From Anthoceros angustus (taxonomy: Eukaryota > Plantae > Anthocerotophyta), in the NCBI GenBank assembly GCA_010909165.1, contig MU008170.1, positions 1,612,001 to 1,676,000 on the forward strand: 64,000 bases of DNA, in the 5' to 3' direction. Every line of letters starts with the position of its first letter. Position 1 is the first letter of the stretch. Positions 1-64,000 of the stretch are shown one piece after another. Below the pieces are notes generated by a model that saw nothing but the letters and a program-made list of their open reading frames with translations, did not search any database and was not told where the DNA came from. A program made the translations under genes and the position numbers.

Positions 1-1253
1 GACAGCTCCAATCCGCGCACATGCTAGCATAGCAACTGGTAACTCAACCAGCATTGGCATATAAATCACCACCGCATCTCCCTTCCTCACACCAATCCCC
101 CTCAGGTAGTTTGCAAGCTGCCACCACATCAGCGGCCAGCAAGTGAGCGTCAAGATTTCACACAGCAGCCTGTACCGGAGCGTGGACATTCCTCCTCATT
201 GCACCCCTCATAAAAGCAACGAGCCAACGGCGTGAAACAACACTCCAGCGCACAATGGTTGGAAACACGTTCAAAATCGTCAGCCCTAGCAGCCAAGAAT
301 ACCTGGCAAATCTTATCAAGCAGCTGCTTGAAAGTAACCTTCTTATCCAATCCCACATCGTTGCCCTCCCAAATGATTGCAACGTCCTCACCCTTCCCTG
401 CCTCCACATGCCTATCAACTGCGTTGTAACATATATTCGTTTCACCACCTTTGAACCACTGACATCAAAAGCCGAAGAACAGGATGTAAAAACAGCTTCC
501 ACGAGACAAGCACAGCAATGACAACAAAAATCCATTCCGCGCGTCCTGGCCGATAAACAGCGCCACTCGCACCTCACTCGAATCTCAAACTCACTCACCT
601 CAACAGCAACGGGACCTTTATTCACGTCTATGTTTGCCGCGTGAACCTTGCCGTCCACGCTCGGCCATTTCTTCTTCCAGTAAAAACTGGACGCAATCTC
701 ACTCCAAAACGCGTCGGGATCTGAGATCGATTTCTCATACATAGCATCGTACTGCAAAATTCCATCACACTAATCAGCTCACTGACCTCACCTCCTCCTC
801 CTCGGCAGCAAGCAACAACACACGACCGAAATCGCGAATCCCAGTCCAAATTACGCCAGAATCTCACAATTTCCCGGGACGGAACGAGCGCACGGTCCCG
901 AAACTCCTGACTCGCATACTCCAGAACTTCCTCCTCCCCCTGCACCGCTTTCCCGGTCACCACAGCATCCGCCTGCGCGGCCTTGAGCTCGCTCACACCA
1001 AACCCGTTCCCGATCCCGTTCCCGCTCCCTCCCTCCATGCCGGCAGCAGGGAATGAAGAGGAGAGCCTACGCAAGGCGGCGGCCGGCGCCACAGCCAGCT
1101 GCCGCGATATCCCGAGCGTGGCCGCGGCGGTAGGGGAGGCGAGAGCGGCTTGCGCTTGCGCAGCGGGAGCGACACCGCAAGCCCACAGGCTCGCGGAGAT
1201 GCGGACGAAGCCGGTCCCGCACTGGCAGCCAGAGTTCCGTGCGCGGCAGCCAT
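1..1253 (-). CDS. ACS: Acetyl-CoA synthetase (acetate-CoA ligase), 5' part; gene runs off the left edge
   Basis: Exons 868-1038 (possibly extending to 1253), 599-751, 303-458 and <1-117 have GT-AG borders and join in frame. Translation: ...[13 protein letters not shown]|[29 protein letters not shown]..|[34 protein letters not shown]..|[39 protein letters not shown], the typical ACS N-terminus. The start codon is uncertain (see findings). Confidence 0.93.
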
Positions 1254-1363
1254 GGCTATCTGTTTGCCAGAGCTCGGCGTGTCAGGCCCCTTCTTCCATG
1301 CGAGAATCGAGATCCGTCCTAATCAATGCAGATACAGTCCACCTCAGTAACAGCGCTTTTCTT

Positions 1364-4300
1364 TTATTTTCTTGTACAAACTTCCGGAATACAGTGAGAC
1401 GTCTCGGATGAGAACCACTGGACTGCGGAGTGGCTGGATCCCAGCGGGGAAGGAGGCGCGGAATTCAAGTTTCGGATTGTTGCGAGGAAAAGCTGCTGCT
1501 GGAGCCTGGTCGGTGACGGGTCCGGGGCCAGGGCCATCTGCAGGGCTTGCTTGGAAAATTCCAGAAGAGGGCCGGCGAAGACGTGGGTGCCGGCCGTGGC
1601 GGGCTGGTGCATGGCTTGCTGCAGTCGCACGGCCATTTCCGCCACCATCTGCTTCCAGAGCTGGGCCTTGGCTTCGGCATGGGCGACCTGAGGAATGGGC
1701 GGAAGGATTGTCAGCGGGGTTGCGGAATGCGTTGGCTGCAAGGGCTGGGCTTTGTGATTCTTACCCTTTGGTCGACCTCCGAGAGCTTGATCTTGTCTAC
1801 GCCTCCTGAGCGGCACCGCCTGAGCCTGGGGTGCGGGCGTGCCGGGTTGTCTTGAGACGGCAGGCGGGGGGCGGGGGGCTGCCCGGATGGGGCAGTTTCT
1901 GCTTGGTCGGGTTCTGGTGCCTGTGGCTCTTGTTCTTGTTCCTCTTGGTCTTGGCCATGGTCTTGGTCTTGCTCGGATTGTTGGGGGCACGGGACGTGCA
2001 AGAATGGCGGGAGAGACAGGGTTGATGAAGTGAGTGGAGTGAGGCCGGGCCTGATGATCAGGTTCTCAGTCATGGGAACCACGAGGTCGAATTTGGTGAA
2101 GTCCTGCAGGGCAAGGGGTGGTGGATTAGGTTTGGGAAGGCAGTATGCCATGGAGGATGGAGAGGAGGCGGGTGTGGATGGAGGAGCTCACCACGCAACG
2201 GCGGCCGCCGGGGAGACGTGTCACAATGGTCCTGCATTCAGAACAGTAGTTCAGGGAGGAATGCATACAGCGTACAGTGGGGCACGGGGGAGGGAGGCTG
2301 TGACATACTCGAACCGCGCCTCAAGGCGGATGTCAGAAGGACGGTATGAATGGCGTGCTGCATACAGGGTCGACGAGTTCAGACGAGGAGGGATGTGAGC
2401 CTAATTCATGCTGGCAAGGACGGATTTTGTTTGGCATGCCGTTGGACGTACCCTGAAGTTTGCAAGATGTTGAAGAGTCGACGCCTTCGAGAATAACAAG
2501 GATCTCCATGTCGCACTCCTCCATAGCCTGTTTGGAGGAGAAGCAAAGCAGAGCATGACCAGATGAAAAATGATAAATTTTACGGTTTCTTGTTTGGCTG
2601 AGCAGTCCACCTGAATGGTGAGTCCGTAGAGAGGACTTGTGGCAGTGATAGGGTGCTTCACTAGACATGGGAGCCCCAGGAAAACCTGACTGCCTCCAAT
2701 GACCTGCAAACCAGGGTGTAAGTCAGAATAATACAGAGGTTCTTGCTCAGCAGGTGCGTGTATTATTCTTGCTCGCAAGGTGCGCTTGAGTGGAGGAAGC
2801 ATTGACCGGGAGGTTGATGAAATTGAATACACTCTCATCTTCCTGGGTAAGAGTGTTGTTAAGGGCCACCAACATCCTCACACTAGCCTGCGGAACAGCA
2901 TAGTCAGGACCTGCGACTTGGCGTGAAGTGTTGAGCCTTTTAGATGGTGTAATAACCTCAAGCTACCTCAATGACTTGATGCTTCCGGATGTTTGCCATT
3001 CTCACGCACAATACAGGGACACCATCTTCCTGAAAGAACAGGAGTAAGAGGAATAGGATCCCTACCATGGAATGCCCAGAAGATATTTTTGAAAATGTCC
3101 TACTTCTCATGCTGACCTCGTGAAGGACCATGAATCGGCTGAAGACCAGAGTTTGTGCACGACGAGTTGGACGAGAGAACCTGTGAAATGACGAATTAAA
3201 GACAAGGAATTCCAGAGGGAAGAAGGAAGACTAAGCATGCCGGGCAAGACTACAGACCTAGCATAAAACACACCGAGTAGCGAATAAGCCATCACCAAGC
3301 TCGCAATCGACTGGATCAGAACCAGACTGTTGGTTACCATGCACCTTGGATCCGGTGTCAGTTCGCCCCCATAACCTGGAACATTCAAGATAACCATCTC
3401 TGTCAAGCTAAGAAAGAGTCACATGGAACATAGCTGAAATGCAACATGCTACACCTTAAAAGCTCACCGATTGTCATAGAAGTCTGCACGCTGTTCACAA
3501 CACAAGGCAGGCGCAAAATGTTAACCAAGAAACTCCTTGCCGAGCTCTGCATGCAAGACTACTTACAACGGGGTGCCTCACTAACAATCCATGGTAAAGT
3601 AGTGGTCACCTGAACCATACAGCATGGCTGAACGTTTGGACTCCCGGGATACAGAAGTTGTTGTAAGCCTGCTGAAGCCAGTGAAGCAGACACTGGACTT
3701 GGTAGCGTTCCCAACACGAGGTTGAAGAATATTGCAAACACGTAATGCAGCAAATGCCACAGTACCTCATAGTAGAAGGGGATGGCAAACAGCACGAAGA
3801 GCAGGAAGTAGGAGAGGAACAGCAGCCAGAAAAACCTCATGTTGGGCATCTGCGGACACGATTGAGACACTCATCCATGTCATTGCCAGGTATTCAACCA
3901 CTGGTGCTCAGAAATGTGCACATTGGCACTAACTTACGTTCACTAGTGTGTGAAAGAGATCCCCCCAGTAGAGGAATGTCTTGGGTAATCCTCGGGTCTC
4001 GACATTCAGTCCACCCCTGACAACAAGCAGCAGAATTCATGGCATTATGCACACAGAAAGCGGAACAGATTCAGCATGCATGGTCCACTCTTGACAAATT
4101 CTTGTCACAGCGATGTTCAGCTACCTGATCGAGCAGAACAAAAGCATTCTACCGAAGCATTCGTGAATTACTGAGGCCCAACTGCCAAGAAGGTTCACTT
4201 GAACGGTAAGAGCAAAAGTTCAATGACAAAAGCAGCATGCATGCACCTCTTGTCCACCAGGGGCAGCTTCCTCATCTGCCTGGACAGCAAGGGGGCAGCG

Positions 4301-4380
4301 AATGACTCCCTCCCCGAATGCTCAGCCTGTGTTGCCATTACGGCGGCCACGAAAGCTTGAACAGCAACTAGGGGTCTCAT
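1364..4380 (-). CDS. Inward-rectifier potassium channel (Kir/IRK family), about 527-541 aa, 15 exons
   Basis: Exons 4247-4338(4380), 3938-4016, 3766-3849, 3610-3668, 3468-3490, 3258-3375, 3117-3180, 2967-3029, 2807-2887, 2611-2703, 2452-2527, 2309-2357, 2192-2231, 1765-2103, 1364-1687. All are GT-AG and phase-compatible. The product has WGDLFHTLVN, TM1, WFSVQTSMTIGYG, TM2, ARFSRPTRR, MANIRKHQVIEA, HPITATSPLY, EILVILEG, QARHSY and VDFTKF, colinear with Kir2-type channels. The first and last exons are less certain. Confidence 0.9.
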
Positions 4381-4454
4381 CACTCAATTCCTCCAGGCAC
4401 CAGAATTACAAGCTCCAGCGACGCCACCAGGTGAGACAAAATCTGCTGGGACAT

Positions 4455-4600
4455 TCTCAGACTCCTGAAACTCCGACATCCCCCTGATCGCACAGCCAGT
4501 GGAACACCAAAAGCAGGAGCATGTCCTCAACGAAGCTTAGAATTCCTCTGCAGCCAACAATGTGCAACTCCCGACGCGGGTTTGCAGCGCGGGTGCACTT
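4455..4600 (+). repeat. Dispersed diverged repeat, copy 1 (copy 2 at about 8995-9165)
   Basis: Shared blocks CTCAGACTCC, CACAGCCAGTGGAA, GCATGTCC.CAACGAAGCT.AGAA and CAATGTG.AACTCCCGAC..GGGTTTGCAGCGCG occur in the same order at both sites. Confidence 0.65.
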
Positions 4601-5961
4601 CTGAGCTTGGAGCCGAGGACCTGCGGTGCATCCGCAGCAGCCAGGTGCGAAGAAACTGGACGCGGCTGCTTCCGAATCGGCGCAGCAGCTGCAGGTCACC
4701 TGTCCAGAGGAGCTCTCCAGCATCAGATGAACACGGACTGTGGGCGGGGAAAGCAGCTGATCCGACGCCAAAGGAAATGGAGGCATAGGCCCCGGCTTGT
4801 CCGACTCTGGCCAGGTGGGAACACCACCAAAATGTCAGACATTCGGAGTTGCCACTTGGATATGCCTGCCAACCATAAAATAGCACGACCCCAACATCCC
4901 TCAAAGCAAGCGACGTTTGAGAGAACGTCACAGGGTACAACTTTGAAGATGCCGTGCAGAGTATAGAATGCGTGGCCAGAACTCGAAGCACGGATTCTAT
5001 TTACAGCCGAGGAAAAGATCCCAGCAGACCAGCTGTGGGGCAGTAGGCATCTCAGTGTGTCCTCGGACTCTATTCCTTTGTAATCCAGCAGCTTGGATGG
5101 CTATATAGTGTCAAGTCCGAGTGAGCTACACAACTGACAAGAACAAGCAAAAGGGTCCTGCAACAGATCCCTACATCTTGTGAAATGGCTCGGAACTTCA
5201 AGGGAAAACTCCCCCAAACAAGACCCTGGTAAACCAAATCACACCTGAGAACATCGTCAGGATTCATGTGGACAATCCACTGGACATCATGACGAGATGC
5301 TGGTTCACATGGCAAGGAGGTGCAACTAATCGGCCCAAGAATGGCAACCATAGAAATATTTCTCTAAAGGCTCAACATGGCAAGCAGGTGAGTACATGCC
5401 AGTGAATCGGTTAGCAGCGGCAATACGGAATGCAAGATCGGAGCATGGATCAAGGTCAAAACTAGGGTCAGAATTGTGCCTCTCCTGGATGTTTCATCTC
5501 CCACAATCAGTTCCCTTCTATTCCTGTACTTGCCACTCCTTGAAGTCTACCTCTCCTTGCTCGGTACCATAATAAGAGATGGCGATACTCTCCCCTTCTC
5601 TATACGAGTTCGTTGTTCCTAACTTGTCAAGATTGCCATTACCACGCTTCATCTTCTTCATCTTCCCCCACTCCGCTCCATCTTCCCTTCCCTTCCCTGT
5701 AGGATGGCTTCTATCATAAGCTGACATGCATAGAATAAATCTTATTTTTCATAAATTAAAATAATGTATAGATATAAACTTATATTTACATAAATAATGA
5801 GCATTACTATTTTCATTTAGATATTATAAACTTAATCCAAAATTACTGTACTAAATATTAAAATATAATACAGTAACCCTTTACCACTTTAAAAACTTAA
5901 TCAATAGTCTACTAATAAATCAAATCTTGAACTCATCGAGGTGCATGGAACTCGTTTTCTC

Positions 5962-6162
5962 TACTTTGGGCTATATATGTATGTGAGCCCCGTTACCGCT
6001 ATCTATATTCAAATATGATATATCCAATCTTATTGTATGATAAAGAATATTATGGGACATAGTGCATGAAACCCATTTTTTCCTATTTGGGCTATATATG
6101 TATGTGAGCCCCACTATATTCAAACATCATATATTCAATCTGTGATGTATGATAAAGAATAT
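5962..6162 (+). repeat. About 121-bp direct repeat upstream of the AP2 ORF, with a GGGCT-N13-AGCCC inverted motif
   Basis: TTTGGGCTATATATGTATGTGAGCCCC occurs at about 5965 and 6086, each followed by a similar ...GTATGATAAAGAATAT block. Both copies are also present in element copy 2 (about 47160-47300). Confidence 0.8.
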
Positions 6163-6320
6163 CATAATCATCCATTCTTTTGAATTTTATTAGTATGTTT
6201 AGTTTTCTCATCGCTCTCTCTTCGGTGGTTATCATTAATTTGATGTTGTAGAGTTACCTTTCCATATTCCTTTGGGTTCTTTCTTTATTCTTATTTACCT
6301 TTGGTCCTTTCTAGTCTCTT

Positions 6321-7814
6321 ATGGCTAATGATGATGCTCCCATTAGCGTTGTACCTTACACGTGGGTGGACAGATTCCTGGAATCAGATGCCCACATTGG
6401 TTTCTACATTGAAGACGCAAGGAAGCATGAGGATGAGGGTGGTGACACTCCTTCCTTACCTTGGAACTTCCAAGCTAAAGACCCTTTCGGACCGATTTCT
6501 AAGTATACCTTGAAGCTAGTAGACGTGGTGGATTTGATCATGGAAGTCAAGCGAAGAAAACCTCAACCACAGCCTCCCACCATGGCTGATCTAGAAAGGA
6601 TGATGACGACTGTGGTGGCGGAAGCACCACCACCCCCCCCAAGGCACAACAAAATAGCGCGAATAGCTGGGAGTGAAGACGTCAGCTTAAACAACCATGG
6701 TGATGGAGGAGGTCCAGACACGAGGTATCACGGAGTGCATTGGCATTCTATTCACAAGTTGTATAATGTGCATCTCAAGGTAAGCTACGTGCCAACTCAC
6801 GGCCCGCTGAAGAAGGTCCATCAGGTTCATTTGGGGCAGTTCGAAAAGGACATAGATGCAGCGAGATTCTGGGACCTGGTGCAAATCAAGCTGTTTTTAT
6901 GTGGCTTCAAGCGTCGAACACAAGTGAAGCTCAACTTCAAAGATCCTGCATCCTTAGAGACATATCTACAGTACCTGCAACGACCAGATTGGGTGGCCAT
7001 TACAGATTGGCGGGAAGTAATAGGGTTTGTGAGGATGGAAGTTCAACAAAAGCGCAAATTCTTCTCCCGTCATGCATGCGGAGGTCTTCCACATGGTGTG
7101 TATATCAGGAGAAGAAGAGATGAAATAACTGTAGATGTACCGGAAGATGCTCTTAGGGAGACCAGATATGAGGCTTTCATTTTTGACAGCAGTCAGGGCC
7201 AAATAGGTACGGTCCAGCAAGTTGTTGAGATTGAGGTGGCATGCCATTCTAGCGGCAAAACCTACAATTGCTGGGATCAAAAAGAGGAAGCTGGAAAAGC
7301 ATATGACCGCAAGGCGATCATAATGGGGTTGTATGATACTAAGGAGCTCAATCATCCCCTCACAGATTATTTGGTTGAGCTTCAGGCTTCACCGAAGTTC
7401 CAATTGGAGCTGGCTACACTGCATAGCCGGCTGAGAAGTGCTGCTCTGACTCTCGGAGCTGCGCAGGAAGCAATCCTTGGTTTGTCCATCCATCCATTGT
7501 TAACTACTCTAGCACCTGCGACCTCACAGAAGGAAGAGACATTTGGGTCATCCATCCATCCATTATCAAGTACTCTAGTGGCTCCGAATCCAGAAGAAAT
7601 TACTCTAGCGGCTCCGAATCCAGAAGAAATTACTCTAGCGGCTCCGAATCCAGAAGAAATTACTCTAGCGGCTCCGAATCCAGAAGAAATTACTCTAGCG
7701 GCTCCGAATCCAGAAGAAAGTACTCTAGCGGCTCCGAATCCACAAGAAAGTACTCTGGCTCCGAATCCACAAGAAAGTACTCTAGCACCTTCGAGCTCAC
7801 AAGAAAGTATTTAA
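6321..7814 (+). CDS. Intronless, highly diverged double-AP2-domain protein (ANT/WRI-like), 497 aa
   Basis: YHGVHWHSIHKLYNVHLKVSYVPTHGPLKKVHQVHLGQFEKDIDAARFWDL aligns without gaps to AP2-R1 of the ANT lineage, including its ~10-aa insertion. A second AP2-like unit follows: RYEAFIFD...WDQKEEAGKAYDRKAIIMG..LNHPLTDY. The C-terminus is TLAAPNPEEI repeats. Confidence 0.75.
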   Translation: MANDDAPISVVPYTWVDRFLESDAHIGFYIEDARKHEDEGGDTPSLPWNFQAKDPFGPISKYTLKLVDVVDLIMEVKRRKPQPQPPTMADLERMMTTVVAEAPPPPPRHNKIARIAGSEDVSLNNHGDGGGPDTRYHGVHWHSIHKLYNVHLKVSYVPTHGPLKKVHQVHLGQFEKDIDAARFWDLVQIKLFLCGFKRRTQVKLNFKDPASLETYLQYLQRPDWVAITDWREVIGFVRMEVQQKRKFFSRHACGGLPHGVYIRRRRDEITVDVPEDALRETRYEAFIFDSSQGQIGTVQQVVEIEVACHSSGKTYNCWDQKEEAGKAYDRKAIIMGLYDTKELNHPLTDYLVELQASPKFQLELATLHSRLRSAALTLGAAQEAILGLSIHPLLTTLAPATSQKEETFGSSIHPLSSTLVAPNPEEITLAAPNPEEITLAAPNPEEITLAAPNPEEITLAAPNPEESTLAAPNPQESTLAPNPQESTLAPSSSQESI

Positions 7815-8010
7815 GTGCCTTCTAACTTACAGGACCAATACTTTAGTGCCTTCCAACTCACATGATAATAGTTTAGCACCTTCAAACTCACACGAAAATA
7901 CTCTAGTGCCTTCCAACTAACATGATAGTAGTCTAGCACCTTCAAACTCACATAAAAATATTCTAGTGCTTTCCAACTCACAGGATAATACTGTAGCGCT
8001 ATCAAACTCA
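7571..8010 (+). repeat. About 30-bp minisatellite spanning the AP2 stop codon
   Basis: Eight in-frame units of TACTCTAGCGGCTCCGAATCCAGAAGAAAT (7571-7807) grade into about seven degenerate TACT.TAGTGCCTTCCAACTCACA units in the 3' flank. Confidence 0.9.
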
Positions 8011-8781
8011 CAGGAAGAAATATTTGGTTCCTTTATAGATCCATTGTCAAATACACTAACGCCTTCGAACTCACACTAGGGAGTTCAATACGTGAGGGCT
8101 CACACTGGGGAGGTCACTATGCCAGAAATTCGGTCGAACGATTTGGCGCAACATAACTTGCCGAGAGAGTGTGGATCGGCACATTGGGAGAGGGAAAAGG
8201 GCATTGGGACTGGGAGAGAGAAGGGAAGGAAAGAGAGAGGTATTTAGAAAAAATATTGAAAAAGGATAAAATGAGAAAATAATATAACTATGAAAGATAA
8301 GGAGAAGGAAAAAAAAAGAAAAAAAAGGAAGGAAGAAAAAAGAAATGATGGGATTCGGAGAAATAGGAAGAGAGAAAAAACTAAAAAATGAAAAGGAGAA
8401 AAAAGAGAAAAAATAAAATTGAAAGGGGCAAGGGGTAAGAGTTTGAGTTTGATATTGGTTCAAGTTTGAGTTAAAGTTCATGTTCAAGTTTGATTGCATA
8501 CAATATCTTATGATTCTCTGTCACATGAAGGAACTCGGCTGTTCATTGTTCCATTGCATGAGCTGCACTATGTGATGGATATGAGGTGCACTGTGTGGTG
8601 GATTAGGATGGGTTATCGTTCTAGCCCGATCATCACCTTCTATAGCTCGAATAGGAACTTGGAGGTTGTTTTATGATGCCCGTAGGATGCCCTGGTTGCT
8701 TGAGGTTGATGGGTTGCAAGTAGCTTAGGCACACTATTGTACAAATTGTTGTTAACAATCAAGTCCCATGATGTACGCCCC

Positions 8782-8863
8782 GTCGGGGTGGCCGAGTTGG
8801 TTTACTCCTCCAATGTCAGATCCTGTGCTGAAAGGTCGTGGGTTCGGATCCCATGCTTCCACA
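8782..8863 (+). pseudogene. tRNA-Leu-like sequence (tRNA pseudogene or SINE head)
   Basis: A box TGGCCGAGTTGGT and CTGAAAGGTCGTGGGTTCGGATCCCA (B box) resemble plant tRNA-Leu. The anticodon arm and acceptor stem do not pair, so this is not a functional tRNA. Confidence 0.55.
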
Positions 8864-8994
8864 TTCCCCGGTGCAATTGGCGGGCTTGGCGCTCACCATT
8901 TTGGTGTGAATCTTTTCATTCTCGGTGTATCCACCGAAGCGCTATGCACCAGACCAGCAAGGCAGAGCCAGAACCATGTCAGTGCACACCGGGC

Positions 8995-9165
8995 AGCTCA
9001 GACTCCCAGAGCTCCAACCAGCTCTCTGCTCTATCTTCCTTTGTCCCAGATACCACAGCCAGTGGAAGACCGAACCGAACGCAGGGGCATGTCCACAACG
9101 AAGCTCAGAAGTCGTCGCCACCATCAATGTGTAACTCCCGACATGGGTTTGCAGCGCGGTGCAGA
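8995..9165 (+). repeat. Dispersed diverged repeat, copy 2 (copy 1 at about 4455-4600)
   Basis: Same ordered blocks as 4455-4600. Confidence 0.65.
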
Positions 9166-9742
9166 AATTTGTCTGCCATCAACAATGTCTGTCACCTAGC
9201 ACGGCACTCTAGGCACCACAAACCCTGGTCCGTAAGAGATATCCGATCAAATTCACAAAAGCACACCGTGTCATAGAAGTCGAGCCGCCAAAAGGTACGG
9301 CATGCTGCCTATTCATGATATTCTGAGAAGCAGAAGCAAATCATTCGTCCCCATCAGGATCGGAGTAGTAGTCAAGCAGATGCTCAAGCATTTGTAGAAG
9401 CAAAGTCTGGACGAGAGAAAATTTAGAAAACAACTACAAATTTCAGAGGGCGTGCAGCCGAGCTGTTGCAGGTGTGCAAAGCATAGCTGTTGTAGGACAA
9501 ATCTGAACTTGCGAATGGATTGAAGACTGCACAGTTACAAACTCCAGACTGAATGCCACACAAGGTCCCGAGCGATGCTCCAATGTCGAATTTGAGGCAA
9601 ACAGCCTGAACCCAGACCCCAGGCAACCCAAGAGCTTCTGCAGGCTCGATGCCTTGGCAACAAGCAATTTCCTGGAGAGGTAGTGGCTACAACACACAAT
9701 GAAATGCACCCACAAGGGGCTTGAAGAGTCGGTGAGGTGATC

Positions 9743-10162
9743 TCAACGCTCCCAACGGAACTGGCGTTCGGTCTCGGCTATGGCAACGTCGTTGATGCTG
9801 GCCTGGCGGTGCTCCATGAGGCCGTCGGGGTCGAATTCCCACAGCTCGTTGCCGTAGGATCTCCACCACTGGCCCGCAGCATCGTGCCACTCGTACTGGA
9901 AGGTGACGGCTATGCGGGTATCCGAGAAGCAGAAGAGCTGCTTCTGCAGCCGGTAGTCCAGCTCTTTGGCCCACTTCTCCCGCAGGAAGGCCCGAATCTG
10001 GTCCCGGCCTTCCAGGAAGACGCCCCGGTTTCGCCAACGGGAGCCCGGGCTGTAGGCCAGCGACACCCGGTCGGGGTCCCGGCTGTTCCACCCATCCTCG
10101 GCTGCCTTCACTTTGGCCCGAGCAGTCTCTTCTGTGAAGGGCGGTTTGATGGGCGACGCCAT
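9743..10162 (-). CDS. DUF1348 / NTF2-like (SnoaL-like fold) protein, 139 aa, intronless
   Basis: [92 protein letters not shown] matches the DUF1348 pattern as I recall it. Confidence 0.85.
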
Positions 10163-10343
10163 GCTCTCTGCGCCCTGCACTTTCGCAGCAATTCACAGCC
10201 CAGAAAACCTGCCTCCTGCGTTTTGAGCTGTCTACTGAGATACGGATCAGCTCTCAGCTGTTCGTTCACACTGACAGGCTGCTGCTGCAGCTGGGTGGGG
10301 ACATTCTGGAAGTTTCCGGCCGGGTTCTGATTCGGCATCAGCA
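10163..10343. promoter_or_regulatory. Probable bidirectional promoter between DUF1348 and the PDF-PPR gene
   Basis: Only about 180 bp separate the two divergent predicted start codons. Confidence 0.4.
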
Positions 10344-13300
10344 ATGCAATGCAGCACCCGTGCTCCTGTTGGGCGGCCCATGGCGGTGTGGGAGGACACG
10401 CTGAGGGAACTCCATTTCCATGGGCATCTGCCCACCGCAGTTTTTGGGTCTCTGCCGACCGCTGGAAGAAGTTGCGCGGTTGGCATGGCCGGGGAGGCTG
10501 GGAGGACCGTACAGTTCCGGGTGAAGGTGGCATTGGCGTGCTCCGGTGGTGAGCTGAGTTCGAGTTGCGTCTCTAGCGATGGCCAGGAGGGTAATTTATC
10601 TGCCTTATGTTGGGGTATGTTGGACGTTAGAATTCTGTTTCAGAGCCATCTAATGCTTGGTTGGGGAGACAGGAGGAAGTGATGGAAAGCTGGAGAGGGA
10701 ACGGGTGCAGATGCTGTGGGAGGACTTCTTCTCGGATCCTTCTTTGTGGTGGGACAACAGGTTGGGGAAGGTATGTTTGTTGCAAGGCATCGACATTTCC
10801 TCTCCTGTGAAGTTGACGCTGGACAGGAAGAAGGTTTTTGGTGCTCAGTATGTGCAGTCTGCTCGTGTTTGCAGAGAAGTTCACGGTCTCCGGACTTCGT
10901 ACACAAGAGAAAAGGCGATGTTCTGTGGGCTCGCAGCAGGTTGAATCCTCCTTGGACAGAGTCATGGCTGGCGCTGTATGAACAACCTGCAGACGTGGTG
11001 ACGAAACCCGGGACTGATGTTCCAGCGCCCATATGGTGATTGTTGCCTGTGCAAAAGTTTGCTTTGTAAAGTTGCTTGCAAGCAGCTGATGTTGATGCAA
11101 AGGAAAGGTAGTCAATGTGGATAGTTTTGGACTCTGGTGCTAACTGAATTGAGCCTCCACAGGGTACAGGACAAATCCTGCGAAGCTCAAAGATTATGTG
11201 AGCAGGGGAGGCTGGAAGAGGCCGTGGATGCTCTGCTTCTGATGGGTCAGAAGGGCTGCCTGCCATCGGTGCAGACTTATTTTGAGCTGTTGCAGGCGTG
11301 CCGAAAACAAAAGGCTCTGCATGAGGCCAAGAGAGTACATGCTCACATTGTGGAGAATGGACTTGAGAACAACACATTTCTGGGTGAAATTGCGGTGAAT
11401 GTGTTTGTGAAGTGTGGGGATCTGCCATACGCACTCCTGCTATTTGACAGACTATCCCGACGGACGGCCTTATCTTGGGCTGCACTCATTTCAGGATATG
11501 CAAACGCTGGACAAGGTCAGAGGGCGGTCATGACCTACAAAGAGATGCAAAAGCAAGGCGTGGAACCAAACAAGTACACGTTTGGTGTTGTTCTCCAAGC
11601 TTGTAGCATTCCTGTGGACCTGACAGTGGGGAAGCAGGTTCATGCTGAGCTCGTCAGACGCAATTGGGAGTCTGATTCCTTTCTGGGTAAGTGTCTGGTG
11701 GGTATGTATGCAAAGTGTGGGAGCATGGTGGATGCACAGCATGTTTTTGAGACTCTGTCAAAGCGTGATGTGGTGTCATGGAATGATATGATTAGGGGCT
11801 ATGTGAAGGATGGGAAGGGTGAGATAGCGATTAAACTCTGCTTCCAATTGCAAGAGGAAGGCTTGTACCCAGACAAATGGACCTTTGTGAACGTGCTAAA
11901 AGCATGTATCAGTATATCAGTCAATGAAGAGGAGATGTTGATTGATGGGCAGCCTGTGAAAATGGGCTCTTTACGAAAGGGGAAGACTTTTCATGCTGAA
12001 GTGGCCGGAAGAAATTTAGAGACTGATGTCTTTGTGACCAACTGTCTGGTTAACATGTATGCCAAGTGTGGGAGCCTTCAAGATGCACGACAAGTATTTG
12101 ACGGATTGTCGCATGGGAACGTGGTGTTGTGGAATACAATGATCGCAGGTTACTCTCAGCAAGAAAAGGGTGAGGAGGCTTTGCAACTTTATGCTCAAAT
12201 GCAATGGTCTGATGTGAGACCTGATCAGCGTACGTTTGTAAGCGTCTTGAAAGCATGTGCTGTCCTGGGAGCCCTTGAAGAAGCCACATTGATTGATGGG
12301 CAGTTGTGGAAGGTGAAGTCCCTGCAACAAAGTAAAGTCATTCATGCTGACGTTGTCAAAGCAGGCTGTGAAATGGATGTCTTTGTGGAGAACACAATAG
12401 TAGACATGTATGCAAAATGCAGGAGCATGTTGGATGCCAGGTCTGCATTCAATGCACTGTCTCACCGCAATGTTGTATCATGGAATGCCATGATGCAAGG
12501 CTATTTGGAAGAGGGGGAAAGTGAGAGTGCCATGGAGTTATATAGCGAAATGCAAGAAGAGGGGATAAGACCAGACCACTGGACATTTGTTTGTGTGCTG
12601 AGGGCATGCAGTGACTTGGCGGTCGAGGAAAAAGATACTATTGTCACTGGAGTACCGATCAAAGAGAAGTCCTTGCGACAGGCAAGGAAGATCCACGCTC
12701 AACTAGTTGGTTTAGGTCTTGACTCAGATCTGTATGTTGGCAATACGTTAATGGATTTGTACGCAAAGTGTCGGAGCCCTGTGGATGCACGGACTGTTTT
12801 TGACACATTGTCCCAGAGGAACGTGGTGTCTTGGAACGTAATTATTGCATGCTATGCTCAGGAAGGAGATGGACATGAAGCACTGCAGCTTTATGCTGAC
12901 ATGCAAGGTTGTGGATTCAGTCCCAATGACCGCACATTTGTGAGTGTCCTTATGGCCTGCGGGATCCTCGCAACAAAGGAGGCGGAGACGGTTGTTGATG
13001 GCCAGCAAGTTAAAGTTAAATCTCTGCAGAAAGGCATCATGTTGCATGCGGAAGTCGTTAGAAGAGGCTATATGTCAGATATCTATGTGGGGAACTCTAT
13101 GGTGGATATGTATGCAAAGTGTGGATCCATTGTTGATGCGCGGCAGGTGTTGGACTCTTTGCCCCAGCGCACTGTGGTATCCTGGAATGCCATGATAGCA
13201 GGTTATGCTCAGCAGGAAGAAGGCGAGAACGCTTTGCAGGTGTATGAGCAGATGCGAGCTGTTGGTGAGATGCCAGATGACCGAACCTTTGTCAGCTTGC

Positions 13301-14460
13301 TAAAGGCAGTGAGCAGCCTGGCTTGTAAGGAGATGGAAACTGTCACAGATGGTGTAGCAGTCAAAGCAGAGTCACTAGAAAAGGGTGAGGCCCTGCATGC
13401 TGAGGCTATTAGGATGGGTTTTGAGTCTAACTTGTACGTCAAGAATACATTAGTTCGGATGTATGCGAACTGTGGGAGTCTTGCCAAAGCACAACGAGTG
13501 TTTGACTCTCTGTCCCAACCAGATGCGGTGTCGTGGAATGCCCTCATTGCTGGATACACTCAGCAGGGTCGGGCTAACCGGGCTCTGCAACTGTATGCTG
13601 ATATGCTACATTGTGAGGTGCAACCCACCGAGGCAACGTTTCTGAGTTTACTTAGAGCGTGCAGCAATGTAGGATCCCTGAGGTGGTGCAAACAAATCCA
13701 GTCAGACATTTTACAGTGCGGAACTGGGCTGAGTGTCCGTGTGTCAAACACGCTCATCCATGCATTTGCTCGATGTGGGAGCATGGTAGATGCACATCAT
13801 GTGTTTAACACCATGCCACAACAGCACACTGTGGCGTCCTGGAACGTACTAATTGCAGGATACGCCAAACAAGGCGATTCGGCAACGAGCTTGCAGTGCT
13901 TCGAGAGTATGCAACTGGCAGGCTTGAAGCCAGATTCTGTCACCTTCGTTTCCCTTCTCGCAGCATGCAGTCATGGAGGAAAAACAGACAAGGGCCTGGA
14001 ATTCTTCAATTCCATGAGCGAGGTGTTTGGCATCACAGCAACAAGCGCTCACTATGTCTGCATAGTCGATCTCCTCAGCCGTGCAGGACTTTTCAGCAAG
14101 GCAGAGCAGTTGCTCTTGGCCATGCCTGTCCAGCCTGATCTGGCAGTCTGGTTGTCGCTCCTCAGTGGGTGCAGGAAGTACGTCAACATAGAGCTAGGAC
14201 GACGTGCCTTTGAGCATGCCGTCAGGTTGGATCCCAAGCAAGGTGGCCCCTACATGCTCATGGCTAACCTCTACGCCCATGCCCACATCTGGCAGAAGGC
14301 GAAAGAGATAGAGGGATTGAGAGTCCGTGCGGATGCTCCGAGGAAGCACGGTGAGAGCTGGATAGAGGTAGGTGACTGTGTGCATCAGTTTGCAGTGGGA
14401 GATACCACCCACCCACAAACTCATCAGGTCTACCAACAACTCGATGAACTCAGTGCGTAA
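10344..14460 (+). CDS. PLS-class PPR protein (E1-E2-E+, no DYW) with an N-terminal OSB-type PDF motif, about 1253 aa
   Basis: join(10344..10548,10673..10770,10875..11035,11163..14460) is 3762 nt, all GT-AG and phase-matched, with branch-point-like CTAAT/CTAAC upstream of two acceptors. It encodes about 26 P/L/S motifs, five elongated LL motifs (e.g. EEEMLIDGQPVKMGSL) and the E+ signature HGESWIEV..HQFAVGDTTHP. Confidence 0.88.
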
Positions 14461-14721
14461 GTGCAGAATGGGCATGTGAAAGGGAAAGTCTGGCAACGTT
14501 GTGGCCCATGCAGAAATTCCAGGGTCGTGTGTGTACAAAATCCATTCTGTGTCCATTTTTCTCGTAGAAATGAACCGAACACCGACCGTGTCTCTCCCAC
14601 CTTCCTTTTGGATGTGATGTGGGCGATCGTTGGAAGGCCACTTGGATGTCCATCTGGACGCAGTGAAAAAGGCTGCTGAGATTATGGTTCTGCAGGCGGA
14701 GCATCAAATGTGCAATACCAG

Positions 14722-15650
14722 ATGTCGGACCACTACAAGGTGCTCGGCATCTCGCCCGACGCTTCCCAGGAAGAGATCAAGAAGGCGTTCCGGCAGTTGG
14801 CCCTCAAGTACCATCCAGATCGTCACGTTCACGACTCCCAGGCTCAGCAGGATGCTGCCGTCCTGCGCTTCAAGGAGCTTGCGCAAGCGTATGAGGTGCT
14901 GAGCGATCACAAGAAGAGGGCTTTATATAACAGGGAGGCCAGAGCCAGGAGGTATGGAAACCCTTCTCATGGAGCCGCAACTACGTCATACCGACAAGCA
15001 TACGGTGGCGGCTCATATAGCACCCGGGGACCCAGCAGCACCACCACCACTGGGGTTGGAAGTCGAAGGTTCTGGAGTCGGAGCTTCTCGCGTGCCGATC
15101 TGCTCATTCATGCTGTGGTTCTAGGGTTGGCCAATCCCGTCATCTTGCTCCAGATTTAGGGTTTGCTTCTCCGCTTGATTTCTGTAGGCGTGGTCCGATG
15201 CTTGCTGCAATAGCTGGGAGCTGTTCTTGTCAAGCTTTTGTTGCTGTTTGGGTTGTTGACATTTTGGTGTGTGTTCTTGCAGAATTGCGTACACCGGCCT
15301 GGTTATTGCAGATCCGTTTGGAGATTTTGTTTGGGGAAAGAAGAATGCTGGTGTAAGTATCTATTCCTTCACATTTCCTTCTTCCAAGTGACGTCAAAGT
15401 CTGTTGATCTGGCTGCATCCTCGGTTCTGAGGTTTCTCGAAAACTCAAGCTCGGTGCTGAGGATGTGTTGCTTGTGGCACTTGCATGCATGATGCTGACT
15501 CTGAAGGATGGCGTTCATTTGTAGAAAACCTTTGAAGACACCATGGAAGGTGTGAAAAAAGCTCAAGCTCACGATGGGCCCGACAAGGAATCACGAACAA
15601 CCAGAATCACCAGCGCAGGAGCAGCGGGCAGTGCGTCAGACCGACAGTGA
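14722..15650 (+). CDS. J-domain protein, DnaJ72-like (J domain plus C-terminal TM segment)
   Basis: join(14722..15125,15283..15352,15525..15650). It has [15 protein letters not shown] (HPD motif) and ends ...VWGKKNAG|[12 protein letters not shown], resembling plant DnaJ72. Confidence 0.85.
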
Positions 15651-16440
15651 TCCAAGTTATTGTGGAATGCTGCACTGTCTGTGGCTACGTTGGACTCTGG
15701 AGAGGCAACAGTGCTGGTAATCTTTGCCTGCACTCCCCTGTGGCTGTGTGGATCTGTGGAACTTGCTTTGCTTTGAAGTTTCAACGTCTCACTTCCTACT
15801 CTTCTTGTGAGGCGTGCTTTTCCTTGCTTTGCACTGCCATTGCAGTTGCAACTTCTCATCCGCTGGTCTTCTCTGTCTTTCAGGTTCGGAGAGCGGTCGT
15901 GGCCACAACCAAGTATGTCACCGTCACCATCATATTCACCAATTTGTCAAGAAGTACGACTACCTAGTTCGAAGAAGAGGAAGTTGATTAAGTATTAGTT
16001 CACCTCACGCCCTTGTCCATTAGTCAGACATGAAGATTAATCTTGTTTAGGATCACAGGTTGTGTACCAAGGAATTGTGGCTGGCCACAAATGCAGGAAA
16101 AAAATTCACTCCGATCTTTCTTGGCGCCGACAGGATATTCGTCCCACCAATACGCGGCTGCTACAGATGGTACGAAGCAGGATTTGATGATTTCTCATGC
16201 CTGCCTCCCCAGCTCCTGAGCGTGGCATCTCGGCAGTGCTGCTTTCGGGTTGTTGGGCTGCAGTCTCTGCGCTCCTTTATCTTCCAGCCGGAACCGTCAG
16301 TACTGCTGCAGTTCGATTGCTTGCTCTTCTGATTTTCGTCCATGTGCCTTGCCATGCGGCCATCTCCACCCATGTGATCATCTGCAGCGCAGCCTTGGCT
16401 TTCGAAGAACATCCATCCCAGGTTCCAGCTTCCTCCGCCG

Positions 16441-17421
16441 ATGACTTGCCTCGAAGGTTTCCAACCAGGAGGGCTTCGTTTGCTGGCAGGCCAGGTGCTG
16501 GGAGCTAGGAATTCTCTCCTCGCCGGGGTATGGAGGAGCCCGTCGTGTTGCCAGAGCAGGGTGGTTTCATGCAACGTCGCAGCAGAGCGCTCGGGTGAGG
16601 CGAAATCTCTTTCCCTTGCTAGGGAAAGCAGCAGCAAGCAGAGACAGAGACAGAGACACATCACCAGCGCTTCTGCGTCAGTGGAAGCAGCACCGGACGT
16701 GGCGCCCAGCAACGGGTCTGCGCTCTCCGGCGGGGCTCCCGATCTCCGAGGCTTGCCGGACAGCTTGAACGGCAAGTTCCCTTCTGGAGAGAAGGAAATT
16801 GTGCTGGTGCGGCACGGCCTGAGCTCCTGGAATGCGGAGGGCAGGATACAGGGGAGCTCGGACCAGTCTGTGCTGTCGGACATGGGGAAGGTCCAGGTGC
16901 AGAGGTGCAGAGAGGCCCTGTCCAGACTCAGCTTCGGTACGTGTTTCGCGAGCCCCATCTCCCGGGCCAGGTCCAGTGCCGAGCTCATCTGGGAAGGAAG
17001 GGACGAACCCATCCAGTTCCTCGACAGTCTGAAGGAAGCCAATCTGCTGTTTCTGGAAGGGATGCGGAACGTGGATGCCAGGGAGCAGTACCCGCAGCTT
17101 TACAGAACCTGGAGGGAGGATCCTGCCAACTTTCACGTGGATGGAGTGTATCCTATCAGGGATTTGTGGTCGAAAGCTAGGCACGCATGGGAGGAAATCC
17201 TTGCTGCTCCTGGCGAGCTTATCGTGGTGGTCACACATAAGTCTATACTGCGAGCTTTGCTTTGTACAGCTCTTGGCTTGGGGCCCGACAGGTTTAGGTC
17301 TATCGAAATCAACAACGCTGCGGTGTCCTCTGTGACTGTCAACACCGAAGGCAACGCCATGCTTAAGAGCCTTAACATGACGGCCCATTTGCATGCCGAT
17401 GGAGTCTACTATCAGAACTGA
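16441..17421 (+). CDS. Phosphoglycerate-mutase-family histidine phosphatase (CA1P-phosphatase-like), probably plastid-targeted, intronless
   Basis: 326-aa ORF with the LVRHGLSSWN catalytic motif, SPISRA and VVTHKSILRA, plus a Ser/Arg-rich transit-like N-terminus. Confidence 0.88.
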   Translation: MTCLEGFQPGGLRLLAGQVLGARNSLLAGVWRSPSCCQSRVVSCNVAAERSGEAKSLSLARESSSKQRQRQRHITSASASVEAAPDVAPSNGSALSGGAPDLRGLPDSLNGKFPSGEKEIVLVRHGLSSWNAEGRIQGSSDQSVLSDMGKVQVQRCREALSRLSFGTCFASPISRARSSAELIWEGRDEPIQFLDSLKEANLLFLEGMRNVDAREQYPQLYRTWREDPANFHVDGVYPIRDLWSKARHAWEEILAAPGELIVVVTHKSILRALLCTALGLGPDRFRSIEINNAAVSSVTVNTEGNAMLKSLNMTAHLHADGVYYQN

Positions 17422-18333
17422 CTCTCTCTGCCTTCCTGTACTCAATGTAGTGTTGTAATTGTACTATTATGTATTCCAGTTTTTCTCCCCATCGTGGTGA
17501 GATGATGAGTTATGTTAATACTGTAACCAAGAAAGCTTCGCTTTTCGAGCATTGAGACTGTTCTCATATATTGTGAACACGATGTTGAATTCTTGTGGGT
17601 TGAGTGTTTTGTTTGGAGTCACGGTGAGAGTGTAATAAATATGCAGAAGAGTTTTCAGCTGTCACCTTGTTATGTGCCCTCGGTCTTTGCAGAAAGTTCG
17701 TGCCAAGTTAGGCGTGACATCCCAGTCATGTGACAAGGTCGATTGCAACAGAGCACGTCAGAAGTCTGGTGCAAAGTGTAAGAGCCTTTGGATGGAACTC
17801 TCTGTTTCTTTCCAAGGACGGGTCCAGGTTCAGGAAGCCTCCCTTTTGTCGTTGGTGGTTTGATGACTGCAGGAAAGGAAGCCATCACGGGTGCTGCAGC
17901 CAGCACAGGAAGCGTCAAAAGAACCCGTGAAGGTGTTTTGCCTTCACACAATCATGTTCAGACGGAGTGGGTCGATGCAGACCGTGGGATTGGAGCTGTA
18001 GAGGAAGTGTTGAAGGCCACTGAGAGAAAAGGGGAAGACAGCCGAGAAGTACCCAGCTATTTCTCGGCCTCAGCGAGCATGTGATGCTCACAAGCAGACA
18101 AGATGCCAGCAGGCAGAAAGCAGTAGGGAAATGGTATAAATGCCAGTGCACCATTTCCAGTCTCCCAGCTCGTTCTTACTGCTTGCAGACATAAACAGCA
18201 TGTTCATTTCCATGGGGGAGAGAATGAGAGGAGATCGAGTGAGGCTAGCTACCACCATGCGATTGGTGTAATGCTGCTGTGATGCTCAGGAAGTTGTGAA
18301 GGCCGACCTGGTATCTTCTTTGCACTTAAGACC

Positions 18334-19641
18334 ATGGGGCGGGGAAATGCTGTCACTGTTGCGTTGCTCCTCCTGCTCCAGATACATGGGGCTGTACCAG
18401 CCCGGGTTCTTCACAAGGAGCAGCTCCATCACAAGGGCCAGCTGAGTGTGGATGAAAATCCGGGAGTGAAATTGGACCGGGAGCTGACAGTACATGGCTC
18501 AGGTAAGGAAATCTGGAGCCCACAAATTCTTCAGGACTGCTATTTTGCAATTCCATTAGTCTAACCGGACTTCGTAGTCTCCAAAACAGGAGGTTCCACT
18601 CGTGCAACTCACCGTGTAGATACATCGCCTGCCATCAGCCACACCCGTCCACATGCAGCACCTGGAGCTGAGAAGGTGGCAGTCATTCCGGAAAAATCCT
18701 TTCATTTGCCAATTTCAAAAGGGAAGAGGAGTCAGCTCAAGGAGATCGCGAAGAAGAGGAGGACGCATAAGAAACACAAGCACACATCGAGGAAGCGGAG
18801 ACCAAGAAAGGATTACCCGCAAGGTTCCGAACTATTTCCAGGCTTCACGCTACCACCGAATCCCTTCATCCCTTCACCTGATGCAGTGATAAACTTGCCC
18901 CCTTTTCCATTGCTTACTGTGCCACCACTTCCATTCACAGGCGGGCCTCTACCTTTCCAGCCACCTCCCATTTCGTTCAACCCTCGCCCCGATCCTTCTG
19001 CACTGCCGTCATATGTGCCACCCTTGCCATTTGTCAATCCGCCTCCACTGTCCCTCAACTTGCCACCTCTACCAGTAATCAACCCTCCTCCCCTACCCAC
19101 TCTGCCGTTGATCAACCCTCCTCCCCTACCCGCTCTGCCCTTGGTCAAGCCTCCACCTCAGACTCTGAATGTGCCACCTCTGCCATTCGTTTTCCCTCCT
19201 CCACTGCCTGTGAATGCGCCATCACGCTTCCCTCCTATAACACACGGGGCGCCTCCTTTGCTGCCTGTAATACCTTCAACACCACATGTCAACCTGCCCA
19301 AGCCTCCACCTCTGCGCTTCGCCAAGCCCCCTCCATTGCCCCGGTGGAAAGCCCCTCCGCTACCTGGACTGAAGACTCCTCCATTCAAGCCCCCCCCTCT
19401 ACATCTACCTGTACTGCAGCCTCCTCCATCACCTGCAGCCAAGCTCCCTCCCTCACCAGCGATCGAACATCCTCGTCCACCCCATCTGAAGCCTCGACCA
19501 GTCCCGAGAGGTGGAGTCAAGCATCCCAAGCCCGTAGGACCCGAGCCTCCAGGACCCAAGCCTCCAAAGCCAAGAGTGAAGCCAGGAGTCAAGCACCACA
19601 GGAGAGGGAAGGCTCGCGGATATCATGTCCGAGCTCCGTGA
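18334..19641 (+). CDS. Secreted proline-rich cell-wall protein, about 410 aa
   Basis: join(18334..18502,18578..19641) is in frame. It has a signal peptide (MGRGNAVTVALLLLLQIHGAVPA), a basic His/Lys block and many (V/I)NPPPLP and KPPP repeats. Confidence 0.75.
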
Positions 19642-21521
19642 CATCAACGCTCGCACGGAAAGGCACCTCATCCCTATTGCTGCCTGCATGGCACCCGCAC
19701 ATGGCATGGAGTATAGAACATGGATCAGAATAACGTACGTACTAGAAGCTTATACATACCGACTATGATTCCGTATTCCAGACGGTTAGCACTAGCACAT
19801 TCCATGCGTATACAACTCCGGTCAGATTACCGTTACAGTACAAGCCCAAGACTCTTGTAATAACAACAAGACTGTTGTAATAAAATATTATTTAGGTTTA
19901 CGGTGTACCCTGATAGCACGTGAAGGGCATTTCTTTCTTTGCGAAATTTTTCATGTTCAAAGAGTCTATCACCATATATACACAAAGATAAAATTGTGCA
20001 ATCTCCAAACAATCCCGATCCAGTCGATTAGGCATATTGGAGGCAATTACTATTTTACTTTTGAGAACACATATTTGAAAATTTTGAGAATATATTACTT
20101 CCGACAACAAAAAAAGTCGCTAATGATACAAGGTGTTCATAAACGATTTTTGTTTCCTATAATTGGATAATTCGCCTAATGGCTTGCATCCCAAAAAAAA
20201 TACTTAAGTAGGCAACCGGTGTCTCGTGGCTATATGCAAAGGGTGCTTATAGATTAACTATCATGTATGTGCAAAGGAGCATGAAATTTCATAAATGAAC
20301 GACTCTCAACATTATGTGCATCGCTAGCCAACTCTTGGGGGAAGATAAATCGTTGTTCTTCTCCAATGATCCACTAATTAGCATACAAGAAGAAGGCAGT
20401 CACAGAAGCTTCTCCCCCCTAATCACCTTTTTTTTTGACATCTTCTCCTCTTTATCTCTCTCCAACTCTTGTATCAACTACTTCCCGCATCATCAGGAGA
20501 ATTGACTAAAGAAACCTTCAGAATCTGTGTTGGCCTCGAGCAACGACCTGAGACTTTGGCAGCACAAGCAAGCACATCACCCATCGTCAACTAGACAAGT
20601 CAGCGACAAAAAAAGTTCTTTCTTTTTCTTTGCCTTTGGCAACAAATGTTCCTACTTTTGGTCGCAACCAGTAATATATATTATAAATTAACGATAACAA
20701 GTCCAATATTTCTTCCAAATCACAAATAAAAATTCCAAAATTTTGGAGCTGTCAAATCATGTAAATAATTATGAAATTAAATTAATTATTAATCATTATA
20801 ATATTTTTATTTAAACTTCACACTTGGAGATTATTTTATGATCTAGTATTCTTGTGGTCTTACCCGGTGGGCGTGTGGACTCCTAGGTGATAGTTTTTGG
20901 TCTCCAGATTATCATGAAATAATGTAAAATAAAAATACTATTGATATAATATATAATTTTATGGTACTATTTTAGATAGAGTACTATATTAAGACTAATT
21001 CCTGATTTGTACTGCATGCCCCTGTACATACGTAAGGGACTAAGGGGAGACCTCTTTACTTGTATTGTCTAGTGCATCTTGGGCTTTGTTTCATGTACTG
21101 TAAGCTCCGTCTTGGTGCTATCATTTGTTCTTTCTCAAGTTGTCTGATTGCATACGGCAAATGGCTGCAAGCCGCTGTACAACATAAGGTTCTAGCAGCC
21201 TACCTTACCTTGAAATTCAATCCAATTTGTAACTTGAGATGCAAAGTCTGGACTGTCCTGGACACAGAGTCATTTGCTGGCTACAGACCAAAGCACCAGA
21301 GAAGCTGTTCACGTAGCACGTCTCCAGCTGGCGGACCTCTGCTCTGCTGTGGAAGCTAAATGTGCTGAAGTACAAAATTGCTCACCTTACGCCAAGGACG
21401 AGAGGTTTCCGCGGCTGCTGTGACGGAAAGGAACAGATCCTTCGGTGATCATTCCGGTCTGCTCTGAATTCTTGCCACAGCGAAGCTGTACTCCTTAGGG
21501 CACTGGCTCGTTTTGAGGGCT

Positions 21522-21529
21522 TAGGGTTT
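21522..21529 (-). promoter_or_regulatory. Telo-box-like element (AAACCCTA) upstream of MetRS
   Basis: TAGGGTTT lies 54 bp before the ATG of a translation-machinery gene. It is only an 8-mer, so it could be chance. Confidence 0.3.
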
Positions 21530-21582
21530 AACGACATTGTCTTCTCCTCGACAGCAGCTGTGTTCAGTGGACGGATGCAGTA

Positions 21583-23991
21583 ATGGATTCGCTGCTCAAC
21601 AAGCTTACAATTGCGGACGATGTCGGAGCTGGCACTCGCCTGGAGAAGCCCAGGTTGCCTATACGGGGACGGAGGAATGTTCTGGTCACCAGCGCTCTGC
21701 CCTACGTGAACAATGTGCCGCACCTGGGGAACATCATCGGGTGCGTGCTTAGTGCGGATGTGTATGCGAGATACTGCCGTCTTCGTGGTTACAACACAAT
21801 TTACATGTGTGGGACAGACGAATATGGCACAGCCACGGAGACGAAGGCTATGGAGGAGAATCTGACTCCCAAGCAGATTTGTGACAAGTATCACGAGGTG
21901 CACAAGGAGATATACGAGTGGTTCGACATCAGTTTCGACAAATTCGGACGCACGTCGACCCCGCAGCAGACCGAGATTTGCCAGGCCATTTTCGAGTTGC
22001 TGCGGAGCAAAGGTCAGCTGGTGGAGGACAAGATGGAGCAGCCCTTCTGCACCACCTGCCAGCGCTTCCTGGCGGATAGGTTTGTGGAAGGGACGTGTCC
22101 TACACCTGGTTGTGGGTACGAGGATGCAAGGGGAGACCAGTGCGATAAATGTGGCAAGCTTCTGAACCCCACAGACCTGATCAACCCGAGGTGTAAAAGG
22201 TGTGGTAATCCTCCTGAAATTCGTGAAACAGAGCACCTTTTTCTGGACCTCCCTAAGATCAAGGGGCAGCTGGAGGAGTATATTGCCAGTACTTCTAGTG
22301 TGGGAGGCTGGAGTCAGAACTCTGTTCAGACGACGAGTGCCTGGATAAGAGATGGGCTTAAACCTCGCTGCATCACCAGGGACTTGAAGTGGGGCGTGCC
22401 TGTCCCATTGGAAAAGTATAAGGATAAGGTCTTCTATGTGTGGTTTGACGCACCCATTGGCTACATGTCTATCACTGCTAACTACACTCCAGAGTGGGAG
22501 AAGTGGTGGAAATCGCCCGATGATGTGGAGCTTGTGCAATTCATGGGGAAGGATAATGTACCCTTCCATACTGTGATTTTTCCGAGCACCCTGCTTGGAA
22601 CAGGGGAGCACTGGACACTTATGAGGACTATCAGTGTTACAGAGTACCTCAACTATGAATCTGGGAAGTTCTCCAAGAGCAGAGGAGTGGGAGTTTTTGG
22701 AACAGATGCCAAGACCACGAACATTCCTGTGGAGGTGTGGCGGTACTATCTGCTGACTAATCGGCCTGAAGTATCTGACACTCTTTTTACATGGTCAGAC
22801 CTTCAGGCAAAGCAAAATAACGAGCTGCTGAAGAATCTGGGCAACTTTGTTCATCGGTCTTTGAGCTTCTTGGCAAAACCATCTAGTGAGGGTTATGGTT
22901 CTGTCATTCCGGAAGCAGCAGCTTCGAGCACTCATGAGCTTACGGTAGCATTCGGTGAGAAGGTTTGGGAGAATACTAAGGATTACGTTGAGAACATGGA
23001 GAAGGTGAAGCTCAAAGCTGCCTTGAAGACTGCAATGAATGTTTCAGGTCTTGGGAACCAGTATCTCCAAGACAGCCAATTTTGGAAGCTTTACAAAGAG
23101 GATCGTCCTTCATGCGATATTGTGATTCGGACAGCAGTGGGAACGACACACCTGTTAGCGACACTCCTGGAACCTTTCATGCCCTCCTTCTCTCACAAGG
23201 TGCTTCAACAGTTGAATCTTCCAGCAGCAAGTTTGTCACTTGCAGATGAAGACGTTGACAGAGCCAGGACACCTTGGCAGTTTGTGCCTAAAGATCATGT
23301 AATTGGAAAGCCTGAGCCCATCTTTGCAGAGATGAAAGATGAGGAAGTGGAAAAGTATAGGGTAGCATTTGCTGGTAGTCAGGCGGACAGGGCTGCTGCA
23401 GAGGCAGTTGTAGCTGCGAAGCCAGAAGAAACTCCAGTCGGAAAAAAGAAGGCGCAGAAGGGAAAATCTGCTGCTGCAGAGGTTAAGGAGGCTCCAGTCA
23501 CAGTGGCTAGGCTGGACATTCGGGTTGGAGTTATCATGAAAGTGCAAAGGCATCCGGATGCAGACTCTTTGTATGTTGAGGAGATTGATGTGGGTGAGAC
23601 AGCACCGCGTACTGTGGTGAGTGGTCTGGTGAAGTACATCCCCATTGAAGCAATGCAGAACCGCAGGGTCGTGGTCCTGTGCAATCTCAAGCCTGCCACC
23701 ATGCGTGGCATCAAGTCTCAAGCTATGGTGTTAGCTGCTTCGAACTCTGACCATACGCTGGTGGAACTGGTGGCTCCTCCAGAAGGTGCAAAAGCGGGAG
23801 AGAGGGTGCAGTTTCCAGGCTTTCCAGGGGAACCAGATGACGTGCTCAACCCCAAGAAGAAGATCTGGGAAACAGTGCATCCGGACTTGATCACCAACGA
23901 GGATCTGGTTGCATGTTACAAAGGCACACCTTTCACCACATCCACCGGGGTGTGCAAGGTGGATTCTATTAGAAATGGTGCAATCCGGTAG
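21583..23991 (+). CDS. MetRS: Cytosolic methionyl-tRNA synthetase with C-terminal EMAPII/Trbp111 tRNA-binding domain, intronless
   Basis: 802-aa ORF with PHLGN (HIGH), a Zn knuckle, KFSKS (KMSKS) and a C-terminal LDIRVG..HPDADSLYVE domain. Confidence 0.97.
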   Translation: MDSLLNKLTIADDVGAGTRLEKPRLPIRGRRNVLVTSALPYVNNVPHLGNIIGCVLSADVYARYCRLRGYNTIYMCGTDEYGTATETKAMEENLTPKQICDKYHEVHKEIYEWFDISFDKFGRTSTPQQTEICQAIFELLRSKGQLVEDKMEQPFCTTCQRFLADRFVEGTCPTPGCGYEDARGDQCDKCGKLLNPTDLINPRCKRCGNPPEIRETEHLFLDLPKIKGQLEEYIASTSSVGGWSQNSVQTTSAWIRDGLKPRCITRDLKWGVPVPLEKYKDKVFYVWFDAPIGYMSITANYTPEWEKWWKSPDDVELVQFMGKDNVPFHTVIFPSTLLGTGEHWTLMRTISVTEYLNYESGKFSKSRGVGVFGTDAKTTNIPVEVWRYYLLTNRPEVSDTLFTWSDLQAKQNNELLKNLGNFVHRSLSFLAKPSSEGYGSVIPEAAASSTHELTVAFGEKVWENTKDYVENMEKVKLKAALKTAMNVSGLGNQYLQDSQFWKLYKEDRPSCDIVIRTAVGTTHLLATLLEPFMPSFSHKVLQQLNLPAASLSLADEDVDRARTPWQFVPKDHVIGKPEPIFAEMKDEEVEKYRVAFAGSQADRAAAEAVVAAKPEETPVGKKKAQKGKSAAAEVKEAPVTVARLDIRVGVIMKVQRHPDADSLYVEEIDVGETAPRTVVSGLVKYIPIEAMQNRRVVVLCNLKPATMRGIKSQAMVLAASNSDHTLVELVAPPEGAKAGERVQFPGFPGEPDDVLNPKKKIWETVHPDLITNEDLVACYKGTPFTTSTGVCKVDSIRNGAIR

Positions 23992-24254
23992 GCATTTAGC
24001 CTCCACGCATTTTTGAGCGAATGTAATGTTGATACATTTGACGCCATGAGAAAACTACATGGCATGGAGACATGGGTAATCACTCTAGGAATGAGTTGAC
24101 ACCTTCAAGTTTTTTTCGGCCAATTGCCCTTGTTTACTTTCAAGGTATTTCACAAATAATTGAACTAAAAGAATGATTTTCAAAAATTTATATTGAAAAT
24201 TAATAAATGTTATCTTCGATAAACGTTAGCCTTACTCCCGGCCGCTAACCTTTA

Positions 24255-26020
24255 TCCAGAGCAGACTGTACGTTGCAAAATGCGTCCTCCACCGTTCTGA
24301 ACTCTGTCGGCAGTTTCCCCAGTTTGTCGTTGTTCTCGGCCTGCACACTGGCAGGAGCCTTCCCGTAGCCCGAGCTCCTTAAGTTAGGTGCTTGCCAAGC
24401 TCAGGAACACTAATCCGGCAATGTTCATGGATCACCACCTCTGCCTCCAATTCGGAGCATGCTTCATCCGCAAACCTCTTGGCAGCTAGTCCCATCTGGG
24501 CATCATCTTCCAGATTTGACCAATCCTGGCACACATGCATTAGTGGGCACACAGACAAGGTGCACATGCCAGCCTTGTAACTAGGGTACCAGCTTCAGTA
24601 CCAGCCATCTTTGCGTAACCAACCTCGTGCACGGATGGATACTCTGCAACCATGATCGACGATATGGCATCTTTCCGCGGCTGCCTCTGCCATACCTCCT
24701 CGGTTATGAAGGGCATGAGTGGATGAAGGAGCCGAAGGCCTGTATCCAGGCATATCCACAGAGTGTCTTTTACACCAGTCTTGATAAGAACAACGTCTGC
24801 CTCATTGACAGAGCTGGCTTTATGACTTCTATGAACGCATCACATAACTGATATTGCCACCAGGAATGAACAGCCGTCGTTGCTCCTGTCAGGTCATAGC
24901 TTGCAAACGCTTCATTTGTCCTGCGGATTGTATCATTCAGCACTGACAGGATCCATTTACAGCTGAAAGGCAGCGAAGCCACATCTACAGACTCGGAAGG
25001 GACAAAGTCTGATTCGAGTTTTGTCAATGCAGAGCGGACGGCATTCCACAGCATGTTGCACCCCTGCCTATGGCCCACTACCCGCTGAATATCAAGGGCT
25101 ATTATTACCTGCATTGTGTACAAGACGAGGGCAAACCGAAGAGCATCAGCACCACATTCAGCGATCCCATTTGGATAATCTACCATCAGATTTTTTGATG
25201 CCCTCCCTACTTCAGCTTGCTCAAGGTTACCCTGTGTGAGCTTGCTCTGAAGGCCTTCCAAGCTTATACCCGAAATAATTTCTAAGGGATCAATCACATT
25301 TCCCAAAGACTTTGACATTTTACGACCTTGGGCATCCCTCACAATCGCGTGAAGGAACATTTGCAAGGAGCACCCGCTGTTAGCAATCACAAAAAGCGAG
25401 GGAGGGTCAAGTCAATTACGAATGTCAAAGACAAAAACAAAAACAAAAAACACAAAAAGGGTCACCTGTTTAAATGGGACTTCATTTGTCAGCTTCATGC
25501 CCACCTTTACCATCCTAGTGACCCAAAACAAGAGAAGGTCATGTCCAGTTTCAAGGGTAGAATGTGCGCAGATCCGCCGTTTCCACTGGCCACCCCATCA
25601 CGGAGAACGGGAATAAGGGAGACGAAAACCATGTGTCCAAAAGGATCTTGGTCCAGCCGGAACTTCTTCCGAGCAAACTTCTTGTTGGCATTGACCTTGG
25701 CCTCCATTTTGTTTCTACCAACGACCCAGTGATCGCTATAAGACCCAAATCCTTCGAGCTCATTGTCATCAAAACAAGCATACCATGCCGGGACACGATG
25801 ACCCCACCACAGCTGCCTTGATATGCACCAAGGCTGAATGTTCCTCAGCCATCTGCAACATGCACACGACGTGTTTCACTTTCTGCAAAAAATTCCACCT
25901 GTTGTGGACTAGCACACAACCAAATTGATCACTTTGCCAGAAAAGTCACTATTTTGGCCTAGTCACCAAATTGATCAGATTCCTAGCTTCATAGGATTGT
26001 CTGCGACTCCCCTATAAAGT
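24255..26020 (-). pseudogene. ValRS: Valyl-tRNA synthetase, 3' half (frameshifted)
   Basis: [52 protein letters not shown] (a 5-nt deletion removes DV), RKMSKSLGNVIDP and DTLWICLDTGLRLLHP are all present, with several frameshifts. Confidence 0.88.
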
Positions 26021-26079
26021 CCCTGTGACCCACACACAAACCTCATCAAGTTCAAGACACAGAGGACCAATTTCACAAA

Positions 26080-27650
26080 GTGCGAAAACTCCTTCCCCAC
26101 CCTCATTCAACATATTACAAAGGATCCCACTTTGAATTCCATTGCGTTCAGGACTTTCACTCGACCATCGAAGCGCTTAAGGCCCTCGAAGTGGCATGGC
26201 CACTCCAGTCTGCACTTTCAGCATCAAGCTCTAGCGGACATGGGGAATCTAAACCTGGAACAGGCCCGAGTATGGGACTCCTGATCCACAGCCAGCACCC
26301 AAAGCCTCGCTTATGTGCTGAGACTTTCGATTGGATCATGGGGCCCCAACTCACCACAGGGCAGAAAGCGCAAATACATGCCCTTGTGCTCCAATACCAG
26401 GACTGTTGTGCCTTCTCCATGCGAGACTTGAAGTGATGCAATGTGACCACTTTCGCATCAATCTGACCAGCAAGGAGCCTGTCTACAGAAGGCGCTACCG
26501 GCTCAGCAAAACTGAGTGGGACATGGTGGATGCACGCTGCCAAGAGTTGCTTGAAGCCGGACTCATTCGCCCCTCTAGCTCCGACTATGCTGCTGCCACA
26601 GTGATGCCTCCCAAGAAGGACAACAACGGGATGTGGACAGAGAAGAGGATGTGCGGAGACTACCGTCCTATCAATGCAGTGACAGCCCAGGATCGATATC
26701 CCATGCCAATGCCGAAGGAAATCTTCGACAACATTGGTAAGTCAGGCTACTTCTCAATTTTGGACCTTCTCCAAGGCTTCAACCAGGTGCCTGTTGCTGA
26801 GGAGGACATCAAGAAGACGGCCTTTCATGGCTCCCAGCAGCTGTGGGAATGGCTAGTGATGCCCTTCGGCTTCAAGAACGCGCCGGTGACATTCTAGCGG
26901 GTGATGGACATAGTACTTGCAGGTTTAGCAAACCTCATGTGCTACATAGATGATGTCCGAGGACTTTGAGTCTCATCAGGTGCATCTGGAAGACTTGTTC
27001 AAGAGGTTGCGGAAGGCACAACTGACGTGTCACCCAACCAAGTGTGAATTTGGCATGGACACCGTCGCATATCTTGGTCATAGAGTCGTGCCTGGTGGGG
27101 TGATGCCACATGCTGCCAAGGTGCAAGCCATCTTACAAGTGCGAGAGCCCACCAGTGTCTCTACCTTGCGAGCCTTCCCTGGTCTATGCAATTACTACCG
27201 AGTATACATTCAGGACTTCAGCCGAATTGTCAAGGAATTGAACGACTTGCTGCGAAAAGATGTTGTGTGCCTAGACAGAGATGACTCAGCAAGCTTTTGA
27301 CACGCTGAAACTGAGCTTGACGGAAGCTCCTATCATGGCCAGACCCGACTTCTCCAAGCCTTTTGTGGTACATTAAGATTGGAGCATCTTGGGCCTAGGG
27401 GTTGTGCTAGCCCAGCAAGATGAAGATGGGCAGGAGCGGGTGGTTGCGTATGCTTCACGCAGCAACAACTGTGCTGAAGCAACCTACAGCAGTTACCAAG
27501 GGGAGTGCCTAACCGCTATGTGGGCAGTTTGTCATTTCAGGCCTTACCTGTATGGCAAGCCCTTCACGCTAGTCATTGACCATCAGCCACTCAAGTGGTT
27601 GATGACCAACACCAAATTGAGTGGGAAGCTTGCAAGGTGGGCCATGATCC
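26080..27650 (+). mobile_element. Ty3/Gypsy pol fragment (RT and RNase H), 5'-truncated, degenerate
   Basis: YRRRYRLSKTE..WTEKRMCGDYRPIN..MPFGFKNAP..CYIDDV..VVAYASRS..DHQPLKWL..KLARWAMIL, with stops and frameshifts. Confidence 0.93.
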
Positions 27651-27846
27651 TGTTAGAAAACAGTTATTCCCAGGTTCAGTACATTAGAAATGGTGTGCTA
27701 TGCATACATATATAGCCTTTGGCCTTGTCATACTCTCGATAGTATGAAACCCTATCTCGCTCCTCGTATAATCCTATATACTTCTAGGACTTATACTCAT
27801 AACTCTAATATGTGATGTGTTGCACCAATCCTATAGATTTCTAACA
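27651..27846 (-). repeat. Copia 3' LTR
   Basis: TGTTAG...CTAACA, 196 bp, preceded by the GATCC TSD and followed by CTCCCACTCAA (reverse complement of the PPT). Confidence 0.97.
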
Positions 27847-30800
27847 CTCCCACTCAACACATCGCTACTTTTAAGCCTAACATCTTGCTAAACTTAATGC
27901 TTCTCTAAAGTCAACCCTTTGGTCAAAACATCTGCAGCATGTCCATAGTGGGACAATACGCTAGCTCTATCTCCTTGGATTGAACTTTCTCCGATGAAGT
28001 GATGCTTTACTTCAATGTGTTTCGTCCTCGCGTGAAAAGTAGCATTCTTCGCTAAGTAAATGCAACCCTGATTGTCGTTGAAGATGGTTGTTGCACCCTT
28101 CTGCTTAAATCCCATTTCTTCGAGCAATCGTCGTAGCCATATTGCTTCCATTGTTGCAGCAGATATTGCCATGTACTCCGCTTCTGTAGAGGACAAAGCC
28201 ACAGTAGGCTGACGCCTACTACTCCATGAAATGGCTCCCCCAAATAGCATAAATACATATCCTGTGGTAGACTTGCGGCCATCGACATCTCCAGCCCAAT
28301 CTGAATCACAAAATCCAACCACCTGGGCGTCTTCATGTCGATCCTTTTGGTATTGCAACTTCCAATGTTTTGTGCCGCGCAAGTATCTGAATATCCTCTT
28401 GACTGCTTGATAATGCTGTTGTCCAGGGTTGGCCAAGAATCGACTCACAACTCCCACTGCCTCTGCAATGTCGGGCCTTGTCCCTGTTGCCAAATATGTA
28501 AGACAGCAACACGTTGATAGAGAGTCTTATCTATCTTTTCTTTCTCCTTTTCGTTGTAGGGCTCATCTCCTGCGATAGCTTCTCATTGAAGATCATTGGC
28601 GTCTTCATGGGTTTGCAATCTTGCATGCCAAACGCCTCCAATATGGTCTCCACATATGTTTGTTGGCTCAAAGAGATCTTTTGTTAGCCCTATCCCTTTC
28701 TCCCCTCTATGTCGCATTGTTGAGAAGGTTCTGGCTGTGGAGGTTGCTCAAGAGTGTCATCATAGTAATCCTCATTAGGGTCGCCAACATACGTCGGATC
28801 CTTCATGATAACCGGGGTTGGAGCTCCCACTCCTTTGATGGGTTCCACAACCTCATTAAATACAACGTCCTCGCTAAAATGATCTTCTTCCTTGAAAGAT
28901 CATACAACCCAGAGCCCTTAATCTCGAGAGTATCCAAGCATAAGGCACTTCACGCCTTTTGGATCCCATTTTGTTCGGGTTTGCTTGAACGTGAGCATAA
29001 ACCATCGAACCAAAGATCCTCAAATGGCTTATGTCGGGCTTGACGCTGCACCACGCTTCCTCCGGGTCATTCCAACAATAGCTTTGGTTGGAACTCGATT
29101 CAAAACATAGGTTCTTTGTAACAACCTCACCCCAAAACGCATGCCAAGCCACTATGATGTAACATGCATTTAGCCGCCTCCACCAGACTCCTAAGTTTGC
29201 TCCGCCACTCCATTTTGCTCCGGTGTGTGAGGGATGGTTAGTTGCCTTCCAATTCCATGCTCCTTGCAAAAGCGTTGGAAGTTAGTGGAGATGTATTCAC
29301 CTCCGTTGTCACTCACGCAAAGTCTTGACGTTGTCCACTTGCGTTCTCCACCATGGCTTTCCATTCCTTGAAGAGTGTAAATACCGGATTTCTCCTTCAT
29401 AAGATATGTCCAGTCTTCCTAGTGAAATCATCCACAAACACCGAATGTAGCGGGCTCCGCCATGAGTGGGATTTTCATTGGACCACACACATCCGTGTGT
29501 ACCAACTCTAGCGCCATCTTTGCTCGTCACCGCAATCTTGGGAACTTAGTTCGGTGTAGCTTTCCCATTATGCACCCTTGGCATAATTCTCTCACCCACT
29601 TCTTTCAAATCCAAGCCTAGAACCATATGTTGGTTCTTCATCAACTGATATTGTCCACACCAATGTGCCCTAGACGTTGATGCCATAAATCAATAGATCC
29701 AATGCTATTTTGCGAATCGTCCATAAAGGTGCAAGCTTGCCTTCCACAAGCACACAACTTGTACAAATTTCCTACTCGGACGCCTCTAGCAATCACTTTA
29801 GCATTCGATAACTCAGTCGCCGATTGGATCCAAATCCTTTGGAATTGAACACAACCTCATGACTGATCGGCAATTTTTATGAAGTAAAGAAGATTCCTCG
29901 CAAGATGAGGCACATGATGCACGCCCTTAATACTCAGATGTCCTGGAAGATGGACTCGTAACACTCCTCTTCCCTTGATGTCATGTGACCTATTGTCACC
30001 AAGCGCCACCGTATGCCCCTCCGCAATACCTCGTAGCTTGAGAACCAAGGAAGGTTATAATCGAAATCTTTGGGATGCACCGAGTCAAGGTACAAACTCT
30101 CATCCTTCTTTGATGAAGTCGCTTGATCTCTTTCGGTGAAGCACGCCAAGATGTGTTCTTGGTCCTTCTCACGACTTGATTAGCTTGGGATGATTTCCTT
30201 CTTCAAGTCTCGCCAATCTTATTTTACCTTTGCGTGGTGATTGGGCTTCGCAGAATAACAAAAGCCTTTCACCTTTCTCTTTGCATCCGTATCCTTTGTC
30301 CCTTCTAGAGACTTGGCTTGCGAGGTCTTCCACCGTGATGTGCTCTTCTTGGAGAAGAGTGCCAAGCCTTCGTTGCCTTGTGTCCGGAAAGAACCATCAA
30401 GCTCCTCTTGTAGGAGTAATCTAACCACCTCATCAAAGGTTGGTTGATTGTCACTTGGACGCATCGCCACGGATGCCCTATAAGACAATAAAATTGCCTA
30501 CATGATGGTGGCAAACTACTCAAAGGTGATCACCTTACCCTCCAAGGTTTGATCTCGCCTCCCTCATTTGATCAACCAAGCTTTTCAACTTGTTGACATG
30601 TTGTTGAACGGTCGCCTCAACCATCTTGAAGTTGGAGAATTGACTTTCCAGCATTTCGCTCACAATGCTCTTCTTCTCACACGCCAGTAAAGAATTTTCC
30701 ATGCATCCTGCGAAGAGACACACTCGCTCAATTGTGAGAGAATGTCATCGACACATTCAGATAATATTAGCCAAGGCTTTCGCATCCTTGTCTATATCCT

Positions 30801-31134
30801 TTTGAGCGCCATCGGAAGTCCATTTTCCACAAACTTCCACAATCCTCTCAATGAGAAGAGATTTTAGCTTCAACTTCCATAATGTGAAGTTCCGCCATCA
30901 AACTTCTCCACTTGACGCGTAGTCTCCATATGCACACCTCTGAAAGCTATGCAAAGACAAGACAAAAGTTCCTCGCACCAAAACTACTACCAAGCTTCAC
31001 GAAATTGCAAACGAGCTTTCACAGACACTTAGTCTGCATAACTACAAACAATGCAATAGAAGACAAGTGGCAACAGTCCCACACAGGGTGGTGCGGAGTA
31101 CTTTACGCATCTCCTGAACCATGCTCTGATACCA

Positions 31135-31330
31135 TGTTAGAAAACAGTTATTCCCAGGTTCAGTACATTAAAAATGGTGTGCTATGCATACATATATAGC
31201 CTTTGGCCTTGTCATACTCTCGATAGTATGAAACCCTATCTCGCTCCTGGGATAATCCTATATACTTCTAGGACTTATACTCATAACTCTAATATGTGAT
31301 GTGTTGCACCAATCCTATAGATTTCTAACA
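31135..31330 (-). repeat. Copia 5' LTR
   Basis: 196 bp, adjacent to the PBS and followed by the GATCC TSD. Confidence 0.97.
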
Positions 31331-31983
31331 GATCCTGCAGGACTATGAATTCCAAGTGGTGCACCGACCGGGGGTCACACACCAAAATACGTGACACTCT
31401 CTCTCGGAATCCCAGCGCCAAATGTGAAGACGTTATTGAGGTCAAACAGGACAAAGATTCCGAAGAGCTGAAGCATGTTTCATTGGCTGCAATGGTGGCC
31501 ATCACAAGCTTGTCCGACTGTCCCGAGTATGGGACAGTCCCGAGTATTGGACAGCCCTTAGTGCTGGACACACATGTCGGGGACAAAAGGTCCAAGGACA
31601 TTTGGGAAGACTCTGACACCCTCCTGTTTGTCCAAACAAGACAGTTTGGATCAGCCATTGAGCACGCTGAGCAAGAAAGAATTTGCCAGCGCGCTTCCAA
31701 GTATCAAGGGCGGGATGGGCATTTGTTGAGGAGGCCGTGCACTTGACGAATCAGCTGCTCCCTATCCATAGGTGGTGGAACCAATCGTTCTAGCCCATTG
31801 AACATGGGCCATTTTGGATCAAACGCACTTACATCTTACTTCTGCCACATTTCCATTGGCATGAGATGTACGTGCAAGTCAAACAGCAGATGGCCTGTTG
31901 CAAGGACTGCGACAGGGTGAAGACATCCTTCACCATCCAGAATCCTCAGCTGCACCCCTTGCCCATCATGGGACTGTTCTTTA
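31331..31983 (+). mobile_element. Gypsy pol continuation (RNase H end and integrase Zn-binding region)
   Basis: The reading frame resumes exactly across the Copia (WAMIL|QDYEFQVVHRPG), then ..CCKDCDRVKTSF..LHPLPIMGLF. Confidence 0.88.
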
Positions 31984-34900
31984 AACATCATAATTTTTGA
32001 AGGGGGTGAATAATCTCGAAGGGGGTTTTCCGTAAATAATCTTTGAAGGGGGTTTTTGATGGGCCCTAAAACAGCGTTTTTAAGGCATTCCGGAAAACAT
32101 GTTCGAAAAAAAGGGTGTCACCCACTAAAGTTCCTACTTTCCATCCAAAGAATGTTTCACGAATGGTGGTTGCAAACTCGAACCTATGGGATTAATGCAA
32201 AGTAGGAGCGGTAAGGAAGGCGTTCACGGAAGGGACAGGAATTCGCTTTGGGAGGAAAATGTGGTTTAGTAAGGACACAACAAAAGCCACGGACAGGGTA
32301 TTTCCAAAACACAGTAACATTTGGAACCAGACGTTCAACATTCACTCTGGGACCCCGGGACAAACCTGATTTCAGTTTCACTAATCACCAGAGTTCAATC
32401 CTTCGTCATCACTTGGTCCAGCTTCTCTAGCATTGTCATCACTATCTTCAGTGGCACTTTGACTCGTTGGCTGTATGAAGCCGCGCAACTCGCAGAGCTT
32501 ATCCCTTATCGCTTTTTTGTCCACCGCATACACATGTTTCGTTCAACACAAACCCATGTCTGAGGATGGGTTTCATTCACAAACACCTCCTGTATGTTTT
32601 TGGGTAATGGACCTTATTCCCTTTTTCCTCGGCATCGGACCAAATGGGTTGGCACTCGGCGGACTATGTATTCCTACACATATCTCCCTTGCGCATCGTG
32701 TGCTCGGTCCGATACCGATGGATAAGAAAGTGAGGTCGTGGTGCATCTAGCTTCAGCGTCAATGACTCTCCCAATCCGAATGGCACGATGCGTGTCCATA
32801 GGTGGTGGAACCAATCGTTCTAGCCCATTGAACATGGGCCATTTTGGATCAAACGCACTTACATCTTACTTACGCCACATTTCCATTGGCATGAGATATG
32901 CGTCAAACAAATAGATGGCACATTGTAAGGGCTGACGGTGAAGACATCCTTCACCATCCAATCCTCAGCTGCACCCTTGCCCATCATGGACCGTTTAAAC
33001 ATCATAATTTTTGAAGGGGTGAATAATCTCAAGGGGTTTAGTAAATAATCTTTGAAGGGGTTTTGATGGGCCCTAAAACAGCTTTTAAGGCATTCCGGAA
33101 AACATCTCAAAAAGGTGTCACCCACTAAAGTTCCTACTTTCCATCCAAAGAATGTTTCACGAATGGTGGTTGCAAACTCGAACCTATGGGATTAATGCAA
33201 AGTAGGAGCGGTAAGGAAGGCCGCTCTGGAAGGACGATAAATTCGCTTTGGGAGGAAAATGTGGTTTAGTAAGGACACAACAAAAGCCACGACGAGGTAT
33301 TTCCAAAACACGGTAACATTTGGAACCGACGCTACATTCACTCTGGGACCCCGGACAAACGATTTCGCCCACTCATCACCGTAGTTCAATCCTTCATCAC
33401 TTGGTCCAAATTTTCTAGCATTGTCATCACTATCTTCGGGCACTTTGACTCGCAGTATGAAGCCGCAACTCGCAGCTTATCCCTTATCGCTTTTTGTCCA
33501 CCGACACATGTTTCCGCATGCTCAACACAAACCCATGTCTGGGATGTTTCATTCACAAACACCGTATGTTTTTGGTAATGGACCTTATTCCTTTTTCCTC
33601 GGCATCGGACCAAATGGGTTGGCACTGACGGACTATGTATTCCTACACATATCTCCTTCGTACGATCCGTGTGCTATCCGATACCGATGGATAAGAAAGT
33701 GAGGTCGTGGTGCATCTAGCTTCACAATGACTCTCCCAATCCGTAATGGCCTCGTTATGTGTCCATAGTGCACAAGACCGCCGAAACATCCTTCAAGATT
33801 TCCATTATGTCCCCATTCATCCGCGCCGTTCCCACTATTGCCTTCCGGCATTTTGACATGCCCCCAAGTACAGATCGTGCACGCTGTGGGAGGTCCCTCA
33901 ATAATGCCTCATCTAGCAAAGCTTCATCCGGCACTTGAAGTGGTCAGGCTGTATGATCCACTTCTGCACGTGAAAACCACTTCCAAGGACGCTGTAGCAC
34001 TAGCCCAATGTTATTCTCCACAATGATAGCAATTTCCTTCCGATCCACCCAAAAGGCTTCCAACCACTTGTACTCTTCAACAGTCAGCTATGGACACAAA
34101 TCTTTTAACCCTTCCTGCAAATGGGCCACACCTTCCATCTGTGATAGGATACTGCCGTTCCTTCTTGTCCCCCTAGCTTCACCCGCATGCAGTAGGATGG
34201 TGCTAAGGGAGGCGCCGCCACCGCCCTCACCCACTAAAGTTCCTACTTTCCATCCGGCAATGTTTACATCGAATGGTGGTTGCAAACTCGAACCTATGGG
34301 ATTAATGCAAAGTAGGAGCGGTAAGGAAGGCGTTCTACGAAGGACAAGCAAATTCGATTTTGGGAGGAAAATGTGGTTTAGTAAGGACACAACAAAAGCC
34401 AGACGGTATTTCCAAAACACGGTAACATTTGGAACGACGTTCAACATTCACTCTGGGACCGGGACAAACACGATTTCGATTTCACTAATCACGAGTTCAA
34501 TCCTTCGTCATCACTTGGTCCGGCTTCTCTAGCATTGTCATCACTATCTTGATGGCACTTTGACTCGTTGGCAGCGCGCAACTCATGAGCTTATCCCTTA
34601 TCGCTTTTTGTCCACCGCATACACATGTTTCGTTCAACACAAACCCATGTCTGAGGATGGTTTCATTCACAAACACCTCCTGTATGTTTTTGGGTAATGG
34701 ACCTTATTCCCTTTTTCCTCGGCATCGGACCAAATGGGTTGGCACTCGGCGGACTATGTATTCCATATCTCCCTTAAATGCATCGTGTGCTCGGTCCGAT
34801 ACCGATTGGATAAGAAAGTGAGGTCGTGGTGCATCTAACCCGTCAATGACTCTCCCAATCCGAGAATGGCTGTTATGCGTGTCCATAGGGCAGCTTGAAC

Positions 34901-36288
34901 ATCCCCCTTTCCATTTCCATTATGTCCCCATTCATCCGCGCCGTTATTGCCTTAGGCATTTTGACATGCCCCAAGGATCGTGCCTGTTGTGGGAGGTCCC
35001 TCAATAATGCCTCATCTAGCAAAGCTTCATCCGCACTTGAAGTGGTCAGGTATGATCCACGCGTGAAAACCACTTCCAAGGGCACCGCACTAATGTTATT
35101 CTCCACAATGATAGCAATTTCCTTCCGATCCACCCAAAAGGCTTCCAACCACTTGTACTCTTCAGCGATCGACTATGGACACAAATCTTTTAACCCTTCA
35201 CGAATGGGCCACACCTTCCATCGTGATAGGATACTGCCTTCTTGTCCCCCTAGCTTCATGCAGTGGGATGGTGCTAAGGGAGGCGCCCGCCACTGGCGCC
35301 TCCCCGGCACTCATGGGCGCCGGCCACGCCCTCCTCACCCGCCCATGGCGGCCGGCGCCCGCCACCGCCACGCCCATGGGCGCCGGCCCCCGCCCGCCCG
35401 CCCCAACACGCCATGCCCCATGGGCGCCCGGCCGGCGCCCTCCCCTGCCTACCCATGGGCGCCGGCCCGTGCCCCATGGGCTCCTCATAGGCTGTCTTTA
35501 AGAAAATAAATATTTAGCGGCTCAAGAGAATCACAACTTGGGACTGTTTGGTCAAGTGTTTGGGAACAAAGTGTAGTAATGAATAGGTTTCATGTTCAAA
35601 ACCTATATGACCTTAACAACTCAAATTTGTTGATTTTAAGGATGCTTGCATGGGCGCATGGGCAACTAACTTTGTTCATTTTAAGGATGCTGGCATTGCC
35701 TTAAAGCCCAAGTGGTTGCATTGAGTGCGGAAGGTTGAAGACCACATTGGCGACCTTTTGGATGAGGTCGTGACTAGATGTTGTGTGGCGATCGACACCG
35801 TGACAGCGGGCCCAAGAATGGTACTATTGAAGACGAGCAAGCAATGGAGAGAGCGACAACTTTGAGGCGGAGGATATGGACCGCCTCCGAATATGGCGGT
35901 GGTACTTGACTCAGTGTCGGTGCAAGGCATGGATGAGTCGCCAAGCCGCACTCTTCAATGACTATTGTCGATGCTGATGACCACTCCCTCCTTTAGCAGT
36001 TGTTTGTTGCAATGTTCTCACGACCATTGAAATTAGACTCCCGCTAGTACAAGATTGTTTTCATTGTGTTCCACCACTTCAAAGTAAAAGTTTTCGGTTG
36101 TAATAAACATATGAAAATGGCAGCCCTCTAAACATTCTACAAAAACGTAGACGGGCCCACACCCTACTGTGCTCCAGTTCTAGGGTGTAGACTTGAAAGT
36201 GCGTGCTTTATCACAGGTATGACCTCAGAAAAGGTGTGCGCATTATCAAAGTAGGGCACATATGCTCTTCTAAGAAAGGTGTTCTTCA
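31984..36288. mobile_element. Composite insertion of unclear class interrupting the Gypsy integrase; internally duplicated
   Basis: Integrase reads GLF(F) before and RWSCDL after the insert, and TTA appears at both junctions. The insert contains a degenerate unidentified minus-strand ORF and a GC-rich DNA-transposon-like end. No TIR was found. Confidence 0.55.
35267..35490. repeat. GC-rich clustered CCCATGGGCGCC/GGCGCC palindromic repeats (DNA-transposon subterminal-like)
   Basis: At least five CCATGGG/ATGGGCGCC motifs in about 220 bp, starting after CAGTGGGATGGTGCTAAGGGAGGCGCC. Confidence 0.55.
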
Positions 36289-36990
36289 TTAGGTGGTCTT
36301 GTGACTTGCCAGCGAACTACCCAAGACACCACACATGAATGTCTATATTCTCGTTATGATGGAGCACTTCTCCAAGTGGGTAGAGGTGGTGGCCCTACCA
36401 GATAAGAGCTCTCGAAGCACAGCTTAAGCTTTCCTTCAGAATGTGTTGAGTCGCTTTGGCAGCTGCGTCGAATGTCTGATAGACCAAGCGTATGAATTCA
36501 GAGGAGAATTCCAAGACCTGCTGGAGCACTCGTCGACCATCGCAGGACCAGTCGAGACCACCCTCAGGTTGATGGCCTTGCTGAATGGATGGTACAGACT
36601 ATCAAGAAGGGTATGAGGAAGCTTTTCCTTCAAATGCCAAAGACGAAGTGGGACTTGGCTCTCCCATACATCGCCATGGGCTACCGCATGAGCCGGCATG
36701 CCTCCTTGGCACATTTCAGTCCTTATCTCTTGCTGTTTGGAAGGGATCCCATGCCACCCAGTTCCATTGCTAAGCAACTTTATGAGGTGGTGGATCTGGA
36801 CGATCCTGTAACTTGGGCAATGGTCATAGGTTAGCGTGCAGCGCTGTTTCGGTAGGCCATATGGCCATGGCTAATCTGAGAATTGCCCAACATCGGGACA
36901 CCCTCCGGTACGCACATTCACGCAGCGGCAGTTTCAGGCCCAAGCTCAAGAAGTTCCAGGTTGGGGACTTTGTCTACTTGCAGAGGCCAG
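36289..36990 (+). mobile_element. Gypsy integrase core and C-terminal fragment (duplicated at about 37730-38375)
   Basis: MEHFSKWVEVVALPDK..MVQTIKKGMRK..WDLALPYIAMGYR..FSPYLLLFGRDP..AQHRDTLRYA..FQVGDFVYLQRP. Confidence 0.9.
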
Positions 36991-39900
36991 TAGGGGATTG
37001 TGGGCAAGGGAAGAATGGTAGACTCCCCCTTAGGAATAATAGGAGTTGTTTTTGTTTTTTTTTGGTGTTTGGTGTGAGGAATAAGGTGGTAGAGGAAGAA
37101 AATAAGGCTGAACAGACTGGATCGCGATGGACGGGGGAGACGCGAGGAAGGGGCCTCGCTGGACTTCGGAGGAACTCCGAAGGAACTCTGGAGCAGACTA
37201 AAGTGAAGTCCGATGGAAGGAGTGACCGGGGAGCGGGTGTGGAGCGCAATTTGGCAAGCAGGACACGTGGACGGTGCCGAGTGGGTGACTGACATGCAGC
37301 GGACCAGGATAGTAGAATGACTAACTATGGCGGTTATAGTTAGTAGCCGTAATAGGCAGGTAACCACGACCCAAGGACATGCGCCAAGAAGGCGGCGGGC
37401 GTGAAGTTCCAGTACATGATGCAGGACTCTGGCAGTTACTGGCAGCAAAAGGACACCTTCCCGCGCATCAATTAAGCTCGACGCCCCGCTGCTGAGAGAA
37501 GGTCATCTTCTTGGACTACTTCTCAGCAGTTCTCTCAGTCACTCACGCTCAGGCACCCCGCTCTTTGGCACTTTCTCTTGGGGTTCGGCAGCCGGTGACC
37601 TTCGACTCCTTCAGGCTCATCAATTTCTCCGGGGTTCGGGGCGGAGAGCATTACGGCCCCCGCCCTCGAGAAAAGGTGTGCGCATTATCAAAGTAGGGCA
37701 CATATGCTCTTCTAAGAAAGGTGTTCTTCATTAGGTGGTCTTGTGACTTGCCGAACTACCCCACCACACATGAATGTCTATATTCTCGTTATGATGGAGC
37801 ACTTCTCCAAGTGGGTAGAGGTGGTGGCCCTACCAGATAAGAGCTCTCGAAGCACAGCCTAAGCTTTCCTTCAGAATGTGTTGAGTCGCTTTGGCGTCGA
37901 ATGTCGATAGACCAAGCGTGAATTCGGAGGAGAATTCCAAGACCTCTTTGGAGCACTCGTCGACCATCGCAGACGATCGAGACCACCCTCGGGTTGATGG
38001 CCTTCGAATGGATGTCTGACTATCAAGAAGGGTATGAGGAAGCTTTTCCTTCAAATGCCAAAGGCAAGTGGGACTTGGCTCTCCCATACATCGCCATGGG
38101 CTCTGCATGAGCATGCATGCCTCCTTGGCACATTTCGTCCTTATCTCTTCTTTGTTGGAAGGGATCCCATGCCACCAGTTCCATTGCTAAGCAACTTTGA
38201 GGTGGTGGATCGGGCGATCCGTAACTTGGGCAATGGTCATAGGTTAGCGTCTGCTTTGATGAGCCATATGGCCATGGCTAATCGAGAATTGCCCAACATC
38301 GGACACCCTCGGCGCACATTCACGCAGGTTTGCCCAAGCTCAAGAAGTTCGGGTTGGGGACTTTGTCTACGAGGCCGAGGGGATTGTGGGCAAGGGAAGA
38401 ATGGTAGACTCCCCCTTAGGAATAATAGGAGTTGTTTTTGTTTTTTTTTGGTGTTTGGTGTGAGGAATAAGGTGGTAGAGGAAGAAAATAAATTTGAGCA
38501 ATTTGGATCGCGATGGGAGAGGCGAGGAAGGGGCCTCGCTGGACTTGGAGGAACTCGAAGGAACTCTGGAGCGGAACTAAAGTGAAGTCCGATGGAAGGA
38601 GTGACCGGGAGGCGGGTGTGGGCATAATTTGGCAAGCGGGACACGTGGGCGGTGTGAGTGGGTGGCCACATGCAGCCGGACAGGATAGTAGAATGACTAA
38701 CTATGGCGGTTATAGTTAGTAGCCGTAATAGGCGGTAACCACGACCAGGACATGCGCCAAGAAGGCGGCGGGCGTGAAGTTCCGATTACATGATGCGGGA
38801 CTCTGGCGATTCTTGTGACAAAAGGACACCTTCCAGCGCATCAATTAAGCTCGGCGAGAAGGTCATCTTCTTGGACTACTTCTCAGCAGTTCTCTCAGTC
38901 ACTCACGCTCAGGCACCCCGCTCTTTGGCACTTTCTCTTCCGAGGTTCGAGCGCAACGCCCGGTGACCTTCGACTCCTTCCGGCTCATCAATTTCTCCGG
39001 GGTTCAGGAGCGCAGAGAGCATTACGGCCCGCCCTACCTCAGCAGCAAAACGTGCGGCAAGCACACATGGGGCCCAAGAAGGCGGTAGAGGTCTTGAAGC
39101 TCTGGCGCAAGGTGGAGCGGAACATAGTGACCCGGCGCTACCCCGATTTTGACCCATAGCTTGCCGAAGCGGGTGAGCTAGTGCAGGAGTGGCACCTGGA
39201 CATCTTCCAGGTGGTGTGGACCTACGAGAACGTGGCGCTGGTCCAGGAGTACGCCCAGAAGATGATGGCAGCGGCGAGCAAGGCCGTCCGCTCAAAACGT
39301 TTGAGGGAGGACCCGAGGCGATTGACAGTGGAGGTCCTTCGTGCGGTGTACAATCGCCCAGCAGAGGAGGTTGGGGGCGTAGTACCAGAGCCCGTGAAGG
39401 TGAAGGGGAGGTTGGAGGCAGCCAAGGTGGCACTGTTGAAGCCCGGAACTCAGAGGTCCTCCAACGGATGGTTGATGTCGGACCTACTGGACTGGCGGGT
39501 GAGGGCAGTGGCGAAAATCATCGTCCACTGAAACATGCTCACCAAGGTGGAGCACCTGGGGGATAACCTACTGGTCTTCCTGCACGCCCTCCTGAGGGGC
39601 AAGAGGGCAAACTGGGAGCGAATTATCTTCGCCCGAATAGCCCAGGAGGCTCGGAAGCTGCGCAACGAGCGGCCTCCCCCTTCAGCGTTGTCCCTTTTCA
39701 TTTTGCATGTCTAGGGACACCACAACCTCCTGAAGGAGGGTAAGGAGGAGCAGGAGCCCTCAGGCAGCCACTATCGGAGGGAGAGAGGAGGCCACAGCAG
39801 ACTAGGATGGAGGCGCGAAAGAAGAAGCAGGCGCCCAGCTCCACCGCCCCGTGACGGCGCCGGTGCCCTTGCCCATGACAACGGAGTGGGCGGAGGCAAA

Positions 39901-42100
39901 GCGACTGCGCGAAGGCGAGAGGACCTGCCAAGGCGCGGGAGGCCACTAGCGACCTCACCGGGCGGTCCTCTCTACAAGGAGAGGGAAGAGAGCTAGCGCC
40001 CGAACCCCTTCACCCCCACCGGACCCCGAGTGAAGGAGAGCGGAGAAGGAATTGGCCGCGAAACGGGCCAAAGAGGTGGACGGACCTACTCCAGACGGAC
40101 AGGACCTAAGGGTCCTGAATGGGTCCGGAGCACCCAACCCGGACTCGCTCCGGAGTGTGGTCTGGCGGTCCTTGACGGACCGGGAGATGCCTGCGCCCTC
40201 GGCGGGGTTTTTGGGAGCATCGCCGGCGGTGGCCGTGGAGAAGATACGGCGGGTCTTGGCGGCCGTCGTGGATGGCACGTTGTGGGGTCTCTACGGTACC
40301 GCAGAGAAGACTCAGGAAGTGGAAACCACCCGAAGACGAATGGTGGAACTTTAGAGTCAGATGGAGGCGGCCCAAGCAGGCGGAATCCCTTGCCCGGATC
40401 GAAGAAGAGAAGTGCCGGATGGCGGAAAGGGAGGCGAGGTCCACCCAACAAGATAGGGCTCGGGTGCTTCAGCTGTGCGAACAGTTGAAGCATGCCCGGG
40501 AGGCTCAGGCACGAGCAGAGGACCAAACCAGCAAATGGAGGCGGCGAGGGTGGCAGCAGAGGCGTCGTCGGCCAGCGAGGAGGCTGGCGACAGTGGCTCA
40601 CGTGGAGGAGGCGAGCCAGTGGAGGCTCGGTGAAGGAGCCAAGGAAGTTGAGGCCACCACCAAGACAGAGCGGGACTACTACCGCAGGACGGAACCTCGA
40701 GGCGGTGGAGTAGCCACAACTTACTGAAGGAGGAGCGGTGCGCGAACAACACGCATGGCCCATGGGGCAGAAATGGAGGAGCGACTAAGGGAGCTGGGGG
40801 ACCTTCGAATGCAGCTCCAAGAGGTGGGAGAGGCGCGTCAAGAGCTGGAAGGTCAGAAGGAGACCCTGGAGCTAGGGCTCCAGGTAGTGGAAGAAAGGAA
40901 CGGGCTTCTCCAGGGATGGATCGGGGACCACAAGCGCGAGATAGAGAGGCTCCAACTCTGCCTGAGAGTAGAGGAGAGTCATCGACGAAGCAAGGAATTA
41001 GACGTCGCAGAGGTTCAGAAGGAGCTAGCCGATGCCAACCGCTTGATTGAACTCCCGGGCCGGTTGGAGAGGGACATGGCGATCTGAGCGGTGGCGGACC
41101 CGGCGGCAATGGAAGAACGAGGCGGTTGCTGGTGCATGCGCGAAGGAGAGAATCCGAGCCTTGACAAGGCGGTTGGCGGTCTGAAGGAGCAGGGAGGCAG
41201 GCGAGCCAACGAGAAGCAACGGCTTCAGGAGATGGCGGAAGCCTCCCTAACGGCTTCCAAGGATGCTGCCAGGGCTAGGCTATAGGGCCTCGGGGATGGA
41301 ACGGCCCAATAGGCGACTAGGCACGCCCGGTTACCTGAGAACCCCTGGAGACGGGAGTACCGAATTCTCAGGGCCCACGTGGAGGAGGCCATCCAGCAGG
41401 TCGACTTGGACTTTGCGTACTACCATGCGGAGCTCCTGAGGGCGGTGGGTGCAGTCCACCAGGCGGCCGAGTTTGCAGGGCCACCAGAGGAGTCGGAGGG
41501 GACCTAAGAAGGTCTCAGAGAAAGCGCGGCTGCAGAGAACTTGGGTGCCCAGTTCGGGGATGAGAGCAGTAGCGAGGAGGGCCCGACGGACGGAAGGCGG
41601 TCGGGGGAAGACGGCGGAGCAGCCACGACGGAGCAAGAGGTAGGTCCTCCGCACCCACCGCCCAGCACGGGGGGTGTAGGTGAAGGTGCTCCAGAGGAGG
41701 GAAGACCGGAAAGGGGGGAGAGACGGCGCGGGGGGACATGGAATCCTCGGAGGCGGGTTCAGACTTGGAAGTCCGGATACCAGGGGCGGACCCGGACTTG
41801 GAATTCTGGATGCTAGAGGAGTGTCCGGTCACAGAAGTCCGGACCCCTGGGGAAAGACCGAACTTGGAGGTCCGGACTCCAGAGGAGAGGACGGGCCCAG
41901 AGGTCCGGACTCGGGAGGTGAGGACCGACTTAGAGGTCCAACCTCCAATGCTAATGGCGGACTTGGTCGAGGGCCAGGCTCGACCAGTCCAGGACAAAAG
42001 GACCTCGGACGGACCTGAGCGCTAGGGATCCACCAAGGCACCAGGGGACGGCAAGGAGGAGGATTTAATAGTAACAAACGTTGTCAGTCCACCTCGAGTG
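36991..42100 (+). mobile_element. Second inserted element with a degenerate accessory/coiled-coil ORF (about 39066-41290); probably retroelement-related
   Basis: It begins abruptly inside the integrase tail. Its leader has a perfect 9-bp hairpin (ACTAACTAT-GGCGGTT-ATAGTTAGT at 37320 and 38696). The stop-riddled ORF includes ..KRANWERIIFARIAQEARKL..ALSPFILHV and a coiled coil, and GAGGTCCGGACTC repeats lie near 41800-41950. Confidence 0.5.
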
Positions 42101-42879
42101 GCCCAGCCTGACCGGGTTAGAGGAAGGGGAAGGGCCTCTGCGGGACTCCGGGGGTCAAGAATAATTCGATTGGGCGCTCCTCAGGCGCCAATCATCATTT
42201 CATCTGGCAAGTGGTTGCTCATAAGCAAGTGTAGCTACAGTATGTCAATATTGGCGATAACAAATCAGACCTGCTCACTAAGGGACTGTCCAAGGTACTC
42301 CACGAGAAGCATGTAAGGAGTATAGGACTGCTGAGCAAGGAAGCTTATGTGGGTGATGGAGCTCTGAGCTCCCTCAAGCGAAGCTTGAGGGGGGCACATC
42401 GACTTCTGCCAGCACATCTTGATCACCATGCACTCTTCATCAGCTCTCCTCACCGTCATCCGTAGGCAAAGGTTGGGAGTTTGCAATTTTGAACCTTTCT
42501 AGACTTACACCTTGCCGTGCATCCTGCAAAGCCGACCGCAAGGCGCTCTTGCGTGTTCGGAACACTGGCTGCCCTGTTTTCGAATCTGTGCCTGGGTACT
42601 CCAGCTTGCTCGAGACTTTCGATTTTCTAGCTCATATATGAGATTAGGTGACTGGCAACCTAGAGAAGCTACCAGATGGTGGAGAGGACGCTCGAGAACG
42701 GTTGGAGACAAGCATGCCTGATGGACGTCATGGCGAGCGTAGAACGAAGAACTCGGATCGGCGAGTGTTGTGGAGATAGGGGTCTTGATTGGGAGACGGG
42801 TTAAGTTTAGGGCACGTTTCGCGAAACTCGGACGTAAAACAATGTTTAAGTAGCAGTTGATATAGTTGAGTAAAATTTC

Positions 42880-45800
42880 GGCATTATCAAGCGCCTCATG
42901 ATTACAACTCACTTGGCCGTGTATATATACCCATTTTTTTTGCCTTTCAACAAAATATTCCTCTCGCTCCGATTCTTTACTATTTCTCCGTATCCCCTCA
43001 TTTTTTTTTTTTTTCTCCCTTCCCATTTTTCCGTTTTTCCCCTTCTCCTCATCTTCCATATTTATATTATTTTCTCATTTTATCTTTTTTTACCAATATC
43101 TTTTCTAAATAACTCTCTCTTTCCTTCCCTTCTCTCTCCCAGTCCTCATGCCCTTTTCCCTCTCCCAATGTGCCGATCTACACTCCCTCGGCGACTTATG
43201 TTGCACCAATTGATTCGACCAAGTTTCGGCATTCTCAAGCGCCTCATGATTACAACTCACTTGACGTGTATATATACCCATTTTTTTTGCCTTTCAATAA
43301 AACATTCCTCTCGCTCAAGAGGAAGATTCTTTACTATTTCTCCATATCCTCTCATTTCTTTTTTTTCTCCTTCCCATTTTTTTTCCCTTCTCTTCATCTT
43401 CCATATTTATATTGTTTTCTCATGTTATCCTTTTTTTACCAATATCTTCTCTACATACCTCTCTCTTTCCTTCCCTTCTCTCTCCCGATCCTCATGCCCT
43501 TTTCCCTCTCCCAATGTGCCGATCCACACTCCCTTGGCGACTTATGTTGCTCCAATTCGTTCGACCAAGTTTCTGGCACAATGACCTTCCCAGTGTGAGC
43601 CATCACGCAATCAAATTCCTAGTGTGAGTCCGAAGGCGTTAGAGTATTTGACAATGGATCTATGAAGGAACCAAATATCTCTTCCTGTGCGTTTGAAGGC
43701 GCTACAGTATTATCCTATAAGTTGAAAAGCACTAGAATATTTTTCTGTGAGTTTGAAGGCGCTAGAGTATTATCATGTAAGTTGGAAGGTACTAGAGTAT
43801 TTTCGTGTGAGTTTGAAGGTGCTAGCCTATTAACCTGTGAGTTGGAAGGCACTACAATATTGGTCCTGCGAGTTTGAAGGCGCTAAAATACTTTCTTGTG
43901 AGCTTGAAGGCGCTAGAGTACTTTCTTGTGGGTTCAGAGCTGCTAGAGTACTTGATAATGGATGGATGGATGACCGGATTTCTTCATCAGGTTCATGCTA
44001 GAGGTGTCCGGTCAGAAGTCCGGACCCACAGGAAAGACCGAACTTGGAGGTCCGGACTCGAGAGGAGAGGCGGGCCCAGAGGTCCGAGACTCGGGAGGTG
44101 AGGACCGACAGAGGTCCAACCTCAATGCTAATGGCGGACTTGGTCGAGGCGAGCTCGACCCAGATAAAAGGACCTCGACGGACTGGCGCTAGGGATCCAC
44201 CAAGGCACGAGGGACGGCAAGGAGGAGGATTTAATAGTAACAAACGCGTTGTCGTCCACCTCGAGTGGCCTGTGACCGGGTTAGAGGAAGGGCCTCCTGC
44301 GGGACTCGGGGTCAAGAATAATTCGATTGCGCTCCTCGCGCCAATCATCATTCATCGGCAAGTGGTTGCTCATAAGCAAGTGTAGCTACTGATGTCAATA
44401 TTGGCGATAACAAATCGGACACACTCACTAAGGGACATCCCAAGGTACTCCACGAGAAGCATGTAAGGAGTATAGGAGGCTGAGCAAGGAAGCTTATGTG
44501 GGTGATGGAGCTGAGCTCCCTCAAGCTTGAGGGGGCACATACCACGACATCTTGATCACCATGCACTCTTCATCGACTCTCCTCACCGTCATCCGTAGGT
44601 AGGCAAGGTTGGAGTTTGCAATTTTGAACCTTTCTAGACTTACACCTTGCCGTGCATCCTGCAAAGCCGACCGCAAGGCGCTCTTGCGTGTTGAACACGT
44701 TTGAATCATGCTGGGTACTCACTTGCTCGAGACTTTCGATTTTCTAGCTCATATATGAGATTAGGTGACTGGCAACCTAGAGAAGCTACCAGATGGTGGA
44801 GAGGACGCTCGAGAACGGTTGGAGACAAGCATGCCTGATGGACGTCATGGCGAGCGTAGAACGAAGAACTTCGGATCAGCAGCGAGGGGGAGTGTTGTGG
44901 AGATAGGGGGTCTTGACGCTGGCAGACCGAAGTTAAGTTTAGGGCACGTTTCGCGAAACTCGGACGTAAAACAATGTTTAAGTAGCAGTTGATATAGTTG
45001 AGTAAAATTTCGGCATTATCAACTGCCTCATGACAGTTACAACTCACTTGACCGTGTATATATACCCATTTTGCCTTTCAACAAAATATTCCTCTTTCGC
45101 TCAAGCGGATTCTTTACTATTTCTCCGTATCCCCTCATTTTTTTTTTTTTTCTCCCTTCCCATTTTTCCGTTTTTCCCCTTCTCCTCATCTTCCATATTT
45201 ATATTATTTTCTCATTTTATCTTTTTTTACCAATATCTTTTCTAAATAACTCTCTCTTTCCTTCCCTTCTCTCTCCCAGTCCTCATGCCCTTTTCCCTCT
45301 CCCAATGTGCCGATCTACACTCCCTCGGCGAGTTATGTTGCACCAATTCGTTCGACCAAGTTTCTGGCACAATGACCTTCCCAGTGTGAGCCATCACGCA
45401 ATCAAATTCCTAGTGTGAGTCCGAAGGCGTTAGAGTATTTGACAATGGATCTATGAAGGAACCAAATATCTCTTCCTGTGCGTTTGAAGGCGCTTAGAGT
45501 TATCCTATAAGTTGAAGCACTAGAATATTTTTCTATGAGTTTGAAGGCGCTTAGAGTATTATCATGTAAGTTGGAAGGTACTAGAGTATTTTCGTGTGAG
45601 TTTGAAGGCTAGCCTATTAGAGTTGGAAGGCACTACAATATTGGTCCTGAGTTTGAAGGCGCTAAAATACTTTCTTGTGAGCTTGAAGGCGCTTAGAGTA
45701 CTTTCTGTGGAGTACTTGATAATGGATGGATGGATGACCCAGATGTCTCTTCCTTCTGTGAGGTTGCAGGTGCTAGAGTAGTTAACAATGGATGGATGGA

Positions 45801-47590
45801 TGAATCAAGGATTTCTTCCTGCGTGGTTCTGAGAGTTAGAGCGGTACTTCTTAGCCGGCTATGCAGGTGACTCCAACTGGAACATGAAGCGAGCTCAACC
45901 AAATAATCTGAGGGATGATTGAGCTCCTTAGTATCATACAGCCCCATTATGATTGCCTTGCGGTCATATGCTTTTCCAGCTTCCTCTTTTTTATCCCAAC
46001 AATTGTAGGTTTTGCCGCTAGAACGGCGTGTCACCTCAACCTCAACAACTTGCTGGACCGTACCTATTCGGCCCTGACTACTGTAAAAAACGAAAGCCTC
46101 ATATGTGGTCTCCCTAAGAGCATCTTCCGGCACATCTATAGTTGTTTCATCTCTTCTTCTCCTGATATATACACCATGTGGAAGGTCTCCGCACACATGA
46201 CGGGAGAAGAATTTGCGCTTTTGTTGAACTTCCATCCTCACAAACCCTATTACTTCCCGCCAATCTACAATGGCCACCCAATCCGGTCGTTGCAGGCACT
46301 GTAGATATGTCTCTAAGGATGCAGGATCTTTGAAGTTGAGCTTCACTTGTGTTCGACGCTTGAAGCCACATAAAAACAGCTTGATTTGCACCAGGTCCCA
46401 GAATCTGGCTGCATCTATGTCTTTTTCGAACTGCCCCAAATGAACCTGGTGGACCTTCTTCAGTGGGCCGTGAGTCGGCGTGGCGTGCCATCGGATACAT
46501 TATACGACTTGTGAATAGAATGCCAATGCACTCCGTGATACCTGTGTTACCTCCTCCATCACCATGGTTACGTCTTCACTCGACCTCCTCCATCACCATG
46601 CTGTTAAAGGCGTCTTCACTCCCGGTATTCGCTATTTTGTTGCGCCTTAGGGATGGTGGTGCTTCACCACGATCGTCATCATCCTTTCTAGATCGACCAT
46701 GGTGGGAGGCATGGTTGAGGTCTTTCTTGACTTCCATGATCAAATCCACCACGTCTACCAGCTTCAACGTATACTTAGAAATCAGTCCGGAAGGGTCTTT
46801 AGTTTGGAAGTTCCAAGGTAAGGAAGGAGTGTCACCACCCTCATCCTCATGCTTCCTTGCGTCTTCAATGTAGAAACCAATGTGGGCATCCGATTCTAGG
46901 AATCTGTCCACCCACGTGTAAGGTACAACGCTAATGGGAGCATCATCATTAGCCATAAGAGAATAGAAAGGACTAAAGGTAAATAAGAATAAAGAAAGAA
47001 CCCAAAGGAATATGGATAGGTAACTCTCTGACATCAAACTAATGATAACCTCGAAGAGAGCGATGAGAAAACTAAACATACTAATGAAATTCAAAAGAAT
47101 GGATGATAATGATATTCTTTATCAAACATCAAGATTGGATATATGATGTTTGAATATAGTGGGGCTCACATACATATATAGCCCAAATAGGAAAAATGGG
47201 TTTCATGCACTATGTCCCATAATATTCTTTATCATACAATAAGATTCGATATATCATGTTTGAATATATATGGTGGGGCTCACATACATATATAGCCCAA
47301 AATAGAAAAAATGAGTTCGGTGCACCATGTCATATATTTCGATGAGTTCGAGATTTGATTTATTAGTAGATTATTGATTAAGTTTTTTAAAAAGTAAAGG
47401 GTTACTCTACAATATTTTAATATTTAGTACATTATTTTAAAATTAAATTTCTAGCATCTAAATTAAAATAATAATTATATAAATATAAGTTTATATCTGC
47501 ATACTATTTTATTGTATGAAAATAATAATTATTCTATAAATGTCAGCTTATGATGAAGCCATCGTATAGGGAAGGTAAGGGAAGATGGAG
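42880..47590 (-). mobile_element. AP2-carrying repeated element, copy 2 (inverted, partly duplicated)
   Basis: Reverse-complement similarity to 5675-8360. The 3' tail is present twice because of a tandem duplication. Confidence 0.65.
45693..46956 (-). pseudogene. Frameshifted copy of the double-AP2 gene
   Basis: MANDDAPISVVPYTWVDRFLESDAHIG.. and LGQFEKDIDAARFWDLVQIKL.. are nearly identical to the 6321-7814 protein but split over several frames. Confidence 0.9.
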
Positions 47591-47599
47591 AGTGCTTGA

Positions 47600-47955
47600 G
47601 CACCATTAATGGCGTTCTCCACGTGCCTGCAACGACAAGAACTTGCTATCTGCGTGCAAGCTAGCAACTAATTAAACACGACCTTACAATCACTTTCGAA
47701 GGTAATCATTGCACCATCTGGCACTCAAGGGACCCCTCTCGTACGCTCTCCGAGTGCAGTTCATGCACAATTCTGCCGACAGCTCCTTCATCCATCAGGA
47801 CACTACGTCGACAAGCTGCTAGAGAGATTCAAGCTAGGCGATGCCAAGCCCGTCTCCACTTCTATTGCTTCCGGCGAGAAGGTATCCGCCGAGGACTGCC
47901 CCCCAACTCCAGAAGAAGCTCAAGAGATGTCCCAGGTGCCCTACAACAAGGCCGT
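47600..47955 (+). mobile_element. Copia RT fragment
   Basis: HYVDKLLERFKLGDAKPVSTSIASGEKVSAEDCPPTPEEAQEMSQVPYNKAV. Confidence 0.8.
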
Positions 47956-49337
47956 GTTCGGCCTTAAGGGTACAATCACAGAAAACGAGTCGACCATCTC
48001 TGCAGTGCAACACTGTAATGCACAAGACGGGAAAGCATACGCACAGCAGATGGACATGAAAGTTGGCACTGATTTAGAGGTGACAAACACTGACCTGTAG
48101 ATCAGGACCTCGTCATAAAGACGTACAAATGCTTCAGTTACAGCTTTGGACGACTTGGCATCCATTGTAACACACTGCAGCATGGGCTCGCGTATCACTC
48201 TTCAAAACTACTAGCTAGCAATGACATCCATGACGAGATTGTGTAGAAGAGAATTACTTCTCTGGACCAGTCAGGCGAGGCCCCCACTCACGGTTGCTGT
48301 CTTGACATGGTACCACCGTATTGATCCTTCCATTCCCAAACCTGCCACAAACCATACTTCAGGATACATTCACTCGTTCAGGCTACGGGGTATCGCAGTT
48401 TGACAGGTGTATACCTTCGCCTGGAAGTTTTCCCGACCGATATCCTGCCTTGTCAAATTTCTTTCCCTCACGATCTTCTTCTCCACAACTACCTGCAGTA
48501 GTCAAGGTTGCAGATGGTTGGACAGTGACCTGGATTTGACATCCCTTGAAACCTTAAAACCCTGGACACCACACCTCACTGGTGGAACCAGCAGTGGCAG
48601 AGGGAAGGCGAATGTTGATACCTGAGTGGCAATGCCAGCATGGTCCATGCCTGGAACTCAAAATGTATTGTGAGCTCTCATTCTGTGCCATCTGACAACG
48701 GAATCCTAAGAGAGCAGAAAAGAAGGTGGTGAACCAATGACCTCTCAGCTGCTTCTGTTATCAAACCGGAAGGCATCATCTCTTACCTGGATGGCCGCAG
48801 TTCACTCATACCCAATGTGCAGGGTACTACCTGCAGTAGCAACCATGCTTAGCTGAGACACAAACGTGCTTCCCCAGCCTACTAAGCCGAAGTGAAGAAG
48901 ATGCTTACAATCACAAACGGCGGCTTGGTACTGGTGTTGTCGGCCACAAAGAAATCCGATTCCTCCCACCACTCGTACCAACTGCATCAACATCCGAGGC
49001 ATGAAAAACAGCAAAAACCAAGCATCTACAGTTTGCATCACCACCAGAGCTGCATGCCAGGGCTGACCTCCTCTCCACAGCGTAAATGAGAGCCGCCAGC
49101 TGCCTCTTCTGGCCAGCCGGCGTGGGAGGATCAGCCACCAGCTGCAGGCCGCTTGGCTGTGGACTCTTCCTTCTTCCCCGGCCCATCGGGCGTGGGAGGA
49201 TCAGCCACCTCTTCCTCCACAGCTGCAAGCGGCTTGGTCTTCTTCTTCTTCCCTGGCCCATCCGGTGCGGCCATGGCAGCTTTTACTGATTCTGCCTTCT
49301 GCGCAGCTTTTTGCTTCTTCAATTCCTTCTCCCCGGC
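47955..49337 (-). pseudogene. ValRS: Valyl-tRNA synthetase, 5' part (intron-containing, disrupted)
   Basis: AGEKELKKQKAAQKAE.., WYEWWEESDFFVAD..KPPFVI, VPGMDHAGIATQ, TMDAKSSKAVTEAFVRLYDEVLIYR and DCTLK are present. It has in-frame stops and a ~72-bp internal duplication. Confidence 0.85.
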
Positions 49338-50279
49338 CTGTAGACAATGTTGAGATCAGACAGGGAGACAAATTCCTGCCTCACACAACACACAAAGGCG
49401 GCTCTGCGACAAGCCAACAGCAGCAGGCTGTCAACATCATGTCTTCATTTCCTTAGCAAGGAGGACTTCGATGTATATTTTATTATATTTATAAATAAAT
49501 AAAAATTTAAATTTATCAAAAAAACATACGTAATAATTATGGAGTGAGGATACCTCTCTCGTATTACACATAGGGTTTTTTGGGCAGTGGGTGTCCAGTG
49601 CTCTGCAAAGGGCAATTGCAAGGACTATCTTAGGAACGGACATAGGAGCGAAATGGGTCACCCAACCTCACTAGAACCTACCAAAAAACGCCAGGAAGAA
49701 ATCCCCGACCACAATAAGACCTAGTAAAAAAGACGGGGATGAAACCGGAGCTATTGTTTACGTGCAATTATTGCATTCCTTTGTGCCAAGGATTTCTCGA
49801 GGTTTATCAAGGCTTGTGTTAAATATAAAGCATACTACATCCACAAGAACAGGGTAGGTCTCTCGTGTGGTGGCTTTCTTCCGGCAATGAGTATCCATTG
49901 CTCTCCAATTTTCAGGACAAACTTCAAATGCGGGGAATGTAGCATCTTTTGCTCTGGTGGTTAGTTGGCCCTTCCCTATTCCATACTATGACATCTTGGG
50001 AGTGGTAGGTAGTTTTAGAGTAGACATTTGGGGCCTCATTGGCTGGGCCTCTAGAGATTGTTCCCTATCGCTCTTGTGTAGAGGGACTTTCCATTTCTGG
50101 ATATTTATAAAGTCTCCACGTTTAGTTTTATTTTTATTAACTCTTGCGGGCCTTGGCTGCTTGTCTATATATGTAGATCTGTTGTATGCTTGTATAATCA
50201 AAGAGAAGAATTGGCCTAGACTGAAAGTGGTCGATTTCGGGAAGAACCGCAAATTTTGAGATCGCCTCGAGAATTGGTG

Positions 50280-51665
50280 ATGGGAGAAAACATGGGCGTT
50301 CGGGTCGTTGAAGAGGAAGAGGAGGCCGGGGGTGGCAAGGAGGAAGGTCCGGCAGGGGGGAAGAAGGAAGTGGCGAGTTTTGCCGACATTGGGGTTTGCG
50401 ATCAGCTGGTGGAGGCGTGCGAGAAGCTGGGATGGAAGGCGCCCACTCCCATCCAAGTGGATTCCATCCCTCAGGCTTTGGCCGGAAGGGATTTGATAGG
50501 GTTGGCTCAGACGGGGTCCGGGAAGACGGCAGCCTTCGCGCTGCCCATTCTGCAGGCGCTGCTGGAGAAGCCGCAGCCTTTGTTTGCGTGCGTGCTGTCG
50601 CCTACCAGGGAGCTGGCCATTCAGATTGCGGAGCAGTTCGAGGCGCTCGGGGTGGCCATAGGGCTAAAGTGCGCCGTGGTGGTGGGGGGGATTGACATGA
50701 TGGCGCAGGCCATCGCGCTGGCCAAGCGGCCGCATGTCGTGGTTGGGACGCCGGGGAGGCTGGTGGACCATCTCACCAACACCAAGGGTTTCAGTCTGCG
50801 GACTATTAAGTATTTGGTGCTGGATGAGGCTGACAGGTTGCTGAATCTGGACTTCGAGAAGGAGATTGATGAGATTTTGAAGGTGGTGCCCCGGGAGAGG
50901 AACACTTTCCTCTTCTCCGCCACCATGACCTCTAAGGTGGCTAAGCTGCAAAGGGCTTGCTTGAGGAACCCGGTGAAGGTGGAGGTGTCCACTAAGTACT
51001 CCACGGTGGACACGTTGAAGCAGGAGTATCTCCTGGTGCCTGCCAAACAGAAGGACGCGTTTCTTGTTTATATCCTGAACGAGATGGCGGGGAATACCAT
51101 TATGGTGTTCACTAGGACGTGCGAGGCTACTAGGAAGCTGGCTTTGATGCTGCGGAATTTAGGGTTGGAGGCTATCCCTATTAGCGGGCAGATGAGCCAG
51201 CCTAAGAGGTTAGGTGCCTTGGATAAGTTTAAGGCAGGGGAGCGGAACATCTTGATATGCACCGATGTTGCTAGCAGGGGTCTGGACATTTCGTCTGTCG
51301 ATGCTGTGGTGAATTATGACATCCCTACCAACTCCAAGGACTATGTTCATCGAGTGGGAAGAACAGCACGTGCAGGAAGGGCGGGCCGGGCTATATCTCT
51401 GGTCACTCAGTATGATGTGGAGCTCTATCTTCGGATAGAGAAGCTTATAAAGAAGAAACTCCCCAAGTACCCGGCAGAGCAGGATGAGGCTTTGATGCTC
51501 ATGGAGCGTGTGAGTGAAGCTCAGAGAATAGCAACAAATATGATGAGGGAAAAGGATTCTCACAAAAAGCCCAGGAAAAGAGGACGTGACGGCGACGATG
51601 ATAATCACGACTACTCTGCCCGCAAGAAAGGAGGGAAGCCCGGATCAAAGATCGGGAAAAGGTGA
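50280..51665 (+). CDS. RH10: DEAD-box RNA helicase RH10/RRP3 (DDX47) type, intronless
   Basis: [22 protein letters not shown] and [10 protein letters not shown] motifs, in a Q-motif context ([10 protein letters not shown]) typical of Rrp3. Confidence 0.93.
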
Positions 51666-52468
51666 TTGCATGTTTCTGCATTCTTAATTTTGGAGTTCCT
51701 TGATTCGATGAGTTGTAGATATTGCGGCGGCCTCTCCTCTCCTCTCCCATCCTCACAGTTTCCAAACCAGCCAGCCTTTGGAGCCCAGGCCGTAGGAACA
51801 CTGAGTTGTCAATTGTACTTAGGGCATTTCGATGCCTTCAGTTTTTTTTTTTGGTGGACCATTGAACGAATGCTCCCTTTTTATGAATATTTTCAATCCA
51901 AATAGGAGACCTGCTCTCTGTTCACAGCAACGCTGTCTTCGCAGTGACTACACTGCAGGCAGCGCGCTCCTCCACTCTTCTTCATGAAGTCCATTGTGAA
52001 AGGCTAGCCTCAGACGGAATACTGTGAAGTCCAGTCTTACTGTTCGGCTTCTGGGAAGCCGGATCAAAGATCAGGGAAAGGTGATTGCATGTTTCTGCAT
52101 TCTTAATTTTGGAGTTCCTTGATTCGATGAGTTGTAGATATTGCGGCGGCCTCTCTCCTCTCCCATCCTCACAGTTTCCAAACCAGCCAGCCTTTGGAGC
52201 CCAGGCCGTAGGAACACTGAGTTGTCAATTGTACTTAGGGCATTTCGATGCCTTCAGTTTTTTTTTTTGGTGGACCATTGAACGAATGCTCCCTTTTTAT
52301 GAATATTTTCAATCCAAATAGGAGACCTGCTCTCTGTTCACAGCAACGCTGTCTTCGCAGTGACTACACTGCAGGCAGCGCGCTCCTCCACTCTTCTTCA
52401 TGAAGTCCATTGTGAAAGGCTAGCCTCAGACGGAATACTGTGAAGTCCAGTCTTACTGTTCGGCTTCT
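51633..52468 (+). repeat. Tandem duplication (420 bp + 416 bp) of the RH10 stop codon and 3' region
   Basis: Near-identical units bounded by GGGAAGCC at 51633, 52053 and 52469. Confidence 0.95.
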
Positions 52469-52658
52469 GGGAAGCCGATTCGTCGGCCTTCCTCTCTGCA
52501 GCTCGAAGGTTCGGGTACACTGACTTAACACTTCACAAAGCAAAAGAACTTTCAAAGCACTTCACGCAGTGTTTTACGAGGGCCAACAATATTAAACTGA
52601 ATCCAGAGGCAAATGGAAGCAGAGCAAGTCTACATGTACAGATGCGCATCCTAAACTG

Positions 52659-54256
52659 CTAGCTTCGACCCTGATTGAGTCGTTTGCAGATGGCAATCAC
52701 CTCCTCCACTGGAGCCCAATCACCAAAAGTCCTCTCTACAAACTGATAAGCAACTCCGCCCTTGCCAGCTCTAACGACGTAGAGACCACCCTTGATGGTA
52801 CCCTCACCCTTTAAGTTGTATTCGATGCCAGGCGTAGCGGCAGCGCGCTTGAAATTCTTCTTAGCTAAGGGGTTGAGCACGAAGCCAACGATGAGGCTGT
52901 CCTTGAGCAGCTTGCCACCACCCAGCGCCTTGAACAGCTCTCTGTCAGGGTCGGCGACAACCTGTCCGCCCCAGTATCTAGGCCAGAATGCCTTCACCTG
53001 GACAAAACACTTCTGCTTCAGAAACTACTGGACTTCCTCAAGTTCGATCACGCAGGGATGTGTCATCATCGAACAGAAGTGGGGGGTGAAGATCAGAACC
53101 TCAGGGTCAATATACTCGTTTAGAACAGCTACGAGCTGAACATTCAATGCATCGAAAATAGGCTTGTTGGAGTAAAGTTGGTGAGCCTCTGCTCGACACA
53201 TAACGCACCTGCGCAACATCCGGGGCCGATCGCACAATAAGCAAGGCTGAGGGGCTAGCTCGATGCATTGTTAGCAACAGGGAGACTGAGCTGCCATCCG
53301 GATTGAAACCAGAATGATTGCAAAATGGTGCAGGAAGGATTCACTCACCCGGGCCTTCGCAGGCAATACAGTATGGTTGTTTTGTCTTTCCACAGATCTG
53401 CCACCCTGGATTTCGGAGGAGGTTGAAGAGAGCCGTTTTGCTTCCAAGGATCCAGCCCAGTCTTATGATCCGGCAACAGCTTGATCACTTGTGCCTGCTC
53501 CAGAACAGCCAAAGGAGTGACATCCTCAACCACCGGGGGCGGCTTGATCAACCCACAGGCCCTCGAGGGGGCGGGAATGGAGGCAACAATACCCTTGAAC
53601 TCTGCAGGTTCTTCTGTACGTTGAGAAGCCGCATAATCGGCTGGAGAATGCTCTGCGGCGATTTCCCTCGGTTCCTCGTACGTCGGCTGAGGAGCCTCTG
53701 CCTTCTCCTTCTTCGGCAGGTCCTTGGGCAAGACGATACCACACGCCGCGCCCCTGTCTGTGAACCTGGCTACATGCCCCCGCTTCATCCCGTACTCAGC
53801 CACCAGAGCAGCTGGAGATACGTTGAGCAGCTCGGGGAGCGACTTTCCCGACGCCTCCAACTTCTCTGCGTACTCTATCAGCGCCCGGTTGTGAAGATAC
53901 GAGCGGATGTCCAGAGAATCCTGCCATTCCAACGCCGCAACATCCACAAAACAGTGAATCGCAATACCCACCCAACACCTCTCTGGCTGTGATCCGCGAT
54001 CCATCCTGTTCGCAAGGTGCCAAATCGAGTACAGAACAAACCAAGCAGCCAGGAATCTCTCAACAACACTGCCAGAGATGGAGCACAGGAACGTGAAACG
54101 CACCCTCTGCTCCTGCGTGAGCTGCAACGCATCCATGTCGGAGGAATTCATGACCTTGATCGTGGGAACGTCGTCCCATCCTTCCGCCACCAGCTTATCC
54201 AGGATCGGGAACAGAGGCCCGTTCCCGACGAACTCATCCAAGGCAAAGGACGCCAT
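52659..54256 (-). CDS. Peroxiredoxin-like 2A (AhpC/TSA-like) protein with an N-terminal SAM-like region
   Basis: Exons 54104-54256, 53349-53920, 53100-53208 and 52659-52997 are GT-AG and in phase. The CxxC is in LRRPG|CVMCRAEA, and the tail reads GGLYVV..GVAYQFVERTFGDWAP. Confidence 0.85.
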
Positions 54257-55252
54257 AGCCGGGCGGCAGGCAGCTGAATCCCCGCGGGCTGGTACAGACT
54301 ACAAACCCGCTGGCTCCAAAGCTGGAGCGCACAAAATGGTAAGCCGCCGCAAGGTTTGTAAGGTGTTGCTGGAGAAGGTAGCATCCTGCAGATGATACCT
54401 GTGCCGGTTGCCAGCTGCAAGAGGCAGCCGTTTCCCATTTCCTTTTGCCGATGACCAAGCGTGCGCTGTCATCCGGGACAGACCATGTCAAAGATAAACC
54501 AGCCCGCCTGAAACCCGCCGCGACAGGCTCACAACAGTCCCGGTTCACACGGACGGCTCCAGTCCGACTACTTAATTCGTCCTTCGAGGAGATGCTACTA
54601 CCCCTTCCCCCTGTGCCCGCCGGTGTCGTGACCTGTGTTGTGTGGATGCCAGATCTTGCGAGAAGGTGTAAGAAGGAACAGATCTGCATCACAGGGAGCA
54701 GACCTGCTTCGTAAGGAGCAGATCTGCATCTGCTCGGTGTGTGCAAAGGAACAGAAAGAAGGTACGTAGACCGACATCCAGCACTCCTAGCATGCAAACG
54801 AAAGAAACCGACCTGCAGCGAAAGAAACCGACTGGAACGCGAGACTGTGGAAAGAGCTCGAACAAAAATTCCAATGAACGGAGGGAATACAGAATAGCTG
54901 CTTAAACAGCAGGGAGGCAGCGCCCTAGCTACCAGATCTGACCTTCCTGAGCATGGGAAAGAAATAATGCTGCCGTCACCGATTATGTGACTAATTTAGC
55001 CCGGCCATGAGAGAGCCACATCCTGCCTACCAGATCTGAGTTTCCTACGCATGCTGAATTCTGTAACGTCGGGCTCACCAGGCTCTGTGATCACTACCTC
55101 TTCTTCAGCCTGCAAAGGGGAAGGAAGCAGCAACAAGGTCAGAGAAAGGGATCACATGCAAGCGAAGAAACAAACAATCAACCAAACCGCAAATCGCTTG
55201 AAGGAAGGCTCGGGGAGAGGAAGATCACCTACCGTGAGCCGCAGCTGGCGCA

Positions 55253-55462
55253 TCAAGAGGCGCCGACGATGATGTTCTTGATCGGGATGAAGATGAGCTT
55301 GACGAAGAAGCCAATGAATCCCATGACCACAAACCCTATGGCGGTCCTGCCGGCCACCTTGGAGAACTCCTTGCGATCGGGCTTGTGGCAACGCTTCACC
55401 AGCCGCACGCTGTCCTTGGCGAATTCCTTCACCGGCCTCACCATCGAGTCGACCGTGTCCAT
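55253..55462 (-). CDS. SEC61G: Protein transport protein Sec61 subunit gamma
   Basis: 69 aa: [49 protein letters not shown]. Confidence 0.97.
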
Positions 55463-55707
55463 GGCTGCTTGCTCCGGAGCGCGGAGAATCGTGAAAGGAG
55501 ATGGAAGCTCGCGCCCGGGGGAGCTCCTCGTCGTTTGCGCGTTAAGGAAAGTAAATGAAGTTACAAGCAGCGGTCGCGAGAGCCAGCCTGACCACTACTA
55601 TAGACGACTGTCTACATATATAGACTTCGCCCCAGAAGCAGCGAAAAACGAAACAAGGATTACCAGATCGTTTGCCTCGGTAACAAGAAGAGCTCGAAAG
55701 CGTGGCT
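55463..55707. promoter_or_regulatory. Probable bidirectional promoter between Sec61gamma and EMC4
   Basis: 245 bp between divergent start codons. Confidence 0.45.
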
Positions 55708-56256
55708 ATGGCGGCCGCGGGGCGTCTGGCAGCGAGGAAGTGGGCGGTTGGATTGGGCGAGGGCGCACCCGCGGCGGCGGCTCGGGAGGTGGCGGATCCG
55801 CCGGGCTTCAGTAGGTCGGGGAGCGGCGGCGGCGGCTCGGAGCAGGATGAGGGTGGGCAGCGGCAGAAGAAGGAGGTGGATGCTTCCTGGAAGCAGCAGA
55901 AGGCCTGGGAGGCGGCCCAGGCGCCGTTGAAGAACCTCTTCATGATGGCCTTCATGATGTGGATGGCCGGCAGCACTGTGCATCTCTTCAGCATCGGGAT
56001 CACCTTCTCCGCGCTATGGCAGCCCATCAGCGCGCTCCAAGGCATGGGAAAGCTCTTCGAGCCCTTCAAGGACGTCAGGGTCGACACTCTGCCTCCCAAG
56101 CTCACCTTTATCGCCTTGAATTTGGCCGGCCTCGTCCTTGGCCTGTGGAAGCTCAACTCGCTCGGCCTGCTCCCCACGCACGCCTCCGACTGGGTGTCTA
56201 ATCTGCCGCCTCCTCCTTCAGCTGAGTTCTCCGGCGGTGGCCTCCCTCTCTACTGA
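55708..56256 (+). CDS. EMC4: ER membrane protein complex subunit 4
   Basis: KQQKAWEAAQAPLKNLFMMAFMMWMAGSTVHLFSIGITFSALWQPISAL..KLNSLGLLPTHASDW. Confidence 0.95.
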   Translation: MAAAGRLAARKWAVGLGEGAPAAAAREVADPPGFSRSGSGGGGSEQDEGGQRQKKEVDASWKQQKAWEAAQAPLKNLFMMAFMMWMAGSTVHLFSIGITFSALWQPISALQGMGKLFEPFKDVRVDTLPPKLTFIALNLAGLVLGLWKLNSLGLLPTHASDWVSNLPPPPSAEFSGGGLPLY

Positions 56257-57442
56257 CCAACACGCAACTGATGCCGCACAATCCAAGCCCTGTGCTTTGC
56301 TTGCGTTGGGCTGCTCACACGATCTTCGTTCAGAGCTCAGCTTGCGTTCTCCTAACCCTAGTTCTTCATTGCAGCTTCCTGCAACTGTAGTCACCCTCTG
56401 ATTCCTCAGGTTCAGTGTTGCTGCACTGCAATTCCCTGTTATCATCAGTTTGGAATGGAGTTCCTCTCTGGTTTGGTGATTTGCAGCAGCAGGCCGAGCA
56501 AGCATTTCCGGATTCTCCTCCGGTTCAGAACAGAGCATTGCTCTTGATGTCTGGGAAGAAAGTGGAAGCATGATAGGTTTTCCACGAGGAACTGGACTGT
56601 GTAAAGTCTGCTGTCGATGAAACTTGCAAGTGAGACTTGTCCGATTTCACAGATAAATTGGAAACAAGGCAATTTTTGGACTCTCCTGCCAATTTTTGGA
56701 AGCTAGGTACTTGGCGCCGCTTCGATATGTTCTGAGTTTCCCCTGGGAAATGCTTTCCCACGAGAAGTCTCGGTCGTCAAGTGTCTCGTTCGCCAACGGA
56801 ACGGGGTATGATTTCCGTTTCAGTGCCGCGCGAACTTGCTCTCATCAATCAAACGGCTTCGCTGGCTAGGGGTTCAGCCTCAGAAGCGAAGTATGCACAA
56901 CGCCTATACTGGCGGATGCTTGCTTTGCTGTGAAGTTTGAACGAGGAAAACGCGCATCGACCTTTTGAGCGCTTTTTACTAGCGGTTGCGAAGGATAGCG
57001 TCTGCGCGATGCGTTACTGCTTGCGATTGGAAGATCCTCAGGGCTTCCTGTCTCTGCATTGTGTGTGATGAAGGGGGCGCGATGCTGGACAGAAATGGAA
57101 TTGCCTGTGGGGACTTTAGTGCACCAAGGAGGGAGATTGGCATTTGTATGGGATTAATGGCAGATCAGGCTGCAGAATTTGGAATGCGCACAGGCAATCG
57201 GCCAGGGATGCATTTGTCAGCAACCGCGATGGAGATCTGCGCATTTGCCGGTGGATTGAGAGCTGTGGGAGACAACCCTAATTCTGGATGCATGTTTGTC
57301 ATGGATTGTGGTGTAATATGGCTTTGGTGAGCAGGTGGTGATTTGGAAGCAGCTCGGAGTGGGAGGGTTTAGAGGATTGATGATTTTGCGTCCTACAGCC
57401 GGTCAGTATTGAGGTGCACCTGTGCTCAGAACGAGCACAATT

Positions 57443-60400
57443 ATGAGCAGGCTCCTGGACTACTTTGTTGTGTGTGGCCTGGGTCCGGAATTGCGGTCGA
57501 TTGATGGGCCCAAGGGGTATAATGGCACGTCTGTCATGTATCTGCCAGCTCTCCTGGACCAATATCCACCTGCCTCTGCCGGTTCCTCAGAGGTGCCACC
57601 TCTTCCCCCGCAGATTGAGCTGTGCGTGATGCCCGTGGGAGTGGCCTTTCACTCCACGGGGTTCAGCCCGACTGATGAAGCTAGCTTCCCTCGTAGCTAT
57701 CCTATCGTTCTCACTGCTGGGGACGGATCCAAGTGCTATGTTACCTGTGTGGCTTTTCGGGATCCCGTTGAGGAGGATGTGGCTGAGGCTTATGGTTTCC
57801 CGGCCAATTGCTATGCAGACAAATGCATCTGTATTGTTTCACGGGTCGCGTGTTTCCAGGTTTTCCGGGATAGCCTGGAGGAGTTGCATCGTGCCTGTTT
57901 TGCTCCTGCCGGCTGCAGTAGGCCGATTTGGGAAATTGTGAAACATATTGTGACAGCCGTTCCTCGTCCCTTTCCTGGCAAAAGTAGCGTTTTGTTTTCG
58001 GTGGAAAGCAGTCTACTTGCAGTGGAAGTCCCACCAGAGAACGGTCTGCCTCATGCGAGTATGTCATTCCAGCCTTTGGTCCAGTCCTTGGATGTGGACA
58101 ACCTCATTTTCTTCTTCACAGCTATTCTTTTGGAAAGACGAGTTCTTCTACGGGCTAGTAAATTTTCTCTTCTGACCACGGTTGCTGAGGCCGTTTGCCA
58201 TCTGCTCTTTCCCCTCCAGTGGCAGCACGTGTACATTCCTGTTCTTCCCTGTGGAGGTGGGGTGGACTACATCTATGCTCCTACTCCGTACCTCATGGGT
58301 CTCCATTCGAGTGTGGATACTACAGGTGAAACCTTGGATGGCGTGGTGGTTGTGGATCTTGACAGAAACAAAATAACTTCTCAGGAAGATATTCCTGAAA
58401 TTCCAGAACCTGAAATTGAGTACTTAAGAGCAGGCCTTTTGCAGCTAACATGTCCGAGCCTTATGTACTTGGATCGTGCCCTCAGATGCAATCCTGCCAG
58501 TACCTTCTCAGATGATGCTTCTCTGCGCTTGGCTGCAAAGCTATGGGGTCCTGAACACGATAGAGAGTTCAGGCTTGTCTTCCTGAAGTTCTTTGCTAAC
58601 ATTCTGAGTGGATACCGCGACTTTGTCGTTCGGGACTTTGTTGGGAGTCCTACCAGTATGTCTTCCAATGTATTCAACACCAAAGCTTTTCTGAAGAAGC
58701 GAACTCGGAATACCAGTCGGCTGGTTGAGCCTATGCTGGAAGAGTTTTTGAACTCCCAAGGATTTGCCAACTTCCTTGCACGAGGTGACGATACTCTCCA
58801 GGGTGGGATGAATATCTTGGACATGGTGCAAGATGCTATGGCTAATGGACAGAATGTGTCATACCTTTTCCCTGAAGTTTCCACTGATTTGGAGATCATC
58901 ACAGTATCAGATGCTGCTTATCAAAGCGGTGTGACCAGGGCTAGACATTGCTATGACCGGTTTCCTTCAGACCTTCGAACCCCTGAGCAGGAGGAAGAAA
59001 GAAAGGAGCTGCTTGCTGCAGCGGGAGCTAACTTGCTCGCCGCCCAGTCGGCAGTGTCAAGCCCTGTGGAAATGCCAAGGATGGAGGTGGTGAAGGAAAG
59101 AGTTGGAGAAAGGGAGATCATGGTACTTGACATTAAGACCAAGTTATTAGACTTGTGGAGACGGCTTTTGATGTTGGAGTCTGATGATGACCCCCTATTG
59201 TCTCGTGAGTATGGCACTTTGCTTGCTCTTATAGAGTCAGATGCAGAGGGCATTGGAGGCACTGGACTCGTTGAGTGCATTAGAGAACACCTAGCCACGG
59301 GATGGCATGGTAAAGTATCAGAGGAGCAGTTCATTGCAGTGAAAGAACTGATGAAGGCAACAGTAAGTCGAGCTACTTCTCGGAATGATTTGTCTACTGT
59401 TCAAGATGCTCTTACTCTGTGTGCGGAGATTTTCCGTGAGGAAAATGGACATATCACAGATTATGTCGAAAGGCATATTGGTGTTCTGCCGGTGTGGGAT
59501 GAATTGAGATTTTGGGAGGGCTATTTTGACACTATCATGGACAAGTCTGCTGACCAATCAGGTAACTATTCTGCTATTGTGCTGGAGCAACTCACTGTTC
59601 TTGCACAGCATATGGCTGGTCTTGGGTTGCCTGATGCCGAAGCATGGTATATGTTGGAGGTTATAGCCCTGAAGAACAATCTGCATTCTAAGCAGCTCAT
59701 GAAACTCAGAGGTCTACTGGCACATATCAAGCAGATCAAGCAGGGTTATTGGGGCCAGCTACCAGGGCGCCCGCAGTTGTCGTCTTTTCACACTTTGGAA
59801 TTGCGGAAGCAGGAGCCAGAGCCAGAAGATCGACAGGTTCCCGATGATAGTCAACAGGTTGCTGAAGCTGCCGGACGCAGCTGGGTCTCTAGCATGTTCG
59901 CTAGGGACAAGGCTACCTTGAGCAAATCAGTTTCCAAGCATGCACGGAGTCAAAGTGATATCCCTCCTTCCCTGAGCTCAGGTGATAGCCTGAAAAGCGC
60001 AAGGCAGAAGATACCTGATGCCCCTGCTCCGCCCCCAAAAAGGGGATCATCAGGTGTTCGTCTCCTGAAAGGCCATAAGGCCTCCGTCACTGCCCTTTAT
60101 GCAGGGACTGCAGATGATAAGGGGGACAGCAGCAGCCGGGGGGATTTTGAGGATGCTCGTTATTTCATAAGTGGATCCGCAGATTGCCTGGTAAAAATCT
60201 GGGATCCAAGTAGTCGTGGTAATGAGCTGAAGGCTACCTTTGTAGGTCACACTGGGCCTGTTAGAGCTATTAGCTCCGACAGGGTCCGCGTAGTTTCTGG
60301 GTCGGATGATTTGAAGGTTCTAGTATGGGACAAAAGCACGGCCAAGTTGCTGGAAGAGCTGAAAGGGCATGAAGGAAAAGTGACTTCGGTTCGGATGCTG

Positions 60401-61126
60401 TCAGGTGAGCGCGTCTTGACGTCTTCACATGATGGGACAGTGAAGATGTGGGATGTTAGGACAAACAACAGCGTTGCCACAGTAGCCCGAGACACCAGTG
60501 CCGTTCTTTGTCTAGACTATGATGACAGCACTGGCGTTCTGGTGGCAGCTGGAACACAGGGAGATGTGACTGTGTCTGATGTTAGAGCTGGAAAGCTGAG
60601 GCACAGGCTCACAGGTCACACAAATTGGGTAAGATCCCTCCGGCTGGTGGGAGACACCATAGTGACGGGGAGCGATGACTGGACAGCCAGGGTATGGTCC
60701 GTCTCGCAGGGTTCCTGTGAGACTGTCCTCACTTGCCATGCAGGAGGCATCACCAGTGTGGAGTACGCTACAGCTTACAACAGCATCGTAACAGGGTCAG
60801 CAGATGGCCTGGTACGAATCTGGGAACGGCTCGATGGAGAGCTGTGTTGTGTGAAGGTGTTGGGAGTCCATTCCTCCACAATTCTTTCCATTAAATCAAG
60901 TGAGCGATGCCTGGCCATCGGAGCAGCTGACAACTCTCTATCTCTATGCCATCGTCCCAGCGGTTCCCACAGCCCCAACAGCATGGCAGAATGGCAGCTA
61001 CAGCGAACGTCTCCCCGAAGTGCTGCCGTGGTGAGGGCAATCGCAGCCGATATTGAAAGGAGCCGCATATGTACTGGAGCTCGCAATGGCTTCATTCGAC
61101 TGTGGGAGCCTATGGGCACCGGTTAA
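57443..61126 (+). CDS. SCD1: DENN-domain and WD40-repeat protein SCD1, intronless
   Basis: MSRLLDYFVVCGLGPE N-terminal uDENN/DENN (WQHVYIP, APTPYLMG) with C-terminal WD40 repeats, in a single ~1227-aa ORF. Confidence 0.93.
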   Translation: MSRLLDYFVVCGLGPELRSIDGPKGYNGTSVMYLPALLDQYPPASAGSSEVPPLPPQIELCVMPVGVAFHSTGFSPTDEASFPRSYPIVLTAGDGSKCYVTCVAFRDPVEEDVAEAYGFPANCYADKCICIVSRVACFQVFRDSLEELHRACFAPAGCSRPIWEIVKHIVTAVPRPFPGKSSVLFSVESSLLAVEVPPENGLPHASMSFQPLVQSLDVDNLIFFFTAILLERRVLLRASKFSLLTTVAEAVCHLLFPLQWQHVYIPVLPCGGGVDYIYAPTPYLMGLHSSVDTTGETLDGVVVVDLDRNKITSQEDIPEIPEPEIEYLRAGLLQLTCPSLMYLDRALRCNPASTFSDDASLRLAAKLWGPEHDREFRLVFLKFFANILSGYRDFVVRDFVGSPTSMSSNVFNTKAFLKKRTRNTSRLVEPMLEEFLNSQGFANFLARGDDTLQGGMNILDMVQDAMANGQNVSYLFPEVSTDLEIITVSDAAYQSGVTRARHCYDRFPSDLRTPEQEEERKELLAAAGANLLAAQSAVSSPVEMPRMEVVKERVGEREIMVLDIKTKLLDLWRRLLMLESDDDPLLSREYGTLLALIESDAEGIGGTGLVECIREHLATGWHGKVSEEQFIAVKELMKATVSRATSRNDLSTVQDALTLCAEIFREENGHITDYVERHIGVLPVWDELRFWEGYFDTIMDKSADQSGNYSAIVLEQLTVLAQHMAGLGLPDAEAWYMLEVIALKNNLHSKQLMKLRGLLAHIKQIKQGYWGQLPGRPQLSSFHTLELRKQEPEPEDRQVPDDSQQVAEAAGRSWVSSMFARDKATLSKSVSKHARSQSDIPPSLSSGDSLKSARQKIPDAPAPPPKRGSSGVRLLKGHKASVTALYAGTADDKGDSSSRGDFEDARYFISGSADCLVKIWDPSSRGNELKATFVGHTGPVRAISSDRVRVVSGSDDLKVLVWDKSTAKLLEELKGHEGKVTSVRMLSGERVLTSSHDGTVKMWDVRTNNSVATVARDTSAVLCLDYDDSTGVLVAAGTQGDVTVSDVRAGKLRHRLTGHTNWVRSLRLVGDTIVTGSDDWTARVWSVSQGSCETVLTCHAGGITSVEYATAYNSIVTGSADGLVRIWERLDGELCCVKVLGVHSSTILSIKSSERCLAIGAADNSLSLCHRPSGSHSPNSMAEWQLQRTSPRSAAVVRAIAADIERSRICTGARNGFIRLWEPMGTG

Positions 61127-61822
61127 AGCTGGAGCTCCTGCTCCTGCAGATTCTGTCGAAGCTACATTTGTTTCATCACATTCTTTGTAATTCTTTCCTC
61201 CATTAGCCGAGGCGCCCTTTTGAAGATTGAGACAGAGCAACTAATTTTCCAGTCAAGGAGGCTCTCCAGCAACAACGTGAACCTTCCCTCATGTTGGGCT
61301 CGTGACAATGTCAGGACTCTCCATACCAGACCCCCACCGCACGAATACAAGGCACAGTTATTATCACAACTGCTTTCTATCCTACCACCGTGAACTTGCA
61401 TTGAGGGCCAAGAGCATCCAGCTTCCAAGCCTGGCAGCAGCCACTTGCAGGATTCCTCTCCTCAGAACAAGGTACCGGGAAACGGATTAGAAACGTGTAA
61501 GAAGCGTGACGACGGCGCCCACAAGAGAGAAGCGTGTGCTGCGGGCAGCCTGGGGATAAGCGAAGACGGTATGGAATGTTGAGCAAGACGACAAACAGCA
61601 TGCACAAAGCTCGCCTGAGCAACAGGGCCATCAGGATCTCTTGGCTTGTAGATGCGGCCCAGCGAGCTGTAGCTGCCTTGGCGGCGCACTCGGCGAATTT
61701 CACACAGCATTGTGTGGGCTGCAGCAGCAGCATCTCTTTAAGCGGAATGGAGTGACGGACTGCTGAGAGACGGACGGAAATTTGGGAGCGGCTGCACCCG
61801 GGTGTTGGGTGATTCGGAGAAG

Positions 61823-63929
<2,107 letters not shown>

Positions 63930-64000
63930 GTGATCTTGCATTCTTCACTTGACTGGCGGTGGCTTCAACTTGGCCAATATTGTTTGACAGACATGTTATC

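Follow-up and report, generated by a model that had tools for sequence, protein, structure and literature searches.

Plant K+ transport reviews describe Shaker-type channels, TPK channels and the TPK-derived KCO3 channels. In the plant literature that we examined, the term "Kir-like" refers to KCO3 throughout, and for channels with an IRK domain in bryophytes or streptophyte algae no paper was found, which is not proof that none exists. KCO3 arose recently through the truncation of a duplicated TPK2, and according to a widely cited 2012 inventory neither Physcomitrella nor Selaginella appears to possess TM-P-TM K+ channels (PMC3410407).

We describe here a gene from a 64-kb stretch of DNA, the whole of which is called the window below, which an initial annotation had read as a genuine Kir channel with a complete cytoplasmic IRK domain in a land-plant genome. 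From the exon structure, transcription, family, orthology and diagnostic residues observed here, together with the fold of the closest orthologue, we consider it very probable that this nuclear gene is intact and transcribed and encodes a Kir-family (IRK, TC 1.A.2) K+ channel subunit, and that it descended vertically from a green-algal ancestor and was kept in a land plant of bryophyte grade, probably a hornwort like Anthoceros; its function is what we infer from them. The window protein itself was analysed by blastp, mafft, hmmsearch and tree building, and Pfam, Atlas and structure prediction were applied to its orthologues.

The gene is spliced from 15 exons and is transcribed

The coding sequence runs on the minus strand from 4380 to 1364, and its 15 exons give an intact spliced ORF of 1626 nt encoding 541 amino acids. 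The exon model was built by hand and then checked against spliced contigs of four public runs, one (X1) from the same organism as the window (17 of 18 contigs at 99% or above) and three (X2, X6 and X7) from related organisms whose contigs are 90-99% identical to it; the spliced joints are also what leads us to take these runs as RNA. Results showed that all 14 introns are spliced in four runs and four organisms, as CT..AC joints on the plus strand (GT..AG on the minus strand). The proposal that 15 short exons reassemble into one Kir ORF was therefore borne out by the RNA-seq check of junctions that had been suggested for it. The features are as follows.

1344..4822, minus strand: transcription unit as far as the contigs reach (X1 and X7 contigs)
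4247..4380, minus strand: exon 1, coding part, aa 1-45, a variable N-terminus and then the conserved KLPLVDKR
3938..4016, minus strand: exon 2, aa 45-71, GGLNVETRGLPKTFLYWGDLFHTLVN, N-terminal strand and slide-helix region (joints 4015/4246 and 3849/3938; alignment)
3766..3849, minus strand: exon 3, aa 72-99, TM1 (contigs; hydropathy peak 74-82, 19-residue window)
3610..3668, minus strand: exon 4, aa 100-119, short outer loop, C105 (FCIPG) and start of the pore helix (contigs, alignment)
3468..3490, minus strand: exon 5, a 23-nt micro-exon, aa 119-127, VQTSMTI-G, with Q121 and the first half of the filter (joints 3373/3466 and 3490/3610)
3258..3375, minus strand: exon 6, aa 127-166, filter G-YG, E131, C138 (DPRC) and TM2 with A156 (contigs, alignment, IRK profile positions 102-136)
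3117..3180, minus strand: exon 7, aa 166-187, basic linker from TM2 to the cytoplasmic domain with R166, R169, R172 and R173 (RFSRPTRRAQTLVFS) (contigs, alignment, HMM)
2967..3029, minus strand: exon 8, aa 188-208, first IRK_C strands, E208 (contigs, alignment)
2807..2887, minus strand: exon 9, aa 209-235, IRK_C (contigs, alignment)
2611..2703, minus strand: exon 10, aa 236-266, IRK_C (contigs; IRK_C E 0.0046, profile positions 66-92)
2452..2527, minus strand: exon 11, aa 267-292, IRK_C G-loop region ILEGVDSSTS with D283 and S284 (IRK_C profile positions 95-118; contigs, alignment)
2309..2357, minus strand: exon 12, aa 292-308, donor GTATGT (joint 2230/2308)
2192..2231, minus strand: exon 13, aa 308-321 (contigs)
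1765..2103, minus strand: exon 14, aa 322-434, end of IRK_C (DFTKFDLVVP) and then an acidic Pro/Gln-rich linker (contigs)
1364..1687, minus strand: exon 15, aa 435-541 and stop codon, C-terminal module (contigs)
1688-1764, 2104-2191, 2232-2308, 2358-2451, 2528-2610, minus strand: introns 1-5 in order of plus-strand coordinate (spliced contigs)
2704-2806, 2888-2966, 3030-3116, 3181-3257, 3376-3467, minus strand: introns 6-10 in the same order (spliced contigs)
3491-3609, 3669-3765, 3850-3937, 4017-4246, minus strand: introns 11-14 in the same order (spliced contigs)

The selectivity filter is itself split by an intron, between TIG and YG, and the micro-exon that carries its first half has the same length in Marchantia. 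Two elements considered during modelling were dropped on the evidence of the spliced contigs: a candidate 24-nt exon at 4148-4125, as the contigs join exon 1 straight to 4016, and an exon-12 donor at 2276, which they place at 2309. Near 4125 there may be an alternative donor. The start codon is uncertain. As the first ATG (4380) coincides with a 9-nt deletion in contigs of two related organisms, and the closest orthologue is alignable only from residue 15 on, Met15 (4338) may be the real start instead of Met1.

According to the contigs the transcript ends at or below position 1344, and its 5' UTR extends to at least 4702 in the same organism (X1) and to 4822 in a related one (X7). This long 5' UTR contains six upstream ATGs, which, together with the absence of the family from named vascular-plant proteins (loss thus does happen), could be expected of a pseudogene that is still transcribed, a relic in decay or without function. 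We hold this to be very unlikely, considering that the frame is intact over 15 exons and that all of the family-invariant residues checked in the alignment are present in both the pore and the cytoplasmic domain. Moreover, the seven differences listed in the channel core with respect to related species are synonymous (five) or conservative (two), and the closest relative in the protein collection (P0048, 66% identical, a transcript from run SRR33208242) is likewise intact.

The protein belongs to the Kir family

The protein is a member of the Kir (IRK, TC 1.A.2) family. The direct test used an HMM of 85 non-green Kir/KirBac-like proteins covering both domains, which matched the spliced protein over residues 33-334 with 241 bits (E 7e-70, Z=1e6). 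With Pfam, single exon pieces scored below threshold but were colinear, at 13-17 bits each: one piece matched IRK (PF01007) with 13.6 bits at profile positions 102-136, and others matched IRK_C (PF17655) with 17.1 and 12.8 bits, at positions colinear in the profile. The IRK scores of ten relatives (38-74% identity) were 19.6-68 bits, nine of them above the cut-off of 22.7 bits, and relatives scored 56-102 bits with IRK_C; orthologues at 50-75% identity passed the gathering scores of both domains. The window protein in turn matched proteins passing both by blastp with E from 1e-100 to 0. The genuine Kir with complete cytoplasmic domain that had been read from the exons is thus confirmed.

We also looked at topology and fold. 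Hydropathy peaks at about 76-98 and 140-164 lie on either side of TIGYG (125-129), as in a two-TM channel, and the filter aligns column by column with those of Kir2.2-like and KirBac-like proteins. In the AF2 model of the closest orthologue the core reaches a pLDDT of about 90, and strands span residues 163-317 (pLDDT 85-95) in the IRK_C region after TM2; the top Foldseek matches of this model in the PDB are Kir6.2, KirBac3.1 and Kir2.2 (E about 1e-25). The 38-aa exon-6 piece searched against the PDB gave only a chance GPCR match.

A profile of the green-lineage family matched Kir6.1 (2.7e-65), Kir2.2 (2.4e-62) and KirBac3.1 (7e-50) among solved structures, as well as Kir6.2 (about 1e-65 to 1e-62); apart from one weak match to a KcsA-type pore, it matched Kir/KirBac structures only. 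Since the relatives also contain no TPK-type domain, we rejected membership in the "Kir-like" plant TPK/KCO3 group.

Since Kir6.1 and Kir6.2 score highest among the solved structures, the protein could be a nucleotide-regulated Kir6-like channel. The Chara orthologue is indeed automatically named "ATP-activated inward rectifier K channel", and in alignments the counterparts of Kir6.2 K185, R201 and G334 are R, R and G. However, Kir2.2 scores only some 10 bits lower in 220, and the alignment sets no similar residues against the ATP site of Kir6.2 in its N-terminal half. The residues agree only in part, and we would not file the gene under Kir6, a reading that we find unlikely.

The gene is shared by bryophytes and green algae and descends vertically

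Orthologues with 50-75% identity were found in bryophytes (Marchantia, Riccia, Calypogeia, Physcomitrium and Ceratodon) and in algae (Spirogloea, Mesotaenium, Closterium, Chara, Klebsormidium, Mesostigma and chlorophytes). The same gene as the window Kir is present as MPTK1_2g08920 of Marchantia polymorpha (P0045, uncharacterised), whose exons 2-13 are identical in length to those of the window gene, as an "uncharacterized protein" of Physcomitrium patens (P0041), as KC19_7G047600 of Ceratodon, as the "Inward rectifier K+ channel" of Klebsormidium (P0050) and as GBG86441.1 of Chara (P0012). The filter, the Cys pair (except in Chara, where it is absent), the linker and the C-terminal helices are alike in these orthologues and in the window protein, which is the member at the hornwort position and has no entry in the protein collection searched. 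The initial annotation had named orthologues that are ubiquitous and already characterised in land plants as evidence against it: those of mosses, liverworts and streptophyte algae are already deposited, under automatic names, but none was found characterised.

We asked whether the gene could instead have been acquired recently by horizontal transfer, from an animal or a bacterium, or could be an assembly contaminant, considering that Kir channels are best known from animals and bacteria and do not appear in plant K+ channel inventories (PMC3410407). Results clearly spoke against it. In the gene tree the embryophyte clade is supported with 100/98, the window protein and P0048 form a pair with 100/99 inside it, and the streptophyte algae fall outside, so that the tree mirrors the species tree of green plants. 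The positions and phases of all 14 spliceosomal introns are common to Marchantia and those of 8 of the 14 to Klebsormidium, and the same spliced gene is found in three related organisms. The flanking genes are also plant genes: the window neighbours include a PLS-E+ PPR gene and a DENN-WD40 gene, and the window MetRS has 77% identity with proteins of liverworts and Sphagnum. The species-like tree and the common intron positions point to vertical descent and refute transfer, the least probable of the readings that we weighed. The phylogeny that had been called for thus places the protein among embryophytes, and the earlier views of a land-plant genome, of a retained ancestral channel and of introns too many for recent transfer or contamination all held. 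Moreover, the gene structure has been stable since before Klebsormidium split from the land-plant lineage.

In named lycophyte, fern, gymnosperm and angiosperm proteins no Kir orthologue was matched. The initial annotation had proposed a K+ pathway lost in seed plants, which agrees with the result for gymnosperms and angiosperms, but the loss seems wider, covering vascular plants as a whole, lycophytes and ferns included. A flagellum-linked role was set aside, as the gene is present in Zygnematophyceae, which are not known to have a flagellate stage, and named ferns and lycophytes, where such a stage is present, gave no match.

Diagnostic residues predict a weakly rectifying, probably lipid-dependent channel

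Residues were mapped in a 15-sequence alignment with a fish Kir2.2-like protein. All the motifs expected from the exons were found in the 541-aa protein: FCIPG (C105), TIGYG (125-129), DPRC (C138) and ARFSRPTRR (165-173). C105 and C138 align with both Cys of the fish protein, and bacterial relatives have neither. The linker has the animal length, three residues longer than in bacterial relatives, with four of the five basic positions occupied by R166, R169, R172 and R173.

With respect to Kir2.1, the D172 rectification site is A156, as the initial annotation had it, and the pore E-R salt bridge is replaced as announced, E138 corresponding to Q121 and R148 to E131. The claim that both cytoplasmic acidic sites are kept stands for E224 (E208) but not for E299, whose position is S284, with the acidic D283 one residue earlier. 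Across the greens the rectification-controller site is D in Mesostigma and Cymbomonas, N in Klebsormidium and A in Zygnematophyceae, Chara and land plants. With Ala at the TM2 controller and only E208 and D283 left of the acidic ring, rectification by Mg2+ and polyamines should be weak, and a weak or unusual rectifier, as first suggested, is a reasonable prediction from A156 and the thinned ring. The replacement of the pore-helix bridge by Q121/E131 suggests that filter stability and selectivity could differ from those of animal Kirs.

The C-terminal module contains a conserved helix pair at about aa 435-490 (1520-1687, minus strand), which carries AEAKAQLWKQMVAEMAVRLQQ and PLLEFSKQALQMAL and is conserved from Klebsormidium to land plants. 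The model of the orthologue P0048 has helices at 422-454 and 462-478, and is disordered over the stretch matching the acidic linker of exon 14. For this module (1367-1687, minus strand) Pfam gave no match and Atlas no usable match; a PABC/MLLE assignment was rejected, these being the sole PDB matches (E 0.36-0.5, not significant). This streptophyte-specific helix pair, which follows a disordered linker, probably has a part in assembly or in regulation.

Taken together, four subunits would surround a pore whose filter is the canonical T-I-G-Y-G and which leads on into a cytoplasmic IRK_C vestibule. The opening of this pore would probably depend on an anionic lipid (PIP2-like) bound at R166, R169, R172 and R173 of the eukaryotic-length linker. 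The weakly rectifying K+ conductance expected from the controller Ala and from E208 and D283 could hold the membrane potential near E_K, or let K+ in. The outer C105-C138 pair suggests a membrane with an oxidising outer face, which would be that of the secretory pathway or of the plasma membrane. Plant TPK channels are mostly vacuolar, and the N-terminal 40 residues are variable; both would fit a channel with the Kir fold that sits in an inner membrane (of the ER, the vacuole, a plastid or another organelle) and does something other than take up K+ or set the potential at the plasma membrane. We give this placement some weight and consider it the less probable one, as the N-terminus is not conserved among orthologues and the conserved Cys pair suits oxidising conditions on a luminal or extracellular face.

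Discussion

All three lineages of bryophytes, and each major lineage of streptophyte algae that was sampled, carry a conserved and expressed true Kir gene. Land plants thus have a channel class that had been overlooked, and not a new kind of protein, since the Kir kind is known and orthologues are already deposited. We tentatively propose, as a view that falls somewhat short of an even call, that non-vascular land plants and their algal relatives hold a third K+ channel class besides Shaker and TPK. This would be a true Kir with an Ala controller site, a Q/E pair and a streptophyte C-terminal helical module, acting as a lipid-gated, weakly rectifying, resting K+ conductance in bryophytes. Motif-based inventories would have missed it because they required GYG[D/E], and these proteins read GYGG. 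If this is true, the loss of Kir at the origin of vascular plants marks a real change in how membrane potential is set. What role an animal-type Kir plays in plant cells, and what took its place in vascular plants, can now be asked in tractable models (Marchantia, Physcomitrium and Anthoceros agrestis), and the natural D/N/A series at the controller site offers a ready-made experiment on the evolution of rectification.

Comparison with known channels

With Arabidopsis KCO3 the plant Kir has only the TM-P-TM topology in common; KCO3 lacks both the IRK and the IRK_C domain and does not belong to the same family. KirBac3.1 and KirBac1.1 have the same two-domain fold as the plant protein, and bacterial Kirs also resemble it in the short outer loop, the pore-helix Gln (in many relatives) and the "GVD" of the G-loop. 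On the contrary, they have no Cys pair and a linker shorter by three residues, and the plant profile scores KirBac3.1 and KirBac1.1 with 173 and 119 bits versus 215-225 for animal Kirs.

Animal Kirs (Kir6.1/6.2, Kir2.1/2.2 and Kir3.2) have the same slide helix, TM1, pore helix, T-I-G-Y-G, TM2 and beta-rich cytoplasmic domain. They also have in common with the plant protein the outer Cys pair (Kir2.1 C122/C154 corresponding to C105/C138), a basic linker of equal length in which four of the five Kir2.2 PIP2-contact positions are basic in the plant protein, and E224. Identity is nonetheless only about 30%, and the plant protein differs in its very short outer loop, in Q121/E131 in place of E138-R148, in Ala in place of D172, in a shorter and non-acidic D255/D259 loop, and in Ser in place of E299 with Asp one residue before. 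Finally, it adds a 200-aa C-terminal extension with the streptophyte-specific helix pair and is encoded with 14 introns.

Structure and transcription of the Kir gene

Six-frame reading of the minus strand between 1300 and 4700 revealed short stretches of coding sequence with GT..AG intervals of 77-230 nt between them, and contigs from four public runs were aligned over window 1000-5400. Contigs of run X1 match the window at ≥99% and therefore come from the same organism; X2, X6 and X7 represent three related organisms (90-99% match). Every intron of the model was seen in contigs of the four runs as a CT..AC joint on the plus strand, so that the RNA check of junctions proposed in the initial annotation came out in its favour. 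These runs carry the label "RNA?" by guess, and we read their RNA nature from the spliced joints, which identify the contigs as processed RNA. The contigs also corrected the model at two points: a 24-nt exon at 4148-4125 is unused, exon 1 being joined directly to 4016, and the exon-12 end at 2276 is replaced by 2309 (donor GTATGT). The resulting ORF has 1626 nt and encodes 541 aa in 15 exons, the number claimed before correction. Introns are mostly 77-119 nt long, and the one at 3376-3467 interrupts the selectivity filter as TIG/YG, after a 23-nt micro-exon. Six of the 11 coding differences listed against the related organisms are synonymous; within the channel core (codons 122-278) this holds for five of seven, the other two being T>S and I>L.

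Features at the 5' end of the Kir gene
4381-4822, minus strand: 5' UTR, at least 320 nt, up to ~440 nt in a related organism
4372-4388, minus strand: loss of 9 nt at the ORF's first ATG in related organisms C and D
4124-4275, minus strand: fit of a 179-nt X1 contig, exon 1 running unspliced through intron 1 to 4124

Six ATGs precede the start codon within the 5' UTR; one is in the frame of the main ORF and meets a stop before it. The gene may be under translational control. The fit of the 179-nt contig ends exactly at the GT donor (CAG/GTAGCT) of the dropped 4148-4125 exon, the joint itself being unlisted; it may reflect an alternative donor or an isoform that keeps the intron. From Met1 such a transcript would lose the frame, leaving the ATG at 4147 as the only possible start of a protein. 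The closest orthologue (P0048, 66% identical) aligns with the window protein from residue 15 onwards only; the conserved start may be Met15 (4338).

Membership in the Kir family

Pfam matches on the exon pieces were below threshold and colinear (IRK profile positions 102-136, IRK_C 66-92 and 95-118). Searching the 40-aa product of exon 6 against 1.84 billion representatives returned 26 clusters, and blastp of the spliced protein against those clusters and later matches gave 38-75% identity (E 1e-64 to 0). Among full-length relatives, the gathering score was passed by 10/10 for IRK_C and by 8/10 for IRK; P0017 fell just under the IRK cut-off (19.6 vs 22.7 bits), and for P0014, which aligns with the window protein only from residue 124 on, IRK_C was the sole match. 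Against an HMM built from 85 non-green members (bacterial KirBac-like proteins and one fish Kir2.2-like protein), the window protein scored 241 bits over residues 33-334 (E 7e-70 in a million-sequence space). A profile of 18 green-lineage members was led among solved structures by Kir6.1 (2.7e-65), Kir6.2, Kir2.2 (2.4e-62), Kir2.1 and GIRK2, with the bacterial KirBac3.1 (7e-50) and KirBac1.1 (3e-33) lower. The AlphaFold model of P0048 has a confident Kir core, and Foldseek returned Kir6.2, KirBac3.1 and Kir2.2 at ~1e-25. Judged from these comparisons, the window protein belongs to the Kir/IRK family, as initially claimed, and stands nearer to animal Kirs than to KirBac. The animal subfamily was left unassigned because Kir6 leads Kir2 by only ~10 bits.

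Distribution and descent

Named orthologues were found in liverworts (Marchantia polymorpha, M. paleacea, Riccia, Calypogeia), mosses (Physcomitrium, Ceratodon), Zygnematophyceae (Spirogloea, Mesotaenium, Closterium), other streptophyte algae (Chara, Klebsormidium, Mesostigma) and chlorophytes (Cymbomonas, Monoraphidium, Chlamydomonas eustigma, Tetradesmus). Neither the protein-collection searches nor the cluster look-ups gave a named Kir orthologue from vascular plants; with MetRS, the same collection yielded scores of proteins from angiosperms, ferns, lycophytes and conifers. The concern in the initial annotation that orthologues might be ubiquitous and already characterised in land plants proved half right: they are bryophyte-wide, deposited under automatic names, and none was found characterised. 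In two Closterium entries (P0017 from sp. Yama58-4, P0051 from NIES-65) the annotation joins the orthologue to a class IV aminotransferase domain (PF01063) in one protein; either two gene models were merged, or the fusion is real.

In a maximum-likelihood tree (49 rows, LG+C20), the embryophytes form a clade (starred, 100/98) in which the window protein pairs with P0048 (100/99), with one further sequence plus liverworts and mosses as the sister group of this pair; outside follow streptophyte algae, chlorophytes and bacteria, in that order. The channel tree is thus the species tree, with the window protein at the hornwort position. We also placed the Marchantia and Klebsormidium exons on their genomic loci by exact reconstruction. 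With Marchantia, 14/14 introns are common in position and phase, as are the lengths of exons 2-13; eight introns are common with Klebsormidium, including the one in the filter. Horizontal transfer and contamination, against which the initial annotation had argued from intron number, are excluded by these shared introns and by the tree. Two proteins of ~340 aa first labelled bacterial-like (P0058, P0059) group with P0056 (Logan) in the green-algal part (97/95) and may be short eukaryotic algal Kirs, not bacterial ones.

Residue map and C-terminal module

Sites were mapped by alignment with the fish Kir2.2-like protein and the bacterial relatives; Kir2.1/Kir2.2 numbering is anchored on alignment motifs.

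Functional sites of Kir channels and their equivalents in the window protein
Outer Cys pair (Kir C122/C154): C105, C138; kept, bacterial relatives without it
TM2-to-domain linker: ARFSRPTRRAQTLVFS; animal length, 3 residues longer than bacterial; basic residues at 4/5 of the Kir2.2 PIP2-contact positions
E138 (pore helix): Q121; Q in many bacterial relatives too
R148: E131
D172 (rectification controller): A156
E224: E208; kept
E299: S284; acidic D283 one residue before
D255/D259 loop: shorter, non-acidic

The Ala at the D172 site, the replaced E-R pore pair and the kept E224 equivalent had all been read correctly at first; the supposed acidic equivalent of E299 is itself Ser, its acidic residue lying one position earlier. 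From this map, four subunits would form a K+-selective, lipid-dependent, weakly rectifying tetramer. Within the green lineage, Mesostigma and Cymbomonas have D at the controller site, Klebsormidium has N, and Zygnematophyceae, Chara and every land-plant member have A; along the streptophyte lineage the acidic residue seems to have been lost in steps.

The Kir core is followed by ~90 disordered residues, acidic and Pro/Gln-rich, and then by a helix pair, AEAKAQLWKQMVAEMAVRLQQ ... PLLEFSKQALQMAL (1520-1687, minus strand), whose conservation extends from land plants back to Klebsormidium and Chara. The pair is confined to the streptophyte Kir clade; it had no match in Pfam, PDB or Atlas, and our guess is a role in assembly or regulation.

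Genomic setting

Other ORFs in the window
161-757, minus strand: ACAS_N piece (acetyl-CoA synthetase N-terminus), ORF match 7.8e-10
11137-14460, plus strand: PLS-E+ PPR, single uninterrupted ORF, 1107 aa
21583-23991, plus strand: MetRS, single uninterrupted ORF, 802 aa
50256-51665, plus strand: DEAD-box helicase, single uninterrupted ORF, 469 aa
57422-61126, plus strand: DENN-WD40 (SCD1-like), single uninterrupted ORF, 1234 aa

The window has a GC content of ~50%. No protein in the collection exceeds 77% identity to its intronless MetRS; liverworts and Sphagnum (76-77%) come ahead of a lycophyte and a conifer (73%). The Anthoceros angustus genome comprises 119 Mb with 49.6% GC, ~60% transposable elements, a large PLS-PPR expansion and a low mean of 3.8 introns per gene (PMC7027989); the single-ORF genes fit this low intron number. 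The Kir gene next to them has 14 introns. Its downstream neighbour on the same strand is the ACAS_N piece, and a 5.7-kb X1 transcript contig reaches 1000-1151.

Comparison with known plant channels

The observation and main interpretation of the initial annotation, a genuine Kir retained from an ancestral gene, are right, and the checks it proposed by Pfam/HMM, phylogeny and RNA junctions favoured it. Full-text literature searching, with subscription journals mostly outside its reach, found no studies of bryophyte or streptophyte-algal Kir channels. According to earlier work, neither P. patens nor S. moellendorffii appears to have TM-P-TM K+ channel genes (PMC3410407). The pore motif used there demands G-[YFL]-G-[DE], and the plant Kir proteins carry GYGG in the alignment, so that the moss gene was plausibly missed for this reason. 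The finding brings to light a class of channels that has been overlooked in model bryophytes. The window protein belongs to the already known Kir family and is unrelated to KCO3, a channel called "Kir-like" in plant papers but of TPK2 origin (PMC3410407).
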